Positions 1-64,000 of a stretch of 64,000 bases of DNA are shown one piece after another. How positions within the stretch are numbered: the first letter of the stretch is position 1; each line of letters starts with the position of its first letter. Position numbers and translations under genes: made by a program. This DNA comes from Candidatus Methylomirabilota bacterium. GTDB lineage: Bacteria > Methylomirabilota > Methylomirabilia > Methylomirabilales > 2-02-FULL-66-22. The stretch covers positions 1,203 through 65,202 of the forward strand of contig JAPLLC010000220.1 in NCBI GenBank assembly GCA_026387775.1, in the 5' to 3' direction. The notes below the pieces were generated by a model. That model ran no database searches and was not told where the DNA came from. It saw only the letters and a list, made by a program, of their open reading frames with translations.

Positions 1-2
1 AC

Positions 3-956
3 TTCCTCTTGCGGGAGATGGTGTTCGGCCTGGACGCCAACTTCAGCGAGGAGTCGCTGGTGGGACGGCTCAACGCCGACCTGGCCAACAACCTGGGAAA
101 CTTGATCCAGCGAACCATCGGCATGGTGGGCCGGTATCTGGAGGGCCGCATCCCGCCGGCCGGGGATCCGGTGACGGACGGGGATCGGAGCCTGCGAGCC
201 CATGCCGAGGCGCTGGAGGATCGCGTGGCGGCGGCCATGGGGGTGTTTGCCTTCCACCGGGCCCTCGAAACGATCTGGGAGTTTCTGGACGCGGCCAACC
301 GGTACATCGACGGCCAGAAGCCCTGGGAGCTGGCGAAGCGCGATCGGGAGGCCCTCGCCCGCGTCCTTGGCCATACCTGTGAGGCCCTGCGGCTCGTCGG
401 CTTGCACCTCTTCCCCTTCATGCCGCCCACCGCGGAGAAGATCTGGGCTCGGCTCGGGGTCGCCGAGCCGCTGGCCGAGGCGCGCTTTGCGGTGGCCGGA
501 AAGTGGGGCGCCACGCCCCTCACTGTCGCCATGCCGGGCGAGGCGCTGTTCCCCCGGGTCGAGTATGCGCCGGCGGAGGCGTCCCCTCAGACAGCAGTGG
601 CGAAGGCCGAAGCGGCGCCCGCAGCGGGCGGCGAGGTCACCATCGAGGAGTTCCGGCGACTGGATCTTCGCGTCGCCCAGATTCTTGAAGCCAAGGCCGT
701 CCCCGGCTCCAAGAAGCTGGTGCAGCTTCGCGTGAGCCTCGGCGCCGAGGAGCGCACGATCGTGGCGGGGATCCTGCTCGACTACCCGCCGGCGGAGCTC
801 GCGGGCAAGCAGGTCGTGATCGTTGCCAACCTGAAGGCCTCGACGCTCATGGGAGTCGAATCGCGAGGGATGCTTCTGGCTGCCGCCGGCGCCGACGGGA
901 AGCTCGCCCTGGTGACGCCGGAACGGCCCGCCGAGATCGGCTCGAAGGTGAAATGA
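3..956 (+). CDS. metG: Methionyl-tRNA synthetase, C-terminal part (5' end lies outside the window)
   Basis: The frame is open to the left window edge. The anticodon-binding helical region (NLGNLIQRT) is followed by an EMAP/Trbp111-type tRNA-binding C-terminal domain (VTIEEFRRLDLRVAQILEAKAVPGSKKLVQLRVSLG...VANLKASTLMGVESRGMLLAA). Confidence 0.85.
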   Translation, partial: FLLREMVFGLDANFSEESLVGRLNADLANNLGNLIQRTIGMVGRYLEGRIPPAGDPVTDGDRSLRAHAEALEDRVAAAMGVFAFHRALETIWEFLDAANRYIDGQKPWELAKRDREALARVLGHTCEALRLVGLHLFPFMPPTAEKIWARLGVAEPLAEARFAVAGKWGATPLTVAMPGEALFPRVEYAPAEASPQTAVAKAEAAPAAGGEVTIEEFRRLDLRVAQILEAKAVPGSKKLVQLRVSLGAEERTIVAGILLDYPPAELAGKQVVIVANLKASTLMGVESRGMLLAAAGADGKLALVTPERPAEIGSKVK

Positions 957-982
957 TTCGAGGGAGAGGGGAGCGGACACCG

Positions 983-2062
983 ATGAGCGAGTCAACGTAC
1001 AGCAGCACGGGCGTGAACACGATCAAAGAGGAGGCGGCCCTGGCCGGTCTACTCCGCTGGGTGGGGCAGACCGTGGCCTTCGGCCGCTGTAAACCGGTCC
1101 TGGACTTCGGCTACTTCGCCACGGTCCTGGACCTGGGGAACAACCTCGGCCTGGCCCTCTCCACGGACGGGGTCGGCACCAAGCTCCTGGTGGCCGAGAT
1201 GCTGGACAAGTACGACACCGTGGGCATCGACTGTATCGCCATGAACGTGAACGACCTCCTCTGCGTGGGGGCAGAGCCTCTCGCCATGCTGGACTACATC
1301 GCCGTCCAGGAGGCCGATCCGGCGATGCTCACGGCCATCGGGAAGGGCCTCTACGAAGGGGCGCGGCAGGCCAACATCTCGATCCCCGGCGGGGAGATCG
1401 CCCAGGTCCGGGAGCTGATCACGGGGATCCGGGAGGGGCGGGGCTTTGACCTCGCCGGGGCGTGCGTCGGCAGCGTGCCCCTGGACAAGATCATCGTCGG
1501 GCAGGACATCCGACCGGGCGATCTGGTCATCGGCCTGCCCTCGAGCGGCATCCACAGCAACGGGCTGACCCTGGCCCGAGACGTCTTCTTCAGCCGGGCG
1601 AAGATGCGCCCGGAGCAGCACGTGTCCGAGTTGGGCCGGAGCATCGGCGAGGAGCTGCTGGAGCCGACCCGGATCTACGTCCGCGAGGTTCTGGACGTCC
1701 TCCGATCGGGCGTGCAGGTGAAGGCCCTGGCTCACATCACGAGCGACGGGCTCACGAACCTTCTGCGCGTGCAGTCGGCGGTGGGCTACATCCTCGACAC
1801 GCTCCCCGACCCCCCGCCGGTCTTCCGGCTGCTGCAGCGACTGGGCAAGGTCTCGGACGAGGAGATGTTCCAGGTCTACAACATGGGGGTGGGCTTCTGC
1901 TTGGTGGTAGACCCGGCCGACGCGGATCGGGCCCTGGCCATCCTGCAAGCACACCGGACCGAGGCGGCCGTCCTCGGTCGGGCTGTCGCCGATCCGGAGC
2001 GAAGGGTCCGCCTGCCCAACGGCCTGGTGGGTCAGGGGAACGACTTCCGGCGGGAGTCTTGA
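983..2062 (+). CDS. purM: Phosphoribosylformylglycinamidine cyclo-ligase (AIR synthase)
   Basis: PurM signatures STDGVGTKLLVAEML and GIDCIAMNVNDLLCVGAEPL are present. The N-terminus MSESTYSSTGVNTIKEEAAL resembles canonical PurM starts. ATG 983 follows GAGGGGAG. The ORF-table start at 953 overlaps the metG stop and is less likely. Confidence 0.85.
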   Translation: MSESTYSSTGVNTIKEEAALAGLLRWVGQTVAFGRCKPVLDFGYFATVLDLGNNLGLALSTDGVGTKLLVAEMLDKYDTVGIDCIAMNVNDLLCVGAEPLAMLDYIAVQEADPAMLTAIGKGLYEGARQANISIPGGEIAQVRELITGIREGRGFDLAGACVGSVPLDKIIVGQDIRPGDLVIGLPSSGIHSNGLTLARDVFFSRAKMRPEQHVSELGRSIGEELLEPTRIYVREVLDVLRSGVQVKALAHITSDGLTNLLRVQSAVGYILDTLPDPPPVFRLLQRLGKVSDEEMFQVYNMGVGFCLVVDPADADRALAILQAHRTEAAVLGRAVADPERRVRLPNGLVGQGNDFRRES

Positions 2063-2097
2063 GCACACCGTCGTGGCGCCCGCCCAGGAGGCGCGAG

Positions 2098-3507
2098 ATG
2101 GCAACCCGGTTCGATGTCCTGCTGAAGAACGGCTGGGTGGTTGACCCGACCACGGGCCTGAATGGGGTGGCGGATGTGGCGGTGGTGGGCGGGCAGATCG
2201 CCGAGATCGCGGCCGATCTCGACCCCACCCGGGCGGACGAACTCTTCGACGTCTCGGGTGCCCACGTGGTCCCCGGCATCATCGATCTCCACATGCACGC
2301 CTCCGAGTGGCTGGGCGGAAAGTGGGGCCACAAGATGATGGCCCGGGTGGGCGTCACCACCGCCCTGGACATGTCCGGGCCCGTGGGCAGCGTCATGCGC
2401 ATGCTCCGCGACCACGGCACCGGCCTCAACATCGCGTGCATCGAGGCGGTGCGACCGGGCCTCACCGTGCGGGACAGCAACCCGGATCGGGCCGAACTGG
2501 AAGGACTCCTCGGCGCAGCGCTGACCGGTGGGGCCATCGGCATCAAGCTCCTGGGTGGCCACTATCCCCTCACCCCGGAGGCGACGGCTCGCGCGATCGC
2601 GCTGGCGAACGCCCGCCATGCCTACGTGGCGTTCCATGCCGGCACCACGAATCAGGGGTCGAACATCGACGGTTTTCTCCAGGCGGCGGAACTGGCGGCG
2701 GGGAACGCGGTCCACATCGCCCACATCAACAGTTACTGTCGCGGGGCGGTGCGGCCGCACATGCAGGAGACGGAGGAGGCCATCGCGGCGCTCATCGCCC
2801 ATCCCAACCTCCGCTCGGAGAACTACTTGTCACCCCTGAACGGCACGAGCGCCAAGTGCGCGAACGGCGCGCCGGAGAGCCGCGTGACCCAGCAGTGCCT
2901 GAAGGTCGGCGGGTTCCCGCCCACCGAGTCGGGCTTCGAAGCGGCCATCCTGGCGGGATGGGCGGAGATCAACCTGGAGGCGGGCGGCGAGGTGGTCCTG
3001 GCCACGGGAAAGCCCGCCGTGGAATACTGGCGGCAGCGGACCACCGACACCACGGTCAGCTTCCGGGTCAACCCGCCCGAGCCGCGATTGCGCCTGGCCA
3101 CCGCCAAGCGGCCCGACGGGCGGTTCGTGGTGGACTGCATCAGCACCGACGGCGGCGGGATCCCCCGCAACGTGATCGTCGAGATGGGGCTGGCCCTGGT
3201 GAACCTGCAAGCCCTCGGCCTGGCCGACTTCGTGCGCAAGACGAGCGCGAATCCGGCACGGATCCTGGGCTTGGCAAACAAGGGGCGACTGGCTGCCGGG
3301 GCGGATGCGGACATCACGGTGCTGGATGTGGCGGCTCGGAAAGCCGTGCTGAGCCTCGCCAACGGCGCGGTGATCATGCATCGTGGGCACGTCTGCGGCC
3401 AGGGGGGGCGGATGATCACGACGGCGGCGGGGCGGGGAGCGGTGGAGGCCGCCGGTTTGATCCCGATCGTCGTGGATGTGGAACAGGGAGGGTTTTATCG
3501 GTTCTAG
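2098..3507 (+). CDS. Amidohydrolase-superfamily metallohydrolase (substrate unknown)
   Basis: The N-terminal beta-sandwich (FDVLLKNGWVVDP...VAVVGGQIAEI) is followed by the metal-binding motif PGIIDLHMH and a C-terminal GADADITVLD-type segment. ATG 2098 is preceded by AGGAGG. The long ORF 1462..3507 is an upstream extension overlapping purM. Confidence 0.75.
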   Translation: MATRFDVLLKNGWVVDPTTGLNGVADVAVVGGQIAEIAADLDPTRADELFDVSGAHVVPGIIDLHMHASEWLGGKWGHKMMARVGVTTALDMSGPVGSVMRMLRDHGTGLNIACIEAVRPGLTVRDSNPDRAELEGLLGAALTGGAIGIKLLGGHYPLTPEATARAIALANARHAYVAFHAGTTNQGSNIDGFLQAAELAAGNAVHIAHINSYCRGAVRPHMQETEEAIAALIAHPNLRSENYLSPLNGTSAKCANGAPESRVTQQCLKVGGFPPTESGFEAAILAGWAEINLEAGGEVVLATGKPAVEYWRQRTTDTTVSFRVNPPEPRLRLATAKRPDGRFVVDCISTDGGGIPRNVIVEMGLALVNLQALGLADFVRKTSANPARILGLANKGRLAAGADADITVLDVAARKAVLSLANGAVIMHRGHVCGQGGRMITTAAGRGAVEAAGLIPIVVDVEQGGFYRF

Positions 3508-3581
3508 GCGCGGCGATCGGTCCGTCCGCGCCCGGCGCGTCCTGATCCCCGAAGGGCCGAAAGGCCCGAAAGGAGCGTGGC

Positions 3582-4880
3582 ATGTTCCTCAACATCATTG
3601 CCCTCGTGGTGACCGTCCTGACGTTTGCTGCCATCATCCGGAAGGCTGAAGTGCGGCTGGCCCTGCTGGCGGGCGGACTGGTCATGGCCGTGCTGTCCTG
3701 GAACCTGCAGGCCTTCTCGGAGGCCTTCACCAAGAGCATGACGGTGGCGGGCCTCATCAGCGTGATCCTGCCCGTCATGGGCTTCGCCGCCGTCATGGAG
3801 CTCACCGGGTGCAACGCCCACCTGGTGAAGATGCTCACCGATCCCCTGCTCAAGGTGCGGGTCATCCTGGTGCCCGGGGCCATGCTGGTGACCTACCTCA
3901 TCAACACCGCTATACCCAGCGCCGCCGGATGCACTGCCGCCGTCGGCGTGATCCTGATCCCGGCCATGATGGCCGCCGGCATCCATCCGGCCATGGCGGG
4001 AGCCGCGGTGTTCGCCGGCACCTGGGGGTCCGTGTTCAGCCCCGGCTCGCCCCACCCGGCCATGATCGCCAAGATCGCCAACGTGTCGGTCATCGACGTG
4101 ATCCTGGCCCACAAGACCGCCTCCATCACAGGGGCCCTCGTCGTGGCGGTACTCCTGTTCGCGGAAACCAAGCTGTTCAAGCAGGACAGGGACTGGACCC
4201 CCGAAAAAGCCGGGGCCGACCTCGGCAAGCTGGCGGCGGCGAAGCGGCCGACCCTCGAGAAGGTCAACTTCCTGATGGCGCTTATCCCCATGGTGCCCCT
4301 GGCCCTGCTCCTCATCACCGTGCCCGAGTTCGGCATCACGACGAAGATCCTGCCCAAAGGGCTCAGCGTCCTGGAGTCCATGCTGATCGGGAGCGTGCTG
4401 GGGATGCTGGTGACCTGGACCGGCCCGACCCGGGTCGTCACCGAGTTCTTCGACGGGATGGGCCGCGCCTATAGCTTTGTGATCGGCATCATCATCGCCG
4501 CCGGGGTCTTCATCGGCGGCCTGGAGGCCGCGGGCCTGATCACCTCCTTCATCGAGGCGCTGAAAGGCGCCAAGTCGGCGGTGCCGCTCCTGGGCACCTT
4601 CGGGCCCTTTATTGTGGCGGTGCTCAGCGGTTCCGGGGATGCGGCCGCCATCGCCTTCAACACGGCGGTGACCCCCCATGCGGCCCAGTTCGGCGTCACA
4701 TCCGTCCACCTGGGGAACATGGCCTGGGTCGGGGGGGCGCTGGGACGCAGCATGTCGCCGGTGGCGGCGGCCTGCATCATCGGGGCGGGCTTCGCCGGGG
4801 TAAGCCCTTTAGATCTCGCCAAGCGGAACGCGGTCCCCATGCTGGTGGCCGCCGTTGTGTTCATGCTGATGCAGGGCTAA
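3582..4880 (+). CDS. DcuC-family C4-dicarboxylate (anaerobic) carrier
   Basis: This is a polytopic membrane protein of 432 aa. Its C-terminal block GSGDAAAIAFNTAV...GGALGRSMSPVAAACIIGAGFAGVSPLDLAKRNAVPML aligns by eye with E. coli DcuC (GSGNAPFYAF...NLGRTLSPVSG...ISPFEVVKRTSVPVL). An AAAGGAG RBS is present. Confidence 0.8.
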   Translation: MFLNIIALVVTVLTFAAIIRKAEVRLALLAGGLVMAVLSWNLQAFSEAFTKSMTVAGLISVILPVMGFAAVMELTGCNAHLVKMLTDPLLKVRVILVPGAMLVTYLINTAIPSAAGCTAAVGVILIPAMMAAGIHPAMAGAAVFAGTWGSVFSPGSPHPAMIAKIANVSVIDVILAHKTASITGALVVAVLLFAETKLFKQDRDWTPEKAGADLGKLAAAKRPTLEKVNFLMALIPMVPLALLLITVPEFGITTKILPKGLSVLESMLIGSVLGMLVTWTGPTRVVTEFFDGMGRAYSFVIGIIIAAGVFIGGLEAAGLITSFIEALKGAKSAVPLLGTFGPFIVAVLSGSGDAAAIAFNTAVTPHAAQFGVTSVHLGNMAWVGGALGRSMSPVAAACIIGAGFAGVSPLDLAKRNAVPMLVAAVVFMLMQG

Positions 4881-4890
4881 TCCCGTAGGA

Positions 4891-5175
4891 TTCGGATCCG
4901 CCGTCCTCGCCGTGCTGGGTGGATCCGGGGATGCGACCACGCCGGCCTTCAACAGCGCGGTCACGCCTCACGCCGTCTCGTTCGGGTTCGGCGCCATGAA
5001 TCTGGGGAATCTGGCCAACATCGGCGGGGCGCTGGGACGCAGCATGTCACCCGTGGCGGCCGGCTGTATCATCGCGGCAGGGTTCGCCGGCGTGAACCCC
5101 TTCGAGATCGCCAAGCGCAACGCGATCCCGATGCTCATCTCGGCCGTCCTGGTGATGCTGCTCCTGGCTCGCTGA
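4891..5175 (+). pseudogene. Remnant of a second DcuC-family carrier (C-terminal ~90 aa only)
   Basis: The frame opens only at 4870, just after the stop of the full-length gene. It encodes SAVLAVLGGSGDATTPAFNSAVTPH...GGALGRSMSPVAAGCIIAAGFAGVNPFEIAKRNAIPML, which is clearly homologous to the last ~90 residues of the upstream carrier. It has no N-terminal membrane domain and no convincing start or RBS. Confidence 0.65.
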
Positions 5176-5220
5176 TCCGCATCCGCAGGGCGGGCCAGAA
5201 GGATGGGTGCGGATCTTCGG

Positions 5221-6159
5221 CTATCCGGCACCCGGCTTCACGCGGGCGCGGCCCCGGGGGCGGGAGGTCGGTGTCCGGAGCTGAAACTCCCGGGCCAGCT
5301 CCACGAAGGCGTTGAGGGCGCGCGAGACCCATCGGTCTTTGTGGCGGATCAGGTAGAAGTGATAGGCGATCTCTGCGTCTTTGAAGAGAACCCGTCGCAG
5401 CGATCCGTCCTGTAGCTCCTTCTTTACTACCTGCTGGGACAGGATCGCCATTCCGACACCTCGTCCGACGAAGTGCTTGATGGTGGATGTGCTGGCGGAT
5501 TCCATGATGACGTTCGGCGCGACCCCGTGCTGGTCGAGGATCTCATCGATGATCCGCCGGGGCGAGGAGCCTTTCTCGCGGAGGATCAGGGGCTGCCCGC
5601 GCAGCTCACGTAGCGCGATGGCCCGGCGGCGCGCAAAAAGATGGGTGGGACCGACGACGCCCACGAGGAGATCCGACATGATATGGCGTGCCTCCAACTT
5701 GGGGTGCGCGGGATCCTGCGCGCAGATGCCGATGTCGTTCTTCTGGGCCAGCGTGTTCTCGATGACCTGGCTACTGTTCCCGATCCCGATCTGAAAAAGA
5801 ATGCCGGGATGCTGTCGATGCAGGGCCTCCAGCAGCGCCGGCAAGTAGTAGTCTCCGAAGATATAGGTTGCATCGATCCGCAGCGTGCCCAAGGGGAGCC
5901 CCCGCAGGTCCGCCAGCGCCTCTTCGGCTTCCCCCGCCAGGCGGAGGATCCGGCCGGCGAACTCGAACAGCAGCTTGCCCTCTTCGGTGAGGGAGACCCG
6001 ACGGCCGACCCGGTCCAGAAACTTCAGACCGTAGGTCTCCTCGAGCCGCTTCATCTGCCAAGTGGCCGCCGGCTGCGTGAGGTTGAGCTTGGCGGCGGCG
6101 GCTGTGAAGCTCTTGGCGCTGGCCACCTCGTGGAACACCCGGAGCTGATGCAGGTTCAT
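5221..6159 (-). CDS. LysR-family transcriptional regulator
   Basis: The N-terminal HTH is MNLHQLRVFHEVASAKSFTAAAAKLNLTQPAATWQMKRLEETYGLKFLDR, and the substrate-binding domain has LysR length. It is divergent from the M20 peptidase/decarboxylase operon. A TTG at 6165 is an alternative start. Confidence 0.85.
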   Translation of the reverse strand: MNLHQLRVFHEVASAKSFTAAAAKLNLTQPAATWQMKRLEETYGLKFLDRVGRRVSLTEEGKLLFEFAGRILRLAGEAEEALADLRGLPLGTLRIDATYIFGDYYLPALLEALHRQHPGILFQIGIGNSSQVIENTLAQKNDIGICAQDPAHPKLEARHIMSDLLVGVVGPTHLFARRRAIALRELRGQPLILREKGSSPRRIIDEILDQHGVAPNVIMESASTSTIKHFVGRGVGMAILSQQVVKKELQDGSLRRVLFKDAEIAYHFYLIRHKDRWVSRALNAFVELAREFQLRTPTSRPRGRARVKPGAG

Positions 6160-6187
6160 GCACAACCTCTATTAATTGTCTTTATGG

Positions 6188-6203
6188 ATAATATAAACAT
6201 TAT
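6188..6203. promoter_or_regulatory. AT-rich dyad ATAAT-N6-ATTAT in the LysR/M20 divergent intergenic region (candidate LysR box)
   Basis: The sequence ataatataaacattat lies inside a strikingly AT-rich ~60 bp patch (6166-6225) in an otherwise GC-rich window. LysR regulators typically bind T-N11-A-type dyads in their divergent promoters. Confidence 0.3.
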
Positions 6204-6278
6204 GCATTTGACTTATGATAGAGGAGAGTGGGACCCTTGACAAGCGTCCGGGTACAGTCGGCCCGGAAAGGAGAGGAC

Positions 6279-7439
6279 ATGCCGGACATTGCCAACTTGA
6301 TGCTGAACCCGGCCGTGGCCAACGCCCTGGCCTGGGTGGACGCGCATGTCGCGGAGATCGTCGACGAAGCGATCCGGATCTGCGAGATCCCCGCCCCCAC
6401 CTTCGAGGAAGTGGAACGCGCCGCCTACGTGCGGCGCCGGTTCGCCGAGCTCGGGCTCCAGGATGTCACCATCGACGCGGCCGGCAACGCCCGCGGGAGA
6501 CGGCCTGGGACGGGCGGGGGTCCGGGGCTGGCCATGGCGGCCCACCTGGACACAGTGTTCCCGAAAGGTACCGACGTCAAAGTGAAGCGGCAGGGCACAC
6601 GCCTCTTGGCCCCCGGGATTGGAGACAACAGCGTGGCCATCGCCTCTCTCCTGGCCATGGTTGAGGCCATGAACGCCGCCGGCATTACGACGGCGGGCGA
6701 TCTCTACCTCGCCTCCGACACGGGGGAAGAGGGGCTGGGCGATCTCAAGGGCATGAAGGCCTTCATGGCCGAGGTGAAGGAGCGGGTGGGTGCTACCATC
6801 GCCGTCGAGGGGATGAAGGTGAACCGGATCATCCACGTGGCGGTGGGCAGCCGTCGCTACAAGGTGACCTTCACCGCGCGGGGCGGCCATAGCTGGGGCC
6901 ACTTCCCCTCGCCCAGCGCCATTCACATCATGGGACGAGCGATTGCCGAGATTTCGCGTCTGGAGGTCCCCACGGACCCCAAGACCACCTACAACGTCGG
7001 CGTGATCCACGGCGGGACCACGGTCAACACCATCGCCACGGAGGCCGACATGCTGGTGGACATGCGCTCCGTGGACACCCGGTCCCTGGCCGATCTCGAG
7101 CGGCGGGTCCTGGCCATCGTGACCAACGCCGCCAAGGAGGGGGATGGGCAGGCGAAGCTGGAAATGGTGGGTGACCGGCCGGCCGGCTCCATCTCTGCGG
7201 ACCACCCCGTCGTCCAGACCTGCCGGGCGGTCCACCGGGCGCTCGGGATCCCGACATTCAACGAGGCCTCCAGCACCGACGCCAACGTGCCGCTGGGGAT
7301 GGGGCTTCCGGGCGTCTGTCTCAGCATCACCGAGGGGGCCAACGAGCACCGGTTGGACGAGTACATCGAGACCGGCCCGATTCCGACGGGCGTGAAGAAT
7401 ATTTTGCTGGCGGCCGTGGCGCTGACCGGCAAGGGGTAG
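6279..7439 (+). CDS. M20-family metallopeptidase / deacylase (ArgE/DapE/PepT-like)
   Basis: The N-terminus ICEIPAPTFEEVERAAYV, the metal-site block AMAAHLDTVFPKGTD, GIGDNS, and GEEGLGDLKG are typical of M20 enzymes. ATG 6279 follows AAAGGAGAGG. Confidence 0.8.
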   Translation: MPDIANLMLNPAVANALAWVDAHVAEIVDEAIRICEIPAPTFEEVERAAYVRRRFAELGLQDVTIDAAGNARGRRPGTGGGPGLAMAAHLDTVFPKGTDVKVKRQGTRLLAPGIGDNSVAIASLLAMVEAMNAAGITTAGDLYLASDTGEEGLGDLKGMKAFMAEVKERVGATIAVEGMKVNRIIHVAVGSRRYKVTFTARGGHSWGHFPSPSAIHIMGRAIAEISRLEVPTDPKTTYNVGVIHGGTTVNTIATEADMLVDMRSVDTRSLADLERRVLAIVTNAAKEGDGQAKLEMVGDRPAGSISADHPVVQTCRAVHRALGIPTFNEASSTDANVPLGMGLPGVCLSITEGANEHRLDEYIETGPIPTGVKNILLAAVALTGKG

Positions 7440-7476
7440 ACCAACAGGCCGAGAAGAAAGGGGTCGGAGCGGGACC

Positions 7477-9021
7477 ATGAGCGACTACTTGACCACACTA
7501 CGCGAGCTTCGCGAGAAGGCGCTGAGGGGCGGCGGCCCGAAACGGATCGAGCAGCAACACGATCGGGGCAAGCTCACCGCCCGCGAGCGGCTGGCCCACC
7601 TCCTGGACGAGGAGTCCTTTCAGGAGTTCGGCGCTCTCGCCACCCACAATATCACCGACTTCGGCATGGGCGAGCAGCGGTATCCGGGCGATGGGATCGT
7701 CACCGGCCTGGGCAAGATCAACGGGCGCCGGGTGGCGGTCTTCGCCCAGGACTTCACGGTGATGGGCGGCTCCTTCTCCGAGGTCCAGTCCCACAAGATC
7801 TGCCGTATCCAGGACGTGGCCCTGGAGAGCGGCATTCCCCTGATCGGCCTGAACGACTCGGGCGGGGCCCGCATCCAGGAGGGGGTGCGAAGCCTGGCGG
7901 GCTATGGCGAGGTCTTCCAGCGGAACGTCCTCGCCTCCGGCGTGATCCCGCAGATCTCGGTCATGCTGGGGCCGTGCGCGGGCGGCGCGGTCTACTCTCC
8001 GGCGCTCACCGACTTCGTCATCATGACCCGCGACAACAGCTTCATGTTCCTCACCGGGCCGGAGGTGATCAAGTCGGTCACCGGCGAGGAGGTGACCGCG
8101 GCTACCCTGGGCGGCCCGCTGATCCACAACTGCCGAAGCGGCGTGGCGCACTTCGTCTCCGAGAACGAACACGCCGCCATCTTCCTGACCAAGCTGCTCC
8201 TGAGCTACCTCCCCCAGAACAACACCGAGGACCCGCCCAAAGTCGCATCCTACGATCCCGCCGACCGGATGGAGGAGTCGCTGAACGGGGTCGTGCCCGG
8301 AAGCGAGAGCGAGCCCTACGACATGCACGCGGTGATCGACGCGGTCTTCGACCGGGACAGCGTCCTGGAGGTCCAGGCCGGCTTCGCCCCCAACGCCATC
8401 GTCGGCTTCGCGCGTCTCGACGGGTACGCCGTGGGCATCGTGGCCAACCAGCCCGCCCACATGGCGGGTGCGCTGGACATCGACGCCAGCGACAAGATCT
8501 CCCGCTTCATCCGGATCTGCGACGCCTACAGCATTCCGCTCGTCACCTTCGTGGACTGCCCGGGCTTCCTGCCCGGCGTGGACCAGGAGTATCACGGGGT
8601 CATCCGTCACGGCGCCAAGATCATCTACGCTTACACCGAGGCCACGGTCCCCAAGATCTCCATCGTCACGCGCAAGGCGATGGGCGGCTCCTACGTCGCC
8701 ATGAGCTCCAAGCAGATGCGGAACGACCTGGCCTTCGCCTGGCCCACGGCCCAGATCGCCGTGATGGGCGCCGAAGGGGCCGTCCGCATCCTGTACCGGC
8801 AGGAGCTGGTCAAGGCGGCGGACCCGGCGGCCCTGGAACGGAAGTATGTCGAGGAGTACCGGCGGATGTTCTTCAACCCCTTCCGGGCGGCGGACCTCGG
8901 CCAGATCGACGAGGTGATCGAGCCGCGCGAGACTCGGCCGCGTCTCATCCGTGCGCTCGAGGTCTTGCGCACCAAGGTGCAGCAGAACCCGGCCAAGAAA
9001 CACGGGCTGATGCCGGTCTAG
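7477..9021 (+). CDS. mmdA: Carboxyltransferase (alpha) subunit of a Na+-translocating acyl-CoA decarboxylase (methylmalonyl-CoA decarboxylase type; PccB/AccD fold)
   Basis: At 514 aa it has the two crotonase-like carboxyltransferase halves (RVAVFAQDFTVMGGSFSE, GPCAGGAVYSPALTDF, IPLVTFVDCPGFLPG). It is followed by OadG-like, biotin-carrier and beta-subunit genes. The substrate (methylmalonyl- versus glutaconyl-CoA) is not resolved. Confidence 0.75.
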   Translation: MSDYLTTLRELREKALRGGGPKRIEQQHDRGKLTARERLAHLLDEESFQEFGALATHNITDFGMGEQRYPGDGIVTGLGKINGRRVAVFAQDFTVMGGSFSEVQSHKICRIQDVALESGIPLIGLNDSGGARIQEGVRSLAGYGEVFQRNVLASGVIPQISVMLGPCAGGAVYSPALTDFVIMTRDNSFMFLTGPEVIKSVTGEEVTAATLGGPLIHNCRSGVAHFVSENEHAAIFLTKLLLSYLPQNNTEDPPKVASYDPADRMEESLNGVVPGSESEPYDMHAVIDAVFDRDSVLEVQAGFAPNAIVGFARLDGYAVGIVANQPAHMAGALDIDASDKISRFIRICDAYSIPLVTFVDCPGFLPGVDQEYHGVIRHGAKIIYAYTEATVPKISIVTRKAMGGSYVAMSSKQMRNDLAFAWPTAQIAVMGAEGAVRILYRQELVKAADPAALERKYVEEYRRMFFNPFRAADLGQIDEVIEPRETRPRLIRALEVLRTKVQQNPAKKHGLMPV

Positions 9022-9074
9022 GGTGCGGGTGGCGGCGGGGCGGCCCCGTCCGCGACGCCGAATGAGAGGCTTCG

Positions 9075-9428
9075 ATGACATTGGCAGAGCGACTCTTCAC
9101 CGGTTTCAACCTGACGGTCCTGGGAATGGGCCTGGTCTTCCTCCTGCTGGCGCTCCTGTGGGGACTCCTCGTCCTCATGCTCCGGATGGATCGCGAGCCG
9201 CCGTCTGGAGCGGACGCCGCCGGCCAGAGACGGGCGGGGCCCTCCAGGCTGGCCCCGGAGCTGTTGACCGCGATCAGTATCGCGGTCCTGACACACCGAT
9301 CGGTCCTTCGCAAGCAGGCGGCGCCGGCCATGCGCAGCTTCTGGCCGGGCAGTATCCTGTTCGCCAGCCGCTGGGTCGCCGCGGGCCGTCATCGACAAAC
9401 GCAGAACTGGCATCCCGGCAACCGCTGA
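9075..9428 (+). CDS. OadG/MmdD-like small membrane subunit of the decarboxylase
   Basis: The N-terminal single TM helix is FTGFNLTVLGMGLVFLLLALLWGLLVLML. Its position between the carboxyltransferase and biotin-carrier genes fits this role. The C-terminal part is low complexity, so the end of the real product is less certain. Confidence 0.5.
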   Translation: MTLAERLFTGFNLTVLGMGLVFLLLALLWGLLVLMLRMDREPPSGADAAGQRRAGPSRLAPELLTAISIAVLTHRSVLRKQAAPAMRSFWPGSILFASRWVAAGRHRQTQNWHPGNR

Positions 9429-9476
9429 GCGATCCTTTCCGCGAGCATCCGCAATCCGGCACGAGGGAGATACACG

Positions 9477-9977
9477 ATGCGTCGGTACACCTTGGAAGTT
9501 GGCGGCAAGCCTTACGTCATCGATGTGCAAGAAGTCACGGCGGACCGGTACCGGGTCGAGGTCGAGGGGCAAGAGTACGAGGTGCGCCTCTCCGGCGACG
9601 AGGACCTGACCGAGGCCCGGATCTCGCCGGAGATCGTCCTCGCGCGCGAGGCCGCGCAGCATCTGCCGCAGACCGCTCCGGCGGCGCGGCCGGCCACGCC
9701 GTTCCCCGCCTCCTCCTCGCCGCCGTCCAGCCCGCGTCCCTCGACCGACGGGCACATCGTGGGCGCCCTGACCGCTCCCATGCCGGGGAAGATCCTCTCG
9801 GTCGAGGTCAAGCAGGGCGACCGGGTGAGCAGAGGGCAGACCGTGGTCATCCTGGAAGCCATGAAGATGAAGAACGCCATCAAGTCTCCCTACGACGGCG
9901 TGGTCCTGGAGATCATGGTGCGCGCCGAGCAGACCGTCGCCTACGGCGACCCGCTCGCGCAACTGGGGGAGGAATAG
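9477..9977 (+). CDS. mmdC: Biotin carboxyl carrier (gamma) subunit
   Basis: The C-terminal biotinyl domain carries the EAMKMKN biotinylation motif. A Pro/Ala/Ser-rich linker precedes it. Confidence 0.8.
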   Translation: MRRYTLEVGGKPYVIDVQEVTADRYRVEVEGQEYEVRLSGDEDLTEARISPEIVLAREAAQHLPQTAPAARPATPFPASSSPPSSPRPSTDGHIVGALTAPMPGKILSVEVKQGDRVSRGQTVVILEAMKMKNAIKSPYDGVVLEIMVRAEQTVAYGDPLAQLGEE

Positions 9978-9978
9978 G

Positions 9979-11100
9979 ATGGGCACGGACACGCTGACTC
10001 GCCTGTCGCAGGGAATCCTCCACCTGACCCCCGGCGGCATCCTCATGATCGCCGTGGGCGGCGTCCTCCTGTACCTCGCCATCGAGAAGGACTATGAGCC
10101 GATGCTGCTCCTGCCCATCGGGGCGGGGTGCATCCTGGCGAACCTGCCGCTCTCCCCCCTCGTCGCGGAGGGGGGACTGCTCACCCTCTTGGGAAAGTTC
10201 GGGGTGGACAACGAGCTCTATCCCCTGCTGATCTTCGTCGGCATCGGCGCCCTCACCGATTTCGGGCCGCTCCTGGAAAACCCGCGGATGGTCCTGATCG
10301 GCGCCGCCGGCCAGTTCGGGATCTTCGGCACGCTGATCCTGGCCCTGTTGCTCGGCTTCAGCCTGAACGAGGCCGCGTCCATCGGGATCATCGGCGCCAT
10401 CGACGGGCCGACCGCTATCTACGTCAGCAGCATCCTGGCTCCGCATCTGCTCGGCCCCATCACCGTGTGCGCCTACAGCTACATGTCCCTGGTGCCCATC
10501 ATCCAGCCGCCCATCATGCGCCTGCTCACCTCCAAGAAGGAGCGGCTGATCCGCATGCCCTACAGCCAGCGCACGATCAGCCGGCGCACTCGCATCCTCT
10601 TCCCGATCGCGGTGACGCTGGTGGTCGGGATCCTGGTGCCCTTCGCCACGCCCCTGATCGGCATGCTGATGCTGGGGAACCTGATGCGGGAATCCGGCGC
10701 GGTGGAGCGGCTCACCAAGGCGTCCTCGCAAGAGATCGCCAATGTCGTAACCCTCTTCCTGGGGCTGGCCATCGGCTCCACCATGCAGGCCGAGTTCTTC
10801 CTCAAGACCGCCACCCTGAAGATCCTGGTGCTCGGGATCCTGGCCTTCGGTCTTGATACCGCGGCGGGACTGCTCTTCGCCAAGGGGTTGAACTGGATCA
10901 GCCGGGGGGGACTCAATCCGCTGATCGGCGCGGCGGGGATCAGCGCCTTCCCGATGGCGGCGCGGGTGGTCCAGCGGATGGGGCAGGAGGAGGATTTCGA
11001 GAACTTCCTCCTGATGCACGCCATGGGCGCCAACGCCGCCGGCCAGATTGCCAGCGTGGTGGCGGGCGGGGTGATCCTGGCCCTGATGGGGGCCGGGTAG
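9979..11100 (+). CDS. mmdB: Na+-translocating decarboxylase beta subunit (OadB/MmdB/GcdB family)
   Basis: This is a 373-aa polytopic protein. Blocks such as GAIDGPTAIY and PLIGAAGISAFPMAARVVQ are typical of the OadB family. Confidence 0.85.
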   Translation: MGTDTLTRLSQGILHLTPGGILMIAVGGVLLYLAIEKDYEPMLLLPIGAGCILANLPLSPLVAEGGLLTLLGKFGVDNELYPLLIFVGIGALTDFGPLLENPRMVLIGAAGQFGIFGTLILALLLGFSLNEAASIGIIGAIDGPTAIYVSSILAPHLLGPITVCAYSYMSLVPIIQPPIMRLLTSKKERLIRMPYSQRTISRRTRILFPIAVTLVVGILVPFATPLIGMLMLGNLMRESGAVERLTKASSQEIANVVTLFLGLAIGSTMQAEFFLKTATLKILVLGILAFGLDTAAGLLFAKGLNWISRGGLNPLIGAAGISAFPMAARVVQRMGQEEDFENFLLMHAMGANAAGQIASVVAGGVILALMGAG

Positions 11101-11297
11101 CAGGCTGCTGAAAAAGGCCCATCTGCTGGGACCCATCCTGCGGATGGGTACCCCGAACGCTCAGGCATTCATTGCGGCGTACCTGGAGTACGCCTGGACC
11201 CAGCCTGCGGCCGGGTGCCCCGCCTTCCGCATTCCGCCTTGCATCTGGACCTTTTTGAGCAGCCTGGGCGAAAATGGGTTTTCCAGCATCCTGCTAG
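11098..11297. repeat. Family-A nested-palindromic repeat, copy 1 (~200 bp)
   Basis: It starts tagCAGGCTGCTGAAAAAGGCCCATCTGC and ends ...GCATCTGGACCTTTTTGAGCAGCCTGGGCGAAA...ctgctag. It is near-identical in architecture to the reverse complement of 27361-27541 and to 44427-44585. The mmdB stop TAG is its first 3 nt. Confidence 0.8.
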
Positions 11298-11439
11298 TAT
11301 TATCTGCCGAGGATTCTGCCTGGACAAACGAACCCCGAGAGCTTACCCTGCGCCCTCGGGGTTCGGTTTTTTCTGACGGCGCGTAGCGTTTTGCGCCGAG
11401 GATCGGCGGTGGATCTCTGACCATTTCGAGGGGGCAACG

Positions 11440-12618
11440 GTGAATGATCACACGGTGAGGCCGGCGAGTCGTATGGATGCGATCCCATTCTCGGGAATCC
11501 GGAAGGTCTTCGAGCGCGCCAAGACGCTGGAGCGCGAGGGTCGACCGGTCATCTTCCTGGAAACGGGCCGACCGGATTTCGATACCCCGGCTCATATCAA
11601 GGAGGCGGCCAAGCAGGCGCTCGACGCAGGAGACGTGCACTACACGTCGAATTTCGGGACACCAGCCTTGCGTGGCGCGATCGCGGGGAAGCTCCAGCGC
11701 GAGAACGGCGTGGCCTACGATCCCGACGGAGAAATCCTGGTCACGGTCGGGGCGGCCGAGGCGATCTTTCTTGCCTATCTGGCCTTCGTGAATCCGGGCG
11801 ACGAAGTCCTCTACCCCGAACCGACCTGGGTGAATTACGCGGCGGTCGCACGACTGGCCGGGGCGATCCCCGTGCCCGTACCCCTGCGGGAGTCGAACGG
11901 GTATCAGATCGACCTCGAGGACGTGGGCCGGCGGATCACGCCTCGGACACGCGTGCTGGTGGTCGTCTCGCCGAACAACCCGACCGGCACGGTTCAGTCC
12001 CCTGAGGTTCTGCGCAATCTGGCCGACCTGGCGATCCGCCACAATCTCCTGGTCATCTCGGACGAGATCTACGAGCGGATCGTCTACGATGACCAGACGC
12101 ATCTCAGCCTGGCGTCCTGCGCAGGGATGCGTGAACGGACGATCACCATCAACGGGTTCTCCAAGGCATATTCGATGACCGGCTGGCGGCTGGGCTATGC
12201 GGCCGCGCCGCAGCCCTTCATCCAGGCCATGAATCGCGTCCACCAGTATAATGTCGCCTGCGCCTCCGCCTTTGGCCAGGCGGGCGCGGTGGCGGCCCTC
12301 ACGGGTCCGCAGGACTGCGTCACCGCCATGGTCGCGGAGTTCAAGCGGCGACGGGATATGGTGGTCCCCGCGATCAATGACATTCCCAGACTGTCCTGCC
12401 TGAATCCCGGGGGCGCCTTCTACGCCTGGGTGAACATCGGCCGGATGGGAATCGGCTCGGAGGAGTTCTCGATGCGACTGCTCGAGAGCGCCCATGTCTC
12501 GTCGGTGCCCGGCACGGTATTCGGCGAGTCCGGCCAGGGGTACGTGCGCTTCTCCTATGCCAACTCATACGAACGCCTGGAGGAGGCGATGCGGCGTCTG
12601 TCGCGCTTCTGCGAGTGA
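11440..12618 (+). CDS. Class I/II pyridoxal-phosphate aminotransferase (aspartate aminotransferase-like)
   Basis: Motifs VVVSPNNPTG and NGFSKAYSMTGWRLGY (PLP lysine) are present. The length is 392 aa. Confidence 0.85.
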   Translation: MNDHTVRPASRMDAIPFSGIRKVFERAKTLEREGRPVIFLETGRPDFDTPAHIKEAAKQALDAGDVHYTSNFGTPALRGAIAGKLQRENGVAYDPDGEILVTVGAAEAIFLAYLAFVNPGDEVLYPEPTWVNYAAVARLAGAIPVPVPLRESNGYQIDLEDVGRRITPRTRVLVVVSPNNPTGTVQSPEVLRNLADLAIRHNLLVISDEIYERIVYDDQTHLSLASCAGMRERTITINGFSKAYSMTGWRLGYAAAPQPFIQAMNRVHQYNVACASAFGQAGAVAALTGPQDCVTAMVAEFKRRRDMVVPAINDIPRLSCLNPGGAFYAWVNIGRMGIGSEEFSMRLLESAHVSSVPGTVFGESGQGYVRFSYANSYERLEEAMRRLSRFCE

Positions 12619-12621
12619 GCC

Positions 12622-14067
12622 GTGACGAACCCGCCCACGAGAAATCCTGTCAATCGCTGGAATGCGGAGGGCGGATATCGTCAGATCCTGGTCATCGCCT
12701 TCCCGCTGATCCTGAGCACCGGCTCCTGGTCGCTCCAGCATTTCGTCGATCGCATGTTTCTCGCCTGGTACTCGCCCGAAAGCCTCGCGGCCTCGACCCC
12801 GGCCGGCATCCTGAACTACACCGTGATGAGCCTGTTCATCGGCACGGCGGGATACGTCAGCACGTTCGTCGCCCAGTACCACGGGGCGGGCCGGCCCGAG
12901 CGCATCGGTCCGAGTGTCTGGCAGGGGATCTACATCTCGGCCATCGGGGCGATCACCATGGCGCTCCTGATTCCTCTCGCCGGTCCGGCCTTCCGCCTGA
13001 TCGGGCACGCCCCTGAAATCCAGCGCCAGGAGACCGTCTATTTCAGCATCCTCTGTCTCGGGGCCTTCCCGGCCGTCGCCTGCGCGGCGCTGGGGGGATT
13101 CTTCTCCGGACGCGGCGAAACCTGGCCCGTGATGTGGGCGAGCCTGCTCGCCACCGTCGTGAACATCGTCCTCGACTACCTGCTGATCTTCGGCGTCTGG
13201 ATCTTCCCGGAGATGGGCATCGCCGGGGCCGCCATCGCCACCAACCTCTCGATGGTGGCCGCGCTCGCGGCCTACTGTGCGCTGATCGCCCGGGAGAGCC
13301 ACGACCCTCGATTCCGGATCATCCGGGGATGGCGGCTCGACCCGGCGCTCTTCTCCCGGATCATCCGGTTCGGCCTCCCCAACGGCGTCCAGTTCTTCCT
13401 CGACATGGCCGGCTTCACCGTGTTCCTCCTGATCGTCGGCCGCCTGGGCACGGCGGCTCTCGCCGCGACCAACATCGCGCTCAACATCAACACCCTCGCC
13501 TTCATGCCCATGATCGGCCTCGGCATGACCGTGAGCATTCTGGTGGGGCAGCACCTGGGCCGGAACGACGCACCGCTCGCCGTTCGGTGCGTGGGGTCCG
13601 GCTTCCACCTCACCATGCTCTACATGGGCACGATCGCCTTGTTCTACGTGCTCACGCCCGGCCTGTTCCTCGCCCCCTTCGGACTTTACTCCCAGCCGGG
13701 GGCGTACGACGAGATCCGCGGCCTGGCCGAAGTCCTGCTGCGCTTCGTGGCGCTTTACTCCCTCTTCGACGCCCTGACCATCGTGTTCGCCTCGGCGATC
13801 AAGGGGGCGGGCGACAGCCGATTCGTCATGTACATGGTCTCCGGCCTCTCGCTCGGCCTCCTGATCATCCCGAGCTATGTGGCCCTCGAGGTCTTCGGAG
13901 CGGGAATCCTGGCCGGCTGGACCATCGCCACCGTCTACGTGTCCGTCCTCGGCGTGGCATTTTACCTGCGGTTCAGGAGCGGAAAGTGGAAGACCATGCG
14001 GGTCATCGAGCACCCGGGCCGGCAGCCGCCGGCACCGCCGCCGCAGCCGCTCGCCCCGAAGGCATAG
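12622..14067 (+). CDS. MATE-family efflux transporter
   Basis: The 481-aa protein has 12 predicted hydrophobic segments and a duplicated 6-TM architecture with typical MATE blocks (ILSTGSWSLQHFVDRMFL, GLPNGVQFFLDMAGFTVF). The start is GTG. Confidence 0.85.
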   Translation: MTNPPTRNPVNRWNAEGGYRQILVIAFPLILSTGSWSLQHFVDRMFLAWYSPESLAASTPAGILNYTVMSLFIGTAGYVSTFVAQYHGAGRPERIGPSVWQGIYISAIGAITMALLIPLAGPAFRLIGHAPEIQRQETVYFSILCLGAFPAVACAALGGFFSGRGETWPVMWASLLATVVNIVLDYLLIFGVWIFPEMGIAGAAIATNLSMVAALAAYCALIARESHDPRFRIIRGWRLDPALFSRIIRFGLPNGVQFFLDMAGFTVFLLIVGRLGTAALAATNIALNINTLAFMPMIGLGMTVSILVGQHLGRNDAPLAVRCVGSGFHLTMLYMGTIALFYVLTPGLFLAPFGLYSQPGAYDEIRGLAEVLLRFVALYSLFDALTIVFASAIKGAGDSRFVMYMVSGLSLGLLIIPSYVALEVFGAGILAGWTIATVYVSVLGVAFYLRFRSGKWKTMRVIEHPGRQPPAPPPQPLAPKA

Positions 14068-14111
14068 GCCGAGGGACCGGCCTGGCCCAGTCTAGCCGCA
14101 ATGCTGTTCAC

Positions 14112-14219
14112 TTAGGAGCCGTTACGAAATAACTTGTCCATCTATTGGAATTTCGTTACGGCTCCTTATGCCGTTTCCGGAATTTCTCCGGTCAAGTTAT
14201 TCTTTGACAACGGCTTAGG
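14112..14219. repeat. Family-B hairpin repeat, long copy
   Basis: TTAGGAGCCGTTACGAAATAACTTGTCCA ... TATTCTTTGACAACGGCTTAGG is shared, in reverse complement, with 28921-28975. This copy carries an internal extra arm forming GGAGCCGTTACGAAAT/ATTTCGTTACGGCTCC. The whole 14098-14324 spacer is bracketed by the imperfect inverted repeats AATGCTGTTCACTTAG and CTATGTGAACAGTATT. Confidence 0.7.
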
Positions 14220-14233
14220 CCGTCAGCCGGATG

Positions 14234-14279
14234 AAATCCCCCCTCGCCCCCCTTTGGCAAAGGGGGGTTGGGGGGATTT
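14234..14279. repeat. G/C-run perfect hairpin (AAATCCCCCCTCGCCCCCCTTTG / CAAAGGGGGGTTGGGGGGATTT)
   Basis: A long near-perfect palindrome is read directly in the sequence. It lies between the convergent MATE and CN-hydrolase genes and could act as a bidirectional terminator or REP-like element. Confidence 0.6.
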
Positions 14280-14327
14280 GCTCGAACGCTCTCGTCAGTG
14301 CCCGACGCTATGTGAACAGTATTGGGT

Positions 14328-15152
14328 CTAGCCGTGGAGCTGTTCGGTGATCGTCGTGATGGCGCCGTAGGCGTCGGGGCGTCGGTCGCGGGCCAGGAGG
14401 AATCGCTGCCGCGCCCGGATGACGGACTCTCGCTCGATCTCGGCGCTGACCACCTGCTCCTCGGTCCCGCTGGCCTGGATGAGGATCTTGCCGACCGGGT
14501 CGACGATCATGCTCTTCCCCGACATCACCCACTCGCCCTCCTGCCCCACATGATTGCAGGGGGCCAGGAAGACCCCGTTCTCCAGCGCCCGCGTGGTGAG
14601 GAAGTTCTCCCAGGGATCGGCCGCCGGGGTGGCATAGGGGGCGATGATCAGCTCGGCCCCGTGGAGCATCAGGCAGCGGCAGGACTCCGGGAAGAGGTTG
14701 TCGTAGCAGATCGAGAAGCCGACCGTCCAGTCCCCCACCCGGAACACCGGGAAGGACGATCCGCCCCGGAAGTAGATCTTCTCCAGGCTGAGATATGCCG
14801 CCGGGTGCACCTTGCGGTATTTCCCGACGACCCTCCCTTCCGGACTGATCAGCATCGCCGTGTCGTAGTAGAGGCCGGGTCGCGCCACCTCGAAGATCGT
14901 GGACACGATATGGACGCCGTGCTGCCGCGCTTTCTCCTTCATCCGGGTCTGGGTGTAGCCGTCCTCGGTCTCGGCGTAGTCCAGGTATCGGTAGTCGCGG
15001 TACTGGGGAAAGTACTCGACGTTGAAGAACTCCGGCAGCACGACGATGTCGGGGTGCTGACGGGCGGCCTCGTCCACGAAGGCGCAGGCCCGCTCCACGT
15101 TCTCGTCCCGGGCCGCCGCCCGGCTGTTCATCTGGATCAGGGTCAGTCGCAT
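14328..15152 (-). CDS. Carbon-nitrogen hydrolase (nitrilase superfamily)
   Basis: The start MRLTLIQMN is followed by the catalytic Glu context VVLPEFF, and the Cys context is GFSICYD. ATG 15152 is preceded by GAAGGAG. Confidence 0.8.
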   Translation of the reverse strand: MRLTLIQMNSRAAARDENVERACAFVDEAARQHPDIVVLPEFFNVEYFPQYRDYRYLDYAETEDGYTQTRMKEKARQHGVHIVSTIFEVARPGLYYDTAMLISPEGRVVGKYRKVHPAAYLSLEKIYFRGGSSFPVFRVGDWTVGFSICYDNLFPESCRCLMLHGAELIIAPYATPAADPWENFLTTRALENGVFLAPCNHVGQEGEWVMSGKSMIVDPVGKILIQASGTEEQVVSAEIERESVIRARQRFLLARDRRPDAYGAITTITEQLHG

Positions 15153-15210
15153 GATGGCGCTCCTTCTGCGATGCGTCTCCAGGCCCCCCTGCAAACGATT
15201 CGACTCCCGG

Positions 15211-15324
15211 CTAGCGGAACACTTGCAGGAATCGCACCACGAGGAGGGTCAGCAGCACGACCAGGTACACCCGAAGAAAATAGAGGGCGAAGCGGACCGT
15301 GGGGGTCATTTGCACGCGCGGCAT
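15211..15324 (-). CDS. Possible 37-aa hydrophobic micro-protein (MPRVQMTPTVRFALYFLRVYLVVLLTLLVVRFLQVFR)
   Basis: This small ORF is not in the supplied track (<60 aa). It has a single predicted TM helix and sits between the MgtE_N/CBS gene and the CN-hydrolase gene on the same strand. I see no homology evidence and no strong RBS. Confidence 0.2.
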   Translation of the reverse strand: MPRVQMTPTVRFALYFLRVYLVVLLTLLVVRFLQVFR

Positions 15325-15351
15325 TGCGAGCTCCTCGATCCAGGAACCGGA

Positions 15352-16632
15352 TCACGCGGTCTTCATGATGTCCTTGTAACGAATGACGCCGAGGATGCGA
15401 TCCTGCGCATCCACCACGGGAATCATGCGATAGTGGTACTTGGCGAAGATCTGTTCCAGGTCCTCTTGTGTGTCGTCCTGCTCCGCCGACACCACGGGAA
15501 ACGCCATGATCTCGCCCAGGGTTATCTCATCCCCGGCCAGCAGGAGCTCGCGCAGATCCACGACACCCTGCAAGAGCTTGCTCTCGGGCGCCACGACGTA
15601 GGCGTAAGAGAGGTGGTGCGGCTCGAGCCCGGAGCGGCGAATATACTCCAGCACCTCGCGGACCTTCGCCTCTTTCGGAAAGGAGACGAATTCCCCCGAG
15701 AGGAGGTCGCTCGCCTTCGCCTCTCGCGCCGCCAGGATCGTCTTGATCCGCCGAACGCTCTCATCCGGCAAGAGCCCCATCATCTCGGTCGTGTCGTCGT
15801 GCGGAAGCACCGTGAAGAGGTTCGCCAGTTGCGGGATGGTCATCTCCCCCAGGATCTGGCGTGCGCGCTCCTTGCGCAGGTTGGCGATCAACTGCCGCTG
15901 CGCCCGCGGCTCCGCCTCCAGCAGGGTGTCGGCGGCCTTCTCGGAGTCCAGGGCCGAGAAGAGGGCCTCCTGCTCGTTGCCGGTCAGCTCTTCCAGGGCG
16001 TCGGCCAGATCCTCGCTGGGCAGCTCTTTGAGCTGTTTCCGGGTCACCGAGAGCGAAACCTTGTCCGTGATGGTGGCGTCCTCGAGCGAGAGCGGCTGGA
16101 CATACTTCCAGGAGATCAGATCCTCCTTGAACCCCTGGATCCGTCCGAGTCCCCAGCGCCGCAGAAAGCCGTTGAACGAGCTGTCCACATGGATCAGGAG
16201 CAGCCGCCCCTTGGCCTCGAGCAGGTGCACGTCGTTGACCACCTCGGTGCGCCGCCCGTCCATATCCAGGATCGTCCGGCCCATCAGGTGGGTGTCCAGC
16301 ATGATCCAGCCGGGCTGGTCCGCGAAGGGAGGGTAGCTTCCACCCTGCTCGGACGGCAAGACGAAGATCGCATCGTCTTCGATCCGCAGCACTCGATCCC
16401 ACGGGATGATCTCCGTCGGTTTTCCCCAGCCGTGCTCGAGATAGATCCCGACCACCTCGGGGTACGGCTCCTTGAGGGCGAACACCAGATCCGTCAGTCT
16501 CCCAACCCGATCCCGGATCTTGCCCGCGCACACCGGCCGTTTCATCAGGTCGGAGAAGTAAAGGAAGCGGTAGCTGCCGATCCCCGGGGGGAGATCAGGG
16601 ACCCTCTGCATCAGGCTGGGTGGCGTGCCCAT
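15352..16632 (-). CDS. Soluble PRC-barrel + MgtE N-domain + CBS-pair protein (MgtE cytoplasmic sensor module without a membrane domain)
   Basis: The N-terminal PRC-barrel-like segment is YFSDLMKRPVCAGKIRDRVGRLTDLVFALKEPYPEVVGIYLEHGWGKPTEIIPWDRVLRIEDDAIFV. The central acidic helical MgtE_N-like region is LPSEDLADALEELTGNEQEALFSALDSEKAADTLLEAEP...IANL. The C-terminal tandem CBS is VVAPESKLLQGVVDLRELL...IPVVDAQDRILGVIRYKDIM. No hydrophobic segments are present. AGGAGG lies upstream of ATG 16632, which is 10 nt after the Nramp stop. Confidence 0.7.
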   Translation of the reverse strand: MGTPPSLMQRVPDLPPGIGSYRFLYFSDLMKRPVCAGKIRDRVGRLTDLVFALKEPYPEVVGIYLEHGWGKPTEIIPWDRVLRIEDDAIFVLPSEQGGSYPPFADQPGWIMLDTHLMGRTILDMDGRRTEVVNDVHLLEAKGRLLLIHVDSSFNGFLRRWGLGRIQGFKEDLISWKYVQPLSLEDATITDKVSLSVTRKQLKELPSEDLADALEELTGNEQEALFSALDSEKAADTLLEAEPRAQRQLIANLRKERARQILGEMTIPQLANLFTVLPHDDTTEMMGLLPDESVRRIKTILAAREAKASDLLSGEFVSFPKEAKVREVLEYIRRSGLEPHHLSYAYVVAPESKLLQGVVDLRELLLAGDEITLGEIMAFPVVSAEQDDTQEDLEQIFAKYHYRMIPVVDAQDRILGVIRYKDIMKTA

Positions 16633-16641
16633 GGCAGCCTC

Positions 16642-17961
16642 CTACTGCGTCGTCCCGAACCACTGCGGGAACAGCGTGCTCAGGGCAAACAGGGTGGACA
16701 TGATGGTCATGAAGATGGCGATGCTCACGTTGGCGATGTTCTGCCATCGGGTGTTCACCCGGTCGCCCATGAACTCCGGAGAGTTCAGGATCAGGATGAG
16801 GAAGAAGAGACAGGCCGGCAAGAGCGTGACGGCCACGATCTGGACGAACATGGTGATCGTGATCAGCGGCGCCCCCGGGATCAGCACCACCGCCCCGGAG
16901 CTCAGGAGCATCGCCAGGTAGACCACGTAGAACCAGGGCGCATCCCGCACGCTCTTGTTCAGCGAGTGGGCCCAGCCGAAGACCTCCCCCACGGCCCAGG
17001 AGGTGGACAGGGAGATGCACAGGGCCCCCAGGAAGCCCGCATCGAACAGGCCGATGGCGAAGAGCTTGCGGGCCAGATCTCCCTGGCCATGTGGGAGCAG
17101 CGGGACCAGGGCTTCCGCGGTCTGCTTGGCATCCTCGATGGTGATCGGCGGCCGGTGATAATAGAAAGCCGCGCCGGTGGCGATGATGATGAACGCCGCC
17201 ACGGTGCAGGTCACCAGCGAGCCGACGAATGTGTCGATCTTGCCGAACTTGATGTCGTGGAGGTCCAGACCCTTGTCCACCACGGCGCTCTGCTGGAAGA
17301 AGATCTGCCAGGGGGTGATGGTGGTGCCGATGTTGGCCAGGATGATGAAGAGCATGTCCCCCGTGAGACCGCCGGTGAGCGTCGGCACCAGCAGCCCCTT
17401 GGCGACCAGCCCCCAGCCCGGGGCGCTCGGCGTCTCCATCGCCCAGAAGGCCGCGGGGATGTAGACCAGGTTGAACGCGCAGAAGAACAGCGTCAGCTTC
17501 TCGAAGGTCCAGTACCTGCCCGTGATCACCACGACGAACAGGATGGCGGTGACCCCCAGGAACGTGATCCACGGTGAAACGCCGAACAGGCTCATGGCGG
17601 CCATCATCCCGATGTATTCGGTCACCAGGGTGAGCCAGTTGACGATCGCCAGGTCCACCAGCGAGAACCAGCCCCAGAATGGGCCGAACCCTTCGAAGAT
17701 GACCTCCGCGTGGCCGCGCTTGGTGACCGCGCCCAGCCGCACGGTCATCTCCTGGATGTAATAGGCCATGGGGACCAGGATGAAGAAGATCCAGAGGAGG
17801 CTGAAGCCGTACTTGGAGCCGGTTACGGCATACGTCGAGATGCCGCCGGCGTCGTTGTCGGCGACCATGGTGATGATCCCGGGGCCGAGCACGGCGAAGA
17901 GGATCAGGAGCCGCCGCCGAAAGCGGTTCAGGAGGTGGAAGGTTTTGCTGATCCAGTACAT
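16642..17961 (-). CDS. Nramp/SLC11-family transporter of the Nramp-related magnesium transporter (NRMT/NrmT-like) type
   Basis: The 439-aa polytopic protein has Nramp-type TM1 (GPGIITMVADNDAGGISTY) and TM6 (ANIGTTITPWQIFFQQS) blocks. The canonical DPGN is replaced by DAGG, and the canonical GAxxMPH by GTTITPW. The gene sits directly behind an M-box riboswitch. Confidence 0.8.
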   Translation of the reverse strand: MYWISKTFHLLNRFRRRLLILFAVLGPGIITMVADNDAGGISTYAVTGSKYGFSLLWIFFILVPMAYYIQEMTVRLGAVTKRGHAEVIFEGFGPFWGWFSLVDLAIVNWLTLVTEYIGMMAAMSLFGVSPWITFLGVTAILFVVVITGRYWTFEKLTLFFCAFNLVYIPAAFWAMETPSAPGWGLVAKGLLVPTLTGGLTGDMLFIILANIGTTITPWQIFFQQSAVVDKGLDLHDIKFGKIDTFVGSLVTCTVAAFIIIATGAAFYYHRPPITIEDAKQTAEALVPLLPHGQGDLARKLFAIGLFDAGFLGALCISLSTSWAVGEVFGWAHSLNKSVRDAPWFYVVYLAMLLSSGAVVLIPGAPLITITMFVQIVAVTLLPACLFFLILILNSPEFMGDRVNTRWQNIANVSIAIFMTIMSTLFALSTLFPQWFGTTQ

Positions 17962-18104
17962 GGGCGGTTCCGATCATTTGTCGACGCGGCGGCCGCTCGG
18001 CGCGGGCGGCGGAAATCCCGGGCGGCTTCCACCCCGGTACACGAGGATCCCGGGGCTCCTTCTTCACATAGCGGGCGGCGATGGGAATGCGCGATGCGCT
18101 GCAG

Positions 18105-18137
18105 AAACAAAAACCCTTTCCCTGGGTGGGGAAAGGG
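18105..18137 (-). terminator. Intrinsic terminator (expression platform of the M-box)
   Basis: On the minus strand it reads CCCTTTCCC-CACCCA-GGGAAAGGG followed by TTTTTGTTT. It lies between the riboswitch aptamer and the Nramp start codon. Confidence 0.65.
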
Positions 18138-18194
18138 TCAAGACCCTCGACCTTGGCACTTAACAGACGCGCCAACGTCTCCGATCTGCCGGAT

Positions 18195-18365
18195 TCCCCA
18201 CTCGTTCAAGTTTTGGCACCGCGCACCGTGAGAGGCCGACGGCCTCAGCCACTTCGAGCAAACCCTTAATCCGGGAGTGCTTGGTCTACCCGTCAACCAG
18301 CGTCTCTCGACGCCGCCGGGCAGCGGCCTGTGTGTCGCGCGGGAGCCTCACCTACCGAGGACCCG
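18195..18365 (-). promoter_or_regulatory. M-box (ykoK-type) Mg2+-sensing riboswitch aptamer
   Basis: The minus-strand RNA reads CCUCGGUAGGUGAGGCUCCCG...ACAGGCCGCUGCCCGGCGGCGUCGAGAGACGCUGGUUGACGGGUAGACC...AUUAAGGG...GGUGCCAAAACUUGAACGAGUGG. This reproduces the conserved M-box blocks as I remember them from B. subtilis mgtE: GUUAGGUGAGGCUCC, GCUGCCC, AGACGCUAAUGGGUCAAC, AAGG, GUGCUAAAGCUCUACGA. P1 pairing is CCUCG/CGAG. Confidence 0.8.
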
Positions 18366-18429
18366 TAACATGTTCTTTCGCTGCCATCACGCGGAGCCGC
18401 CACGGGCCGCCCCGCGAATATCCAACCGC

Positions 18430-18458
18430 TATTTAAGCCGAGATAGCCGGCCTGTCAA
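18430..18458 (-). promoter_or_regulatory. Sigma-70-like promoter for the M-box/Nramp operon
   Basis: The minus strand reads TTGACA-17 nt-TAAATA (ttgacaggccggctatctcggcttaaata), about 60 nt upstream of the aptamer. Confidence 0.45.
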
Positions 18459-18555
18459 CCCCCAAAGTGCATGCGTGCAAAGAAACTTTCTCCGATCCAA
18501 CCATCAGGCTCGCCGGTCAAGCCCTCCTATCCGCCTGGGCGAATATCGCCCCTTG

Positions 18556-19329
18556 CTACTGGCTCAGCGTCAAGACCCCCTGCATGGCGTCAAGCTGCAC
18601 ATGGAACCGCGAAAGGAAAGTGTTGCCCAGCAGACCCGCCACCTGAAGGGCCCCGGGCAGGTCGAACACCACGACCTGCACGTCCCGCGCCTCGGCCCCG
18701 CCCACCTGGATGGACTCCACGCTGGCGACAGGGGCGCGGATCATGCCCGAGGCGGTGGCGATGGTCACCATCGGCGAGCCGGAGCCGAAGGAGATGCCCA
18801 GTTCCTGCGCCAGCCCCGTCGAGATGGTGGTAAGACTGGCGCCCGTGTCCACGACGAACAGGGCCTCGCGGCGCCCGTTCATCAGGGCGCGCACAAGAAA
18901 GGCGTTGCCCGCGCGGATGAGGGGCACGGCGACCTTCCAGCTCTGCGAACTCGGCAACTCGGCGGAACCGCCCAGGTTCACGTCCACCTGCGCCGTGGCC
19001 CCTGCCCGCACGGTCACAGCCCTGCTGGAAGAGGTGAAACCCTGTTTGGAGACGTTCAGACGGTAGTTCCCAGGAGACACGCGGCTGAAGGTGAATCGCC
19101 CCTGGCTGTCACTACGGACGCCGCCCACACCCTCCAGGACGACGTCCGCCCCCTCCAGCAAGACGTTGTTCTGGGAGAGCACGCTGCCCATCACCGCCCC
19201 CAGCGAGGACGAATCCTGCGCCCGAGCCGGGGTTGGCAGGAACAGCAAGACTACCAATGCTGCCACAAATGTCCGCACGAAGTCCTCCGACGTTCGGGAA
19301 AATATAATAGGGGTAGCATTATCTGTCAT
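18556..19329 (-). CDS. Secreted CarboxypepD_reg-like domain + retropepsin-like (clan AA) aspartic protease
   Basis: It has a signal/anchor segment (FVAALVVLLFLPTPARAQD). A beta-sandwich regulatory-like domain follows (GSVLSQNNVLLEGADVVLEG...DSQGRFTFSRVSPGNYRLNVSKQGF). The C-terminal retroviral-type protease fold carries the catalytic FVVDTGASLTTIS. Confidence 0.65.
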   Translation of the reverse strand: MTDNATPIIFSRTSEDFVRTFVAALVVLLFLPTPARAQDSSSLGAVMGSVLSQNNVLLEGADVVLEGVGGVRSDSQGRFTFSRVSPGNYRLNVSKQGFTSSSRAVTVRAGATAQVDVNLGGSAELPSSQSWKVAVPLIRAGNAFLVRALMNGRREALFVVDTGASLTTISTGLAQELGISFGSGSPMVTIATASGMIRAPVASVESIQVGGAEARDVQVVVFDLPGALQVAGLLGNTFLSRFHVQLDAMQGVLTLSQ

Positions 19330-19540
19330 ATTTCCTCAGTGACACCACCGAGGGATCTCGGCCTGCCACCGGGCCGCCTGGGCGGCGCCGCGCCGGGCAG
19401 CGGTGGAGATGTTCCTACGGGCCCGCCCGAGGGCGCGGGCACGTCAGCTCAATCCCCCGACCCAGCCGTGATCTCTTCTGCCGAGAAGGCGCACCCGGAC
19501 TGTATCACCAGCGCGAAACGGCCTCCGGACAAACTCACTC

Positions 19541-19966
19541 CTATGCAACCTGCCTCCCGCGACTTTCGGCCAAGACGAATTCGCCTCCGGTCACGGCCGC
19601 CAAGAGTTCGTTGAGCCGCGCGATACTCGGAACCGAACGCCCCTGTTCATATCGCGCATAGCTGTTGAGGGAGCGCGCGCCCAGCCGCCGCGCCGCCTCG
19701 GCCAGGGTGAGCCCGCGGCGCACCCGCTGACGGCGGAGCAACAGGGCGGTCAGACCTGCCACCTGTGGCGAGCCCACTTCGAAATACTCCCCGACGCCCG
19801 GGAACACCTCCACGCGGAACTTCTCCTGGTTCGCCAGCGCCTCGATGGCATCCGCGATCATCGCGAAGGCATCCTTCCGGGTTCTCCCTTGCGTGACGAC
19901 GCCGAGAATCGGCACCTCGATGGCCCAATGGCGCCCAACCTTGAATACCCGTCCGACGAACCGCAT
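19541..19966 (-). CDS. hicB: HicB-family antitoxin with C-terminal XRE-type HTH
   Basis: The N-terminal HicB fold (GRHWAIEVPILGVVTQGRTRKDAFAMIADAIEAL) is followed by an HTH (RRGLTLAEAARRLGARSLNSYARYEQGRSVPSIARLNELL). Its start overlaps the stop of the upstream small ORF (TGATG). Confidence 0.75.
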   Translation of the reverse strand: MRFVGRVFKVGRHWAIEVPILGVVTQGRTRKDAFAMIADAIEALANQEKFRVEVFPGVGEYFEVGSPQVAGLTALLLRRQRVRRGLTLAEAARRLGARSLNSYARYEQGRSVPSIARLNELLAAVTGGEFVLAESRGRQVA

Positions 19967-20151
19967 CAGTCTTTCCCTCCCGCTTCCCTGAGAATGGCCT
20001 TCGCCGTGTACTCGTTGATCTCCGCATAGGGAGTTGCCGTTCGAGTTCCCGCCGTTTCATGGCTGGATGTTACACCAATGCGTGTAGCAATGCAATTCGG
20101 GGGCGTGCGCCATGCCCGCCGGACCTTCTTGCGGCTGCCGGGGTCCTCCAA
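19966..20151 (-). CDS. hicA: HicA-like toxin ORF, start codon uncertain (possibly degenerate)
   Basis: The frame encodes ...KKVRRAWRTPPNCIATRIGVTSSHETAGTRTATPYAEINEYTAKAILREAGGKD. The SSH...TP...EIxxxTxKAILREAG pattern resembles the HicA GSH...vP...l..gt...Il+qaG. The only in-frame start is a TTG without an RBS, so it may be a decaying toxin gene. Confidence 0.4.
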   Translation of the reverse strand: MEDPGSRKKVRRAWRTPPNCIATRIGVTSSHETAGTRTATPYAEINEYTAKAILREAGGKD

Positions 20152-20177
20152 CTTGCTTGTTGGTCCGAGTACGCGAT

Positions 20178-21368
20178 TCAGCGGGAGGCCGATCGATTCT
20201 CCCCGGCGTCGGCGCTCTGGGGGGCGCCGCGGGGCGGGAAGAATCCGAAGAGTAGGAGAGAGGCGAGCGTCGTCACTCCAGCCGCGCCGAAGGCGAACGA
20301 GAAGGAATAGCGGTCCGCCAGGAAGCCGACGAGTGGCGGCACCACGCCGGCGCCGATGAGCGATGCCAGGATCAAGACCATCGAAACGGCCACGTTGCGG
20401 ACCGGGAGGGGAAACACCGAGGAGAGCAGGGAGAATCCTGCGGGATAGAAGGACGCGGCGAATGCCGCCTGGAGAAAGATCAGGGGCGGGGTGATCCATG
20501 GGCCCCGAAGAACCCCAAGCAGCACGGCACAGGTGCCCGCTGCGCCCAGAGAAAGCCTGACGGTGCGCAGGCGGCCGATCCGATCAGCCAGGGCGCCTGC
20601 GACGAACACGCTGAAGAGCGCCGAGAGGCGGGAGAGCCCGGTAACCAGATTGGCGGGCGTACGATCCATTCCCACGTCGTTGACCAGAAAGAGCGGCATC
20701 ATGGTATAGAGCCCGAGCCCCACGCCAATCGAGACTGCGAAGAGACTCGCCACGCCCCAGAAGGTCCGATCGCAGACGAGACGCGCGATCGTGGCCCCGC
20801 TCGGCGGATGGGCCCGCGAGCTCTTTCCCAACCCGGACAGCAGAAAGATCCCGCTGAGGAGAATGGTCGGAACGCCCATCGCGCCCAGGACGCCACGCCA
20901 CGCGAAGAATCCCAGCAGGAGTTCGGCAAGGAGCGGCGCGCAGACATATCCGAGATTCGGCCCCAGCTCGTGAACCGCCAGCGCTTTTCCCCAGGAGCCT
21001 TCGCGGGTGTTCTCCGTCAGGACCGCGACGCCGGAGGGGAGGTACAGGCCGGAGCCGATGCCAAGGAGTAACAGGTCCATCCGGATCCAAAGGAGGGATG
21101 GGGTGCAGGAGATCGCGAGCAGCGCGGTGCCAAGCGTGATCCCAGACGCAGCGATCGTGGCGCGGTGGCTGAGCCAGGACGCGACATAGCCCGACAGGAA
21201 CAGGCCAGCGCAGTACCCGAGGGTGATGAAGAAATACAGCGACCCGGCGCTGCCATGTCGCAAGCCGAACTCGCGCTCGACGACGGGAAGGAGGGGACCC
21301 ACCGAAAGTCGGGAGACGATATTCAGGAAGAACAGCACGACCAGGAACGAGAGCAGGGCCACCGGCAT
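20178..21368 (-). CDS. MFS transporter
   Basis: It has about 12 hydrophobic segments and an MFS-like loop 2-3. The start is taken at MPVALLSFLVVLFFLN (ATG 21368). The longer ORF start at 21488 adds a non-membrane leader. Confidence 0.8.
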   Translation of the reverse strand: MPVALLSFLVVLFFLNIVSRLSVGPLLPVVEREFGLRHGSAGSLYFFITLGYCAGLFLSGYVASWLSHRATIAASGITLGTALLAISCTPSLLWIRMDLLLLGIGSGLYLPSGVAVLTENTREGSWGKALAVHELGPNLGYVCAPLLAELLLGFFAWRGVLGAMGVPTILLSGIFLLSGLGKSSRAHPPSGATIARLVCDRTFWGVASLFAVSIGVGLGLYTMMPLFLVNDVGMDRTPANLVTGLSRLSALFSVFVAGALADRIGRLRTVRLSLGAAGTCAVLLGVLRGPWITPPLIFLQAAFAASFYPAGFSLLSSVFPLPVRNVAVSMVLILASLIGAGVVPPLVGFLADRYSFSFAFGAAGVTTLASLLLFGFFPPRGAPQSADAGENRSASR

Positions 21369-21672
21369 CGATCGGGAATGGCCGCGTGGCTCGTCTGCGG
21401 AGTTCGTTGAAGCACAGAAGGCCAATGTCGTGTCCGCTCCCACTCCCGGCTCGATTCGCCGCTGTTTGACCAAATCAGGGTGCCACAAAGTGCATCATAT
21501 TGCCATGTAAAACGGCTTGATCGTGATGAGGAGTCGATCCTTTCGCCGGCCACGCACCACGATCCTTGTTCGCCAATGACGGGTACGCGAACACATAATA
21601 GCTTGCGTGTCCCGCAATACGGTCTCAGAATCGGCCGGTGCTGATTCACCGCCAATCGGAAGGGAGGGAGTC

Positions 21673-22164
21673 ATGAACCCCTACGCGAAGTACTTGGAGA
21701 ATCGCGAACCGCTCACGGTCGCGGCCGCCACGCCCGCAAGAATCGTCTCGCTGATTCGCGGGCTCACCCCCCGGCAGCTGGCAAGACGCCCGGCGCCGGG
21801 CAAGTGGTCGATCCGGGAGATCATCAGCCACCTGGCGGACACCGATATGGTCATGGATTGCCGGGCGCGCTGGATCGCGTTCGAGGATCACCCCACACTC
21901 GTCCCCTTCGATCAGGAGAAGTGGGCCGCAGGCCGGGCGCGCGAGAACGAACCGCTGGCGGAAACCCTCGAGCGATTTCGGCTGCTGCGGAGATCCCAGG
22001 TCCGGTTGTATCGCCATGCCTCGAAGACGGACTACCGGCGGACCGGGTTCCATCCGGAGCGCGGCGTCGTCACTCTGCGGGTGCAGTTGGAAACGCTCGC
22101 CGGCCACGACCTGAACCATCTGGCGCAGATTCAGCGTTTGGCGGCACAGCACAAGGCGAGGTAG
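21673..22164 (+). CDS. DinB-superfamily (DinB_2-like) metal-dependent protein
   Basis: The four-helix DinB pattern shows His residues in IISHLADTDMV and LAGHDLNHLAQIQRL. ATG 21673 follows GGAAGGGAGGGAG. Confidence 0.7.
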   Translation: MNPYAKYLENREPLTVAAATPARIVSLIRGLTPRQLARRPAPGKWSIREIISHLADTDMVMDCRARWIAFEDHPTLVPFDQEKWAAGRARENEPLAETLERFRLLRRSQVRLYRHASKTDYRRTGFHPERGVVTLRVQLETLAGHDLNHLAQIQRLAAQHKAR

Positions 22165-22548
22165 ATGAGTGTGCGGACACCAACGCTGCGGCGTTCGCGC
22201 GGGCCCCTCCTCGTTCTGGCCTTGGGGCTGCTGCTCGCCCTGGGAGGTTTATGGGCCATCTGCGCCTGGTCGGAGGATCTGCCCCTCCTCGCGGATCGCC
22301 ACAAGAACGCCGGGCTCACGTGCGGCGCCTGCCACGACGAGGGCCGACCGGAGACGGAGCCCCCGGCGGCAGGGTGTGTCCGGTGTCACGGGGATCTGAC
22401 CAAGGTGGGAGAGCGCACCTGGGCAGTGTCGCGGAACCCCCACGCATCCCACAAGGGCGTTGTGGAATGCAGGATGTGCCATCACGCGCATCGCCCCTCG
22501 ACCGATTGGTGCGCGCAATGTCACACCTCCGGCTTTCGGGTGCCCTGA
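22165..22548 (+). CDS. Small tetraheme cytochrome c (STC / flavocytochrome-c3 N-domain type)
   Basis: It has a signal peptide and four CxxCH sites (CGACH, CVRCH, CRMCH, CAQCH) plus NPHASH. Their spacing mirrors the Shewanella STC/Fcc3 heme domain (CDSCH...CVSCHG...NAHASH...CTSCHSAHE...CDSCH). Confidence 0.8.
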   Translation: MSVRTPTLRRSRGPLLVLALGLLLALGGLWAICAWSEDLPLLADRHKNAGLTCGACHDEGRPETEPPAAGCVRCHGDLTKVGERTWAVSRNPHASHKGVVECRMCHHAHRPSTDWCAQCHTSGFRVP

Positions 22549-22554
22549 TGGTCT

Positions 22555-22746
22555 GTGCACAGCTTCGAATTGACGAATCTGGCGGGAAAGCCTACCGCGG
22601 GTCTCCTGAAGGATGTGGTGAACGTGCCGCGGCGGCAGACCGTGGAGGTCGACTTCGTGGCCGACAATCCGGGGCCCTCCCTGCTGCACTGCCACATGCA
22701 GGAGCATCAGGACTTCGGATTCATGACGCTGGTCACCTATGCGTAG
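22555..22746 (+). pseudogene. C-terminal remnant of a multicopper oxidase (last cupredoxin strand set only)
   Basis: The 63-aa ORF contains the type-1/trinuclear copper signature LLHCHMQEHQDFGFM (HCHxxxHxxxGM). The frame opens only 2 codons upstream, right after the cytochrome stop. More than 400 aa of a normal MCO are missing. Confidence 0.6.
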
Positions 22747-22891
22747 ACGGTGGAGCGCACGGCCTCCTCGATGCTCGGCTGTCCGAGGCCGCAACGCGCC
22801 TCGCCTGCCGCGGTGGGAGACGCTTGAGCGAGGGGAAGGTTGGAAATATCGCGGGGGGCACCCTCGCGCCCATAGATGCAACAAGATTACC

Positions 22892-22920
22892 TTGACATGC
22901 AATTACAAGAATCCTATATC
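22892..22920 (+). promoter_or_regulatory. Sigma-70-like promoter upstream of the ankyrin gene
   Basis: TTGACA-17 nt-TATATC (ttgacatgcaattacaagaatcctatatc) lies in an AT-rich stretch. Confidence 0.4.
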
Positions 22921-22974
22921 CTCTCCTTATCCCCACAAGAACAAGTTCTCATAGAGTAAAGAAGGGTTGCCGCG

Positions 22975-23856
22975 ATGAGGAAGATAGTGTTCTTTGCTCT
23001 TGTGCCGTTGCTGATCCTTGCAGTGGCCAATGTCGTTTGTCTTGCTGACGTAAACGACGATTTGTTTGATGCAGCGCAACGAGGCAATGGGGAGAAGGTA
23101 AAGCTACTGCTGACAAAGGGCGCCGACATCAACTACAAGGATAAGATAGTACTCGGCCACACGCCCATGACGATCGCGGCGGCCTTTGGCCATACCGAGA
23201 TCGTGAGGCTATTGCTCGACCACGGAGCACCGGTAGACCAGCAAAATGAAGATGGCGTCACTACGTTGCAGTGCGCCGCCTCTACCGCAAAGAGCGAGAT
23301 GGTGAAACTGCTTCTCGACAAGGGGGCGGATGTGAATCACAGGGACAAGTCCGGTAGAACCCCACTATTCGACGCGGCCTGCCGCGACTGCCCGCCCGAG
23401 AATGCGCGGCTGCTGCTGGCCAAGGGCGCCGATGTGAACGCCAAGGACACGAAGGGAAGAACAGCCTTCTATTTCGCCCAGGCAAACGCTAATCAAGATG
23501 TCATGGCGGTGCTGGTCAAGGCGGGAGCCAACGGGGGAAAGATGCCGGCGGCGCTGCCGTCGGGACTCACCGCAGCAGACACAGAGTTTCTGGCGGGAGA
23601 GTGCAAGATCGGACAGCCTGACATCGATGTCATCCCAAAGCTGGACGCGAAAACGCAGCAGATGCTGCTTTCGCGAATTGCTATGCGTGATTGCGCTCTC
23701 CTTCGTTCCTTCACGGCGGTGCGGAACTACTACAGACGGCTCAATCCGAAAGTGGCCCTGCCGATGCCGCCCGCCGAATGGGTCAACGCGGACATATACC
23801 TGACCGAAGAGGAGTTCAATCAGTATGTGAAAATTATGAATGAAGCGCCTTTTTGA
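22975..23856 (+). CDS. Secreted ankyrin-repeat protein with an uncharacterised C-terminal domain
   Basis: It has a signal peptide (MRKIVFFALVPLLILAVANVVCLA). At least four ANK repeats follow (LLLTKGADINYKD, GHTPMTIAAAFGHTEIVRLLLDHGAPVDQQ, TTLQCAASTAKSEMVKLLLDKGADVNHRD, RTPLFDAA...ARLLLAKGADVNAKD). GC content is markedly lower than the surroundings by eye. Confidence 0.85.
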   Translation: MRKIVFFALVPLLILAVANVVCLADVNDDLFDAAQRGNGEKVKLLLTKGADINYKDKIVLGHTPMTIAAAFGHTEIVRLLLDHGAPVDQQNEDGVTTLQCAASTAKSEMVKLLLDKGADVNHRDKSGRTPLFDAACRDCPPENARLLLAKGADVNAKDTKGRTAFYFAQANANQDVMAVLVKAGANGGKMPAALPSGLTAADTEFLAGECKIGQPDIDVIPKLDAKTQQMLLSRIAMRDCALLRSFTAVRNYYRRLNPKVALPMPPAEWVNADIYLTEEEFNQYVKIMNEAPF

Positions 23857-23865
23857 ACAACCACC

Positions 23866-24100
23866 TAATGGGGGACGTTGGTGCGGAAACAACTTGGCGA
23901 CACTCGACCAACTCGGACGTGGGATCGGTCCGGGTAGCACGATTCACCGCCGAGGTGGTCACATCCAGGAACCCGACCTCCGTGACCCCGGGATACCCGA
24001 GATACGGGACCGCGCGCTGGCACAAGCACCGATGGGCGTCGCGTGGCAACTCGGGAGTGGCATTGATGGCAAGCTGTTTCCGCACCAACGTCCCTCATTA
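23866..24100. mobile_element. Family-D MITE (~235 bp) with ~27-bp terminal inverted repeats flanked by TA
   Basis: The left end is TAATGGGGGACGTTGGTGCGGAAACAAC. The reverse complement of the right end is TAATGAGGGACGTTGGTGCGGAAACAGC. It contains no ORF of transposase size. A TA at both ends is compatible with an IS630/Tc1-mariner-type duplication. Confidence 0.55.
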
Positions 24101-24221
24101 CGCGTATCTTCCCGCTTGGCGACCACAAAGGGCGCTGTGGCTGCGATGGGAGGCCTCAGACAGGCTCCCTCTCCGCAGGTCCGCCTATTCCTTCATCATC
24201 CGGACCCACACCCTCGGTCCG

Positions 24222-24956
24222 TCATTTCGCCCCGGGTCGCAGTGCCTCGCCTATCTCGCGCAAGGAAGCGTCCACGTTGAAGTGCCACGTGAAGGCTTCC
24301 TGGGTCCGGGGATTGAGCATCCGCATTACATCATAGGAGTGGCCCGCCTGTGACATCAGGGCTTGTCCCGTGGGCCGAAGGCCCAGAACGCGGAAGAGGG
24401 CGTACTCTTCGTCCACGCTGATCACCTCGAAGGCGGTCTCGGGGCTCTTGCCATCCCCTGAATCCAGGATCGACCGAGCCAGCCCGTTCGCGATCCATTG
24501 GTGATCATTCGCTCGATCAAGATCCCCGTGCTGACGGTAGACAATCGAAGCTACGACGTGGGCATCAATATCCACGTAGCAGAGTGCCAAGAGGGTCTGG
24601 GCCCGTTCGAGGGCGCGGTCCAGGTCCCGCCTCTGGAGAGCCTCGAGCATTTCTGATTGGAGCTTCCCCGCACGTAGCCGCCCCTGGCGCTGTTCCAGCG
24701 GGAGCTCCGCATAGGCCGCACGCACTGCACGAAACTCGAGCAGCGCATCGCGCGCCTTGGCTCGTGCCACGAGCGTCTCGTATGGTTCGGAGGCGACTCC
24801 GACCGTCCACACGATGCCCGGCGGGAGTGGGGCCTGGGACGCGGCCGCAGGCTGGGCGGCATGTGGCATTTGACGTGGGGAGGGTGTCTGCGCACTAGCG
24901 CACCCGGCGAGAAGCACAGAGAACGTTACCAGCCAACGAAGACGGATGCTCAGCAT
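24222..24956 (-). CDS. Hypothetical lipoprotein
   Basis: It has a lipobox (MLSIRLRWLVTFSVLLAGCASAQ) followed by a Pro/Ala-rich linker and a helical domain. I do not confidently recognise a family. Confidence 0.55.
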   Translation of the reverse strand: MLSIRLRWLVTFSVLLAGCASAQTPSPRQMPHAAQPAAASQAPLPPGIVWTVGVASEPYETLVARAKARDALLEFRAVRAAYAELPLEQRQGRLRAGKLQSEMLEALQRRDLDRALERAQTLLALCYVDIDAHVVASIVYRQHGDLDRANDHQWIANGLARSILDSGDGKSPETAFEVISVDEEYALFRVLGLRPTGQALMSQAGHSYDVMRMLNPRTQEAFTWHFNVDASLREIGEALRPGAK

Positions 24957-25272
24957 CCCCAGTCTCCCGTGTTCTCGGGGAAGCATCCGGGATGGGGGAG
25001 CTCGCCTCCCCCAGTCACGAATGCGCGCAGTCTACGGGATGGGCAAGAACCATGGGGCCGCGGTGCCGTATCCCCGGCCCCCGTCACACGGCCTTTCGCA
25101 GCATTCCGCCCCGCAGAGGGCCGGCGGTGTCCCTGGGGACAACGGCCTGCGGGGTCGGGTATCGGCGGCAAAGGGTCCGTCCCTGATCCCCGCCGAACTT
25201 CCGGGGCTTTGAGGAGCCACCTGTGGGCGCCGGGGTTGAGCATCGTACCAATTGCCCGCCTTGCCAGCGGGT

Positions 25273-25289
25273 TCCCATCTATAATGGGG
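25273..25289 (+). repeat. Solo copy of the family-D terminal repeat
   Basis: TATAATGGGGGACGTTG matches the first ~15 nt of the MITE terminus at 23866. No partner inverted copy was found downstream. Confidence 0.3.
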
Positions 25290-25743
25290 GACGTTGCCAA
25301 GTAAAAAAAGTCAACTACATTGCCCCCCCGAGGACATCCGCCCTCGGGGTACGGGTCAGGGATTGCGATGCGTAGTCCTGGGGGGCTGCGAGGAGGTGGC
25401 GAGAGGATACGGAGAACTCGAAAGATGGCGTCATCGCACGAGCGAATCCGCGGGCGGGCGTCCGGTGTGGAGCGCGATCTCGAACCGTCCCCATCGGGTC
25501 TCCTCCAGCGAGCGTCCCAGGGAGGTGGACTGGGTCGCAGCTTATGCGTGACCGGGTATGGCTGTCAAGCCCGGCGTCTTCCAGATGCGGGCTGCGGAGA
25601 GCGCAGCTTGCCCGCCCGTCGAGGCACCCCAGATCGGCGCTGACGCGCCTCTGAAGAGAGCTCCCCGCGAATACCGGAGCTTCCGGCGGGCCATACATCC
25701 GCCGAGCGGCTGCCCTTCGAGTGGGAGCGGACAGGGGAAGGGA

Positions 25744-26508
25744 CTAAGCCCGCAGCTCCTTGATGGCTGCCGTGGCGGCGTCCATCATCAGGCCGAAATC
25801 GTAGTTGTACATCAGCAGGCGCATCCCCCGGTCGCGCCAGACCTTCAGCGTGCCGAGATCGCCCACATGGGTGCCCGAGGGCAGCCCGCGCCGCTTCGCG
25901 GCGTCCGCCACTCGCTGGATGTACTCGGTCACCTTCGCGTGTCCGGTGTCCATCACGCCCAGCGAGACGGACAGATCCGCCGGGCCCATCAGCGCCGCGT
26001 CCACGCCGGGGACCGCCAGGATCGCATCGATGTCCTCGACCGCCTCGCGGGTCTCGATCTGGACGATCACCATGGTCTCCTGGTTGGCCTGCGCGCCGTA
26101 CTCGCCGATCGTCATCCCGCGGTAATCGGTGTTGGTGCGCGCATTCATCATTCCCCGCTCGCCCATGGGCGGGTACTTCACCGCCCGCACGATCTGCTCC
26201 ACCTGGGCGCGCGTCTTCACGCGGGGCACCATCACGCCCATGGCGCCGGCATCCAGCGTCCGCGCGATGAAGGGGTACGAGAAGTCCGGCACGCGCACGA
26301 TGGGTGTGATGCCCTCCAGTCTGGCCATCTGCATCATGTCCGAGACGGTCTCGAGGCTGTACGAGCCGTGCTCGGTGTCCAGGATGAAAAAGTCGAAGCC
26401 TGCCACGCAAAGCGCCCGCGCAATCGCCGGGGTGCGCGTGTCGCAGATCATCGTGCCGATGGCCGTGCCGTCGGATTTCAGCAACCGCTTGAGCTTGTTC
26501 TCGATCAT
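25744..26508 (-). CDS. HpcH/HpaI-family aldolase (2-keto-3-deoxy-acid aldolase)
   Basis: Family blocks are DFFILDTEHGSYSLETV, PIVRVP, GAMGVMVPRV, YPPMGERG and VQIETREAVEDIDAILAVPGVDAALMGPADLS. ATG 26508 follows GGAGAAGGAAACAGAC. The longer ORF start is an artefact. Confidence 0.85.
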   Translation of the reverse strand: MIENKLKRLLKSDGTAIGTMICDTRTPAIARALCVAGFDFFILDTEHGSYSLETVSDMMQMARLEGITPIVRVPDFSYPFIARTLDAGAMGVMVPRVKTRAQVEQIVRAVKYPPMGERGMMNARTNTDYRGMTIGEYGAQANQETMVIVQIETREAVEDIDAILAVPGVDAALMGPADLSVSLGVMDTGHAKVTEYIQRVADAAKRRGLPSGTHVGDLGTLKVWRDRGMRLLMYNYDFGLMMDAATAAIKELRA

Positions 26509-26862
26509 GTCTGTTTCCTTCTCCCCTGTGAAGCCGCGCGACGTCCTTGGGATCCCGCGCCGCGGGCGGACAGTCCACGCTCGGCCGTCGTTTGGCAGAC
26601 CGACGCGGTGGACAACCACGATCATCTTCGTGCTAGACGCATTATAGACGGCCCCCCCGAGACGACAAAGACGCAATCCCGCATTGGTCTCAAGAACAGT
26701 ACCCGCAAGATCACGGTTGCGCAGAGCGGGGCCAAGCGCATACACTCAACTCGGATCGGGCCGGGGCAGCGCGCCCCGATAGCCCTCTACCGGCGGGCAA
26801 TCGACCCTGAAGACTCTGCCTGCGGTCGGACGCCGTTCACGGCAACCATCTGGAGGAGTCAC

Positions 26863-27270
26863 ATGGTTCGGATCGATGTCGCGTATTGCGGCGGGCTTCG
26901 GTGCGAGGCGGCGCATGGACCGAGCGGCCAGAAGCTCGTCACCGATGCGCCGGTGGACAATCAGGGCAAGGGGGAGAGTTTCTCCCCGACGGACCTCGTC
27001 GCCACGGCGCTGGGCACGTGCATCTTGACCATCATGGGGATCGTGGCGGAGCGAGATAAGATTGACCTAGCCGGCATCCGGGTCAGTGTCGAGAAGGAAA
27101 TGTCCGCCGAGCCGCCCCGGCGGATCGCGAAGCTCACCACCCGCATCGTCATGCCCGGAGGGCTGACCGAGCAGCAGAAGGCCAAACTGGAGAAGGCTGC
27201 GTACACCTGCCCCGTCCACCAGACCCTGCACGGAAACGTCGAGATGCCCATCGAGTTCGCATACTCATAG
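26863..27270 (+). CDS. OsmC-family peroxiredoxin-like protein
   Basis: The 135-aa protein has FSPTDLVATALGTCILTIMG and AAYTCPVHQTL, the two conserved Cys contexts of OsmC/Ohr. A GGAGGAG RBS is present. It is the only real part of ORF 25558..27270. Confidence 0.85.
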   Translation: MVRIDVAYCGGLRCEAAHGPSGQKLVTDAPVDNQGKGESFSPTDLVATALGTCILTIMGIVAERDKIDLAGIRVSVEKEMSAEPPRRIAKLTTRIVMPGGLTEQQKAKLEKAAYTCPVHQTLHGNVEMPIEFAYS

Positions 27271-27360
27271 GCAAGACTCGTCCCGAGCGCCCTGCCAGGA
27301 CGGACCGGAGGCACGGCAGGGCGCCGTCCCTCCTTCGGGCTACATCGCCGGTCCCTTCGA

Positions 27361-27541
27361 CTAGCAGGCTGCTGAAAAACCCGCTTTCGCCCAGGCTGCT
27401 CAAAAAGGTCCAGATGCCAGGCGGCGCGCGCAGGGCCGAGTGAGGCGTACTCCAGGTACGCCGCAGCGAGTGCCCGAGCAAGCGGGGTACCCAGCCGCCG
27501 GCTGGGTCCTCGCAGATGGGCCTTTTTCAGCAGCCTGCTAG
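27361..27541. repeat. Family-A nested-palindromic repeat, copy 2 (best-preserved, 181 bp)
   Basis: CTAGCAGGCTGCTGAAAAAcccgctttcgccCAGGCTGCTCAAAAAGGTCCAGATGCC ... central hairpin GGCGTACtccagGTACGCC ... GCAGATGGGCCTTTTTCAGCAGCCTGCTAG. The last CTA is the stop codon (TAG, minus strand) of the ABC ATPase gene. Confidence 0.85.
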
Positions 27542-28263
27542 ATCAGGATCTTGCTGAGGAAAAGCTTGGTTCGCTCCTGGGTGGGAGTGCTGAAGAAGCG
27601 GTCCGCGGTGGCCTCTTCGATCTTGACGCCGTCGTCGATGAAGACCACTTTATCTGCGACCTCTTTGGCGAAGCCGATCTCGTGGGTGACCACGATCATC
27701 GTCATGCCTTCCTTGGCGAGGTCCTTCATGACGTCCAGCACTTCCTTGATCAGCTCGGGGTCGAGCGCGGAGGTCGGCTCGTCGAAGAGCATGACCTTCG
27801 GGCTCATGGCCAGCGCCCGCGCGATGGCCACGCGCTGCTGCTGCCCGCCCGACAGCCTGGAGGGATAGGCGTCAGCCTTGTCGGGCAGCCCGACCTTGAC
27901 GAGCAGCCTCCGGGCGATCTCTTCCGCCTCGGCGCGCGGTTTCTTCTGGACGTGGATCGGCGCCATGGTGATGTTCTGCAAGACCGTCCGGTGTGGGAAC
28001 AGGTTGAACTGCTGGAACACCATCCCGGTAAGCTGTCGCACCTGATGAAGCGTCTCCCGGCTGTCGTGGACCCGGACGCCGTCCACGGCGATGCTCCCGC
28101 CCTCGATCGTCTCCAGCCCGTTGATGCTGCGCAGCAGCGTGCTCTTGCCGGAGCCGCTGGGGCCGAGGATGACGACCACCTCGCCCTTGGCCACGGAAAG
28201 CGAGACCCCCTTCAGGACCTCGTGCCGACCGAATCGCTTGTGGACTTCTTCGATCTCAATCAC
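27538..28263 (-). CDS. Polar amino-acid ABC transporter, ATP-binding protein
   Basis: Walker A is GPSGSGKST, the signature is [15 protein letters not shown], and Walker B is [14 protein letters not shown] 28263 overlaps the permease stop (GTGATTGA). Confidence 0.9.
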
Positions 28264-28912
28264 TCTTGGCCAACCTGTATTCCAGATTGCGGACCGACCA
28301 TGAGAGGGCGAACGAGAGGACGAAGTAGAACACGGCAATGGCGAGCCACACCTCGAAGGCCCGGAACGTGTTGGTCACGATGTTCTTCGCCACGTAGGTG
28401 AGGTCGCTCACCGCGATCACGGAGATGAGCGACGAATCCTTTATCAGCGTGATGAACTGCCCGGCGAGCGGCGGCAGGATCCGGCGGACCGCCTGCGGCA
28501 GGACGACCAGGAACATCGACTGCCCCTCCGTCATCCCGAGGGAGAACGCCGCCTCTCGCTGCCCTTTGTGGATGGATTGGATACCGGCCCGGATGATCTC
28601 GGTGATGTAAGCGCCCGAGAAGAACGACAGCGCGAAGACCGAGGCGACCATCGGCGACAGAGAGAAAAACACGCCCAGCCCGAAGTAGATGAACAGGATC
28701 TGGATCAGGAGGGGCGTGTTGCGGATCCACTCCACATACGTGAAGGCCAGCGCCCGCAGCATCCGGAACCGGGAGGTCTTGGCCAGCGCCCCGGCGACGC
28801 CCATCAGGGTCCCGAAGAAGATAGACAGCACGGAGACTTTGATGGTCATCTGCAGCCCGGCGAGCAGCGCAGGCCAGTACTCGAGGAGCACGGCGAAATT
28901 GAGCTTGTACAT
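28256..28912 (-). CDS. Polar amino-acid ABC transporter permease (His/Glu/Gln/Arg family)
   Basis: The 218-aa protein has an EAA-type loop ([33 protein letters not shown]) and 5 TM segments. Confidence 0.85.
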
Positions 28913-28920
28913 ACGTCCCG

Positions 28921-28975
28921 CCTCTAAGCCGTTGTCAAAGAATAAATGGACAAGTTATTTCGTAACGGCTCCTAA
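28921..28975. repeat. Family-B repeat, short copy
   Basis: It is the reverse complement of the two halves of 14112-14219 without the internal arm. Its CCTC end provides the GAGG Shine-Dalgarno of the permease gene. Confidence 0.65.
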
Positions 28976-28980
28976 ACACG

Positions 28981-29160
28981 AACGATGCAGTTGAACCGCA
29001 AAGCACGCAAAGGACGCAAAGAAAGAGCCGCTATTTCCAGAGAATTCCGAAGGCACCCGGTCTGGGTGGGTCGTACGATTTCCATCCGCGGTTCGAGGCC
29101 AGATCTACAGGTCCTGGCTTACCTTGCGGTCTTTGCGAGCTTTGCGGTGAAATATTCGGG
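28981..29160. mobile_element. Family-C MITE, copy 1 (180 bp) flanked by a perfect 9-bp direct repeat
   Basis: The terminal inverted repeats are built from three tandem 9-mers: ACCGCAAAG CACGCAAAG GACGCAAAG ... CCTTGCGGT CTTTGCGAG CTTTGCGGT. The flanks 28972-28980 and 29161-29169 are both CTAAACACG. It is about 85% identical by eye to 51577-51756. Confidence 0.7.
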
Positions 29161-29215
29161 CTAAACACGGCGGGGGCCGGGACGATCGTCCGGCCCCCGC
29201 CCGCAAGATCGCCTG

Positions 29216-30037
29216 TTACTTCTTCGGCGGGACGTTTTCCCACCAGGGCATATCCACGAACCAGTAGGCGTACGCCTTCTTGTACTCCCCGCTTTCCCTG
29301 TATTTCTTCAGGAAGGCATTCAGCCACGTCACCAGCTCCGGATTGCCCTTCGGCACGGCGATACCCAGGTCCTCGGTGGTGAAGGGTTCCAGGATCGCAT
29401 AGGTCTTGTCGGGGTTCATGCGCTGATAGATGGCAACCCAGGGGGGTTCGTGGACCACGGCCTGGGCCTTCCCGTTGAGCAGCTCGAGCCCCGCCAGCGC
29501 GGACCCCTCGAACTTCTTCACGGTGGCGTTCTTGAAGATCCGAGAGGCGGTCTGGTCCGCCGTCGTCCCCATGGACACGGCGATGACAAAGTCCTTCTTG
29601 TCCAGATCCTCGGGCTTCTTCACGTTCGGGACGCTCTTGTTGACCAGGAGGGCCTGCCCCGAAACAAAGTACGTGTCGGAGAAGTCCACGACCTCTTTGC
29701 GCTTGTCGGTGACCGTCATCCCGGCGATCACCAGGTCGATCTTGCTCGACTGCAGCGCAGGGATCAGGCCGGAGAAGGCGTAGTTCTGGAATTCGACCTG
29801 GACCCCCATCTCCTTGGCGATGGCCTTGGCGATATCCACGTCGAAGCCCACCAATTCGTTCTTCTTGTCCACCATCTCGAAGGGGTAGTAGCCGCTGGCG
29901 GTCCCGACCACCAGTTTGCCGTTCTTCTTGATCGCGGCGATCCCCTTGTCCTGCGCCTGAGCCGTCAACCCGCCCAGGATCCCCGTGGCCACGAAGGTCA
30001 CGAGGCACACCACAGCCACCTTTCGACGCCAGTTCAT
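29216..30037 (-). CDS. Polar amino-acid ABC transporter substrate-binding protein (family 3)
   Basis: It has a signal peptide (MNWRRKVAVVCLVTFVATGILGGLTAQA). Family-3 blocks are GFDVDIAKAIAKEMG and KIDLVIAGMTVTDKR. AGGAGG lies 6 nt upstream of ATG 30037. Confidence 0.85.
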   Translation of the reverse strand: MNWRRKVAVVCLVTFVATGILGGLTAQAQDKGIAAIKKNGKLVVGTASGYYPFEMVDKKNELVGFDVDIAKAIAKEMGVQVEFQNYAFSGLIPALQSSKIDLVIAGMTVTDKRKEVVDFSDTYFVSGQALLVNKSVPNVKKPEDLDKKDFVIAVSMGTTADQTASRIFKNATVKKFEGSALAGLELLNGKAQAVVHEPPWVAIYQRMNPDKTYAILEPFTTEDLGIAVPKGNPELVTWLNAFLKKYRESGEYKKAYAYWFVDMPWWENVPPKK

Positions 30038-30216
30038 CCAACGTCCTCCTTTCGTCGTGTCTAGAGCCTTGCGAGGCACAGAGAGATGGGAATGGGCCCA
30101 GACCGGCAGAGAATCACGAGGCCCTGAACGCCGTGAGAATCTCCCAGTTATCGGACCCTGTCAAGGGAAACGCGTCCGCGATCCCCGTCCGCCTGCGGGC
30201 GGCGGGGTTGCGCCAT

Positions 30217-32187
30217 TCATGAATAGATCGTCCCGCTCCGGAACGCGGCCCACGCCGTCTCGAACCAGGTATCGGTCGTGGGCAGCGGTCGCCGCGACAC
30301 CCACCTGCTCGTGACCGCCCCGTCCGGGGTCGCCTCCGTCTCCAGCACCCGCTCGCGGAACTCGGGGTCGGGGGGGACGAAGCTCCACTCCGGGCCCAGC
30401 CCTTCGTGCGCAGGCGTCCCGCCCGGATCCAGCACCACCGAGGAGCCACGGCTCCCGGCGCCGCTCTCCACGGCGAAGCGGATCGCCTCCAGATAGACGA
30501 GGTGGGCGAAGCAGAGCTGCCGCGTGGACCACGCCTCGGGAAGCTCCCCCTTGCCGACCCGGCAGCCGCTCGTCTGCAGGCGGCGCCACTGGTCGCGGGC
30601 CTCTTCCACCGCCTGCGCGAGATCGCTCCCCCGCCGGATGTGGGCGCCGGCCCGCGTCATGCGCTGCTGGAGCTCCCGGCGCTCTTCCCGCCAGTCGCGA
30701 CCCGCGCGACACGTGGCGCTCCAGCGCAGGGCGTCTGCCGCTGTCGCCGCCGCGGCCTGCGCAAAGCGTCCGGCTTCCAGCGTACGATCCGCATACCGCC
30801 GCGCGATGAACTCCGCGGCGCGGAATCCGCCCACCTGACCGGAATTCAAGGCGGACCCGCCCGGGCGATAGATGCCGTGGGAACCATTGACTTCCCCCAC
30901 GGGGAACAGGTGGCGGAGGTTCACCGCTTCCCACCAGTGATTCGCCGCCAGACCGCCGTTGTTGTGCTGGGCGCAGACCGCGATCTCGATCGGCTCCCGG
31001 GCGAGGTCGATCCCGTGCTTGCGGTACAGCGCGACGGCCGCCGGATTCATCGCCTGGAGCCGGCCCAGCGGCGTCTCGTGCAGGGCCTGGGACTTGGTGA
31101 GGTACGCCAGGGCCTCCGGGCTGAGATCCGCAAACGAGAAGCCCGCGCCGTTCTCCCGGTAATCCAGGAACACGCGCCGCCCCTTGACCACCGTCTCGAT
31201 GTAGACCAGGACGTCGATCAGGGACGAGCCCCCGACGATCTTCCGGGAGTCAAACGGCCACTGGTAGCCCTTCAGAAAGACCATCGAGCCCATCTCGCCC
31301 ACGGAGGCGAAAGCGTCGCGCAAAAACTCCCGCGCGTCGCTCGCCCCGTCGGCCGCGGTGCTCAGGAAGCGGGGAACCACCTGCATGTAGGTCCCCGACA
31401 CGTTCCAGCGGAACCCGATCGAGGCCAGGCCGTACTGGGACTCCGGCAGGTTCTGCGCCTGGGCACCCGCCAGCAGCGCCACCCCGATCCCGCCCGTGTG
31501 GACCTCCGGGTAGACACTGGTGTGGTACAGCCCCCCGGGGCCTCCCGTCGCGTAGACGACGTTCTCTGCCTCGTAGATCTCGAGCTGCCCGCGGCCGTTC
31601 AGGGCCAGCGCGCCCGCGGCGCGGCGCGCGCCGTCTTCCTCGACGGTGATCAGGGCGATGGCAAACCGACCCTCCCGTATCGGGATCCGAAGCCGGCCCG
31701 CCTCGCGAATCAGGGCCCGGCACATCTCCTGCGAGGTGTAGGGGCCGATCGAGGTGGCCCGCTGTCTCGGGTCGTGGTCCGTCTTGTATCCCACGAACTG
31801 CCCGTAGGCATCGGTGGGGAAGGGGACCCCCAGGGTGACGAGGTGCAGGAAGGCGCGCGCCGAAAGGCTCGCCTCGACGAGGGCGAGGTCGCCGTGCATG
31901 CTGCCGCCGGCGAAATAAGTCTCCGCCATGGCGTGGGGCGAATCCGCATCGTCGCCGCACATGGCCAGCTTGTAGTAGGTCTGCTTGTCGCTGCCCGTGT
32001 TGATCGAGGTGCCCTTGTCCAGGCCCTCGGTGAGAATCAGGACGTCGTCGACACCGTGTCGACGAAGCTGCACGGCGGCGTTCAGACCGGCGGCCCCGCT
32101 GCCGATCACGAGCGTGTGGACCCTGATGTGCGGCAGGTCGCGGCGTCGCCCGTCTGCTGTCGCCGCCGAGAGCGTGTGTCGTTCCAC
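30217..32187 (-). CDS. FAD-dependent oxidoreductase of the fumarate reductase / succinate dehydrogenase / aspartate oxidase flavoprotein superfamily (divergent, with ~200-aa C-terminal extension)
   Basis: The dinucleotide fold is VHTLVIGSGAAGLNAAVQL, followed by ATGGPGGLY. The active-site-region block AQHNNGGLA corresponds to HxxMGG, and GEVNGSHG is also present. The start is uncertain: GTG 32187 with GAGAGGGG upstream is favoured, and ATG 32340 or 32403 are possible. Confidence 0.65.
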   Translation of the reverse strand: MERHTLSAATADGRRRDLPHIRVHTLVIGSGAAGLNAAVQLRRHGVDDVLILTEGLDKGTSINTGSDKQTYYKLAMCGDDADSPHAMAETYFAGGSMHGDLALVEASLSARAFLHLVTLGVPFPTDAYGQFVGYKTDHDPRQRATSIGPYTSQEMCRALIREAGRLRIPIREGRFAIALITVEEDGARRAAGALALNGRGQLEIYEAENVVYATGGPGGLYHTSVYPEVHTGGIGVALLAGAQAQNLPESQYGLASIGFRWNVSGTYMQVVPRFLSTAADGASDAREFLRDAFASVGEMGSMVFLKGYQWPFDSRKIVGGSSLIDVLVYIETVVKGRRVFLDYRENGAGFSFADLSPEALAYLTKSQALHETPLGRLQAMNPAAVALYRKHGIDLAREPIEIAVCAQHNNGGLAANHWWEAVNLRHLFPVGEVNGSHGIYRPGGSALNSGQVGGFRAAEFIARRYADRTLEAGRFAQAAAATAADALRWSATCRAGRDWREERRELQQRMTRAGAHIRRGSDLAQAVEEARDQWRRLQTSGCRVGKGELPEAWSTRQLCFAHLVYLEAIRFAVESGAGSRGSSVVLDPGGTPAHEGLGPEWSFVPPDPEFRERVLETEATPDGAVTSRWVSRRPLPTTDTWFETAWAAFRSGTIYS

Positions 32188-32484
32188 GCAGGCTGCCCCT
32201 CTCTGCTGCCGGTCGGCCGGAGGTGGAGCCGGCCCTGTCACTGCGGGGGACGGACTCCGTGGCTCGCATTGAGCCCGCGCCGTCCGGTTTTCGGTCGCTG
32301 AGTGGAAATATCGCGGCGCTTCTCGAGACCCGGAAGGCATCGAAAGATCGCGGGGGATCCCCCCAAAGAAGGCGAGGGCAGGATGGCGCAGCGAAGAGAT
32401 CATGTCAAGGGGAACCCGGTCGACAGGCAGGGGAGGTCACGTTCTCCGGACCGCCGCCGCCGGGCGGGGCTCGGTCGTCCCGGA

Positions 32485-33948
32485 TCAGAACGAGTGCCCG
32501 ATCTCCATGTAGAACCCGGTGCCCTCGCGGCTGAATCCCAGGTCGAAACTGATGATGGTCGCGAGGTTCCAGGCGAGACGAAACGCCAGCCCGCCGGTGG
32601 CTTGCCAATCCTTCAGGCTGAACTGCTCCGTCCTGTCGAACACCCGCCCCACATCCACGAACGGGACGAGCATGGGTCGCAGGTTCTGGCCCCAGATCGT
32701 GAAATCCGCCATGGTCCACCGCAGCTCCAGATTCCCCTGGATCTGCACCGGGCCCACGAACCGGTTGGCATGGAACCCCCGCAGAGTCTGCCAGCCGCCG
32801 AGACCCTCTTTTCTGTAGTTACCCGGCGCGGCCATGCTGGGATACGCGTAGAACGGCACCGTGCCGAAATGATTCGAATAGACGGCGTTGGCGGCCAGGA
32901 CCAGATGAGTCAAGTCGGGGAGGAGGCGGTAGTAGCCCTGCCCCGTGACATTCACATGCCCGTAGTTGGAGCTCGCGCCGAACCATTGCATCGCGCCTTC
33001 GGCAAGAACCTGTCCCAGGACACCCGAGGTGGGATCGGGCTCGTAGTCCCGGGTGTCGTACGTCAGCCCCATGCGAATCAGGTTTGCCCAGCCGCCGCCA
33101 AACCCGTTGATCAGGCCGTTTCGGTAGTCGGCATGGAGCTTCGTCTCCTGGTTGGTGGCCCCGTGGTACCCGCCACCGGAGTAGTCGCGCGCATTGATAT
33201 AGGAAACCTGGACGCCCAGCAGCGGTCGCAGCAGCCCCCCCAGGAAATCCCGCTCCACGTCGGCCGTGAACAGGGTCTGCTGCCGATCGTAGTAGTTGTA
33301 GTCCGCGTAGGTGATGCCGGCGGGGTTGGCGCGCAACGCATCGAAGTAGTCATTGGCTTTCGAGAAGGTCGCGCCCGGCGCTCCGGGAAAGCTCAGCTTC
33401 GCGAGCGTCGAGGTGCCGATCCCAAAATAGTTCTCGTACTTGTATCGCATGTACCCCCCGAAGCCGTGGATCCGCCACGGGGAGTCCGCCACGTACGGCT
33501 GATCGTATTCCAGATAGTATTCCTGCGTGCCTCTGGTTGTGATATCGGCCGTGGCCGACACGCGTTTGCGATACGGGGCGTAAAAGAAGAACGGGCTGTC
33601 CTTCGAGCCGTTATCGTACCACTGGACCTGCGCCCCGAAGGCCACGCCGTTGTCCGGATCCGAGCCGATGATGGGAATTCCCGTGAAGTACGTCCCCTCC
33701 CGCTTGTCTTTCAGGGTGAACTCGGGGAGGAGGGGCTTGTTGCGCGCGAAATCCGGGGGGGGGAGGATGCTCGCGGGTGCCGGAGCTTGCGATGAAGCGG
33801 CCGGCGCCGGATCTTCCGCCAGGGCCGCCGGGGGGGCGCCGAACAACCACAGCAGGCCGATCAGCATCCCGGCGAGGGGCCGGATGCGCCCGGCGGGTTG
33901 CGGCTTCTTTCCTGCTCTCAAGCGGCTCATCAATCGTCTCCTCCCCAC
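32485..33948 (-). CDS. Omp85-superfamily outer-membrane beta-barrel without recognisable POTRA domains
   Basis: It has a signal peptide and alternating beta-strand pattern. The loop-6-like motif is GGWQTLRGFHANRF. The C-terminal beta-signal ends in ...GFYMEIGHSF. Confidence 0.65.
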   Translation of the reverse strand: MGRRRLMSRLRAGKKPQPAGRIRPLAGMLIGLLWLFGAPPAALAEDPAPAASSQAPAPASILPPPDFARNKPLLPEFTLKDKREGTYFTGIPIIGSDPDNGVAFGAQVQWYDNGSKDSPFFFYAPYRKRVSATADITTRGTQEYYLEYDQPYVADSPWRIHGFGGYMRYKYENYFGIGTSTLAKLSFPGAPGATFSKANDYFDALRANPAGITYADYNYYDRQQTLFTADVERDFLGGLLRPLLGVQVSYINARDYSGGGYHGATNQETKLHADYRNGLINGFGGGWANLIRMGLTYDTRDYEPDPTSGVLGQVLAEGAMQWFGASSNYGHVNVTGQGYYRLLPDLTHLVLAANAVYSNHFGTVPFYAYPSMAAPGNYRKEGLGGWQTLRGFHANRFVGPVQIQGNLELRWTMADFTIWGQNLRPMLVPFVDVGRVFDRTEQFSLKDWQATGGLAFRLAWNLATIISFDLGFSREGTGFYMEIGHSF

Positions 33949-34091
33949 CTGGGTCCCCTCGCGCGAGGTCGCGGCGGTTCGTCGTCCGCGAGATTTGCGC
34001 AGAATCGTCCGATCCGGGAGCCGTTGTCAAGCAAGAATCGCGCAGCGTCCGGGCGAGAGAATCACTCCGCGGGGCGAAAGGTCGCCGCGCC

Positions 34092-35048
34092 TCACGCGTC
34101 TCGCCGGATGCGGCGAAGCTCGACGGCTTGCCAGACCAGGAGCCCCGGACCGTAGAGGACCAGGTCCCGCACGCGGCGCGAGAGGGCCAGGGCCAGGGCC
34201 ACCTCCGGCCCCATCCCGACCAGCGCCCCCAGCCCCACGAAGCCGGCTTCCTGCACGCCCAGGGCGCCGGGGATCAGAAACGCCGCGGTGCTGATGGCCT
34301 GGCTCAGCGACTCCAGCGCCACGGCATCGACCGGCCCCATCGGATACCCAAGATAGAATGCGGCGAGCCAGATCTCCCCCGCGCCCGCCACCCACCCGGC
34401 CAGCTGCCATCCGCAGCACGCGAAAACGGCGCGGCGCCGGCGGTAGAGGCGGCGGACGGTCCTGTCGAGGCTGAGGGAGTCGTCGGCTAGGGCCGCAAAG
34501 CGACCGCGCAGGATCCGGGCTCCCAGCCCGGCGACGCCGGCGCGCTGCACGGCGAGGAGGGCGAGCAGGACGGCGGCGGTCGCCGGCACCAGGAGAGCCA
34601 GACGCAGGACGGCGGCATGGTCGGTTGTGCGAAACAGCAGGAGCAGGAGGCCGAGCAGCGTGAAGACGACCTGCGTCACCAGGGTCAGCGTCAGTCGGAC
34701 GACCAGGCTTGCGATCGACAGCCCCGCACGGACGCCGCCTTTCACCATGAGCCGGGCGGCCACGGCCTCGCCTCCCAGGCGCGCAACCGGCAAGAGGCCG
34801 TTGACCGACTCGCGGACCCAGAATATCCACGCGAACCATCCAAGCGGGCGCCGCCTCGCTCCCGGCAGCAGGAGCTGCCAGGCGCGCGTATTGAGCGCCA
34901 TCGGCACGACGTGGAACAGGCTGATCCAGAGCAACCCTATCCCCGTGCCCGCCAACCGCGAGAGCACGCCGCTCCAGCCCTGCCACAGGACGAGGCAGGT
35001 CGCCAGGCCGAGGCCCAGCAGCCCGAGGACGGTCGGCAGACGCCTCAC
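34092..35048 (-). CDS. hpnL: HpnL-type membrane protein (LPG-synthase-TM / UPF0104 family)
   Basis: This 318-aa polytopic protein occupies the last position of an hpnI-J-K-L string. Its GTG start overlaps the hpnK stop (GTGA). Confidence 0.65.
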   Translation of the reverse strand: MRRLPTVLGLLGLGLATCLVLWQGWSGVLSRLAGTGIGLLWISLFHVVPMALNTRAWQLLLPGARRRPLGWFAWIFWVRESVNGLLPVARLGGEAVAARLMVKGGVRAGLSIASLVVRLTLTLVTQVVFTLLGLLLLLFRTTDHAAVLRLALLVPATAAVLLALLAVQRAGVAGLGARILRGRFAALADDSLSLDRTVRRLYRRRRAVFACCGWQLAGWVAGAGEIWLAAFYLGYPMGPVDAVALESLSQAISTAAFLIPGALGVQEAGFVGLGALVGMGPEVALALALSRRVRDLVLYGPGLLVWQAVELRRIRRDA

Positions 35049-35896
35049 GGACGCGCAGCGGCGAGATCGCCGAAGCCGACGAGGCGGATCTCGTGCTCGG
35101 CGAGACGGCGGGAGACGGCGGGGCTCGTGAGGGCGCGCAGCTCCTCCGTCGGCCGAAATCCGGGGGGGGTGGCGTCGTTGGCCGCGGTGGCCGGGTGGCA
35201 GAAGATCTCACTGAGGCCTTCCGGCAGGTGGGGAATCAGCCGGAGCACGCGCTCCTCGGTGACGGAACCGGTCCAGGCCAGGCCGAAGACGTGATCGTTG
35301 CAGGCGAGGCCCGCGCGGCGGAGGCGCGCCCGCAGCAGCGAGGCCCACCATCCGACGAACCGGTGGCCCAACAGACTCCGAGGCGGGTCGCCCGCGCGGG
35401 CGAGGATTCCCGCGGGCTCGGCCGGCACCCGCACGGCCTTCAGCCCGAAGTCCCGGCCGACTCGCACGATCAACTCCGCGACGGTCGGATGGAGGTGCAT
35501 GTGGTGGTGGGCATTGACGTGGTCGAGGGTGAGCCCCGTGGCACGAAAGGATTCGAACTGGGCTCGGATCTCGAGGGCCAGCTCCCGGCGGACCGCCGGC
35601 AGGAAGAAGAAGCGCACACCGGCGGCGGGGAGATCGGTCGGGAGGCGGCCCCCCGGATCCAGCAGGCCGGGCACCTCCCGCGGAGACAGGCTGGGGTGGG
35701 CGTCCACCACGGCGAGGTGGAGTCCCACGTGCAGATTCGGCAAGCGTCGCGCCCGCTCCACGGCGTCCCGCGCCGCGGGCGCGCCCACCATGAGGCTGGC
35801 CGAGGTGAGGATGCCCTGGCGGTGTCCCATCTCCACCGCCTGGTTCACCTCGGGCGAGGACCCGAAGTCGTCGGCGGTGACGATCAGCCGCCTCAC
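35045..35896 (-). CDS. hpnK: YdjC/ChbG-like deacetylase HpnK
   Basis: VRRLIVTADDFGSSPEVNQAVEMGHRQGILTSASLMV is typical of the YdjC family. The GTG start overlaps the hpnJ stop. The 764-aa ORF in the track is an artefactual extension through hpnJ. Confidence 0.8.
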   Translation of the reverse strand: MRRLIVTADDFGSSPEVNQAVEMGHRQGILTSASLMVGAPAARDAVERARRLPNLHVGLHLAVVDAHPSLSPREVPGLLDPGGRLPTDLPAAGVRFFFLPAVRRELALEIRAQFESFRATGLTLDHVNAHHHMHLHPTVAELIVRVGRDFGLKAVRVPAEPAGILARAGDPPRSLLGHRFVGWWASLLRARLRRAGLACNDHVFGLAWTGSVTEERVLRLIPHLPEGLSEIFCHPATAANDATPPGFRPTEELRALTSPAVSRRLAEHEIRLVGFGDLAAARP

Positions 35897-37320
35897 ACGG
35901 GCATCTCCCGCCGGTACAGGAACTGGAAGAACTCCACCCCCTCGCGTAGCCGCCGGCGCATCATCTCGGGGCTCTTCAGCATCTCCCCCACCAGCGAGGC
36001 GATCTTGCCGGGGCGGAAGTAGAAGCGCTTGTAGAACGTCTCCAGGGCCTGGAAGATCTCCCGGTGCGAGAGGTGCGGATAGTGGAGCGGCGCGAGCTGC
36101 AGCCCGTGCTCGTCCACCAGCTCGGCGTTCTTCTCGTCGAACCAGCCGTTCTCCTTCGCCTGCCGATACAGCTCGGTCCCCGGGTAGGGGGCGGCCAGGG
36201 AGACCTGGATGGTGTGCGGGTCGATCTCGGTGGCGAAGCGGATCGTCTCCTCCAGCGTCTCCTTCGTCTCGCCGGGCAGACCGACGATGAAGGTCCCGTG
36301 GATGGTGACGCCGACGTCGTGACAGTCCTTCGTGAAGCGGCGCGCGGTGTCGACCCGCATCCCCTTCTTGATGTTGTTGAGGATCTGCTGGTTGCCGGTC
36401 TCGTACCCCACCAGGAGCAGCCGCAGGCCGTTGTCCTTCAGCACCTCCAGTGTGCGCCGGGGGACGTTCGCCTTGGCGTTGCAGGACCAGGTCACCCCGA
36501 GCTTGCCCAGCCCCCGGGCGATCTCCTCGGTGCGAGGCAGGTCGTCGGTGAAGGTGTCGTCGTCGAAGAAGTACTCTTTCGCCTGCGGGAAGTACTGCTT
36601 CGCGAGGGCGATCTCCTCGATCACGCTGGCGGCGCTCCGCGTCCGGTAGCGGTGGCCGCCCACGGTCTGCGGCCAGAGGCAGAAGGTGCACTTGGACCGG
36701 CAGCCGCGCCCCGTGTAGAGCGAGACGTACGGATGCTTGAGGTAACCGATGAAGTAGTCCTCGATCCGAAGATCGCGCTTGTACACCTCGACCACGAAGG
36801 GCAGCGCGTCCATGTTCTCGATCAGCGGGCGCGGGGAGTTCACGGTGATCGCCCCGGAGGGACCCCGGAAGCCGAGGCCCAGGATCGTCTCGAGCGGCCG
36901 CCCCTCGGCGACTTCCTTGATCGTGTAGTCGAACTCGGCGCCGCAGACAAAATCCAGGGCCGCCGACGCCCGCAGGCTTCCTTCCGGATCCAGCGCCACC
37001 TTGGCCCCCACGAAGCCGATCTTGAGACCGGAGTTCGCCTCCTTGAAGGCCTGCGCCACCTTGACGTCCGAGGCGAACGACGGGGACGAGGTGTGCATCA
37101 CGAGCAGCTCGTAGTCGCCCGCCAGCGGCAGGACATCGGCCATCGTGAGCCGGGCCGGGGGCGCGTCGATCAGCCGGCTTCCCGGGACCAGCGCGGCCGG
37201 CTGGGCGAGCCACGTCGGATACCAGAAAGAGCGGATCTCGCGGCGGGCCTGGTAGCGCGAGCCGGCGCCCCCGTCGAAGCCCTCGAAGGAGGGCGGGTGC
37301 AGGAAGAGCGTCTTCATCAT
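35893..37320 (-). CDS. hpnJ: B12-binding radical SAM protein HpnJ
   Basis: The N-terminal cobalamin-binding-like domain is followed by the radical SAM cluster motif GRGCRSKCTFCLWP. The 475-aa length is typical of HpnJ. The ATG overlaps the hpnI stop (ATGA). Confidence 0.85.
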   Translation of the reverse strand: MMKTLFLHPPSFEGFDGGAGSRYQARREIRSFWYPTWLAQPAALVPGSRLIDAPPARLTMADVLPLAGDYELLVMHTSSPSFASDVKVAQAFKEANSGLKIGFVGAKVALDPEGSLRASAALDFVCGAEFDYTIKEVAEGRPLETILGLGFRGPSGAITVNSPRPLIENMDALPFVVEVYKRDLRIEDYFIGYLKHPYVSLYTGRGCRSKCTFCLWPQTVGGHRYRTRSAASVIEEIALAKQYFPQAKEYFFDDDTFTDDLPRTEEIARGLGKLGVTWSCNAKANVPRRTLEVLKDNGLRLLLVGYETGNQQILNNIKKGMRVDTARRFTKDCHDVGVTIHGTFIVGLPGETKETLEETIRFATEIDPHTIQVSLAAPYPGTELYRQAKENGWFDEKNAELVDEHGLQLAPLHYPHLSHREIFQALETFYKRFYFRPGKIASLVGEMLKSPEMMRRRLREGVEFFQFLYRREMPV

Positions 37321-38477
37321 CGACGCGCATCTCCATCATGGGCGAGCGCCCCGTCGGGCCGGAGGGTGAAGCGGTGGCGGCGCCACGCCACTTCTCTCCC
37401 CAGGAAGCTCGCCACGAACAGGCCGAAAGATACCAGGTCGCGCACGACCACCCACCACGAGGCCGAGCGCGCCAGGGAGAAGGCGCGGTCCGCCTGGTCC
37501 ACCAGCAAGAGTCGACCGATCAGGGTCAGGGCCAGCGCCCCCCAGGCCACCCAGGACCAGCCGGCGAGCGGCAGGGCCAGGACGACCAGAACCAGGGGGT
37601 ACGTGATCACGAGCCCCACGTACCCGAGCGGCTCGACCGCCCGAACGGTGCGCAGCCAGCGCAGCTCGTGATTGACGAGCGCCCGCGGCCCCGGCTCGGC
37701 CACGACCATGTCCACGGTCGAGGGGGACAGGACCACCCGCTTGCCGGTGCGCCGGACGGCTACGCCCAGGGCGTAATCGTCGGCCAGCAAGTTGGCAAAC
37801 GGCGCCAGACCGCCCACCGCGTCGAGCGTCTCCCGGGTGAGGGCCATCGTCGCGCCGAAGCAGCCCACGCGCGCGCCCACCCGCTCGGCGACCAGGACCG
37901 ACGGCAGGAAGCCGTGGTTGACGGACATCGCCCCCAGCCGGGACCAGACGTTGTCCTCGGGTCGCCCGACATAGAGACACGTCACCAGCCCCACCGCGGG
38001 ATCCTGTAGCGGTCCCACGACGGCGTCGAGATACCCCGGACCGACCCGGATGTCGCTGTCGGAGATCACCAAGACATCATGCCGGGCGGCCGCGAGCATG
38101 TTCAGCAGGTTGCCGACCTTGAAGTTGGTGCCGTGCACACGGCCGTCAACCACCAGCGCCAGGTCACAGTCGGGAAACTCCCGGATGAGGCGCCGGACGG
38201 TCGGGATCGCGGGATCGGAGGCCTCGCGGACGCCGAAGATCACTTGCAGGTCGCCGCGCCGCCCCTGCTCGCAAAAGGAGCGCAGGTTCTCGTAGAGCCC
38301 GGGCTCGTCGCCGCAGAGCGGCTTCAGGATGGTGACCGCGGGCCGGGCGGCAAAGCGACCATACGGTAGCCGGACGAACCGGCGCACCTCCCAGGTGGCC
38401 AACAGCATGTAGGCCGCCCCGCCGAATGTCACCAGGATCAGCGCGTCAGCCAAGAGATCGGACCAGTCCAATGACAT
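37317..38477 (-). CDS. hpnI: Family-2 glycosyltransferase HpnI
   Basis: An N-terminal TM is followed by VTILKPLCGDEPGLYENLRSFCEQ and ISDSDIRV (DxD). C-terminal TM segments are present. ATG 38477 follows GGGAAGGGGG. Confidence 0.8.
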   Translation of the reverse strand: MSLDWSDLLADALILVTFGGAAYMLLATWEVRRFVRLPYGRFAARPAVTILKPLCGDEPGLYENLRSFCEQGRRGDLQVIFGVREASDPAIPTVRRLIREFPDCDLALVVDGRVHGTNFKVGNLLNMLAAARHDVLVISDSDIRVGPGYLDAVVGPLQDPAVGLVTCLYVGRPEDNVWSRLGAMSVNHGFLPSVLVAERVGARVGCFGATMALTRETLDAVGGLAPFANLLADDYALGVAVRRTGKRVVLSPSTVDMVVAEPGPRALVNHELRWLRTVRAVEPLGYVGLVITYPLVLVVLALPLAGWSWVAWGALALTLIGRLLLVDQADRAFSLARSASWWVVVRDLVSFGLFVASFLGREVAWRRHRFTLRPDGALAHDGDARR

Positions 38478-38759
38478 TCCCCCTTCCCGTGACGATATCT
38501 CGAACGCCGCGGGAGCAATACGGGCCCTTCCGGCCGGCGAGAGCACATCCCCCCCGCTCGACGGCGCGAATCCGATGAGATTCGCGCGGAGGGAGGATGG
38601 TGTCAAGCGGAAAGCACGAGGCCACCCTCTGCCGTGCGACGGTGTGGCGTCGCGCAACCCACGCTGGCGGGCCGGATGGGTTGTACGCTGGAGTGCCCTA
38701 TCCGAGTCTCGGGAGACAGAGGCCGGAAGCCACTCGTCCCCGCAGAGACTAGCAGCCTA

Positions 38760-39551
38760 CTAGGCCCCCCCGTGGCTGGTCGGGCCGCCCCACGCCGGCC
38801 CCTGGATGAAGGCGCCGCCGTCCACCGTGAGAACCGAACCGCAGATATAGGCTGCATCGTCCGACGCCAGGAACGCCGCCGCACGCCCCAGGTCCTCGGG
38901 CAAGGCCAGGCGGCCCAGCGGGAGGTGCTCCCCCTCTTGGTACAAGGCCTTGTCCGTGTACCACGTCCGCTCGCCGGGCGTGTCGGTCCATCCCGGCTCG
39001 ATCAGATTCACGCGGATTCCGTGCCACATCAGCTCGTTGGCGGCGGACAGCGCCAGCATATGGCCTCCCGCCTTGGCGGTGTTGTAATCGATCGCCCCCT
39101 TGAAAGGCAGCCGGGCATGCGGAGAGGAGATGTAGATGATGGATCCCTTCGCCTTCCGCTCGACCATCTGCCGGGCGACGACCTGGAAGACGTGAAAGAT
39201 GCCGAAGATGCCGACCTCGATCGCTCGCAGGAGATCCGCCTCGCGGGTCTCCAGCAGCGTCTGGCGGACGCTGCTCACCGCATTCGCCACCAGGATGTCG
39301 ACCGGCCCCAGCGTGGCGGTGCAGCGGGCGACCATCTCCTCGACGGCGGCCCGGTCGCTCACGTCGGCCTGAACCGGGAGCGCTCGGCGTCCCATGGCCT
39401 GGATGGCGGCGACCACCTCGTCGGCGGCCGAACCCGAGCTCCGGTAGTTCACGCAAACGTCGGCGCCTGCCTTGGCCAGCTCCAGCGCCACGCCTCGGCC
39501 GATGCCACGCGCGGCGCCGGTCACCAGGGCCACCTTTCCGGAAAGTGTCAT
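38760..39551 (-). CDS. Short-chain dehydrogenase/reductase (FabG-like)
   Basis: Motifs are TGAARGIGRG, NAV and YNTAKAG (YxxxK). The length is 263 aa. Confidence 0.85.
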   Translation of the reverse strand: MTLSGKVALVTGAARGIGRGVALELAKAGADVCVNYRSSGSAADEVVAAIQAMGRRALPVQADVSDRAAVEEMVARCTATLGPVDILVANAVSSVRQTLLETREADLLRAIEVGIFGIFHVFQVVARQMVERKAKGSIIYISSPHARLPFKGAIDYNTAKAGGHMLALSAANELMWHGIRVNLIEPGWTDTPGERTWYTDKALYQEGEHLPLGRLALPEDLGRAAAFLASDDAAYICGSVLTVDGGAFIQGPAWGGPTSHGGA

Positions 39552-39590
39552 GACGCGAGTCTCCTCGGCGACAGGGGAAGAGGTGCGGAA

Positions 39591-41684
39591 TTAGCGGGTT
39601 GGGGCCCCCTCGCGCCGCAACCACACCGCCGTGTCATGGAACGCGCCGCCGCCAAACGGCGGGATCGGGTCGTCACCGACGAGCGCGTTGATGCCGAGGC
39701 CGCCCTCGAAGTCGCGGCTCGGCCAGATACCCTCGACGACGACCGTCCCGGGGAGGAGGCCGTCGAAGCGGCGGGCGTGGACGACTACGGCGCCGCGCTC
39801 GTTTCCGATCTCGACGCGATCCCCGTCGGCGAGACCCAGTCGGTCGGCATCCTCCGGATGGATCAGCGCGGTAGGCCGCTTCTCGCGGGCACGCGAGCCC
39901 GGCGTCTCGGTGAACGTGGTGTTGAGGAACCGTCGCGCCGGGGCGGTCACCAGACGGAAGGGTTTGTCTGTGGTCGTTGCCTCGATGATGGCCAACTGGT
40001 CGGGCAGGCGCGGCATGCGCTTCCAATCCGACCCCACCTTCGACCAGTCGGGCGCGAAGTGGAATTTCTTATCGGGCGTGCCGAAGCCGTCTAGGAAGTG
40101 CGCCTCCCGGAACGGCAGGGCGGCGTCCACCCAGCGCCGCTCCAGCACGGCTGCGGCGTTCGGCCAACCGGATGCCTGGAGCGTCCAGTTCGCCAGTTCC
40201 ATGGCGCTCATCTCGAAACCCGGGTGCTGCGCTCCCAGCCGGCGGGCCAGAGCCTGCAAGACCTCGTGGTTCGACCGGCACTCGCCGGGCGGCTCGATCA
40301 GCTTCGGCCCGATCTGGAGGTGGCTGTGCCCCCCGGCTTGGTAGAGGTCGTCGTGCTCCAGGAACATCGTCGCCGGCAGCACCAGGTCGGCGTACCGGGC
40401 CGTCTCGGTCAGGAACTGCTCGTGGACAACCGTAAACAGGTCCTCGCGGGCGAGGCCCCGGCGCACCAGGGTGGAGTCGGGGGCCACCACGGCCGGACTG
40501 GTGTTCTGGATGAGCATGGCGGCGACCGGCGGCCCGTCCTTGAGCGCCTCGGCGTCCCCCAGAAGCGCAGCGCCGATCCGGCACATGTCGATCTCGCGTG
40601 TGCTCCTGTCCAGGGCGTCCAGCCCCTCGATCATCGTCTTGTTCCAGTGGTAACCGGCCCGGTTGCTCCAGAAGGCCCCGCCCCCCTCGTGAGCCCAGGC
40701 GCCCGTGACCGCGGGGAGGCAGGTGACCGCGTGCATGGCGGCCGACCCGTTGCGCGAGCGGGTGAAGCCGTACCCCAGCCGGATGTACGCCCGCTCGGTG
40801 GTGTTATAGAGCCGGGCGAAGATCTCGATCGCCTCGACCGAGAGGCCGGTCACGGCGGCCGCCCAGGCCGGCCCGCGGTCCGCGAGGTGGGTCTCCAGGT
40901 CGGCCGGGAAATCGGTAGAGCGCCGGAGGTAGTCGCGGTCGGCGTGGCCGTCCCGGAAGGCGCAGTGCATCACCGCACACGCCAGAGCCGCGTCCGTGCC
41001 GGGGCGGAGGCAGAGGAAGAGGTCGGCGACCGCCGCCGTGCCGCTCTGATAACAGTCCACCACGACCAGCTTCGCGCCCCGGCCCCGGCGCGCCCGGGCG
41101 ATGTGGGTCATCACGTTGACCTGGGTCGCGACCGGATTGCCGCCCCAGACCACGATCAGGTCGGCCTGCGCCATCTCGCGCGGGTCGGGGCCGACGAACC
41201 GGCCCGTGCCGGCGATCCAGCCGGCCTCGGCGGAGGCGGTGCAGATCGTCTTCTTCTGGCGCGAGTATCGCATCACATGGCGCAGGCGATTGATCCCGTC
41301 GCGCATCACCAGCCCCATGGTCCCGGCGTAGTAGTAGGGCCACACGGCTTCGGGTCCAAACCGGGTTGCCGCGGCCAGGAATCGTTCGGCGATGCGGTCC
41401 AGGGCCTCGTCCCAGCCGATGGCGCGAAACGCCCCGGCGCCCTTCGGACCGACGCGCAGGAGCGGTCGGGTGAGCCGGTCCGGATGGTGGATGCGCTCGG
41501 CGTACCGGCCCACCTTCTCGCAGATCACGCCGGCCGTGTAGCTGTTCGCCTTGGCCCCGTGCACCCGGCCGATCCGGGCCCCGTCCAGCACCTCCACCTC
41601 CAGCGCGCAGGTCGAGGGACAGTCGTGTGGACAGACGGAGCCGCGGACCGCGCGAGCGGCGGGAGGCAAATCGTTGACAGGCAT
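39591..41684 (-). CDS. Molybdopterin (bis-MGD) oxidoreductase with N-terminal 4Fe-4S motif, cytoplasmic type
   Basis: CPHDCPSTCALEVEV (CxxxCxxxC...C) is followed by molybdopterin oxidoreductase and C-terminal MopB_CT-like barrel blocks (IHPEDADRLGLADGDRVEIGNERGAVVV). There is no TAT signal. The substrate is unknown. Confidence 0.8.
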   Translation of the reverse strand: MPVNDLPPAARAVRGSVCPHDCPSTCALEVEVLDGARIGRVHGAKANSYTAGVICEKVGRYAERIHHPDRLTRPLLRVGPKGAGAFRAIGWDEALDRIAERFLAAATRFGPEAVWPYYYAGTMGLVMRDGINRLRHVMRYSRQKKTICTASAEAGWIAGTGRFVGPDPREMAQADLIVVWGGNPVATQVNVMTHIARARRGRGAKLVVVDCYQSGTAAVADLFLCLRPGTDAALACAVMHCAFRDGHADRDYLRRSTDFPADLETHLADRGPAWAAAVTGLSVEAIEIFARLYNTTERAYIRLGYGFTRSRNGSAAMHAVTCLPAVTGAWAHEGGGAFWSNRAGYHWNKTMIEGLDALDRSTREIDMCRIGAALLGDAEALKDGPPVAAMLIQNTSPAVVAPDSTLVRRGLAREDLFTVVHEQFLTETARYADLVLPATMFLEHDDLYQAGGHSHLQIGPKLIEPPGECRSNHEVLQALARRLGAQHPGFEMSAMELANWTLQASGWPNAAAVLERRWVDAALPFREAHFLDGFGTPDKKFHFAPDWSKVGSDWKRMPRLPDQLAIIEATTTDKPFRLVTAPARRFLNTTFTETPGSRAREKRPTALIHPEDADRLGLADGDRVEIGNERGAVVVHARRFDGLLPGTVVVEGIWPSRDFEGGLGINALVGDDPIPPFGGGAFHDTAVWLRREGAPTR

Positions 41685-41768
41685 CGAATCCTCTTTCGCT
41701 CAACGCTCTTGATGTAGCGGGATGATTGCCCCTGCCCGGCTCCGCCCGGACGCCACGCGCCGACGGGC

Positions 41769-43271
41769 TCATCCCGCCAGAGGCAAGACGACCGCGAACC
41801 TGCTCCCGGCGCCCGGCGCGCTCTGAACCTCGATCGTGCCCCCGTGGGCCTCTGCGATGGTCTTGGCAATGCAGAGACCGAGCCCGGCGCCCCCCACCTC
41901 GCGTGAGCGCGCGTCATCCGCGCGGAAGAAGCGCTCGAAGATCCGCGGCAGCGCCTCGGCGGAAATCCCGACCCCGCTGTCTTGCACCGCGATCTCGGCC
42001 CACCCGGCCGGCGGACCATTTGGCAACTCGGCGATCTGGCGATTGGACTGCGTTCCTGGTTGCCCGGTCGCCTGGCGCAGCGAAAGCGCGACGTGGCCCC
42101 CCGAAGGCGTGTATTTGACGGCGTTGTCTACCAGGTTGAGCAGCAACTGCTTGAGGCGGTGCCCATCCCCCTCCACGATCAGCGGCTCCAGGTGCTGGAT
42201 GCGGACGGCCACGTCGCGCGCGCGGCCCAGCACCTCGCCCTGCTTGGCCATCTCCTCCACGAGGTGATCCAGCTCGACGGGCTGCCGCTCCCAGTGCAGG
42301 GCCCCTGCGTCTGCGCGCGACAGCAGGAGGAGTTCGTCCACCAGACGAGCCATGCGCTCAACCTCTTCGAGGGCGCTGGCCAGGACGCGCTGGTACTCGA
42401 CCGGGTCGCGGGCGCTGCGGAGGGCGACCTCGATCTCGCCCTTCATCACCGTGAGCGGCGTCCGGAGCTCGTGCGAGGCGTCCGCCGAGAACCGGCGCAC
42501 CTGGGCGAAGCCGGCCTCGATTCGCGCGAGCATCTCGTTCAGGGTCCGGGCCAGTCGGCCGAGCTCGTCGTCCGTCGCGGCCCCTTCCAGCCGCTCGGCC
42601 AGCCGCTCGGCCCCGATCCGCCGAGCGGCCTGCGTCATCTGGTCCACGGGGCGGAGCGCCCGGCGCGCCAGGAGCCACCCGCCGCCGCCCGCCAGGACCA
42701 ACGCCAGCGGGATCAACGTGGCCAGCGCCCAGAAGAAGTTCTTTCGGGCGTGGTACAGCCCTTCCAGGGACAACCCCACCTGGAGCGCGTTCGCCATCCG
42801 CCCGGCCGCCACGATGGGGAACGTCAGAATTCGCACGGGAAATTCCCCGGGGCCGGGCACCGTCTCGAAGGTGGCGTACCCTTCCCTGGCATTCTTTAGG
42901 GCCGTGGGACTGATGGCGAGGGGGGCGTTGCGCAACTGCGGCAAGTGGGGATCGACCTGGCCCCGAGGATCCAAGAACTGGTAGAACCGACCCGCGAAGC
43001 TGGGCCCGAAGAACCGGTGCAGCAACTCGTCCATGTCCGACGGGGCCGAACCCCCAGCCTGCATTTGCACCGACTGGGCGACGGCCTTGGCGACGCTCTG
43101 CAGCGTCGAGTCCACGTCGTGCCATAGCCCGCGCATCAAGAGGAAATAGGCTACACCGGCCAGGACGAGCAGCGTCGCCGCCAGGTTCGCCGTGTACCAG
43201 AGCGTCAGCCGCCCCCGAATCGAAAGATGCTTCATGTGCATTCGAGCCGCGAAGCGGAATCGGCCGCTCAT
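41769..43271 (-). CDS. Sensor histidine kinase (two TM, HAMP, HisKA, HATPase_c; CusS/heavy-metal-sensor-like layout)
   Basis: The H-box is FSADASHELRTPLT, the N-box LLNLVDNAVKYT, and the G-boxes DSGVGI and GGAGLGLCI. The start is ambiguous (ATG 43271, 43241 or 43235). Confidence 0.8.
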   Translation of the reverse strand: MSGRFRFAARMHMKHLSIRGRLTLWYTANLAATLLVLAGVAYFLLMRGLWHDVDSTLQSVAKAVAQSVQMQAGGSAPSDMDELLHRFFGPSFAGRFYQFLDPRGQVDPHLPQLRNAPLAISPTALKNAREGYATFETVPGPGEFPVRILTFPIVAAGRMANALQVGLSLEGLYHARKNFFWALATLIPLALVLAGGGGWLLARRALRPVDQMTQAARRIGAERLAERLEGAATDDELGRLARTLNEMLARIEAGFAQVRRFSADASHELRTPLTVMKGEIEVALRSARDPVEYQRVLASALEEVERMARLVDELLLLSRADAGALHWERQPVELDHLVEEMAKQGEVLGRARDVAVRIQHLEPLIVEGDGHRLKQLLLNLVDNAVKYTPSGGHVALSLRQATGQPGTQSNRQIAELPNGPPAGWAEIAVQDSGVGISAEALPRIFERFFRADDARSREVGGAGLGLCIAKTIAEAHGGTIEVQSAPGAGSRFAVVLPLAG

Positions 43272-43299
43272 ATCAGAATGCCCCGTCGTGGTCCGTGGC

Positions 43300-43980
43300 T
43301 CATGGCTCGTGGCTCTCCCGCAGGACGTAGCCGGCGCCCCGGACGGTGTGGAGCAGCTTGGGCTCATGACCCGCATCGATCTTCTTCCGCAGATAGTTCA
43401 CATACACGTCAATCACGTTCGTCCCCGAGTCGAAGTCGTAGTCCCAGACGTGCTCGGTGATCGCCGTTCGAGTGAGGACCCGGCCGGCGTTGCGCATGAG
43501 GTACTCCAGCAGGGCGAATTCGCGGTTGGTGAGCGTGATGGGCTGGCCGTCCCGCGTGACGGAGCGTGTCGCGGGATCCAGGACCAGGTCGGCAACCTGA
43601 AGCCTCGGGGAGCGGGCCTCCGCCCCGCGCCGCAGAAGGGCGCGGACGCGCGCGAGAAGCTCCGCGAAAACGAACGGCTTCGTCAAGTAGTCGTCTGCCC
43701 CGGCATCCAACCCTTGCACCTTGTCCTCGACCGTGTCCCGCGCGGTGAGCATCAGGACGGGCGTGGACACTTTGGCCTGGCGCAGCTCCCGCAGCACCTG
43801 GAATCCCGGCTTCTTCGGCAGCATCACGTCCAGGATGATCAAATCGTGCAGGCGATCCAGACCCATGAAGAGGCCCGCCTCGCCCTCGGCCGCCACATCC
43901 ACGGCGTGCCCCTCTTCCTCCAGGCCTTTCCGGATGAAGCTGGCGACCTTCTTGTCGTCCTCGACCAAGAGAATGCGCAT
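43300..43980 (-). CDS. OmpR-family response regulator
   Basis: The receiver is MRILLVEDDKK...DLIILDVMLP. The winged-helix C-terminus is LTNREFALLEYLMRNAGRVLTR...YVNYLRKKID. Confidence 0.9.
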   Translation of the reverse strand: MRILLVEDDKKVASFIRKGLEEEGHAVDVAAEGEAGLFMGLDRLHDLIILDVMLPKKPGFQVLRELRQAKVSTPVLMLTARDTVEDKVQGLDAGADDYLTKPFVFAELLARVRALLRRGAEARSPRLQVADLVLDPATRSVTRDGQPITLTNREFALLEYLMRNAGRVLTRTAITEHVWDYDFDSGTNVIDVYVNYLRKKIDAGHEPKLLHTVRGAGYVLRESHEP

Positions 43981-44031
43981 GGCAAGACCTGAGGGTGAAT
44001 GCAACCACAGATTACGCAGAGTTCGCAGATG

Positions 44032-44412
44032 TCACTGTCGAGCCTTTCGGGGGCGGCGAGGCTTCTCATGGCACGCCGTCACCACCGTGTGGATGCCTCC
44101 TCGGATGTAAAAGTCGCCCACCACGGTCATCTGGCGCGGTCGGGTCGCCTTGACCAGCTCGTCGAGGATCCGGTTCGTGACCGCCTCGTGAAAGTGCCCC
44201 TCGCTCCGGAACGACCAGAGGTAGAGCTTGAGGGACTTCAGCTCCACGCAGAGCCGATCGGGGACATACCGGATGTGAAGCGTGGCGAAGTCCGGCTGCC
44301 CCGTCATGGGGCACAGACAGGTGAACTCCGGGCACTCGAAGCTGATCTCGTAGTCCCGCTCCGGGTTCGGGTTCGGAAAGGTTGCGAGCTGCTTGGAAGC
44401 CTTCGTCGGCAC
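44032..44412 (-). CDS. queF: NADPH-dependent 7-cyano-7-deazaguanine reductase (type I QueF)
   Basis: The catalytic Cys context is [13 protein letters not shown] and the QueF motif is [16 protein letters not shown] 44412 is preceded by AAGGAG. The longer ORF start runs into a repeat element. Confidence 0.85.
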
Positions 44413-44426
44413 GTCGCTACTCCTTA

Positions 44427-44585
44427 TCGCGAGCTGTTGGAGAACCCGCTTTCGTTCAGGCTGCTCAAAAAGGTCCGTATGCAAGGCGGAATGCGGAAGG
44501 CCGAATGAGGCGTACTCCAGGTACGCCGCAACGAGTGCCTGAGCATTCCAACGCCGCAGATGGGCCTTTTTCAGCAGCCTGTTAG
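44427..44585. repeat. Family-A repeat, copy 3 (left outer arm degenerate)
   Basis: ...AACCCGCTTTCGTTCAGGCTGCTCAAAAAGGTCCGTATGC...GGCGTACtccagGTACGCC...GCAGATGGGCCTTTTTCAGCAGCCTGTTAG. The terminal TTA is the doxX stop (TAA, minus strand). The other end reaches the queF RBS. Confidence 0.8.
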
Positions 44586-45046
44586 CGTTTTCGGCGCCGC
44601 CACCCGTCAATCCCCCACTCCCCGGCCCCGGCGATGAAGAGGACGAGGAGCAGGACGATGAAGTCCTTGTCGTGGGATGCGGCCGGATTCGGCCACCCCT
44701 TGGCAAACAGGTAGTTGCTCACCATGAAGATCCCGGCGGCCGCGGAGAGGCGGGTGAGGGCGCCCAGGATCAGCGCGGCCCCCACCAGCGTCTCCCCCAC
44801 CGAGGTGAGGATGGCGAAGAGGTGCTCGTGGGGGATGACCACGTTGGTCAACCAGGCCCTGTACCACTCGTGCGGCGTGCCGGCTAGGAATCGCTGTAGC
44901 TGGGGCAGGAGCGCGCCGCCGGACAGGAACCCGTGCTGGAGCTTGCCGACCCCCGTCATCAGCAGCCAGTAGCCGACATAGAAACGCGCCAGGAGGAGCG
45001 CCAGTCCCGGAAGGGAGATCGCCAGACCGCTCTTGATGTCTCGCAT
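44582..45046 (-). CDS. DoxX-family membrane protein
   Basis: The 154-aa protein has four hydrophobic segments and a DoxX-like N-terminus ([19 protein letters not shown]). Confidence 0.7.
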
Positions 45047-45053
45047 GGCAAAC

Positions 45054-46025
45054 CTACCAGGCCTGCGGGTCCGTGAGGACCCGGGTCAGTTGATCCCTGG
45101 TGATGTTGGCGCCGCTCACGATCAGGACCACCTTCTGCCCTCGCAGCCGGTCCTGGATCTTCCGTGCGGCGGCCGCGGGGGCCGCGCCCGCGGCCTCGGC
45201 GAGCTGGTGAGCGGCCTCCAGCAGGGAGATCACCCCCTGTCGCATCTCTTCCTCGCTCACCAGGACGATGTCGTCCAGATGTTCACGGATGATCTCGAAG
45301 GGGAGATCGAACGGGGTCCGCGTCGCCACCCCCTCGGCCCAGGTCGCGGCTTCGGGCGTCTCGACCTTCCGGCCGGCCTTCCACGAGAGGTACATCGCAG
45401 GGGCTTTCTCGGCCTGCACCCCGATGACCTTCACCTTGGGGCTGAGACGCTTGGCCACCAGGCAGTGGCTGCTGGCGCCGCTGCCGCCGCCGATCGGGAC
45501 CAGGACGGCATCCACATCCGGGAGCGCCTCCATGATCTCCAGGCTGGCGGTCCCGACCCCGGCGATGAGGAGCGGCTCGTTGGCCGGGTGGACGTACCGG
45601 TACCCCTTGAGCCGCGCCTCCTCCTGCGCCCACACGCGCGACTCGTCAAAGTCCCGTCCCGTGAGGACCACGTCCGCCCCCAGCCGGCGCATGGCCGCCA
45701 CCTTGTCCGGATTCGCCCCCTCGGGGGCCGCGATGACGGCCCGCACGCCGAAGGTCTTGGCGGCGTAGGCGATGGACTGCCCGTGATTCCCCGTCGAGGC
45801 GGTGATGACCCCCTGCGTCCGCTCCTCCTCAGGAAGTTGCGCGACGAAGTTGAGCCCGCCGCGGACCTTGAACGCCCCGATCGGGGTCACCGTCTCCAGC
45901 TTGAGGTAGATCTCGCACCCGAGCGCCTCCGACATGGCCGCGGAACGTATCAGCGGCGTCGGGGCCATATAGCGATAGACGACCTGGCGCGCGCGGTAAA
46001 CATCCTGTAATGTCGGTGGCTGCAC
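45054..46025 (-). CDS. PLP-dependent threonine/serine dehydratase-family enzyme (TdcB/IlvA catalytic-domain type)
   Basis: The PLP lysine block is LKLETVTPIGAFKVRGG, followed by ASTGNHGQSIAYAA and PIGGGSGASS. GTG 46025 follows GGAGGG. The rest of the 724-aa ORF in the track is antisense to the next gene. Confidence 0.8.
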   Translation of the reverse strand: MQPPTLQDVYRARQVVYRYMAPTPLIRSAAMSEALGCEIYLKLETVTPIGAFKVRGGLNFVAQLPEEERTQGVITASTGNHGQSIAYAAKTFGVRAVIAAPEGANPDKVAAMRRLGADVVLTGRDFDESRVWAQEEARLKGYRYVHPANEPLLIAGVGTASLEIMEALPDVDAVLVPIGGGSGASSHCLVAKRLSPKVKVIGVQAEKAPAMYLSWKAGRKVETPEAATWAEGVATRTPFDLPFEIIREHLDDIVLVSEEEMRQGVISLLEAAHQLAEAAGAAPAAAARKIQDRLRGQKVVLIVSGANITRDQLTRVLTDPQAW

Positions 46026-46307
46026 GCGGGACCCTCCGGATGCGTTGTTGGCTGATCTATTCCTCTTCCGACTAGGATACACCGGGTATGGGCCAGCGGC
46101 AACCGATTGGCGGAGGATTGGCGGAAGATCCCGCAAAGCGAGGTCCTGGGACCACGGGTGGAGCTGGAGCGGCAGCCCGGCTGTCACGGCGATACGAAGG
46201 CGATTGCCGACGGACCGGTTTCGACGTATCATGCTTGACACCGGGGCGGAGAGGCAATACTTTTCCGCGTCCGTTTCGTAATTCGGTTCCGTCATTAAGG
46301 AGAGATC

Positions 46308-47201
46308 ATGAAGATTAGCTGCTGTTGGCTGTTCGCCATTTCCAAGTTTGGCTACCCGCCGAGCCTCCCCGACACCTATCGGGCGCTCGAAGAGATGGCC
46401 GCCCTCAAGTTCAAGGGGGTCGAGCTGGAGGGCGTGGGCGAAGACAACCTCCGCGCCGTGTCCGGGGCGCGGCAGGAGATAAAGGCGCGATGTGACGGGC
46501 TGGGCCTCACGGTCGTCAACTTCTGCCCGGTCCTCCCCGACCTGGTGCACCCCGAGAAGGCGCGGCGGATCCACGCCCTGGACCTCTTCAAGCTGGGGGT
46601 CGAGACGGCGAGCTTCTTCGGCAGCGAGATGGTCCAGACCATCAGCTCCACGCCGCCCCTGACATTCGTAGGCGAGACGCCGTACAAGGACGCCCTGACC
46701 TATGGCCAGCGCTATCAGGTGGAGGTGGATCCGGCCTTCCGCTGGGACGCCCTCTGGGGCTGGCTCACCGACAGCATGGGAGCCTGCGCCGACGAGGCCG
46801 ACCGGGCCGGCCTGAAGCTCTGCCTGGAGCCGCGCGTCGGCGAGATCGTGAGCAACACCGACGCCCTCCTCCGCCTGATGGAGGCCGTGGACTCCGATAA
46901 CTTCGGTGCGGTGCTGGACACCGGCCACCTCCATGCCCAAAAGGAGATCCTGCCCCTCAGTGTGGAGAAGCTGGGAAGCCGCATCCTGTACGTCCACGCC
47001 TCCGACAACGACGGCCAAACCAACCAGCACCTGGCTCCCGGCAAGGGCAGCGTGGACTGGGACGGCGTGTTCCTGGCCCTGAAGAAGCACGCCTTCTCGG
47101 GCTACGTGGCCGTGGACGTCGGCAATGTCCCCAACCTGGATGCCCAGTACAAGAAATCGAAGGCGTTTCTGGAGAGTCTGGCGGCTCGCCTGGACGTGTA
47201 A
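46308..47201 (+). CDS. Sugar-phosphate isomerase/epimerase (xylose-isomerase-like TIM barrel)
   Basis: AP_endonuc_2-type pattern: LCLEPRVGEIVSNTD, LDTGHLHAQKE and VHASDNDG. An AAGGAGAG RBS is present. Confidence 0.7.
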   Translation: MKISCCWLFAISKFGYPPSLPDTYRALEEMAALKFKGVELEGVGEDNLRAVSGARQEIKARCDGLGLTVVNFCPVLPDLVHPEKARRIHALDLFKLGVETASFFGSEMVQTISSTPPLTFVGETPYKDALTYGQRYQVEVDPAFRWDALWGWLTDSMGACADEADRAGLKLCLEPRVGEIVSNTDALLRLMEAVDSDNFGAVLDTGHLHAQKEILPLSVEKLGSRILYVHASDNDGQTNQHLAPGKGSVDWDGVFLALKKHAFSGYVAVDVGNVPNLDAQYKKSKAFLESLAARLDV

Positions 47202-47223
47202 CGAACTGGAATGTTTGCGATTT

Positions 47224-47265
47224 GACAATCGGGCAACTGGAGGTTTCTCCGGTTGCCCGATTGTC
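47224..47265 (+). terminator. 14-bp perfect stem-loop downstream of the isomerase gene
   Basis: GACAATCGGGCAAC-loop-GTTGCCCGATTGTC. The T-tract after it is weak (tcttgcg). Confidence 0.4.
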
Positions 47266-47466
47266 GTCTTGCGCCCGGCGCCCCTCGGCTCTCAGCTCTC
47301 GTCTCTCAACTCTCGGCTCTCCTTCCCCCTTGCGCGCCCCCCCCTGCCCTGGTAGCCTTCCCTCGGGAATCGTGGCCATTTCGACAGCCCCTGCCTCCGG
47401 CGCCTGACTGATCCAGACCGACTCGGGCGCGCCAGCGAACTGTGGCGCCAGGCCTACGCCCACCAC

Positions 47467-47889
47467 ATGCGGAAGGAGCTGGAGGAGGCAATCCGCTTGT
47501 ACCAGGAATCCCTGGCCCTCTATCCGACGGCGGAGGCCCACACCTTCCTGGGATGGGCCTATAGCGACCAGAACCGGCTGGACGAGGCGATCGCCGAGTG
47601 CCACAAGGCGATCGCCCTGGATCCCGACTTCGGCAATCCCTACAACGACATCGGGGTCTATCTGATCGAGCGGCAAGACCTGGACGGGGCCATCCCCTGG
47701 CTGGAGAAGGCCAAGCGCGCGCGGCGCTACGAGCCGCGCCACTTCCCGTACATGAATCTGGGTCGGATCTATCTCCGGAAGGGGAAGTGGCAGGAGGCGC
47801 TCCGAGAATTGGAGGCGGCCGCCCGCCTCGCCCCCAGCGACCCGGCAGCCCGCACGCTGCTCCACGAGATCCGCGCCCGGTTCAACTGA
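47467..47889 (+). CDS. TPR-repeat protein
   Basis: It contains three to four TPR units ([66 protein letters not shown]). The in-frame upstream sequence ASELWRQAYAHH looks like the first half of a TPR helix. The true start may therefore be a non-ATG codon upstream of 47467. Confidence 0.6.
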
Positions 47890-47896
47890 GACGGCC

Positions 47897-50800
47897 ATGG
47901 AGATCTCGATGAGTGGATCAATCGACGCCCCCCGCCACACCAACCGGCTGATCCGCGAGACCAGCCCGTATCTTCTCCAGCACGCCCACAACCCCGTGGA
48001 CTGGTACCCGTGGGGAGAAGAGGCGCTGGCCAGGGCCAAGGCGGAGAACACGCCGATCCTCCTCAGCATCGGCTACTCGGCCTGCCACTGGTGCCACGTG
48101 ATGGAGCGGGAGTCGTTCGAGGACGAGACCATCGCCGCCCTGATGAATCGCTCTTTCGTGAATATCAAGGTGGACCGGGAGGAGCGGCCCGATCTCGACG
48201 ACATCTACATGGCCGCCACGCTGGCCGCAAACGGCGGCCAGGGCGGGTGGCCCATGACCGTCTTCCTCACGCCGGACCAGCGGCCGTTCTTCGCTGGCAC
48301 CTATTTTCCGCCCAGCGATCGACTCGGGCGGCCGGGCTTCGCCACCCTGCTGGCGCGGATCGCCGAGGCCTGGGAACGGCAGCGGGACGCGCTCACCGAG
48401 CAGGCGGCCGCGCTCACCGAGCATCTGCGCGGGCAGGCCGGGACCGCAGCGGGCGTAAACGTCGGCGAGGCGGAGATCCGGGCCGCCGTCCGCGAGATGG
48501 TGGAAAGTTTCGACCCGAGCTACGGCGGGTTCGGCCCGGCGCCCAAGTTTCCGCCCGCCACGCAGCTCTCGCTCCTCCTCCGGCACCACCGGCGGACGGG
48601 CGACGCCCAGGCCCTGGCCATGGTGCGGAAGACCCTGGAATGCATGGCCCAGGGCGGGATGTACGATCAGATCGGCGGCGGCTTCGCCCGCTACTCTACC
48701 GACGAGCGCTGGCTGGTCCCCCACTTCGAGAAGATGCTCTACGACAACGCCCTGCTCGCCAAGGTCTATCTCGAAGGCTTCCAGGCCACGGAAGATCCGG
48801 GCTACGCCCGGATCGCCCGCGAGATCCTCGACTACGTTCTGCGCGAGATGACCGGCCCCGACGGCGGATTCTATTCCGCCACCGACGCGGACTCGGAAGG
48901 CGAGGAGGGCAAGTTCTTCGTCTGGACGCCGGCCGAGGTGGAGGCGGTCCTGGGCCCGGAGGAAGGCGGCAATCTTTGCGCCTACTACGACATCACCGAG
49001 GAGGGAAACTGGGAGGGCAAGAGCATCCCCCACGCCCCGCGATCGGTGGAGCGGGTCGCCTCGCGTCTGGGGATCGCCGTCGAGGGGTTCCGGAAGAGCC
49101 TGGAAGCCGGACGAGCCGGGCTCTACGAGGCGCGGCGGCGGCGGATTCCGCCCGGCCTCGACGACAAGGTCCTCACCGCCTGGAACGGGATGATGGTGGG
49201 CGCGATGGCGGAGGGCCATCGGGTCCTCGGCGACCCCCGCTACCTGGCCGCGGCGGCGCGCGCGGCGGACTTCCTGCTCGCCCGCCTCCGGCGGGCCGAC
49301 GGACGACTGCTCCGGACCTTCCGCCAGGGCAAGGCGCATCTGGATGCGTACCTCGAAGACTACGCCTTCCTGGCCGAGGGGCTCCTGGATCTCTCCGAAG
49401 CGGGCGGCGATGTCCGCTTCCTGCGGGAGGCCGCGGGCCTCGCCGAACGAATCCTGCAGGACTTCGGGGACGAGGCGGGCGGCTTCTACGATACGGCGGC
49501 GGATCACGAGGCGCTCATCCTCCGACACAAGGACGGAGCCGACGGCGCCATCCCCAGCGCCAACGCCGTGGCCGCCTCGGTCCTCGCCCGACTGTCGCAC
49601 CATCTGGAGCGGGGCGACCTCCGCGAGCGTGCCGCGAGCGCTCTCCAGGCCTACGGCCGGGCCATGGGCCAGCGCCCGCGCGCTTTCTGCAAGAGCCTCG
49701 CCGTCGTGGACTTCCTGCTGGAAGGTCCGGTCGAGCTGGCCCTGATCGGGACGCCGGGGGAGCCGGGATGCGAGGCGCTCCGCGCCGCCATCGGTCGTCG
49801 CTATCTTCCCAACCGGATCGTCGCCCACCACGATCCCGCGAAGGGCGGGGCGCCGGACCTGCCGCTCCTCGCCGGGAGGGGCCTCGTCGGCGGGAAGGCG
49901 GCTCTGTACGTCTGCCGGAACTTCACCTGCCTGGCGCCGGTGACCGACCCGGCCGAACTCGCGCGCGCGCTGGCCGAGTCGCCCGGCGAACCCGCGCAAG
50001 CCCCCCGCAGCGGCATCGCGCGGCTGCGACCGGGCCGAGCCGCCCCCGCCGCGACGGCGGCCCGTGCGGCACGCTTCGTCGCGGCGGGCCTCGCGCACGG
50101 CTACGGCCCGCTCGGGACCACCGCGCTCACCGTGAGCCGCCTGGGCTTCGGCTGCTACCGCGTGGACGACGAGACCCCCGACCATCGCGAGGCCCTGATC
50201 CAGGCCCTGCAGGGCGGCTGCAGTCTGATCGACACCTCCACCAACTACATGGACGGATCGAGCGAGCGGCTGGTGGGCTCGGTGCTCGCCGAACTGGAGA
50301 AAGACGGGCGGCTCGCCCGGCAAGAAGTCGTCGTCGTCTCCAAGGTCGGGTACGTCCAGGGTCAGAACCTCGACCTCGCCAAGGAGCGCGAGGCGGCCGG
50401 CAAGCCGTTCCCCGAGATGGTGAAGTACATGGACGACTGCTGGCACTGCATCCACCCGGAGTTCTTGAAGGACCAGCTCGCCCGCTCCCTGGAGCGCCTC
50501 CAGCTCGAGACGCTGGATGTGTGCCTCCTCCACAACCCGGAGTACTTCTTCTCCGAAGCGAAGCGCCGGCGGGCGGGCGACCTCGGGGCCCTGCGCGAGG
50601 AGTTCTCCCGGCGGCTCCGTGAGGCCTTCGCCTTCTTCGAGACCCAGGTGGCCGCAGGCCGGATCGCCTGGTACGGCGTCTCCTCCAACACGGCCGTGCT
50701 GCGGCCGGACGATCCGGAGGCGACCTCGCTCTCCCGCATGCTGGAGGCCGCCCTCCTCGCGGGCGGGCCGGGACACCACTTCCGCGTCCTCCAGTTCCCG

Positions 50801-51571
50801 CTGAATCTCTTCGAATCGGGCGCCCTCCGCACGCCCAACACCGGCCCGGATGCGGCGCACGCGGTCCTGGACCTCGCGGCGGAGGCGGGAATCGGCGTCT
50901 TGACCAACCGGCCGCTCAACGCCTTCGCCGGCCAGACGGTGATCCGCCTGGCGGATGTCCCGGAGCTGGACGACATGGTCGCCCCGCCGCTCGACGAGGC
51001 CCTGGGCCAACTGGGCGTGCTGGAGGAAGAGTTCCGCGCGGCGATCGGCTCTCGCCTGCGGGTCCCCGAGGGTGGGGTCTCGCCCGGCGAGTGGTTCCGG
51101 TGGGCGGATCAGCTCCACGCCATGTCCGACCGCATCCAGGGGCTGGACCACTGGCGCCAGATTGAGGAGGGCATGATTTCCCCGGCGGTCGGTCAGCTCG
51201 TCCAGATGCTGAGCCAGTCGCTCCGCGGGCCGATCCAGGAGACCTGGCAGGCCTGGCTGGAACGGTATCTTCCGGCGCTGGACCTGCTCCTCCAGTCTTT
51301 CCGCATCCGGGCGGCCCGGCAGAGCCAGGCGACGAGCAACCGGGTGGCGGCGGCCCTCAACCCGCACCTGCCCCTGGCGCGCCGGGGAGAGCCCCTCTCC
51401 CGCAAGGCCCTCTGGGTCCTCACCGGCACCCCGGGAGTCTCCGCAGTCCTCCTGGGCATGCGCCACCCCGATTACGTCTCGGACGGAATGGAAGTCCTGA
51501 AGTGGCCGCCGCCGGGAAACGTCCGGAAGGTTTACGCCGGCGTGGCCGAGATGCGATTCGACGCGGAATAA
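47897..51571 (+). CDS. Fusion protein: DUF255/thioredoxin-like + (alpha/alpha)6 YyaL-type domain fused to an aldo/keto reductase domain
   Basis: The N-terminus ([54 protein letters not shown]) is the DUF255 signature. It is followed by a ~450-aa helical-toroid region ending CRNFTC. From about 50100 there is an AKR domain ([37 protein letters not shown]) with an internal ~130-aa insertion. Confidence 0.8.
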
Positions 51572-51576
51572 ACCCG

Positions 51577-51756
51577 AACGGTGCAGTTGAACCGCAAAGC
51601 ACGCAAAGGGCGCGAAGAACGACCCGCTGTTTCCAGAGAGTTCCGGAATCACCCGGTCTGAGCGAGCCGTACGATTTCCATCCGTGGTCCGAGGCCCGAT
51701 CCACAGATCCTGGCTCGCTTTGCGGTCTTTGCGAGCTTTGCGGTGAAATGTTTGGG
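51577..51756. mobile_element. Family-C MITE, copy 2 (180 bp)
   Basis: It has the same length and termini as 28981-29160. The flanks ATAAACCCG (51568-51576, containing the TAA stop of the upstream gene) and ATAAAGACT (51757-51765) look like a decayed 9-bp duplication. Confidence 0.65.
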
Positions 51757-51761
51757 ATAAA

Positions 51762-51786
51762 GACTCGATTTCGTTCAGGCTGCTAG
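51762..51786. repeat. Fragment of the family-A repeat (inner arm only)
   Basis: CGATTTCGTTCAGGCTGCTAG matches CGCTTTCGTTCAGGCTGCT of copy 3. Its CTA is the stop codon of the rhomboid gene (minus strand). Confidence 0.5.
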
Positions 51787-54011
51787 GCGAGGCGTGCGAG
51801 GAGGGCGGCCTCGTACGCCGCGAGGTCGGGGAACGTGGCGAAACCCTTTTGCCCCAGGCATTCCTCGCGGCTTGGATGGGGTGTCGCTCCCGAAGCCTTC
51901 AGCGCCGTCGCCACGAACCGCTGGAAGCCGCGGAGCGGTGACGGCTCGTTCTGAAGCTGCGGAATCGCCAGGTCCTGCGCGGACAGCCGGACGCAGCGAA
52001 CCACCTCGCCGTCCGGCGTCGACTCTGGAGCCATCAGCAAGTCCAGGACCAGATTGTCGCCGACCTGCTCGGTCGAGGCCGGATCCTCGATCCTGGCGGT
52101 GGAGAGGCCGACGATCTGCTGCCACTGCAAGACACCCGCCGTACCCCCGCGCGACTTCAGGCGGAGACCGCGGGCGTCGATCCCCACGGCCTGCATGACG
52201 GTGGGGGCGAGCGTGCGGGCCACCGGCAGGATGACCGTCTCGGGTGGGGACTCCATGGACGGCTCCTCGATCGAGAGCCATCCGTGGCTCGGGTCGGCGG
52301 CGGGCGGCTCGGGGGCAGGCGCCGACGGAGGTGGCGGCTCGGCAAGACCGGGCTCCGCGGCGGACGGCATCTCGATCTGGGCCGTGATCGCGCCCCAGCC
52401 GGTAGCGGGCGGCTCCGGGGAGGCCGACGGGGTCGGCTCCTCCTGCCACGTCGCCTGCGGAGGAGCCTCCTCGGAAGGTGGCGCGTCGAAATGCGCCGTC
52501 TGCTCGAAGCCCTCGATGCTCGGCATCTCCGGGCCGACCGGTTGGGCCGGCGCGGACTCGGGCGCAGGCATCGGGGCGGTCTCGGGCGCCTGCGCCGCCG
52601 CGGGGCGAGCGCGCCGGGCGGCGGCCGTCAGCTCCTGGCTCACCCTCTCGAACTCGGGCGTCACCTTTGGATGCGCCCGGGCCTGCTCCAGTAGTTCCAG
52701 GGCGGCGTCCGGCTCATGGAAGACGTCCAGGATCAGCCGGCCGTAAGAGATCAACGCCTTCGGCCCGAGCGGGTCGTCCGGCCAGGCCTGGATCGCCCGC
52801 TGGTAGAGATCCGCCGCTTCCGCGTATTGCTCTTGCTTCTCGCGATAGGCGGCCAAGGCCAGCAGGCTCCGCATGGACGGGGCCACGTCCGGGTGGGCGC
52901 GCCGATGCTCTTCCAGCGCCGCCAGAGCCCCCTCCATGTCCCGCGCGGCCAGGTACGCGCTGACCAGCCTGCCGGACTCTCGACCGGCCGAGGCGGTGTC
53001 GCCCTTCTGGGCATAGGCGCCGACGAGGGTGGCGCGCGCCTCGATGTTGTTCGGGCTCTTCCTGAGCAGCGCCACCAGGCTATGGATGCTTCCGTCCACG
53101 TCGCCCCCGTCCAGCATCCCCAGGGCGGCGGTCAATTGCTCCGAGGCGCTCCAGCTGGTCTTCTTTGCGACGGCGGGGGCGAGGATCTTCTCCTCGAAAC
53201 GGCTCAGCCAGATGACGAGCGCGATCGCCGCTCCGAAGAGGAAGCCGCCGATGTGCGCCCACACGGCGATGCCGCCCCCCGCACCGGACCTGGCCATGGA
53301 GAACTGCTGGAGCAGCCAGAACGGAAGCGCGACATAGGCCGGCATCGTGAACGTGCCCCGGAAGATGATGAACCAGTAGAAGAATCGAATGCGCGTCGCG
53401 GCCAGGCGGACCAGAAACGCCCCCATCAGACCGGCGATGGCCCCCGAGGCTCCCACCATGGGCACGTGGCTCTGCGGAATCATGGCCCCGTGGATCAGGG
53501 CGGCAACCACCCCGCTCGCCAGGTAGAAGACGAAGAAGCAGACCCGCCCCCAGCGGTCCTCGAGACTCCCGCCGGCCAGCCAGAGGAAGAGCATGTTTCC
53601 CAGCAGGTGCATCCACCCTCCGTGCAGGAACATGCAGGTGAAGAGGGCCAGCAGGCTGGGATCCGCCGGGATGTAGCCGAACCTCCAGTACACGTTTCGT
53701 TTGGCGCTGGCCCGAAACTCCCCCACCATGCCGTCGAGTTTGGTCTGTTCCTCGGCGAGGCCGGTCAGGGAATGGTCGGCCGGCAGGGGCTGCGACGGGA
53801 TGACGTTGCGGAGTTCGCTCGGCAGCTGCAGGTGAGGATGCTCCGAGAAGTATCGAAGGGTCTCCTGGGCGCGGGCGCGCGTCTCGGCCGCTTGTTGCTG
53901 CGCGACCTGGCTGGTGAGGATGAAGACGGCGACGTTGGCGATGACGAGGGCAATGGTAACCCAGGGGAGCCGCTTGACCTGTTGATCCTCGTGGCCGATA
54001 GGAATGATCAT
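51783..54011 (-). CDS. Rhomboid-family intramembrane serine protease fused to TPR repeats, a Pro/Ala/Glu-rich linker and an uncharacterised C-terminal domain
   Basis: The rhomboid core has HGGWMHLLGNMLFLW, the catalytic Ser GASGAIAGLMGAF and the His HIGGFLFG. TPR-like helices follow (EARATLVGAYAQKGD, YAEAADLYQRAIQAWPDDP). A ~130-aa low-complexity PA/PE tract comes next, and then a ~150-190-aa globular tail. Confidence 0.8.
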   Translation of the reverse strand: MIIPIGHEDQQVKRLPWVTIALVIANVAVFILTSQVAQQQAAETRARAQETLRYFSEHPHLQLPSELRNVIPSQPLPADHSLTGLAEEQTKLDGMVGEFRASAKRNVYWRFGYIPADPSLLALFTCMFLHGGWMHLLGNMLFLWLAGGSLEDRWGRVCFFVFYLASGVVAALIHGAMIPQSHVPMVGASGAIAGLMGAFLVRLAATRIRFFYWFIIFRGTFTMPAYVALPFWLLQQFSMARSGAGGGIAVWAHIGGFLFGAAIALVIWLSRFEEKILAPAVAKKTSWSASEQLTAALGMLDGGDVDGSIHSLVALLRKSPNNIEARATLVGAYAQKGDTASAGRESGRLVSAYLAARDMEGALAALEEHRRAHPDVAPSMRSLLALAAYREKQEQYAEAADLYQRAIQAWPDDPLGPKALISYGRLILDVFHEPDAALELLEQARAHPKVTPEFERVSQELTAAARRARPAAAQAPETAPMPAPESAPAQPVGPEMPSIEGFEQTAHFDAPPSEEAPPQATWQEEPTPSASPEPPATGWGAITAQIEMPSAAEPGLAEPPPPSAPAPEPPAADPSHGWLSIEEPSMESPPETVILPVARTLAPTVMQAVGIDARGLRLKSRGGTAGVLQWQQIVGLSTARIEDPASTEQVGDNLVLDLLMAPESTPDGEVVRCVRLSAQDLAIPQLQNEPSPLRGFQRFVATALKASGATPHPSREECLGQKGFATFPDLAAYEAALLARLA

Positions 54012-54229
54012 GGCGAGACACCTCTACGAGTTTCTGCGGGAAACCTTGTTCATCATACCAGGCTTTCGACCCTGGGGCGCTAGACGAAGGCCAAAGGTCT
54101 GTCGGATAGTATCAATGGCGATGGGGCCGGGGGTGATCATAGCCCGGACTGTCCTTTCGTCAAGTGCGATCTGCGATCCCCGTCGGACTTCCTCCGGTCA
54201 CTGCGGAGAATGCCCCGCCGAGAAACGCA

Positions 54230-54259
54230 TTGACAGTCCGTCTCTGCGACGAATAGACT
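54230..54259 (+). promoter_or_regulatory. Candidate promoter TTGACA-N18-TAGACT upstream of substrate-binding gene 1
   Basis: The sequence is ttgacagtccgtctctgcgacgaatagact. The same hexamers with the same spacing recur at 59701-59730 upstream of the paralogue. Confidence 0.4.
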
Positions 54260-54317
54260 CCTTCTTCCGGCGGATTCTTGTTCTCATCCACCCCACAGAC
54301 CGTAAGGAGGAACGGCC

Positions 54318-56390
54318 ATGTCTCGGAAACAGGCGGGCGTGACCCGACGTGAGTTCCTGCGCGATGTGACCCTGGCGACGGGGACCCTCGCCCTGGCGGG
54401 GATCGCGCCGGCCGCCCTGGCGGGCCAGGCGGCCGATCAGAAGATGGGCGCCCAGCTCATCGGAAAGCTGGAGGGCCCCTCCCTCGTCCTCGATCCGGCC
54501 AAGTGGCCCGCGAAGTTCGCCGAGGCCCCGGCCCTGGCCGAGCTGGTGAAGGCCGGCAAGCTCCCGCCGGTCAGGGAGCGGATCCCCGAAGAGCCGATGG
54601 TCGTCAAGCCGCTGCACTCGATCGGGAAGTACGGCGGGACCTGGCGCCGGGCCTTTACCGGGCCGGGGGACGGCGAGAACGGCAACCGCATCGTGGCCAC
54701 GGACAAGATCCTGTTCTGGGACTACACCGGGACCAAGATCATGCCCTGCCTCGCCAGGGATTGGCGCCTCAGCGACGACGGCAAGGTCTGCACCATCTTC
54801 CTCCGGAAGGGCCACAAGTGGTCCGACGGCCATCCGTTCACTGCGGACGACTTCCTCTTCTGGTACGAGGACATCTACCTGGACAAGAATCTCCAGCCGA
54901 CGCCCGATCCATTCTTCATGGTGAACGGCAAGCCGGGCCGCCTCTCCAAGCGCGACGACCACACAGTGGTCTTCGAGTTCCCCGAGCCCAACTTCATGTT
55001 CGTGGACGTCCTGGCGGGCAGCACCACCATGGGCGGCGGGCAGGCGCGCGAGCAGCACATGGGCCGCACCATGGGCGCCTACATGCCGGCCCACTACCTC
55101 AAGCAGTTCCATCCGAAGTACGTCGCGAAGGACGAGCTGGACAGGAAGGTCAAGGCGGCCGGCTTCGACGGCTGGGTGAGCCTGATCAAGAGCAAGTGGG
55201 ACTGGCGGCTCAACACGGAGCTCCCGGTGCTCGGCCCCTGGAAGACCTATTCCCCCATCAACACTCCCGTCTGGGGGCTGGAGCGGAACCCGTACTACTA
55301 TGGCGTGGACAGCGAGGGGAATCAGCTCCCGTACATCGACCGCATCTCCATGGGCCTGGCCGAAAACCTGGAGGTGGTGAACCTGCGCGCCATCGCCGGG
55401 CAGTACGACTTCATGGAGCGACACACCTCGCTCGGCAAGCTGCCCGTTTTCCTCGAGAACCGCAGCAAGGGCAACTACAGCGTCCACCTCGATCCGGCCT
55501 TGAACGGCGGCGACGCCGTGCTCCACACCAACCAGGCCTACGAGGCCGACCCCGAGATCGCCAAGTGGATCCTCACCCGCGATTTCCGCCGCGCCCTCTC
55601 CCTGGGCATCGATCGCGATCAACTCAACGAGACCTTCTGGCTGGGCGTGGGAACGCCCGGCTCCGTGGCCCCATCGGAGAACGCGCCGGAGAACCCCGGA
55701 CCGGAGTGGCGCAAGAAATGGTCGGTGCTCGACGTGAAGCAGGCCAACCAGCTCCTGGATAAGATCGGCCTGAGCAAGAAGGACGGCGAGGGGTACCGTC
55801 TACGGACGGACGGAAAGGGCCGGATGCGGATCGAGCTCCAGACCATCGCGGGGGCCTTCATCAACTTCGCCCAGGTCGCCGAGATGATCAAGGAGCAATG
55901 GAAGAAGATCGGCATCCAGACGGACGTGAAGGATCTGGAGCGGAATCTCTTCTTCACCAAGATCGCCAACAACGAGCATCAGATCGCGATCTTCATCAAC
56001 GACGGTTCCGAACAGATCTACCTGTACCCCCGCTACGCCCTGCCGGTGGATCCTATCCAGTGTCCCTTGGGCCACCCCATCGCCCGCTGGTACGCCAGCG
56101 ACGGCAAGCAGGGCAAGCCGCCCAAGGATCCGGAGCTCCTGAGGGCCCTGGAGCTGTTCAAGTCCGCCCCCGGCAAGAAGGCGGAGGAGCGAAAGAAGAT
56201 CGCCAAGGAGATCTGGAAGATCCTGGTGGACGGACAGTTCAGCATAGGGACGGTCGGCCTCTCCCCGGCAGTCATGGGGGTGCGGATCGTGAGCAATCGC
56301 CTGGGGAACATCCCCGCGCGCCAGGTGAACGCCCAGCACGCCCGGACCCCGTGCAGCTCCCATCCGGCGACGTTCTTCTTCAAGGCGTAG
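54318..56390 (+). CDS. ABC transporter substrate-binding protein, family 5 (peptide/opine/oligosaccharide type), Tat-type signal
   Basis: The twin-arginine leader is MSRKQAGVTRREFLRDVTLATGTLALAG. It has family-5 SBP length (690 aa) and blocks. A TAAGGAGG RBS is present. Confidence 0.85.
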   Translation: MSRKQAGVTRREFLRDVTLATGTLALAGIAPAALAGQAADQKMGAQLIGKLEGPSLVLDPAKWPAKFAEAPALAELVKAGKLPPVRERIPEEPMVVKPLHSIGKYGGTWRRAFTGPGDGENGNRIVATDKILFWDYTGTKIMPCLARDWRLSDDGKVCTIFLRKGHKWSDGHPFTADDFLFWYEDIYLDKNLQPTPDPFFMVNGKPGRLSKRDDHTVVFEFPEPNFMFVDVLAGSTTMGGGQAREQHMGRTMGAYMPAHYLKQFHPKYVAKDELDRKVKAAGFDGWVSLIKSKWDWRLNTELPVLGPWKTYSPINTPVWGLERNPYYYGVDSEGNQLPYIDRISMGLAENLEVVNLRAIAGQYDFMERHTSLGKLPVFLENRSKGNYSVHLDPALNGGDAVLHTNQAYEADPEIAKWILTRDFRRALSLGIDRDQLNETFWLGVGTPGSVAPSENAPENPGPEWRKKWSVLDVKQANQLLDKIGLSKKDGEGYRLRTDGKGRMRIELQTIAGAFINFAQVAEMIKEQWKKIGIQTDVKDLERNLFFTKIANNEHQIAIFINDGSEQIYLYPRYALPVDPIQCPLGHPIARWYASDGKQGKPPKDPELLRALELFKSAPGKKAEERKKIAKEIWKILVDGQFSIGTVGLSPAVMGVRIVSNRLGNIPARQVNAQHARTPCSSHPATFFFKA

Positions 56391-56421
56391 CCGGCCGCCT
56401 CGATTCCGGCTCACCCAAGAC

Positions 56422-56456
56422 ACCCCGGCCCATCGGGCTTCCCGACGGGCCGGGGT
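56422..56456 (+). terminator. GC-rich stem-loop after substrate-binding gene 1
   Basis: ACCCCGGCCC-loop-GGGCCGGGGT. There is no U-tract. Confidence 0.3.
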
Positions 56457-56482
56457 CGGATGCCGATCTGGAACGATGCGAA

Positions 56483-57474
56483 ATGGTGAGACTCCCGACA
56501 CCGACGCAGTCGCGAGCACGAGATCAAGCCGTTGCGGTCGATCTCACCGCCGTGGTGATCGCCGTCACCGACGACGATCCGCGCGTGCTCGTCGTGCGTC
56601 AGGGGGACAGCGCCCGAGGCTCTCTCGGGTGGCCGACGCGGGCCCAATGCTGGCGCGATGCGCTGCCCTCCGGCCCGTTCGAGCCGAGGCATCGCACGCT
56701 CGAGGCCGGCCTCCGCGCCTGGGTCGAGGAGCAGACCCGCGCCAAGCTGGGCTATGTCGAGCAGCTCTATACCTTCGGGGACCGGGACCGGGAACTTCCC
56801 GAAGGTGTCCGTGGCAGGCGCGTGCTTTCGATCGGCTACCTCGCGCTGGTGCGGGACGCACGGCCGCCTGCGGTGAGCGACGCGGTCTGGCAGAACTGGT
56901 ACCGATACTTCCCGTGGGAGGACCGGCGCGTGCTGCGGCCCAGGAGCGTCGGCCAAATTGAGCGCACCTTGCGGCGCTGGGCGCGCGAGGCGGCCAGCCG
57001 CGACGCACGCCGGGCGCGCGAGGTGCGGCTGGCCGTCACCTTCGGGTTCCGCGCCGCCTGGAACGATGAGCGCGTCCTCGATCGGTACGAGCTGCTCTAC
57101 GAAGTCGGCCTCGTTCCCGAGGCTCACCGGGACGGCGCGCGGCCTTGGGCCCTGGCCCGCGACGTTATCGGCGACGCCGAACCCATGATGGCCGACCATC
57201 GGCGCATTCTCGCGACCCCGTCGTGTTCGAGCTCATGCCGCCCGCCTTTACGCTCCTCCAGCTACAGCGCACGGTCGAGGCGCTCGCCGGTCTCCGCCTC
57301 CACAAGCAGAACTTCCGGCGCCTCGTCGCGCAGCAGGGTCTCGTCGAGGAGACCGGCCGGATCGTCACGGGCACCGGCGGTCGGCCCGCCCGCGAGGTTC
57401 GCTTCCGGAACGAGGTGACCCTCGAGCGCCTCGCCCCCGGGCTGCGCCTGCCCACCGCGCGGCGAACCGAATAG
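56483..57474 (+). pseudogene. nrtR: NrtR-family (Nudix-related) NAD regulator, interrupted by a frameshift/internal deletion near 57205
   Basis: Frame 1 (56483-~57210) encodes the Nudix-like domain (LPSGPFEP...LEAGLRAWVEEQTRAKLGYVEQLYTFGDRDRE...SIGYLALV...MMADHRRILAT). Frame 2 (~57207-57474) encodes the NrtR winged helix (PVVFELMPPAFTLLQLQRTVEALAGLRLHKQNFRRLV...GGRPAREVRF). About 12 residues expected between DHxxIL and FTLxxLQ are missing. Confidence 0.6.
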
Positions 57475-57494
57475 CGGCCATTCCGCCGAATCCG

Positions 57495-57522
57495 CTTGAC
57501 AGGCTTATGCTCACATGTAGTA
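57495..57522 (+). promoter_or_regulatory. Candidate promoter of nadA-nadC (TTGACA-16 nt-TAGTAT) in an AT-rich island
   Basis: The sequence is ttgacaggcttatgctcacatgtagtat. Confidence 0.4.
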
Positions 57523-57563
57523 TAAGAGTGTGTCGGGGTGTACGCTTAGTTCTGTCATCATTA

Positions 57564-57580
57564 ATGCTCGTAATGAGCAT
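57564..57580. promoter_or_regulatory. 17-bp palindrome ATGCTC-GTAAT-GAGCAT between promoter and nadA RBS (candidate operator)
   Basis: This perfect 6-bp-arm dyad is read in the sequence. A related half-site, TATGCTCAC, overlaps the promoter spacer at 57504-57512. Confidence 0.35.
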
Positions 57581-57592
57581 AGGAGAAGGGGC

Positions 57593-58621
57593 GTGTCCTC
57601 CCTGTCGGTTGGATCGACCCCGGGGTCCGCCAACGGTCTCGCCGGCGCCCTCGCGCGCACCGCACACCTCTACGAGCGCGTCAAGGCGGTCATCCCGCCG
57701 ATCGAGTGGCCCGTCTTTGCGTCGGACATCGACGCCATCCTGCGTCTCAAGCGGGAACGCAACGCGATCGTCCTGGCGCACAACTACCAGACGCCCGAGA
57801 TTTTCCACTGCGTCGCCGACATCGTCGGCGATTCGCTCGTCCTGGCGCGGGAGGCGGCCCGGGTCGATGCCGCTGTGATCGTGCTGTGCGGCGTGCATTT
57901 CATGGCCGAGACGGCGAAACTGCTCAATCCGGAGAAGACGGTGCTGATCCCCGATCTCGAGGCGGGATGCTCCCTCGCGGCCTCGATCACGGCGGCCGAC
58001 GTGCGGCTCCTGCGCGAGCGCTACCCCGGCGTCCCGGTTGTCGCCTACGTCAATACGTCGGCAGAGGTGAAGGCGGAATCCGATATCTGCTGCACGTCGG
58101 GCAATGCGCGCGCGGTCGTCGAGTCGCTCGGGGTGCCGCGCGTCCTGGTGCTGCCCGACGAGTATCTGGCGAGGAATCTTGCGGTGGAAACCGGGGTCGA
58201 GATCATCCCCTGGCACGGACGCTGCGAGGTCCACGAGCGCTTCACCGCCGCCGAGATCCGCGACGTGCGCGCGGCCCATCCCGGCATCACGGTGCTGGCG
58301 CATCCGGAATGCCCGCCGGAGGTGGTGGCCGAGGCGGACTATGTCGGCTCGACCCAGGCGATGAGCGACTATGTGGGGCGCAGGCGGCCGGCTCGCGTCG
58401 TTCTCCTGACGGAATGCTCGATGAGCGACAATGTGTCGATTCAGCATCCCGAGGTGGCCTTAGTGCGGCCGTGCAACCTCTGCCCTCACATGAAGCGGAT
58501 CACGCTGCCCAAGATCCGCACAGCCCTCGAGACGATGCGCCATGAGGTCACGGTCGACCGCGCCGTGGCCTCGCGCGCGCGCCATGCGGTGGAGCGCATG
58601 CTTGCGGTGAAGCCGCGATGA
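57593..58621 (+). CDS. nadA: Quinolinate synthase
   Basis: Blocks include [66 protein letters not shown] and LLTECSM. GTG 57593 follows AGGAGAAGGGG. Confidence 0.9.
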
Positions 58622-59493
58622 CGCCTGTTACCGATGCTCCCGCGCCGCTACCGCGCCTGCTCATCGAGCCCGTGGTGCGCGCCGCCCTCGTGGAGGATCT
58701 GGGTCGCGCCGGCGACATCACCACCATGAGCGTTGTGCCGGCGGACGCGCGGGCCGGCGGCGTGATCGCCGCGCGCCAGGCGGGCGTCGTGGCCGGGCTC
58801 GACTGCGGGCTGATCGCCTTCGCGCTGATTGACCCCTCGCTGCGTCTGGAGGTCCATCGGCCGGACGCCAGCCGGATCGCGGCGGGCGAGAGGATCGCCA
58901 CCGTGTCCGGCCTTGCCCGCGGCATCCTCATGGCCGAGCGTGTCGCCCTCAACTTCCTCTGTCACCTCTCCGGGGTGGCGACCGCGACCGCCGACTTGGT
59001 CGAGGCAGTTACGGGGTACCGGGCTCGCATCACCTGCACCCGCAAGACCACGCCGGGCTTGCGTGCGCTCGAGAAACACGCGGTGCGGGCCGGCGGCGGG
59101 ATCAGCCACCGCTTCGGCCTCGACGATGGGGTGCTCATCAAGGACAACCACATCGCCGCCGCGGGCGGCATCCGGCCGGCCATCGAGCGCGCGCGCCGCA
59201 CCATCGGTCACATGGTCAAGATCGAGGTCGAGGTCGAGAGCCTGGTGCAGCTCGCGGAGGCGCTCGCCGCCGGGGTCGACGCGGTCCTGCTCGACAACAT
59301 GGTGCCGGCGATGCTGGCGGAGGCGGTGGCCATGATCGGCGGCCGGGCGATCAGCGAGGCCTCGGGCCGCATCACCCGGGAGACGGTAGCTGCCGTAGCG
59401 GCGACCGGCGTCGACGTGATCTCGATCGGCTGGATCACCCACAGCGCACCCGCCCTCGATCTCGGGCTCGATTGGGAGCCCACCCCGGTGTAA
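58618..59493 (+). CDS. nadC: Nicotinate-nucleotide diphosphorylase (carboxylating)
   Basis: Blocks are [53 protein letters not shown] and VEVEVESL...[10 protein letters not shown]. Its start overlaps the nadA stop. Confidence 0.9.
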
Positions 59494-59700
59494 CGACCGT
59501 GACGCGGTCCTGCGCGGCCCTCCTCCGTCGCCGGCGCCGACCAGCCACTGGCACCCACTCTCCACCCTGGGCCGCAGGGATCGCCATCAGTGCTATTCCA
59601 CTCCGTCAACCTCGATCCTTCCTGGATCTCCTCTCCTGACCGACGCGTCGCCCGGTCCACCCCGCGAGGCAATGACGGTCCGACAAAGACCAGAATGCCG

Positions 59701-59730
59701 TTGACATGACGCGCTCGTCCCAACTAGACT
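59701..59730 (+). promoter_or_regulatory. Candidate promoter TTGACA-N18-TAGACT upstream of substrate-binding gene 2
   Basis: The sequence is ttgacatgacgcgctcgtcccaactagact. This is the same architecture as 54230-54259. Confidence 0.4.
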
Positions 59731-59854
59731 GCCGACACGTTTTCGGATCCCGATCTGCGTCTGGGATTATCGGGCCTTCACTTCAATGAAGTGGGCGAAC
59801 GGGGCTCGTCGCGGAAGGTTTCTGCGCCGGGCCGAGCCTGAGGAGGAACGGACA

Positions 59855-61933
59855 ATGGCGAAGAAGCAAGCAGGCATGACGCGGCGTGAGTTTTTGCGCA
59901 ACACCGGCTTGGCCACGGGCGCGGTGGCTTTGGCCGGGCTTGCCCCGACCACCACGCTGACCGCACAGGCGGGCGAGCAGAAGATCGGTGCCCAGCTCAT
60001 CGGCAAGCTGGAGGGCCCCGAGTTGGTCCTGGATCCCGCCAAGTGGCCCAAGAAGTTCGGCGAGGCCCCTGCGCTGGCCGAGCTGGTGAAGGCCGGCAAG
60101 CTCCCCCCGGTGGAGAAGCGCATCCCCGAGGAGCCGATGGTCGTGAAGCCGCTGCACAGCATCGGCAAGTACGGCGGCACGTGGCGGCGGGGCTTCACCG
60201 GGCCCGGTGACGCCGAGAACGGGAACCGCATCGTCTCCACGGACAAGATCCTCTTCTGGGACTACACCGGGACCAAGGTCATGCCGTGCCTCGCGAAGGA
60301 CTGGAAGGTGAGCGACGACGGTCGCGTCGTCGCCATCACGCTGCGCAAGGGGCACAAGTGGTCCGACGGCCAGCCGTTCACCGTGGACGACTTCGTCTTC
60401 TGGTATGAAGACGTGTACATGAACAAGGACATCCAGCCGAGCCCGCATCCCGACTTCATGGTGAATGGCAAGCCGGGCCGCCTTTACAAGCGCGACGACT
60501 ACACGGTGGTCTTCGAGTTCCCGGAGCCCAACTACCTGTTCGTGGACATCCTGGCGGGCAGCACCGCCATGGGCGGTGGCCAGGCCACTCAGCAGTTCTT
60601 CGGCCGTACCATGGGCGCCTACATGCCCGCCCATTACATCAAGCAGTTCCTGCCCAAGTACTCGTCGCGGGACGAGGTGGATAAGAAGGCCAAGGCGGCG
60701 GGTTTCGATGGCTGGCTGAGCTACATCAAGAACCGCTGGGATTGGCACCTGAATACCGAGCTGCCGACGCTCGGCCCCTGGAGGACCGTCAGCCCCGCGA
60801 ACACACCGACCTGGGGGCTCGAGCGCAATCCCTATTACTACGGCATCGACAGCGAGGGAAACCAGCTTCCCTACATCGACAAGATCAACATGGGGCTGGC
60901 CGAGAACCTGGAGGTCCTGAACCTGCGCGCCATCGCGGGCCAATACGACCTGCAGGAGCGGCACACCGGCATGGGGAGGATTCCCGTCTTCCTGGAGAAC
61001 CGCAGCAAGGGCAACTACGACGTTCGCCTAGACCCGGCTCTGAACGGGTCGGATGCCACACTGCAGGTGAACCATGCCTACGAGGGAGATCCCGAGGTGG
61101 CGAAGTGGTTGCACAATCGGGACTTCCGCCGGGCGCTCTCCCTCGGCATCGAGCGCGACCAGCTCAACGAAACCTTCTGGCTGGGGATCGGCGTGGCCGG
61201 CTCCATCATTCCGGCGGACAGTTCCCCCTATAGCCCGGGAGCCGAGTGGCGGAAGAAGTGGTCCACGTACAATCCGAAGCAAGCCAACGAACTGCTGGAC
61301 AAGATCGGCCTGACGAAGAAGGACAGTGAGGGCTACCGGCTGCGGACCGACGGCAAGGGGCGGCTGCGCATCGAGATGCAGACGTCGGCGGGGGCTTTCA
61401 TCCCCCACACCCAGGTCGCTGAGATGATCAAGGAGCACTGGAAGAAGATCGGCATCCAGGCAGACGCCAAGGAGCTGGAGCGCGGTCTCTTCTTCACCCG
61501 CTGCAAGGCCAACGAACACCAAATCGCCATCTGGGCGAATGACGGCACAGAGGTACTCTATCTCTTCCCGCGCCACGCCTTGCCGGTGGATCCGGTGGAG
61601 GCGCTGTTGGGCCACCCGATCGCCGATTGGTTTGCCAGCAACGGGAAGGCCGGAAAAGCGCCGGCGGACCCGGAGATGCTCAAGGCCCTGGAAATGTTCC
61701 GTTCCGCGGGGGCCAAGAAGACCGCTCAGGAGCGCTACAAGGTCGCCCAGGAGATCTTCAAGATCATCGTGGATAACCAGTTCTCCATCGGCACGGTCGG
61801 ACAGTCGCCTGCCACCATGGGCGTGCGGATCGTAAGCAAGAAGCTGGGCAACATCCCCGCCCGCGAAGTCAATGCCCAGCACGCCCGGACCCCGTGTAGC
61901 TCGCATCCGACTACGTTCTTCTTCAAGTCGTAA
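59855..61933 (+). CDS. ABC transporter substrate-binding protein, family 5, paralogue of 54318..56390
   Basis: The leader is MAKKQAGMTRREFLRNTGLATGAVALAG. It is collinear with the first copy and roughly three-quarters identical by eye along the full length. A GAGGAGGA RBS precedes ATG 59855. Confidence 0.85.
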   Translation: MAKKQAGMTRREFLRNTGLATGAVALAGLAPTTTLTAQAGEQKIGAQLIGKLEGPELVLDPAKWPKKFGEAPALAELVKAGKLPPVEKRIPEEPMVVKPLHSIGKYGGTWRRGFTGPGDAENGNRIVSTDKILFWDYTGTKVMPCLAKDWKVSDDGRVVAITLRKGHKWSDGQPFTVDDFVFWYEDVYMNKDIQPSPHPDFMVNGKPGRLYKRDDYTVVFEFPEPNYLFVDILAGSTAMGGGQATQQFFGRTMGAYMPAHYIKQFLPKYSSRDEVDKKAKAAGFDGWLSYIKNRWDWHLNTELPTLGPWRTVSPANTPTWGLERNPYYYGIDSEGNQLPYIDKINMGLAENLEVLNLRAIAGQYDLQERHTGMGRIPVFLENRSKGNYDVRLDPALNGSDATLQVNHAYEGDPEVAKWLHNRDFRRALSLGIERDQLNETFWLGIGVAGSIIPADSSPYSPGAEWRKKWSTYNPKQANELLDKIGLTKKDSEGYRLRTDGKGRLRIEMQTSAGAFIPHTQVAEMIKEHWKKIGIQADAKELERGLFFTRCKANEHQIAIWANDGTEVLYLFPRHALPVDPVEALLGHPIADWFASNGKAGKAPADPEMLKALEMFRSAGAKKTAQERYKVAQEIFKIIVDNQFSIGTVGQSPATMGVRIVSKKLGNIPAREVNAQHARTPCSSHPTTFFFKS

Positions 61934-61957
61934 GCCGGAAGACGTCTCGTTCGTGGC

Positions 61958-61992
61958 GAAGCCGTCCCGCGCACAGAGCGCGGGACGGCTTC
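61958..61992 (+). terminator. 15-bp stem-loop between the substrate-binding gene and the permease genes (attenuator/RNA-stabilising hairpin)
   Basis: GAAGCCGTCCCGCGC-acaga-GCGCGGGACGGCTTC. Confidence 0.4.
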
Positions 61993-62017
61993 CCTCCCCT
62001 CGTAGAGGGCATAGAGT

Positions 62018-63010
62018 ATGCTTGCCTATCTGGTCCGCAGATTGATTCTCGCCGTTCTGACGATGTGGGCGGTCTCCGTCCTCTCCTTCGTGGTCATCCA
62101 GCTTCCGCCGGGTGACTACATCACCTCCTACATCGCCCAGATGTCGTCCTCGGGCAGCTTCGTCTCCGAGCAGGAGGCGAACGCCCTCCGCCAGCAATAC
62201 GGCCTGGATCAGCCGCAGTACATCCAGTACATCCGGTGGATGAAGATGGTCGTCCACGGGAACTTCGGCATGGCCCTGGAGTACGGCCGGCCCGTCTCGG
62301 AGGTGATCGGAGACCGCATCTACCTCACCATGGTGGTCTCCGTGGCGGCGATCATTTTTACCTGGTGCGCGGCCTTGCCCATCGGCATCTACTCGGCGGT
62401 CCGCCAGTATTCGTTCGGGGACTACGTGGCCACCTTCATCGGCTTCATCGGACTGGCAATCCCCAGCTTTCTGCTGGCCCTGATCCTGATGTACTTCGGC
62501 TTCACGTTATTCAATGCCAACATCGGAGGCCTCTTCTCGGATGAGTTCGCCGAAGCCCCCTGGTCGATCGCCAAGCTCTGGGATCTGACCAAGCATCTGC
62601 CCCTGCCGGGCGTGATCCTGGGTCTGGCCGGGACGGCGCAGCTCATTCGCATCATGCGGGCGAACCTGTTGGACGAGCTGGGAAAGCCCTACGTCGTGAC
62701 GGCCCGTGCCCGCGGCCTGTCCGAGGCCCGGCTGATCATCAAGTACCCGGTCCGGGTGGCCCTGAACCCCTTCGCCAGCACCATCGGGTACCTGCTCCCG
62801 TATGTGGTCTCCGGGAGCATCATCGTCTCGCTGGTGCTGAGCCTGCCCACGGTTGGGCCGCTCCTGCTCAAGTCCCTGGTGGCCCAGGACATGTTCCTGG
62901 CCGGGACCATCGTCCTGCTGCTGGGCGTCATGACGGTCATCGGGACGTTCCTCTCGGACCTTCTCCTGATGTGGATTGATCCCCGCATCCGGTTCGAGGG
63001 GAAGCAATGA
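62018..63010 (+). CDS. ABC transporter permease (DppB/OppB type)
   Basis: The N-terminus is MLAYLVRRLILAVLTMWAVSVLSFVVIQLPPGD and the EAA loop is VVTARARGLSEARLIIKYPVRVALNP. Confidence 0.85.
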   Translation: MLAYLVRRLILAVLTMWAVSVLSFVVIQLPPGDYITSYIAQMSSSGSFVSEQEANALRQQYGLDQPQYIQYIRWMKMVVHGNFGMALEYGRPVSEVIGDRIYLTMVVSVAAIIFTWCAALPIGIYSAVRQYSFGDYVATFIGFIGLAIPSFLLALILMYFGFTLFNANIGGLFSDEFAEAPWSIAKLWDLTKHLPLPGVILGLAGTAQLIRIMRANLLDELGKPYVVTARARGLSEARLIIKYPVRVALNPFASTIGYLLPYVVSGSIIVSLVLSLPTVGPLLLKSLVAQDMFLAGTIVLLLGVMTVIGTFLSDLLLMWIDPRIRFEGKQ

Positions 63011-64000
63011 CCGAGCCCGCGAGCCGGCCCGCCCCGCTGATCGACGAGGAAGCGACGCCGCCGACCTCCGCCGCCGAGGAGCGCATCTCCGTCGCCACCC
63101 AGTGGCAGCTCATGTGGTGGCGGTTCAAGAAGCATCGCCTGGCCATGGCGAGCACCGTCGTGGTGCTTCTCTTCTACCTGGTGGTGATCTTCGCCGACTT
63201 TCTGGCCTACTCGAATCCGCTGGCCTCCGAGGCGCAGCGCTCCTTGCTGCCGCCGCAGCGGATCCACTGGTTCGACGAGGGGCGGTTCTTCCCTCACGTC
63301 TACGGCTTCACCGGCATGCGCGACCCGAACACTTTCAAGCGCGTCTATACCCCGGACATTAACAAAAAGATCCCCGTCAGGTTCTTCGCCCGCGGCTTCG
63401 AGTACCGCCCGTTCGGTCTGATCCCGATGAACCTTCACCTCATCGGGGTCGAGGGCACGACCCCCGAGGAGTCGCTGTTCCTGCTCGGCACCGACGAACA
63501 GGGCCGCGACCTCTGGTCCCGGCTGATGTACGGGACGCAGACCTCGCTCATCATCGGCCTGGTCGGCGTCAGCCTCAGCCTGCTCCTGGGGGTCTTCCTG
63601 GGAGGGATCTCGGGTCTCTACGGCGGCATCCTCGACACCGTCATCCAGCGCGTCATCGAGATCCTGCGCTCCATCCCGACCATCCCGTTGTGGATGGGGC
63701 TGGCGGCCGCCCTTCCCAACGACTGGAGTGTCACGCAGGTCTACTTCGCCATCACCATCATCATCTCGCTGATCGGCTGGACCGAGTTGGCCCGCGTCGT
63801 GCGCGGCCGCTTCCTCTCGCTGCGCCAGGAGGACTTCGTCATGGCGGCGGAGCTCTGCGGCTGCGGGCAGATGCGGATCATCTTCACGCACCTCGTGCCC
63901 TCGTTCCTGAGCCACATCATCGCGGCGACGACCCTGGCCGTCCCGGCCATGATCATCAGCGAGACATCCCTGAGCTTCCTGGGCCTGGGACTGCGGCCGC
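63007..64000 (+). CDS. ABC transporter permease (DppC/OppC type), 3' end outside the window
   Basis: This ORF is not in the track because no stop lies within the window. My translation is MTEPASRP...QWQLMWWRFKKHRLAMASTVVVLLFYLVVIFADFLAYSNP...LGTDEQGRDLWSRLMYGTQTSLIIGLVGV...FVMAAELCGCGQMRIIFTHLVPSFLSHII. The ATG overlaps the upstream stop (ATGA). Confidence 0.85.
   Translation, partial: MTEPASRPAPLIDEEATPPTSAAEERISVATQWQLMWWRFKKHRLAMASTVVVLLFYLVVIFADFLAYSNPLASEAQRSLLPPQRIHWFDEGRFFPHVYGFTGMRDPNTFKRVYTPDINKKIPVRFFARGFEYRPFGLIPMNLHLIGVEGTTPEESLFLLGTDEQGRDLWSRLMYGTQTSLIIGLVGVSLSLLLGVFLGGISGLYGGILDTVIQRVIEILRSIPTIPLWMGLAAALPNDWSVTQVYFAITIIISLIGWTELARVVRGRFLSLRQEDFVMAAELCGCGQMRIIFTHLVPSFLSHIIAATTLAVPAMIISETSLSFLGLGLRP

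Follow-up and report, generated by a model that had tools for sequence, protein, structure and literature searches.

A soluble PRC-PRC-MgtE_N-CBS-CBS protein encoded beside an NRMT-type Nramp carrier: a conserved cassette with a plausible regulatory role in trans

The window, a 64-kb stretch of DNA, contains a gene for a soluble protein that corresponds to the cytosolic half of an MgtE channel preceded by two PRC barrels, and that has no pore of its own. The gene follows that of an NRMT-type Nramp carrier and is itself followed by a gene for a 37-aa hydrophobic peptide, in an operon headed by an M-box riboswitch (Table 1). The pairing with the carrier is conserved in two deeply diverged clades. 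The protein, called the sensor below, plausibly has a trans-acting regulatory role on the carrier. That it serves as a soluble cytoplasmic accessory subunit of an NRMT-type Mg2+(/Mn2+) uptake carrier, acting as a feedback brake, has in our estimate about an even chance of being right.

Mg2+ uptake by MgtE is regulated at two levels, by the M-box on transcription and by the cytosolic domain on the pore. If the detached module controls a carrier of the Nramp fold, a gate that senses a ligand could be moved from one transporter architecture to another, unrelated one, and this would explain how NRMT carriers, which are not proton-coupled, avoid overloading the cell.

Table 1. Features of the operon in the window, in order of transcription
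Feature	Position	Strand	Evidence and remarks
Promoter-like TTGACA-N17-TAAATA, 5' of the riboswitch	18430..18458	-	Read by eye; consensus resemblance only
M-box (ykoK-type) Mg2+ riboswitch aptamer	18190..18366	-	Rfam RF00380, 120.4 bits (gathering 44), E 2.1e-27, full model 1-169
Expression-platform intrinsic terminator, 11-bp stem plus UUUGUUUCUG	18102..18139 (scan: 18139..18112)	-	Terminator scan, MFE fold
NRMT-type Nramp carrier gene, 439 aa	16642..17961	-	Pfam Nramp, E 3.7e-72; 5' of the sensor gene
Sensor-gene ribosome-binding site, AGGAGG	16638..16643	-	Shares bases with the Nramp stop codon (TAG); spacing to the ATG (16632) 5 nt
Sensor gene, soluble PRC-PRC-MgtE_N-CBS-CBS protein, 426 aa	15352..16632	-	ORF, Pfam, TIGR00400, 2yvy alignment, hydropathy, AF2/Foldseek
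PRC barrel 1, residues 24-94	16351..16563	-	Pfam PF05239, 32.7 bits (cutoff 21.2); AF2 beta-barrel, pLDDT 85-93
Second PRC-like barrel (PRC2), residues about 104-180	16093..16323	-	hhalign to PRC1 89.5%, E 2e-6; AF2 fold
MgtE_N helical domain, residues 205-301	15730..16020	-	Pfam PF03448, 64.3 bits, E 1.6e-17; alignment with the 2yvy N domain
CBS pair, residues about 309-424	15361..15708	-	Pfam CBS, two stretches, 59.4 bits; 2yvy alignment
Conserved 37-aa hydrophobic peptide gene (MPRVQMTPTVRFALYFLRVYLVVLLTLLVVRFLQVFR)	15211..15324	-	GAGGAG 6 nt upstream; start 27 nt past the sensor stop

Domain anatomy of the sensor

The sensor is homologous over its C-terminal half to the cytosolic domain of the T. 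thermophilus MgtE, which is its top sequence match in the PDB (2yvy, E 4.9e-25, query residues 196-423) and again the top match when its AF2 model is searched with Foldseek (E 1e-18). The PRC, MgtE_N and CBS domains that a sequence-only reading of the gene had proposed are all upheld by HMM searches. The protein ends three residues past CBS2, and in the alignment to 2yvy the plug helix is absent. The match to the mgtE profile TIGR00400 is confined to positions 18-248 of 450 (113 bits, cutoff 232.75), and since it stops at position 248 the pore half is missing; a Pfam search of the sensor for the 5-TM MgtE pore (PF01769) gave no match. The maximum 19-residue Kyte-Doolittle mean is only 1.44, so the protein has no transmembrane segment, and the earlier description of a protein with neither pore domain nor hydrophobic segment is borne out.

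The N-terminal region had been read as one PRC-like domain. This domain is present, but a second barrel follows it in tandem, recognized by hhalign and by fold only, as a Pfam search of residues 95-200 at E <= 10 gave zero matches. Modelled by AF2, residues 1-200 (pTM 0.75) resemble the PRC heterodimer CdpB1/CdpB2 (8qzo, E 5e-6), with further PRC fold matches to RC-H subunits, MTH1859, RimM and 3htr. The second barrel is the best-conserved domain of the sensor family, and its residues D123, D134, D150, R158, R159 and W175 are nearly invariant both in the soluble clades and in PRC-MgtE channels. The AF2 model of the full-length sensor has a pTM of only 0.42, which is attributed to the flexible linker at residues 181-200, and the orientation of the domains in that model, including any N-CBS closure, is therefore uninterpretable.

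At least 2147 intact full-length relatives of the sensor exist, with 58-98% identity held across phyla, and the family forms 268 clusters at 50% identity (E <= 1e-30) with many invariant columns. The sensor resembles an MgtE minus its pore and might be taken for what is left of a split MgtE gene that has lost its function and is decaying, but this explanation is effectively refuted by conservation on such a scale. Members of the family are frequently misannotated as "magnesium transporter", which can mislead metabolic reconstructions.

The three-gene cassette and its control

The carrier has as its nearest solved relative the uniporter-like Mg2+/Mn2+ transporter EleNRMT (7qia, E 5.1e-63), the other solved Nramp-family structures matching at 4e-18 or weaker, and the NDAGGISTY motif is identical in the two proteins. 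The site signature of NRMTs keeps the alpha1 Asp and replaces Asn by Gly, has Ala to Thr and Met to Ala changes in alpha6, and has a Gln in alpha10 (Ramanadane et al. 2022). By sequence comparison, D37, G40, T213 and Q374 of the carrier agree with this signature as in EleNRMT (D55, G58, T224 and Q379), E115 is the equivalent of E133, and the position of the classical-Nramp Met is occupied by Thr216 instead of the Ala found in EleNRMT (Ala227). A search of the 64-kb window for a separate MgtE pore gene found none. A split MgtE channel encoded inside the window was rejected for this reason; such a pore gene may lie elsewhere in the genome.

The intergenic gap between the Nramp and sensor genes is 9 nt (16633..16641), not the 10 nt reported from the sequence-only reading, and it suggests translational coupling or co-transcription of the two genes. 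The AGGAGG that had been assigned to the sensor gene is present, with the addition that it extends into the end of the Nramp gene. The M-box and its terminator, together with the short gap and the relationship of the carrier to EleNRMT, agree with the earlier proposal of a riboswitch-headed unit shared with an NRMT-like carrier. A candidate antiterminator could form between the 3' P1 strand of the aptamer, GUGGGGAA (18201..18194), and its complement UUCCCCAC (18133..18126), which lies in the terminator's left arm. A sigma-70 consensus scan reported no promoter, and it missed the promoter-like TTGACA-N17-TAAATA because the -10 element ends in A.

The M-box of the window is 92% identical to those of five related loci (L001, L002, L003, L016 and L024). 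Rfam scans of subsets of the related loci found an M-box upstream of 5 of 35 cassettes in the close clade and of 1 of 20 in the distant clade, 20 of the 80 distant loci having been scanned, so that most cassettes are without one; the distant-clade case, at L081, is an independent recurrence. The earlier idea of a two-layer homeostat, with riboswitch control added to a protein sensor, thus has its M-box in the window, but as a general description it applies to a minority of cassettes.

Sensor and carrier genes are paired far beyond the window. Among the close loci (L001-L038, from at least seven phyla) the Nramp gene lies directly upstream of the sensor gene in 35 of 38, or 35 of the 36 that are assessable, since two of the three loci without it are cut at contig ends. 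A distant clade at about 30% identity (L039-L118), found by a search based on an 8-sequence alignment, has the Nramp gene adjoining the sensor gene on its 3' side in 69 of 80 loci (69 of 72 assessable; eight of the 11 loci without it are cut at contig ends). Overall, the adjacency holds in 104 of 108 assessable loci despite the changed gene order, and the other neighbours vary. Sensor and carrier distances are correlated (r = 0.86 overall, 0.56 and 0.67 within the clades), and none of the 999 permutations of a Mantel test gave a correlation as high as the one observed. The two proteins co-diverge and the pairing is real, as the co-occurrence anticipated earlier is strong in both clades and under both gene orders.

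It could still be that the sensor is merely co-regulated with the carrier, that its target is elsewhere, for example another transporter or the ribosome, and that the adjacency reflects a shared need at low Mg2+. A PRC barrel is also found in the ribosome-maturation factor RimM, and among the exceptional loci the sensor gene in L026 lies beside a CDF cation-efflux gene, while in L068 and L111 no transporter gene lies next to it. The Nramp adjacency has outlasted divergence to about 30% identity and a switch in gene order; this, the co-divergence, and the lack of an MgtE pore gene in the window all speak against such a separate target, which appears improbable.

The window and 34 of the close loci carry the 37-aa peptide gene, each time directly 3' of the sensor gene, and this context was upheld in 9/9 additional places. 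Identity per codon position is 0.585/0.753/0.436. The peptide family comprises 572 clusters, all annotated as 'hypothetical protein', and gave no matches to Pfam, NCBIfam or the plug and TM regions of MgtE. A peptide HMM run on the distant clade also gave no matches, and the small ORFs that follow the Nramp gene there were rejected as peptide genes, being the carrier's own C-terminus. In the close clade, then, carrier, sensor and peptide form a conserved three-gene cassette that includes a previously overlooked microprotein. As a single-pass peptide encoded with the sensor, the microprotein may serve as a tether; an MPRxxxT motif lies at its N-terminus.

Ligand sites and possible modes of action

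The Mg2+ sites of MgtE are poorly preserved in the sensor. The acidic Thermus ligands of Mg2-Mg7 that were compared are E59, D91, D95, D226, D247, D250, E258 and D259, and of these the sensor retains counterparts to E59 and D247 only. In the window the residues corresponding to E59, D91, D95, D226, D247 and D250 are D235, P267, N271, H400, D421 and K424, the last being assigned by extension of the ungapped alignment. Among 207 close relatives D91 is replaced by Pro in 175 and D226 by His in 193, and the D95 position varies between Gly, Asn and Asp in the sensor clade. The Mg2/Mg3 ligands E258 and D259 are gone with the plug helix, and the ligands of Mg4, Mg5 and Mg6 are replaced in the clade. 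The sensor had been taken to contain the same Mg2+-binding module as MgtE, and these replacements cast doubt on that; with the ligands mostly lost and the plug helix absent, the gating mechanism of MgtE is not simply transferable to it.

The residues of a putative nucleotide site in the CBS pair are better retained. Y343 and R361 are found in 207/207 close relatives and Y401 in 198/207, every one of the 207 has E or D at position 362 (E362 in the window), and V381 is invariant or close to it. Among the ATP contacts of MgtE (complex 5x9g), Y170, R187, D188 and F227 have conserved equivalents in the sensor, and V207, a main-chain contact, corresponds to V381. The adenine-contacting N203 is not retained, the residue being A377 in the window and A or V in the sensor clade. 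By alignment, the clade has thus lost most of the Mg2+-ligand residues of the Thermus MgtE and kept those of the nucleotide site, N203 excepted.

The replacement of the Mg5 Asp by His (H400) bears on an alternative raised by Shin et al. (2014), that of a cytoplasmic metal chaperone or buffer that takes the imported cation over from the carrier and passes it along or retains it; the metal would perhaps be a transition metal and not Mg2+. The sensor is acidic (pI 5.06), D123, D134 and D150 of PRC2 are invariant, the carrier partner in A. capsulatum looked Mn2+-preferring according to the same text, and the M-box is missing from most cassettes, all of which would fit such a role. However, Mg2+ is present at millimolar levels and a chaperone for it is unnecessary, the invariant PRC2 residues also occur in pore-fused MgtE channels, where chaperoning makes little sense, the site residues of the carrier match those of the Mg2+-transporting EleNRMT, and the copy in the window lies behind a Mg2+ riboswitch. 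A chaperone role is accordingly rated low, at the same level as a target other than the carrier.

As a feedback brake, the sensor would act after the riboswitch. The M-box would allow the operon of carrier, sensor and peptide to be transcribed only at low cytoplasmic Mg2+, and the NRMT carriers, not being proton-coupled, would continue import once synthesized; the sensor could then provide a fast post-translational feedback on them. The MgtE_N/CBS half would shift its conformation with a ligand, which may be an adenine nucleotide or Mg-nucleotide at the CBS site, a divalent cation, or both. Docking on the cytoplasmic face of the carrier would fall to the two PRC barrels, perhaps aided by the membrane peptide, and the transport cycle would be blocked or slowed. 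The cytosolic domain that closes the attached MgtE pore and GlnK, which plugs AmtB, would be analogues. Physical binding of sensor and carrier, the identity of the ligand and the inhibitory direction of the effect are the parts of this scheme that we infer.

Several observations count against the brake. In the one experiment on a pair of this kind, described by Shin et al. (2014), a B. subtilis strain defective in Mg2+ transport was not rescued any further when Acp2976 and Acp2977 of A. capsulatum were co-expressed. NRMTs also function without a sensor, the Mg2+ ligands are mostly lost, N203 is replaced, and most cassettes lack the M-box.

Possibly, though we put this forward more tentatively than the brake as such, the cassette is a three-component system in which the sensor is tethered to the NRMT carrier by the peptide or by the PRC barrels and reads a signal that is not of the MgtE type. 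Adenine nucleotides and Mg-ATP are candidates for this signal, as is a transition metal bound through the conserved His400. This would be the first case of an MgtE module acting in trans on an unrelated fold, with a microprotein as adaptor.

The sensor and peptide may instead form a positive accessory or assembly factor that is needed for the activity, stability or oligomeric state of the carrier. KtrA for KtrB, and the small peptides KdpF and MgtS for their transporters, are cases for comparison. Such a factor would be in keeping with the strict conservation of the cassette, with joint production of its three products restricted to low Mg2+, where uptake is desired, and with the disappearance of the plug helix and of the inhibitory Mg2+ sites of canonical MgtE. 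Related NRMTs are, however, active alone in heterologous hosts and in liposomes: C. acetobutylicum NrmT genes complement on their own according to Shin et al. (2014), and purified EleNRMT transports in liposomes (Ramanadane et al. 2022). The A. capsulatum rescue described by Shin et al. was not improved by co-expression, and the homologous module is inhibitory in MgtE. We consider an assembly factor unlikely, if less so than a chaperone.

The three-gene cassette with its microprotein, the pore-fused relatives and the invariant residues all offer handles for testing the ancillary gene. Suitable targets for mutation are D123, D134, D150, R158, R159, W175, Y343, R361, H400 and Y401.

Comparison with known systems

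The pairing of sensor and NRMT has a precedent, although none was known to the sequence-only reading. Shin et al. 2014 (PLoS Genet, PMC4072509) describe an "MgtE-like fragment" that accompanies 'most' NrmT genes and is frequently controlled by an M-box, and propose cytoplasmic feedback regulation or a chaperone role for it; the pairing and the feedback idea were therefore already published, and the function is not established in that paper. The fragments described there (Acp2976, and a split pair in the Ca_c0685 operon) are, like the sensor, MgtE cytoplasmic homologues beside an Nramp of the NrmT group, often with an M-box. The A. capsulatum genes are arranged sensor first, as in the distant clade, whereas the window has the carrier and then the sensor. 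A term search of that paper's main text and of the searchable literature gave no mention of the tandem PRC barrels, the loss of Mg2+ ligands or the 37-aa peptide. New here are the tandem PRC, the occurrence of the same module fused to a pore, the loss of Mg2+ ligands with retention of nucleotide-site residues, the trailing 37-aa peptide gene, and the finding that the M-box is present in a minority of cassettes.

GlnK-AmtB and KtrA/TrkA-KtrB/TrkH are systems in which a ligand-sensing cytoplasmic protein is encoded beside a transporter and acts on it in trans. Their folds (PII and RCK) are unrelated to the sensor, and the likeness is a proposed functional analogy.

CdpB1/CdpB2 (8qzo, 8onw) resembles the N-terminal region, with PRC barrels packed side by side, and is the top structural match of residues 1-200 (TM 0.63-0.68, target-normalised). 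It differs in being two separate small proteins and not a tandem in a single chain, and the sequence identity is 13-15%. CdpB1 and CdpB2 have an unrelated biology, the tethering of the division ring in archaeal cell division, where the pair serves as the docking platform of a membrane protein.

The T. thermophilus MgtE cytosolic domain (2yvy, 2yvx, 5x9g) shares the N domain and CBS pair, and in contrast to it the sensor has neither the plug helix nor the 5-TM pore and has about 200 extra N-terminal residues that form the two PRC barrels. The PRC barrel had been read as an extra of the soluble protein, but comparison with a group of MgtE channels of about 600 aa (for example P0197, P0207 and P0216) shows that the soluble protein is not alone in having it. 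These have the same PRC-PRC-MgtE_N-CBS2 order and align to residues 24-423 of the sensor at about 30-33% identity. They carry their own PF01769 pore with 5 TM and keep D91, D95 and D247, whereas the sensor of the window is pore-less and is encoded beside a LeuT-fold carrier. The fusion of PRC-PRC-N-CBS to a 5-TM MgtE pore in these channels indicates that the module regulates a divalent-cation pathway when it is attached to one.

Architecture of the sensor and its pore-fused relatives

The sensor, a soluble protein encoded next to an NRMT-type (Nramp-related Mg2+ transporter) carrier, has 426 aa with a PRC barrel (Pfam, residues 24-94; 32.7 bits, with the cutoff at 21.2), a MgtE_N domain (residues 205-301, E 1.6e-17) and two CBS domains (E 4.3e-16), as the sequence-only reading had proposed. 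The match to the NCBIfam mgtE equivalog is confined to profile positions 18-248 of 450 and, at 113 bits, falls far under the cutoff of 232.75, so the pore half of MgtE is absent; the chain ends 3 residues past CBS2, and the plug helix is therefore also missing. No membrane helix was found in 19-residue windows (maximum Kyte-Doolittle mean 1.44), in agreement with the earlier view that the protein lacks both pore and hydrophobic segment, and the pI is 5.06. Among solved proteins the cytosolic domain of T. thermophilus MgtE comes closest (2yvy, E 4.9e-25, sensor residues 196-423), and it is again the best structural match (E 1e-18) of an AlphaFold2 (AF2) model of the sensor (pLDDT 78.9).

Residues ~104-180, between the PRC barrel and MgtE_N, have no Pfam match and are the best-conserved part of the sensor family. 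Profile-profile comparison relates them to the first barrel (hhalign probability 89.5%, E 2e-6), and an AF2 model of residues 1-200 places both barrels confidently (pTM 0.75). This model matches 8qzo best, a heterodimer of the archaeal PRC-barrel proteins CdpB1 and CdpB2 (E 5e-6; TM 0.63-0.68, normalised to target), and next reaction-centre H subunits, MTH1859, RimM and 3htr. These three lines of evidence for a second barrel give the architecture PRC-PRC-MgtE_N-CBS-CBS; the extra N-terminal PRC-like domain first noticed is present, but as two barrels in tandem.

The sensor family has at least 2147 proteins at E <= 1e-5 (word-indexed search) and 268 clusters at 50% identity at E <= 1e-30 (exhaustive search). 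Its members are named 'CBS domain-containing protein', 'MgtE N-terminal domain-containing protein' or 'magnesium transporter', the last of which is wrong for the sensor's relatives. Among the best 150 representatives, ~90 are soluble and full-length (~420 aa) and ~10 have ~600 aa with 5 TM segments. Of the long representatives scanned, three match PF01769 (P0197, P0207 and P0216); they have PRC, MgtE_N, CBS2 and the MgtE pore. True MgtE channels with the sensor's N-terminal module thus exist, and the window sensor corresponds to their cytosolic part. The ~600-aa channels with an N-terminal tandem PRC module number ~10 representatives (these three and ~7 more); PF01769 has no match in another representative, P0248 (621 aa, 6 hydrophobic segments). 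No paper pairing PRC barrels with MgtE was found in the searchable literature. Second-barrel residues D123, D134, D150, R158, R159 and W175 are nearly invariant and common to the soluble clades and the PRC-MgtE channels; judging by this conservation, they probably have a role in the module itself and not in an Nramp-specific contact. That the sensor, with its pore half gone and its second barrel so well kept, is a decaying remnant is hardly credible.

The carrier-sensor-peptide cassette

The carrier has the Mg2+ transporter EleNRMT (7qia, E 5.1e-63) as its best PDB match, with other solved Nramp-family structures at 4e-18 or weaker. The NDAGGISTY motif is identical in both, EleNRMT D55, G58, T224, E133 and Q379 all have equivalents, and the classical-Nramp Met position is Thr216 in the carrier and Ala in EleNRMT. 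By these sequence criteria the carrier is NRMT-like, as had been supposed. The sensor gene follows directly, with a gap of 9 nt from the Nramp stop codon (10 nt in the sequence-only reading), and its AGGAGG, also noticed earlier, overlaps that stop codon.

Features of the window and of related loci
Feature	Position	Strand	Remarks
MatE gene	12622..14067	+	convergent with CN-hydrolase gene
Inverted repeat	~14237..14280		G/C-rich, between convergent MatE and CN-hydrolase genes
Carbon-nitrogen (CN) hydrolase gene	14328..15194	-	PF00795, E 8e-57; short gap after peptide gene
37-codon ORF (peptide)	15324..15211	-	starts 27 nt past sensor stop; GAGGAG 6 nt upstream
Sensor ORF	15352..16632	-	426 aa
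Nramp gene (carrier)	16642..17961	-	439 aa
Intrinsic terminator	18139..18112		with U-tract, after M-box
M-box aptamer	18190..18366		full-length, upstream of carrier; 120.4 bits against gathering score 44
CDF cation-efflux gene	L026:4926-5867	-	Cation_efflux + ZT_dimer; divergent from sensor homologue L026:5902-7233
M-box	L024:3521-3696		deltaproteobacterial locus
Group II intron match	L032:4241-4321		RF00029, 54.9 bits
Second Nramp genes	L122:5408-6772, L123:3377-4717		446-454 aa

The M-box and terminator upstream of the carrier-sensor genes agree with the proposed riboswitch control of this unit. The aptamer 3' P1 strand GUGGGGAA is complementary to a stretch within the terminator's left arm, UUCCCCAC, from which we infer the usual M-box antiterminator logic. 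An M-box is present in 5/35 close loci (the NC10-like L001, L002, L003 and L016, plus L024) and in one of the 20 distant loci scanned (L081), and is not general among carrier-sensor loci. It lies ~900 nt upstream of the Nramp start in L024 and ~100-230 nt upstream in NC10-type loci. The group II intron match lies ~200 nt upstream of Nramp in a Planctomycetaceae cassette.

Among 38 close-clade relatives (sensor 58-97% identical, one-genome-per-species contigs), Nramp is directly upstream of the sensor on the same strand in 35; two loci end at the contig end. This clade spans Methylomirabilota (NC10), Acidobacteriota, Planctomycetota, Eisenbacteria, Gemmatimonadota, Desulfobacterota/Syntrophia and Sumerlaeota. 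To it belongs L001, a MAG locus of candidate division NC10 whose sensor and carrier are 97% and 95% identical to those of the window; the window itself probably stems from a Methylomirabilota genome. A distant clade of 80 loci came from a metagenome scan with a profile of relatives ~30% identical to the window sensor. Here, in 69 loci, the gene immediately downstream of the sensor is Nramp-like (31-40% identity in long matches), 5 times in convergent orientation; 8 more loci end at contig ends, and L068 and L111 are true exceptions. The sensor homologues of these two are without a transporter neighbour, with Glyco_transf_9 upstream and DctM or Peptidase_M48 convergent downstream. The counts from both clades indicate that sensor-Nramp adjacency outlasts gene-order inversion and deep divergence, and the co-occurrence on which the sequence-only reading depended is found. 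Sensor and carrier pairwise distances are correlated (r = 0.86 over 86 pairs; 0.56 and 0.67 within clades), and 0/999 Mantel permutations attain the observed value. On two metagenomic contigs a second Nramp lies ~1.3 kb downstream of the cassette.

L026 is the sole close relative without an Nramp neighbour, and the peptide gene is missing there too. Its divergent CDF gene is a hint that cation transporters other than Nramp can serve as partners of the module. It is quite improbable that the sensor is a co-regulated protein with another target.

The 37-codon ORF encodes MPRVQMTPTVRFALYFLRVYLVVLLTLLVVRFLQVFR, a predicted single-pass hydrophobic peptide. The peptide HMM matches the window and 34 of the 38 close loci, each time directly after the sensor gene, with no match in L026, L038 and loci ending at the contig end. 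Identity at the three codon positions is 0.585, 0.753 and 0.436, the pattern of a coding sequence. In the alignments made, M1, L14, L17, Y20 and F32 never or hardly ever vary, and very little variation is seen at P2, R3, T7, L21, L27 and the basic positions 11 and 31. The peptide has no Pfam or NCBIfam family and is labelled 'hypothetical protein' by gene callers; at 90% identity its relatives fall into at least 572 clusters, nearly all of 36-37 aa and all unnamed. For three diverse members, the gene is right after a PRC/MgtE_N/CBS gene in 9/9 places, preceded by Nramp in six, that is, wherever the contig extends far enough; outer neighbours vary. The peptide was not found in the distant sensor-first clade, where many sensors end in a short basic tail instead.

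The CN-hydrolase gene is kept at its position only in the closest relatives (L001, L003), and is therefore probably a lineage-specific neighbour and not part of the cassette. The inverted repeat beyond it, ccccctcgcccccctttggcaaaggggggttgggggg, looks like a bidirectional terminator.

Ligand sites compared with Thermus MgtE

Ligand sites were compared in a 324-sequence alignment, with Thermus residue roles taken from PMC5882242 (Mg2+) and PMC5529423 (ATP).

Thermus MgtE ligand residues and their equivalents in the window sensor
Thermus residue	Site	Window	Conservation
E59	Mg7	D235	Asp/Glu across whole close clade
D91	Mg4	P267	Pro in 175/207 close relatives
D95	Mg6	N271	variable: Gly/Asn/Asp
D226	Mg5	H400	His in 193/207 close relatives
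D247	Mg4	D421	Asp in 191/207 close relatives
D250	Mg5	K424	window only, ungapped alignment extended
E258, D259	Mg2, Mg3	no equivalent	plug helix absent
Y170	ATP	Y343	207/207 close relatives
R187	ATP	R361	207/207 close relatives
D188	ATP	E362	Glu or Asp in 207/207 close relatives
N203	ATP (contacts adenine)	A377	Ala or Val instead
V207	ATP	V381	207/207 close relatives
F227	ATP	Y401	198/207 close relatives

The window clade keeps the ATP-site residues better than the Mg2+-site residues, most of which are replaced, so that this clade lends no support to the earlier claim of Mg2+ binding by the same module. The PRC-MgtE channels and the distant clade of soluble proteins retain D91, D95 and D247 for the most part. 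Judged by the residues retained, it is at least as likely that the window clade senses nucleotides or has a cation site of another build.

Possible role and known systems

The likeliest reading, at about even odds, makes the sensor a soluble subunit that regulates the NRMT carrier. Carrier and sensor would be made together when the M-box senses low Mg2+. A cytoplasmic ligand, either an adenine nucleotide or a Mg-nucleotide and possibly a cation, would act on the MgtE_N/CBS half, and docking on the carrier would fall to the two PRC barrels, alone or together with the peptide. A fast brake would be useful because NRMT transport is not proton-coupled (Ramanadane et al. 2022) and proteins outlive the transcriptional signal. 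What the analysis shows is the domain layout, the synteny and co-divergence, the riboswitch and the kinship with the pore-fused modules; sensor-carrier binding, the ligand and the sign of the effect are what we infer. Ramanadane et al. 2022 studied EleNRMT alone, and a term search of that paper finds MgtE named only as an unrelated Mg2+ transporter.

The sequence-only reading knew of no precedent. Shin et al. 2014 (PLoS Genet, PMC4072509) describe that 'most' NrmT-group genes adjoin a homologue of the MgtE N-terminal cytoplasmic domain (split in two in C. acetobutylicum), with many of these genes under M-box control. As its role they consider, by way of speculation, 'cytoplasmic feedback regulation' or that of a metal chaperone. 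The idea is therefore a rediscovery of a published hypothesis; its observation is confirmed and its interpretation borne out in part only. In the same paper, clostridial carriers complement without the MgtE-like gene, and co-expression of the A. capsulatum pair did not improve rescue further; an activating or stabilising subunit seems rather unlikely. A chaperone or buffer, akin to the second role named there, has in our judgement only a slight chance of being correct. No later paper resuming the MgtE-like gene beside NrmT was found in the searchable literature.

Four leads make the locus more valuable as an experimental entry point to a question that is 12 years old: its three-gene cassette with a microprotein, the PRC barrels in tandem, the pore-fused PRC-MgtE relatives and the ligand sites, which have diverged.

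Follow-up and report, generated by a model that had tools for sequence, protein, structure and literature searches.

The locus described here raises the question of which metal is imported by an Nramp homologue whose metal-site residues depart from those of the canonical Mn2+/Fe2+ transporters. The earlier note on the window (the whole 64,000-nucleotide stretch of DNA that was analysed) had assigned the protein to the Mg2+-transporting NRMT/NrmT type, and it had suggested in addition that a threonine at the position of the canonical methionine might make it a distinct site variant.

The transporter and its metal site

The gene and the two segments that carry its metal site are located as follows.

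16642..17961, minus strand: nrmT, encoding a 439-amino acid Nramp-related (NRMT-type) transporter, identified by matches to Pfam PF01566 and to EleNRMT (7qia)
17842..17853, minus strand: TM1 site D37-A38-G39-G40 (canonical D-P-G-N), from alignment to EleNRMT and to the MntH of the same genome
17308..17328, minus strand: TM6 site G212-T213-T214-I215-T216-P217-W218 (canonical G-A-x-x-M-P-H), from the same alignments

The open reading frame at 16642-17961 on the minus strand is present as the earlier note gave it, and the coordinates and codons that it assigned to D-A-G-G in TM1 and to G-T-T-I-T-P-W in TM6 are exact, with the codons of T213 to T216 at 17325-17314. The product is 439 amino acids long, and the start codon can be regarded as fixed, since the opening residues MYWISK are conserved in all of the orthologues examined.

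The protein is a member of the Nramp family in the broad sense, matching PF01566 (Nramp) in a Pfam search with an E-value of 3.7e-72, which chance cannot explain, and its closest relatives within that family are found by comparison with individual sequences. In a phmmer search of all PDB chains the top sequence match is EleNRMT (7qia, E-value 5.1e-63); the runner-up is a canonical Bacteroides Nramp at 4e-18, and canonical Nramps in general score 4e-18 or worse. BLASTP places the query far nearer to Ca_c3329, one of the two NrmT proteins of Clostridium acetobutylicum (1e-83), than to the MntH of its own genome (1e-10). The query also falls below every NCBIfam cut-off for Nramp/MntH (107.4 against 430, 58.3 against 272.5 and 47.2 against 50), while the canonical MntH of the same genome clears all three of these models, scoring 558 bits against the cut-off of 430 in the MntH model. 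The canonical motifs, DPGN in TM1 and A/CxxMPH in TM6, are replaced in the query by DAGG and TTITPW.

Whether these replacements occupy the homologous TM1 and TM6 positions, a point on which the earlier note had made its reading depend, was answered by alignment to EleNRMT and to MntH, and they do. The phmmer alignment pairs 'mvadndaggisty' of the query with 'amagndaggisty' of EleNRMT in TM1, and 'anigttitpwq' with 'amigttiapwm' in TM6. Counting of residues along the 7qia chain aligns D37, G40, T213 and T216 of the query with D55, G58, T224 and A227 of EleNRMT, which form the widened Mg2+ site of that protein (Ramanadane et al. 2022, PMC8806188); the changes that the earlier note gave for EleNRMT, asparagine to glycine, alanine to threonine and methionine to alanine, agree with the published account (PMC8806188). 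In the same alignment columns MntH reads D-P-G-N and G-A-T-V-M-P-H.

An AlphaFold2 model of the query, built on 45 sequences (pLDDT 88.7, pTM 0.88), has helix 1 broken at residues 35-37 and helix 6 broken at residues 215-216, so that the two motifs are predicted to lie in the unwound centres of both helices. When this model is searched against solved structures with Foldseek, the nearest folds are 7qia and 7qji (E-value 5e-21, TM-scores 0.81/0.88), ahead of DraNramp (2e-14). The positions of the proton pathway have also changed: W218 and Q223 stand in place of the TM6b histidine pair and L112 in place of the TM3 aspartate. The TM3 glutamate is retained (E115), and the TM9 positions are not reliably alignable to canonical Nramps.

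The M-box leader and the operon

The regulatory and coding elements that surround nrmT are the following.

18190..18366, minus strand: M-box (Mg2+) riboswitch aptamer, RF00380, found with Infernal
18101..18139, minus strand: terminator-like hairpin (18139-18112) with a U-rich tail, riboswitch expression platform, found by consensus scan
15352..16632, minus strand: soluble protein with PRC-barrel, MgtE_N and CBS domains (Pfam PF05239, PF03448 and PF00571), the 'MgtE-like fragment' partner
15211..15324, minus strand: hydrophobic open reading frame of 37 codons (MPRVQMTPTVRFALYFLRVYLVVLLTLLVVRFLQVFR), with a homologous peptide at related loci

The M-box upstream of nrmT is matched by Infernal over the full model (1-169) with 120.4 bits, where the gathering score is 44 (E-value 2.3e-26), and it is the sole M-box in the 4.46-Mb genome assembly. 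According to the consensus scan the terminator-like hairpin has a stem of 11 bp, 6 of them G-C, ahead of TTTTGTTTCTG; its folding energy by RNAfold is about -19 kcal/mol. The 3' strand of the aptamer helix P1, GUGGGGAA (18201-18194), is complementary over 8 bp to UUCCCCAC (18133-18126) in the left arm of the terminator, and this pairing is a candidate antiterminator; the minimum free energy fold of the isolated leader segment forms the terminator and not the candidate pairing. A consensus scan of 15000-18700 found no sigma-70-like promoter.

The partner protein encoded after nrmT has 426 amino acids, is without a membrane domain, and is similar to the cytosolic domain of MgtE (match to 2yvy at 4.9e-25). 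Its ATG lies 9 nt past the nrmT stop codon, which is overlapped by AGGAGG. The generality of this arrangement can be judged from 80 loci that were gathered from public genomes with the partner protein, which is highly conserved, as the probe, and that span Methylomirabilota, Acidobacteriota, Thermodesulfobacteriota, Planctomycetota, Verrucomicrobiota, Gemmatimonadota and Eisenbacteria. In 74 of these 80 loci the partner gene comes immediately after nrmT, and in about 68 of 79, across phyla, it is followed in turn by a peptide of recognisable homology. The operon consists of the M-box, nrmT as first gene, the gene of the soluble MgtE-like protein, and that of the 37-amino acid membrane peptide.

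Elsewhere in the same genome, a canonical MntH with the DPGN and MPH motifs is encoded on another contig. One CorA is present, its available sequence interrupted by a run of masked bases and its GMN motif retained, and a search of the genome for the membrane domain of MgtE found none. The nearest loci belong to uncultured NC10/Methylomirabilota metagenome-assembled genomes, and near-identical DNA occurs in metagenomes from freshwater, peat, soil and sediment. In metatranscriptomes, two short lake-water contigs, which come from relatives, are 95-96% identical to the M-box leader and to the partner gene; this is too little for a claim of expression.

Place in the family

Phylogenetic placement was carried out with trees from a quick search, for which canonical MntH was the one long outgroup, and with that rooting the query falls inside the non-Slc11, NRMT-like radiation. 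A single clade (SH-aLRT 96) unites the two C. acetobutylicum proteins (Ca_c0685 and Ca_c3329), EleNRMT and the Acidobacterium capsulatum-type protein, which are 45-47% identical to one another; the query, 33-36% identical to them, is placed outside that clade, in another branch that is itself well supported. The A. capsulatum-type gene is one which we take, provisionally, to be Acp2977, in part from the partner-then-nrmT order and the lack of an M-box.

The branch of the query also holds a group that retains the methionine, with the signature DxxS-AxxM and the TM6 segment 'GAVIMPWM'. None of the 80 loci examined for this group has an MgtE-like partner. Membership of the Mn2+-preferring A. capsulatum NrmT in the group was considered and rejected, because the group is partnerless and because the A. 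capsulatum-type gene reads D-P-N-G in TM1 and T-x-x-A in TM6.

The query is an ordinary further example of the known NRMT kind. What is mildly new is its separate sub-branch, the operon order, which is reversed with respect to that of the Clostridial operons and accompanied by a conserved micro-peptide, and the M-box control, which occurs in at least three phyla of the sub-branch. It might be supposed that the cassette of nrmT, the PRC/MgtE_N/CBS protein and the 37-amino acid peptide constitutes a three-part, Mg2+-gated uptake system peculiar to this second NRMT sub-branch, whose conservation over seven phyla is unusually high, and unlike EleNRMT and CabNRMT; the differences could lie in selectivity (a harder T216/Q219 site made up wholly of oxygens might, for example, take less Mn2+) or in regulation by a soluble sensor. 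This supposition is speculative, and we consider it rather unlikely to be correct.

Proposed function

The query is most probably, on the strength of its sequence and genomic setting, a Mg2+ importer, namely a secondary transporter of the NRMT/NrmT type with the Nramp (LeuT) fold. This reading follows from the fact that EleNRMT is the best match in both sequence and fold, from the DxxG-TxxT site, from the loss of the TM6b histidines, and from the presence of an M-box, an MgtE-like partner and a separate MntH; together these lines of evidence lend strong support to the proposal of the earlier note that the protein is not a Mn2+/Fe2+ Nramp. Among the relatives on which the reading depends, both C. 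acetobutylicum NrmT genes rescue a Mg2+-transport-deficient Bacillus subtilis strain (Shin et al. 2014, PMC4072509), and EleNRMT, in which the site is widened, carries Mg2+ and Mn2+ in uncoupled fashion (PMC8806188). EcoDMT is not converted to Mg2+ transport by the site residues alone (PMC8806188). The C. acetobutylicum genes were discovered through their M-boxes, as the earlier note had said, and the M-box has been proposed as a marker of the Mg2+-specific NrmT members (Shin et al., PMC4072509).

The mechanism proposed for the operon is modelled on its characterised relatives. When cytoplasmic Mg2+ is high, the M-box would fold and the terminator would halt transcription, so that the leader would act as an 'off' switch, and at low Mg2+ the operon would be read through. 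The transporter, by comparison with EleNRMT and CabNRMT, would bind a largely hydrated Mg2+ ion in a pocket which is expected to be enlarged because G40 replaces asparagine and T216, a small residue, takes the place of the methionine thioether; the ligands, as in the relatives, would be the carboxylate of D37, the hydroxyl of T213 and a backbone carbonyl of the unwound TM6. In canonical Nramps the methionine thioether would normally exclude alkaline-earth ions, and the small T216 would lift that barrier. Transport is likely to take place without proton coupling, to judge from the relatives and from the substitutions W218, Q223 and L112, in which case uptake would be driven by the membrane potential. 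By analogy with EleNRMT, the transporter probably also accepts Mn2+ as a secondary substrate, and the partner protein, on whose role Shin et al. reached no conclusion (PMC4072509), probably senses cytoplasmic Mg2+.

The principal alternative is that the query is chiefly an importer of Mn2+, or of divalent transition metals more broadly, with Mg2+ a poor substrate at most and with the partner protein responding to some other ion. Such a protein has a precedent in A. capsulatum NrmT, which behaves mainly as a Mn2+ transporter (Shin et al., PMC4072509): full rescue of a Mn2+-uptake mutant was obtained with Acp2977, whose gene likewise has an MgtE-like neighbour, and a Mg2+ mutant was rescued by it only when Mg2+ was supplied in the millimolar range (PMC4072509). 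The carriage of Mn2+ by EleNRMT as well as Mg2+ (PMC8806188) is consistent with the same alternative, as is the fact that the majority of the orthologues of the query are without an M-box, and the sub-branch of the query contains no characterised member. The query gene itself, however, has the M-box that Shin et al. proposed as the marker of Mg2+ specificity, its genome already contains a canonical MntH, and its four site residues are those of the Mg2+-transporting Ca_c0685 and Ca_c3329. The A. capsulatum-type protein, in contrast, differs in TM1 (D-P-N-G against D-A-G-G) and lies in the other sub-branch, and because it is unlike the query in site, regulation, gene order and sub-branch, the precedent that it offers is weakened. 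A preference for Mn2+ is therefore considered improbable, and import of Mg2+ is retained as the probable function of the query.

This reading corrects the likely automatic annotation of the gene, which would make it an Nramp Mn2+/Fe2+ transporter and not a Mg2+ importer. The gene appears to be the sole riboswitch-controlled Mg2+ uptake gene in an uncultured NC10-type bacterium of freshwater, peat and soil, and its sub-branch, with the reversed operon, the PRC-barrel partner and the micro-peptide, is a sensible target for studies of NRMT regulation.

Threonine and alanine at position 216

The suggestion of the earlier note that the change from methionine to threonine might define a distinct site variant does not hold. 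The published signature of NRMT proteins is DxxG-TxxA/T (Ramanadane et al. 2022, PMC8806188), so that threonine is one of its two accepted states, and the query fits it in both TM1 (D37, G40) and TM6 (T213, T216). Among 83 full-length sequences, each representing a cluster at 50% identity, the combination D-G-T-A occurs 19 times and D-G-T-T, the combination of the query, 12 times. Ca_c0685 and Ca_c3329 were recovered from a Clostridiaceae genome by exact match to all four of the cloning primers of Shin et al. 2014, which bracket the two NrmT genes in the recovered C. acetobutylicum genome. Both proteins read GNDAGG in TM1 and GTTITPY in TM6, and hence both have threonine for methionine, with M-boxes upstream of both genes; the threonine form is present in 10 of 11 sampled M-box-linked Clostridiaceae NrmT loci.

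The two residues also alternate among proteins that are much closer to the query. Across 73 close orthologues, 65-95% identical to the query, position 216 is threonine in 40 and alanine in 33, in a site that is otherwise invariant (DNDAGG...GTTI[T/A]PW). A maximum-likelihood tree rooted on EleNRMT requires five threonine/alanine changes, four of which are forced by well-supported branches, and has threonine in the basal lineages; a tree rebuilt without EleNRMT requires three. The two residues would thus have been interchanged at least three to five times within the orthologous group. An M-box is present beside nrmT in only about 8 of the 80 loci of this group, and it adjoins both threonine-bearing genes (the window and L006-L009) and alanine-bearing genes (L028, L049, L052 and the 56%-identical L220). 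In DraNramp, the substitutions M230A, M230S, M230T and M230G each give Mg2+ import in a Mg2+-auxotrophic E. coli strain (preprint 10.64898/2026.03.30.714904). The novelty of Thr216 is accordingly ruled out by the published signature, by the GTTITP of the C. acetobutylicum proteins and by the 40/33 division of the orthologues: threonine at the 'methionine' position is the state of the founding C. acetobutylicum NrmTs, alternates freely with alanine, and is not a new site type. From the behaviour of the relatives, threonine and alanine at this position would be functionally nearly equivalent.

A more restricted form of the same idea is that Thr216 acts in combination with Gln219 to form a functionally distinct, all-oxygen site subtype whose selectivity is unlike that of the Ala/Met form. 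The observation that favours it is a strong covariation between positions 216 and 219 (i+3) within the orthologous group, where the pair is T-Q in 39 cases, A-M in 31 and something else in 3. Only 2-3 phylogenetically independent pairs lie behind this coupling (sign test p ~0.5). The association is moreover gone in the wider family, in which A-Q occurs 19 times, A-M 20, T-M 9 and T-Q 3, and the threonine-bearing C. acetobutylicum NrmTs have methionine at i+3. Since the independent events are few and the coupling is missing in the wider family, T216/Q219 against A216/M219 was rejected as a coupled rule. Given in addition that M-boxes precede the threonine and alanine forms alike, and that M230T and M230A alike confer Mg2+ import on DraNramp, a separate Thr/Gln subtype is very improbable.

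The remaining possibility, that the open reading frame is a decayed or non-functional Nramp relic with a drifted site, has the loss of the canonical motif as its sole point, and it is effectively refuted by the conservation data, which include an intact frame, a conserved start and 65-95% identical orthologues in seven phyla with an invariant site, as well as by the confident fold prediction and the conserved operon structure.

Comparison with known systems

The Mg2+ importer proposed here can be compared with several known systems. The C. acetobutylicum NrmT proteins (CabNRMT; Ca_c0685 and Ca_c3329; PMC4072509) share with the query the Nramp-related fold, the D-x-x-G and T-x-x-T residues and the upstream M-box, and their operon likewise has a gene similar to the cytoplasmic domain of MgtE. 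The order in C. acetobutylicum, however, is M-box, partner, nrmT, as opposed to M-box, nrmT, partner and 37-amino acid peptide at the query locus. The partner is split in two at Ca_c0685, as Shin et al. describe, and absent at Ca_c3329; the partner at the query locus carries an N-terminal PRC-barrel. The canonical histidine position is tyrosine in the C. acetobutylicum proteins and tryptophan in the query, and these proteins, which belong to the other sub-branch, are only about 35% identical to it.

EleNRMT (7QIA/7QIC/7QJI/7QJJ; PMC8806188) shares D55, G58 and T224 with the query as D37, G40 and T213, and its E133 corresponds to E115. The first TM6b histidine is tryptophan in both proteins, while the second is asparagine in EleNRMT and glutamine (Q223) in the query, and the methionine position is Ala227 in the former and Thr216 in the latter. 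EleNRMT is 35-36% identical to the query and lies in a different sub-branch.

The A. capsulatum NrmT, presumably Acp2977, is like the query in being Nramp-related and in having an adjacent MgtE-like gene. The A. capsulatum-type protein is 33% identical to the query and has D-P-N-G in TM1 and GTTIAPW (T-x-x-A) in TM6. Its locus has no M-box and has the partner upstream of nrmT, in agreement with Shin et al. (PMC4072509), whereas that of the query has an M-box and the partner downstream.

The canonical Slc11/MntH proteins (for example DraNramp, ScaDMT and the MntH of the same genome) have in common with the query the PF01566 domain, the LeuT fold and the discontinuous TM1 and TM6. They are 20-25% identical to it, they carry DPGN, A-x-x-M-P-H and the residues of the proton pathway, and they are H+-coupled Mn2+/Fe2+ transporters that exclude Mg2+, unlike the role proposed for the query.

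Conservation and composition of the cassette

The cassette formed by nrmT and its soluble MgtE-like partner gene is strikingly conserved between phyla: among the 80 relatives' loci that were found with the partner protein as query (L006-L085), identity is 65-95% for the transporter and 63-97% for the partner. The tree of the cassette across these loci disagrees with taxonomy, in that Acidobacteriota are placed within the NC10 group, a 'Baltobacteraceae' MAG adjoins NC10, and a Terriglobales MAG falls within Eisenbacteria, and this incongruence suggests either horizontal transfer or mis-binning of the MAGs. A further small gene accompanies the pair in the window:

15211-15324, (-) strand: 37-codon ORF downstream of the MgtE-like partner gene

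Its product is a single-helix peptide with basic flanks (MPRVQMTP..ALYFLR.YL..LL.L...RFL). About 68 of 79 loci of the same set, which span seven phyla, keep the peptide 3' of the partner gene, and the nrmT cassette therefore comprises three genes.

Variation in the leader

The nrmT of L010, a Methylomirabilales MAG, is a close relative of the query from the same phylum. The two are 87% identical. The L010 gene lacks the M-box, its upstream region (at about 2675) is unrelated to the leader of the query, and the riboswitch was therefore acquired or lost in the recent history of this lineage. Two further arrangements involve the reading frame and the length of the leader. The first is found in a Thermodesulfobacteriota MAG (region L028:2718-3984):

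L028:2718-2896: M-box
L028:3067-3984: 5'-shortened nrmT ORF

The first ~135 codons are missing from this ORF, as the result of a deletion at the 5' end or of a fault in the assembly. The second is an unusually long leader in two deltaproteobacterial MAGs, L052 (1801-2649) and L049, in which nrmT lies ~670 nt downstream of the M-box; a search of this interval for genes yielded no convincing ORF in either locus.

Related transporters and comparison with known systems

The sister of the query's clade in the family tree is a Met-retaining NRMT-like group (DxxS ... GAVIMPWM), in which Trp replaces His and the Met is kept. The group comprises at least 588 loci of wide taxonomic spread, and none of the 80 that were sampled (L086-L165) has an MgtE-like neighbour. 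Ten representatives of 50%-identity clusters of NRMT-like proteins (P0015, P0016, P0017, P0024, P0027, P0034, P0036, P0038, P0042 and P0049) have 510-562 residues, about 100 above the usual length, and their site is mostly D-x-x-A / T-x-x-A.

The sole CorA gene of the window's own genome (contig C54, L004:1402-2395) keeps the GMN motif, and its reading frame is split in the copy analysed by a stretch in which the bases are masked or undetermined.

Two further features concern single loci:

L210:206-302, (-) strand: NiCo riboswitch directly 3' of an Ala-form Clostridial nrmT
L219:3385-4662 (genome G249): A. capsulatum-type NrmT, TM1 D-N-D-P-N-G

The NiCo riboswitch presumably controls the next gene and has no relation to nrmT. 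The D-N-D-P-N-G motif may be linked to the Mn2+ preference reported for the A. capsulatum protein (Shin et al. 2014, PMC4072509): it has both Pro and Asn in common with the canonical DPGN, but its Asn stands one position earlier.

Follow-up and report, generated by a model that had tools for sequence, protein, structure and literature searches.

Nramp proteins are classically importers of Mn2+ and Fe2+, and the presence of an apparent Mg2+ riboswitch in the leader of an Nramp-family gene from an uncultured NC10/Methylomirabilota-type bacterium raises the question of which ion this leader senses, by what mechanism it controls the gene, and which ion the encoded protein carries. To answer it, the leader and its genes were analysed in a 64-kb stretch of DNA, here called the window, together with related loci from genomes and metagenomes. 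Judged from these sequences, the locus very probably carries a classical M-box Mg2+ transcriptional OFF switch that controls a two-gene operon, consisting of nrmT and a gene for a protein with PRC-barrel, MgtE_N and CBS domains. The features on which the argument draws are given below in the order of transcription, with their evidence in brackets.

18453..18458, minus strand: promoter -35 hexamer TTGACA (sequence, uniqueness, conservation)
18430..18435, minus strand: promoter -10-like hexamer TAAATA, with a 17-nt spacer (sequence, uniqueness, conservation)
18385..18420, minus strand: 5′-leader hairpin between promoter and aptamer (minimum-free-energy fold)
18190..18366, minus strand: M-box (ykoK-type) aptamer of the predicted Mg2+ riboswitch (full-length RF00380 match, compensatory pairs, conservation)
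18194..18203, minus strand: 3′ strand of the P1 helix, GAGUGGGGAA, proposed 5′ half of the antiterminator (complementarity to the terminator)
18149..18179, minus strand: linker hairpin between aptamer and terminator (fold; sequences of relatives read by eye)
18112..18139, minus strand: intrinsic terminator hairpin GACCCTTTCCC/GGGAAAGGGTT, 11 pairs with a 6-nt loop (terminator call, fold, conservation)
18126..18133, minus strand: UUCCCCAC, terminator 5′ arm and loop, proposed 3′ half of the antiterminator (exact complement of GUGGGGAA in P1)
18105..18113, minus strand: terminator U-tract TTTTTGTTT (sequence, terminator call)
17974..18102, minus strand: 129-nt lineage-specific insert between terminator and ribosome-binding site (alignment gap, clean junctions)
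17968..17971, minus strand: weak Shine-Dalgarno sequence GGAA, 6 nt before the ATG (sequence; GGAG in locus L001)
16642..17961, minus strand: nrmT, predicted Nramp-related Mg2+ transporter (NRMT), 439 aa (PF01566, EleNRMT match, motifs, 80-96% identical homologues)
15352..16632, minus strand: second operon gene, 426 aa, PRC-barrel, MgtE_N and CBS domains (domain matches, 2YVY, adjacency in relatives)

The identity of the aptamer was assayed by an Rfam scan, in which RF00380 (M-box) matched the minus strand at 18366..18190 with 120.4 bits (E = 2.3e-26; gathering score, 44); the match covers the model end to end (positions 1-169 of 169) and is the sole Rfam match within the 64-kb window. A sequence-only reading of this DNA had recognised a ykoK/M-box aptamer and had proposed a search of the minus strand with this very model. 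That identification is borne out by the full-model match far above the gathering score, and all the blocks it quoted (GGUAGGUGAGGCUCC, GCUGCCC, GAGAGACGCUGGUUGACGGGUAGAC, UUAAGGG and GGUGCCAAAACUUGAACGAG) lie inside the matched interval. It had also named pairing at odds with covariation as the observation to look for against an M-box; instead, among the 49 pairs that RNAalifold predicted from 12 homologous M-box leaders, 14 show compensatory two-sided changes, the aptamer variation in this set lying mostly between two lineages and so representing few independent events. The alignment further indicated that the aptamer is nearly invariant among five NC10-type leaders, and its covariance-model score is level with that of the other M-box members at related loci. 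The M-box occupies a 5′ leader position on the same strand as nrmT, with 229 nt from the aptamer end to the nrmT start. Assignment of the element to the RF00380 family is solid by these measures, and Mg2+ would be its ligand.

The aptamer is preceded, 64 nt upstream, by a conserved promoter. The pattern TTGACA-17-TAAATA, which the sequence-only reading had put forward, is present at 18458..18430 and occurs once in the 64-kb window on both strands, against an expectation of 0.00 matches in 100 shuffles with one mismatch allowed, and it is conserved in four related leaders. TTGAC is invariant across the five aligned NC10-type leaders, whose flanks are unalignable, and a -10 region of the form GGCnTAAAnA is kept in four of the five, the closest relative (L001) having TAAGGA and a longer spacer. 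The -10 hexamer itself is a poor match to TATAAT and could alternatively be read as TTAAAT with a 16-nt spacer. A generic sigma-70 scan of 17500..19000 called no promoter, because the hexamer ends in A and the rule of the scanner calls for T at position 6; this miss was not counted against the promoter, because the pattern is unique in the window and conserved in relatives. The transcription start site would lie downstream of these elements, a few nucleotides beyond the -10 hexamer. Between promoter and aptamer, the 5′-leader hairpin varies among relatives in both sequence and length.

Downstream of the aptamer, the segment 18139..18105 was found to be the only terminator-like site in 17500..19000, its hairpin folding with -18.1 kcal/mol and its U-tract ending 142 nt before the ATG at 17961; the clean intrinsic terminator earlier placed about 140 nt before the start codon is thereby located. 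A script recognised a hairpin followed by a U-run in 10 of the 12 leaders; in the remaining two this sequence is readable as well. The terminator is conserved in the NC10-type leaders, where the base of the stem shows compensatory changes (GA...TT, GG...CC and CG...CG), and one stem pair changes from C-G to U-A between lineages. The latter comes from a MAFFT alignment of the terminators that contains register shifts between lineages and recovered only 7 pairs, and the alignment was used solely for this change. The linker hairpin that separates aptamer and terminator is formed in the relatives examined with variable sequence.

The terminator is complementary to the aptamer at a position where a switch could operate. 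The segment UUCCCCAC, comprising terminator 5′ arm and loop, would pair with the P1 3′ strand GAGUGGGGAA, which contains its exact complement GUGGGGAA, in an antiterminator duplex of -15.4 kcal/mol. In 11 of the 12 leaders, the P1 3′ strand can form 8-10 bp with the 5′ arm and loop of the terminator, and the pairing is register-specific, with 92% of cells paired in register vs 38-68% after sliding by 1-3 columns. A covariation analysis of this pairing in the 12-leader set found no two-sided changes, and shuffles reached the observed value in 144 and 87 of 500; within the 12 leaders, what the sequences establish is conserved complementarity and not covariation.

A broader sample partly rescues this non-significant result. 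A metagenome scan for this type of P1 3′ strand returned 113 loci. Among these, 59 distinct leaders had a complete aptamer and a terminator that could be called, and the terminators belong to clearly differing types (CCAUUCC..., CCUCUUCCC..., GGCCCUUUCC...). When roughly 200 windows over aptamer and linker were compared in each leader, the P1 3′ strand was the best 12-nt partner of the terminator 5′ half in 40 of the 59, with about 3 expected by chance if kinship is ignored, and its mean advantage as partner was 2.1 kcal/mol. It was not ranked first in the other 19, part of which probably have mis-called terminators. In several metagenomic families the terminator loop carries ACUCG, complementary to CGAGU of P1. 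The single variable base of the P1 strand also tends to be matched in the terminator: a C faces G in all 12 cases, and a U faces A in 15, G in 16 and no pairing partner in 16, an association with a Fisher p of 0.003, again with kinship ignored.

The relative stability of the two states was evaluated by folding. With P1 removed, the terminator state reaches -123.9 kcal/mol at equilibrium, vs -117.6 kcal/mol with the antiterminator forced, and the minimum-free-energy folds always contained the terminator, even without the P1 5′ strand, so that no bistability emerged from thermodynamics alone. The comparative evidence above was used instead as the test of switching. Because the terminator state is the more stable at equilibrium, the switch would have to be kinetic, the choice between terminator and antiterminator being made co-transcriptionally; such kinetic control is usual for transcriptional riboswitches. 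We propose that at high cytoplasmic Mg2+ the aptamer at 18366..18190 would compact and P1 would close, holding its 3′ strand GAGUGGGGAA, whereupon the hairpin at 18139..18112 with its U-tract would form and RNA polymerase would terminate before nrmT. At low Mg2+, P1 would stay open and its 3′ strand would pair with UUCCCCAC once this is transcribed; the antiterminator so formed would block the terminator and allow read-through into the operon. The leader in the window represents a clean and conserved expression platform suited to in vitro study.

The long interval between terminator and gene is a peculiarity of the window strain. Locus L001 comes from an uncultured NC10 MAG, with 95% amino-acid identity the closest relative, and is syntenic with the window across the whole 7.3 kb at about 95% nucleotide identity; it lacks the 129-nt insert, and its U-tract lies 14 nt from the Shine-Dalgarno sequence. 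Among the NC10-type leaders, the terminator lies as close as about 17 nt to the ATG (L001) and as far as 142 nt from it (window). A search for a repeat or mobile element found no second copy of the insert in the window or the 80 related loci. The 142-nt spacer contains 54 C and 46 G, with a C/G ratio of 1.6 in its first 40 nt, and this untranslated stretch may accommodate further layers of control in the window strain. A candidate conserved uORF starting from AUGs near the nrmT start in L004 and L005 was rejected, as the frames differ between strains.

Next, the products of the two genes were compared with proteins of known type. The nrmT product belongs to the Nramp family (PF01566, E = 3.7e-72), scores 107 bits against the NCBI MntH model with its cut-off of 430, and has EleNRMT (7QIA) as its best PDB match with 216.8 bits, all other Nramp structures scoring at most 68.7. 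Its helix 1 carries DAGG, as in EleNRMT, in place of the canonical DPGN, and the extended motif DNDAGGI is present in 120 of the 120 close homologues. The helix-6 motif of NRMTs is T-x-x-A, in which Thr takes the place of a canonical Ala and Ala that of the canonical Met. In helix 6 of the window protein, which reads TTITPW, the Thr ligand is present, the Met is absent and Pro-Trp replaces Pro-His; the canonical Met position is occupied by Thr here and in 113 of the 120 close homologues, and by Ala in 6. Both His residues of the helix-6b proton pathway are replaced, the first by Trp and the second by Gln. These sequence features support the view that the protein is a Mg2+ transporter of the NRMT clade and not a canonical Mn2+/Fe2+ Nramp, and they lend weight to the earlier suggestion that the downstream Nramp-family transporter handles Mg2+, through EleNRMT as best relative, the DAGG motif and the Met-less helix 6. 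Riboswitch, site motifs and MgtE-like partner together allow a gene of the "Nramp/MntH" kind to be annotated as a likely importer of Mg2+ rather than Mn2+/Fe2+, and the same annotation applies to many 80-96% identical homologues in soil and peat MAGs.

The second ORF starts 9 nt after the nrmT stop. Its protein is soluble, without a membrane domain, and over residues 196-423 it can be aligned with the Mg2+-sensing cytosolic domain of MgtE from T. thermophilus (2YVY, 91.8 bits); by homology it is a soluble relative of the MgtE cytoplasmic Mg2+-sensing domain. The sequence-only reading had correctly assigned the leader to an Nramp-family gene and had overlooked this second operon gene.

The distribution of the operon and its leader was then surveyed. 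Homologues of the nrmT product number in the thousands, the best 120 being 79-96% identical, and a genome scan for relatives yielded 80 loci; the window sequence was also found on a metagenome contig (L081). The pair of nrmT and the PRC-MgtE_N-CBS gene is present in 78 of the 80 loci, and in the other two the contig breaks off after nrmT. Rfam scans detected an M-box upstream of nrmT in 11 of the 80 and none in the other 69, an absence that is real for most loci because about 75 have at least 1 kb of upstream sequence. The M-box loci are of NC10 type (L001, L002, L004 and L005), where the M-box adjoins the gene, or of Syntrophobacteraceae/deltaproteobacterial type (L042, L048, L054, L056, L058, L062 and L079), where it lies about 1.1 kb upstream of nrmT in 5 of the 7. 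The same M-box subtype also precedes CorA and MgtA-type genes, and it was found before OprB-family outer-membrane porin genes at 7 of 10 sampled metagenomic loci without nrmT.

Three other explanations of the locus were weighed against the OFF switch. One, which we regard as improbable, holds that the M-box acts mainly by Rho-dependent termination and/or translational control, the spacer serving as a Rho loading zone and the hairpin and U-tract being secondary. The M-box of M. tuberculosis pe20, likewise GC-rich, does work in this way (PMC12810186), and the 142 untranslated, somewhat C-rich nucleotides past the terminator (54 C, 46 G), together with the weak Shine-Dalgarno sequence GGAA, would fit. 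However, a canonical hairpin and U-tract follow the aptamer in 12 of 12 leaders and in most of the metagenomic ones, the P1 3′ strand finds a precise complement in this terminator, and the spacer is modestly enriched in C; moreover, the 129-nt spacer is missing from L001 and so cannot be an essential part of the switch. Rho or translational control is conceivable as an extra layer and unlikely as the main mechanism. More radically, the leader could be a decaying relic without regulation and the operon could be driven by a promoter past the terminator, for instance inside the 129-nt insert, an idea to which we give almost no credence. While the insertion does part switch from gene, in the window strain only, and 69 of the 80 operon relatives do without an M-box, the near invariance of aptamer, P1 3′ strand and terminator in five leaders with unalignable flanks speaks against decay, as does a covariance-model score on par with other members, and the scanner saw no promoter-like site in 17500..19000.

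The remaining alternative concerns the ligand, and would have the aptamer sense another divalent cation, e.g. Mn2+, and the operon serve Mn2+ uptake, as the classical import of Mn2+/Fe2+ by Nramp proteins might lead one to expect. EleNRMT carries Mn2+ besides Mg2+ (PMC8806188), the window transporter has Thr at the position of an EleNRMT Ala, and a structural analysis of manganese-bound M-box complexes exists (cited in PMC4072509). Against this, the Ca_c0685 M-box is Mg2+-responsive in vivo and NrmT genes rescued a strain deficient in Mg2+ transport (PMC4072509), the window transporter lacks the Met of transition-metal selectivity and has the DAGG of NRMTs, its operon partner is homologous to the MgtE Mg2+-sensing domain, and CorA and MgtA-type genes follow the same M-box subtype. 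We therefore consider Mn2+ sensing very unlikely, and the Mg2+-responsive OFF switch is the reading retained here.

Outside the window, many of the M-box-less nrmT loci were observed to carry, 117-296 nt upstream of nrmT, a short ORF with a strong Shine-Dalgarno sequence, whose peptide has a conserved [D/E]-P-P-S core close to the N-terminus. An Acidobacteriota type (M-E-P-P-S-R-E-S-D...) and a Holophagaceae type (...D-E-P-P-S-W...) were seen, and deltaproteobacterial loci carry ...D-G-R/Q-P-P-S... directly after the M-box terminator. Of 77 upstream regions, 25 contain the uORF with this motif, and none of the 77 reverse complements does; control motifs occur in 0-5 of 77. The Pro and Ser codons of the uORF vary synonymously, Ser being encoded by AGT and by TCG/TCA. 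The window's 142-nt spacer was searched for a uORF or a [D/E]PPS relic and none was found; a resemblance by eye between the spacer and the Acidobacteriota uORF region had no blastn support and was discarded. In the MgtL leader peptide of Salmonella, acidic and proline residues make translation Mg2+-sensitive and thereby control mgtA (PMC11552253), and by analogy a Mg2+ role of the MgtL kind is plausible for the [D/E]-P-P-S peptide; no paper found in our literature search connects nrmT with a leader peptide. We tentatively suggest, as a possibility we rate below even chances, that the M-box is one of two interchangeable Mg2+-sensing leaders placed on a conserved nrmT plus PRC-MgtE_N-CBS cassette. 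On this suggestion the NC10-type lineage including the window would use the M-box alone, many Acidobacteriota and Holophagaceae would use the [D/E]-P-P-S peptide, which might sense Mg2+ as MgtL does, through ribosomes that stall or are destabilised at codons for acidic residues and proline, and the Syntrophobacteraceae-type loci would have M-box and peptide in series. If true, the cassette would be a natural example of RNA and translational sensors swapped or stacked for the same ion. Of all these observations, it is the leader peptide of the M-box-less relatives that could raise a new question.

In the M-box of B. subtilis mgtE, a P1 helix stabilised by Mg2+ sequesters the antiterminator strand so that an intrinsic terminator forms, which makes an OFF switch. 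The window element shares the architecture of this ykoK aptamer, as its full-length covariance-model match indicates, and the logic proposed for it is likewise that of an OFF switch acting through P1 sequestration. It differs in that the gene encodes an NRMT instead of MgtE, in that the sequence is 66% GC, and in having a linker hairpin of about 50 nt before the terminator and a 142-nt spacer to the start codon. A second M-box in a GC-rich genome, that of M. tuberculosis pe20, combines a translational platform, a small uORF and termination that depends on Rho (D'Halluin et al. 2026, PMC12810186), whereas in the window the terminator is intrinsic and canonical and a conserved uORF is absent. 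The sequence-only reading had thought an M-box in so GC-rich a genome noteworthy; with the M. tuberculosis element characterised (PMC12810186) and the combination of M-box and nrmT known since 2014 (PMC4072509), that argument is weak.

For the transporter, the reference is EleNRMT of Eggerthella lenta, a structurally characterised Nramp-related Mg2+ transporter (PDB 7QIA; Ramanadane et al. 2022, PMC8806188), with which the NRMT site signature was described (PMC8806188). The window protein has an identical helix-1 DAGG, the helix-6 pattern Thr-x-x-[small]-Pro-Trp and replacements of both proton-pathway His residues, and the helix-10 Gln is kept in the alignment of the two. Unlike EleNRMT, it has Thr at the equivalent of Ala227 (TTITPW vs TTIAPW), and at the second His position it has Gln where EleNRMT has Asn.

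The closest precedent for the whole locus was described by Shin et al. (2014), who searched for M-boxes upstream of transporter genes for metals other than Mg2+ and found them before Nramp-related genes "mostly in Clostridia and Deltaproteobacteria" (PMC4072509). In that work, Mg2+-dependent repression by the Ca_c0685 riboswitch of C. acetobutylicum was shown experimentally, Nramp-related genes rescued the Mg2+-transport-deficient strain, the clade was named NrmT, and next to most of its members a gene for a homologue of the MgtE N-terminal cytoplasmic domain was noted (PMC4072509). As at Ca_c0685, the window has an M-box and an intrinsic terminator before nrmT and a homologue of the MgtE cytoplasmic domain in the operon (PMC4072509). 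In contrast to the nrmT operons of Shin et al., the host is an uncultured NC10/Methylomirabilota-type bacterium and the transporter has Thr at the canonical Met position. The partner is a single ORF after nrmT with an extra N-terminal PRC-barrel, whereas C. acetobutylicum divides it between two genes; its place is downstream of nrmT here and upstream in A. capsulatum. Collectively, the window locus is an ordinary further example of the arrangement of M-box and nrmT already described in 2014. Specific to it are the NC10-type host, the position of nrmT as first gene, the single PRC-barrel partner ORF, the Thr at the Met position and the 129-nt insert; these features leave the kind of system unchanged. 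The locus leaves the understanding of M-boxes and NRMTs unaltered, and it adds an NC10/Methylomirabilota-type genome to those in which M-box and nrmT are documented together.

In relatives of the nrmT operon that carry no M-box, a short ORF preceded by a strong SD was observed upstream of nrmT (uORF), in which a [D/E]-P-P-S core is conserved close to the N-terminus, as exemplified by GGAAAGGAcagATGGAACCNCCAAGT, which encodes MEPPS.... The location of this uORF and the related nrmT loci that carry it are as follows.

117-296 nt upstream of nrmT (~2700-2890 where the nrmT start is 3001): [D/E]-P-P-S uORF; loci L007, L008, L011, L015, L017-L019, L021-L029, L031, L034, L035, L037, L049, L050, L067, L069 and L072

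Of 77 upstream regions, 25 contain the uORF, versus none of the 77 reverse complements, while control motifs were recovered in 0-5 of the 77 upstream regions, and synonymous variation was observed at its Pro and Ser codons. No such uORF was found in the window or in the NC10-type loci, those of the window's lineage in which the M-box adjoins nrmT.

Downstream of the MEPPS uORF, the Acidobacteriota leaders share a conserved inverted repeat, GCGCGTCTCCG...CGGAGACGCGC.

~105-150 nt upstream of nrmT: inverted repeat; L015, L019, L021, L023, L026, L028, L029 and others

Its 3′ arm contains GGAG, and ~7 nt further on another short ORF opens with ATG; in L019, one of these loci, this second ORF stops ~12 nt ahead of nrmT. 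The repeat looks like the SD-sequestering hairpin of a translational attenuator. Separately, in Syntrophobacteraceae and deltaproteobacterial loci, a conserved small ORF (MDENDGRPPSCGGPETVWKLCQ and MKQEDGQPPSSGGCPF...) was observed ~50 nt past the M-box terminator, which places the M-box in series with a PPS leader peptide.

L048, ~2066-2135: small ORF after the M-box terminator (equivalent in L054, L056, L058 and L062)
L079, ~2490-2573: small ORF after the M-box terminator

An additional ORF of 115 aa (2534..2881) lies ahead of nrmT in L048.

In the window leader itself, two further elements were located.

17974-18102, minus strand: 129-nt stretch separating the terminator U-tract from the nrmT ribosome-binding site
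18385-18420, minus strand: stable predicted hairpin between the promoter and the aptamer

The 129-nt stretch is without counterpart in L001, the NC10 locus that is 95% identical, and has clean junctions (TTTCT / insert / TCGGA). Its GC content is high, folding predicts a structured element (-44.7 kcal/mol), and no second copy of it was found within the window or among the 80 loci. The hairpin region varies in sequence and length among relatives, and the hairpin may be a 5′ stabiliser or without function.

The MgtE-like partner protein encoded downstream carries a PRC-barrel at the N-terminus, ahead of its MgtE cytoplasmic domain.

Residues 24-94 of the 16632..15352 product, minus strand: PRC-barrel domain (PF05239, E = 7.7e-08)

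In tblastn against 78 related loci, alignments began at query residues 1-24, and therefore the PRC-barrel appears from sequence to be conserved throughout the clade. The 2014 description of NrmT, in the part of its text drawn on here, mentions MgtE homology alone for the partner (PMC4072509).

Among metagenomic loci, M-boxes sharing the window's P1 3′ strand were also observed upstream of genes for secreted proteins of ~500 aa. In three Syntrophaceae-type loci, the PRC-MgtE_N-CBS gene is closely followed by a fluoride riboswitch (RF01734, 52-53 bits).

L085, L086, L088, L100, L105, L118, L124: M-box and secreted-protein gene, the first long ORF 63-302 nt beyond the aptamer match
L038, 2829-2891: fluoride riboswitch
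L043, 5818-5880: fluoride riboswitch
L074, 5851-5916: fluoride riboswitch

Both secreted proteins checked (2/2) are OprB-family porins (PF04966); these outer-membrane porins are apparently under Mg2+ riboswitch control. The same M-box subtype precedes MgtA-type P-type ATPases in L103 and L107 and CorA in L119. The fluoride riboswitches are presumably leaders of an adjoining crcB-type gene, with no relation to the nrmT M-box.

The nrmT uORF peptide resembles MgtL, the acidic, proline-rich leader peptide that confers Mg2+-responsive mgtA expression (PMC11552253); our literature search found no paper connecting a leader peptide with nrmT. At the transporter, the window nrmT (17961..16642, minus strand) encodes the motif IGTTITPW, with Thr at the canonical helix-6 Met position. 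Thr occupies this position in 113 of 120 close homologues and Ala in 6; Ala is also present in many deltaproteobacterial loci, with or without an M-box. The structurally characterised EleNRMT of Eggerthella lenta, in contrast to the window transporter, carries Ala there, a difference that may be relevant to ion selectivity.
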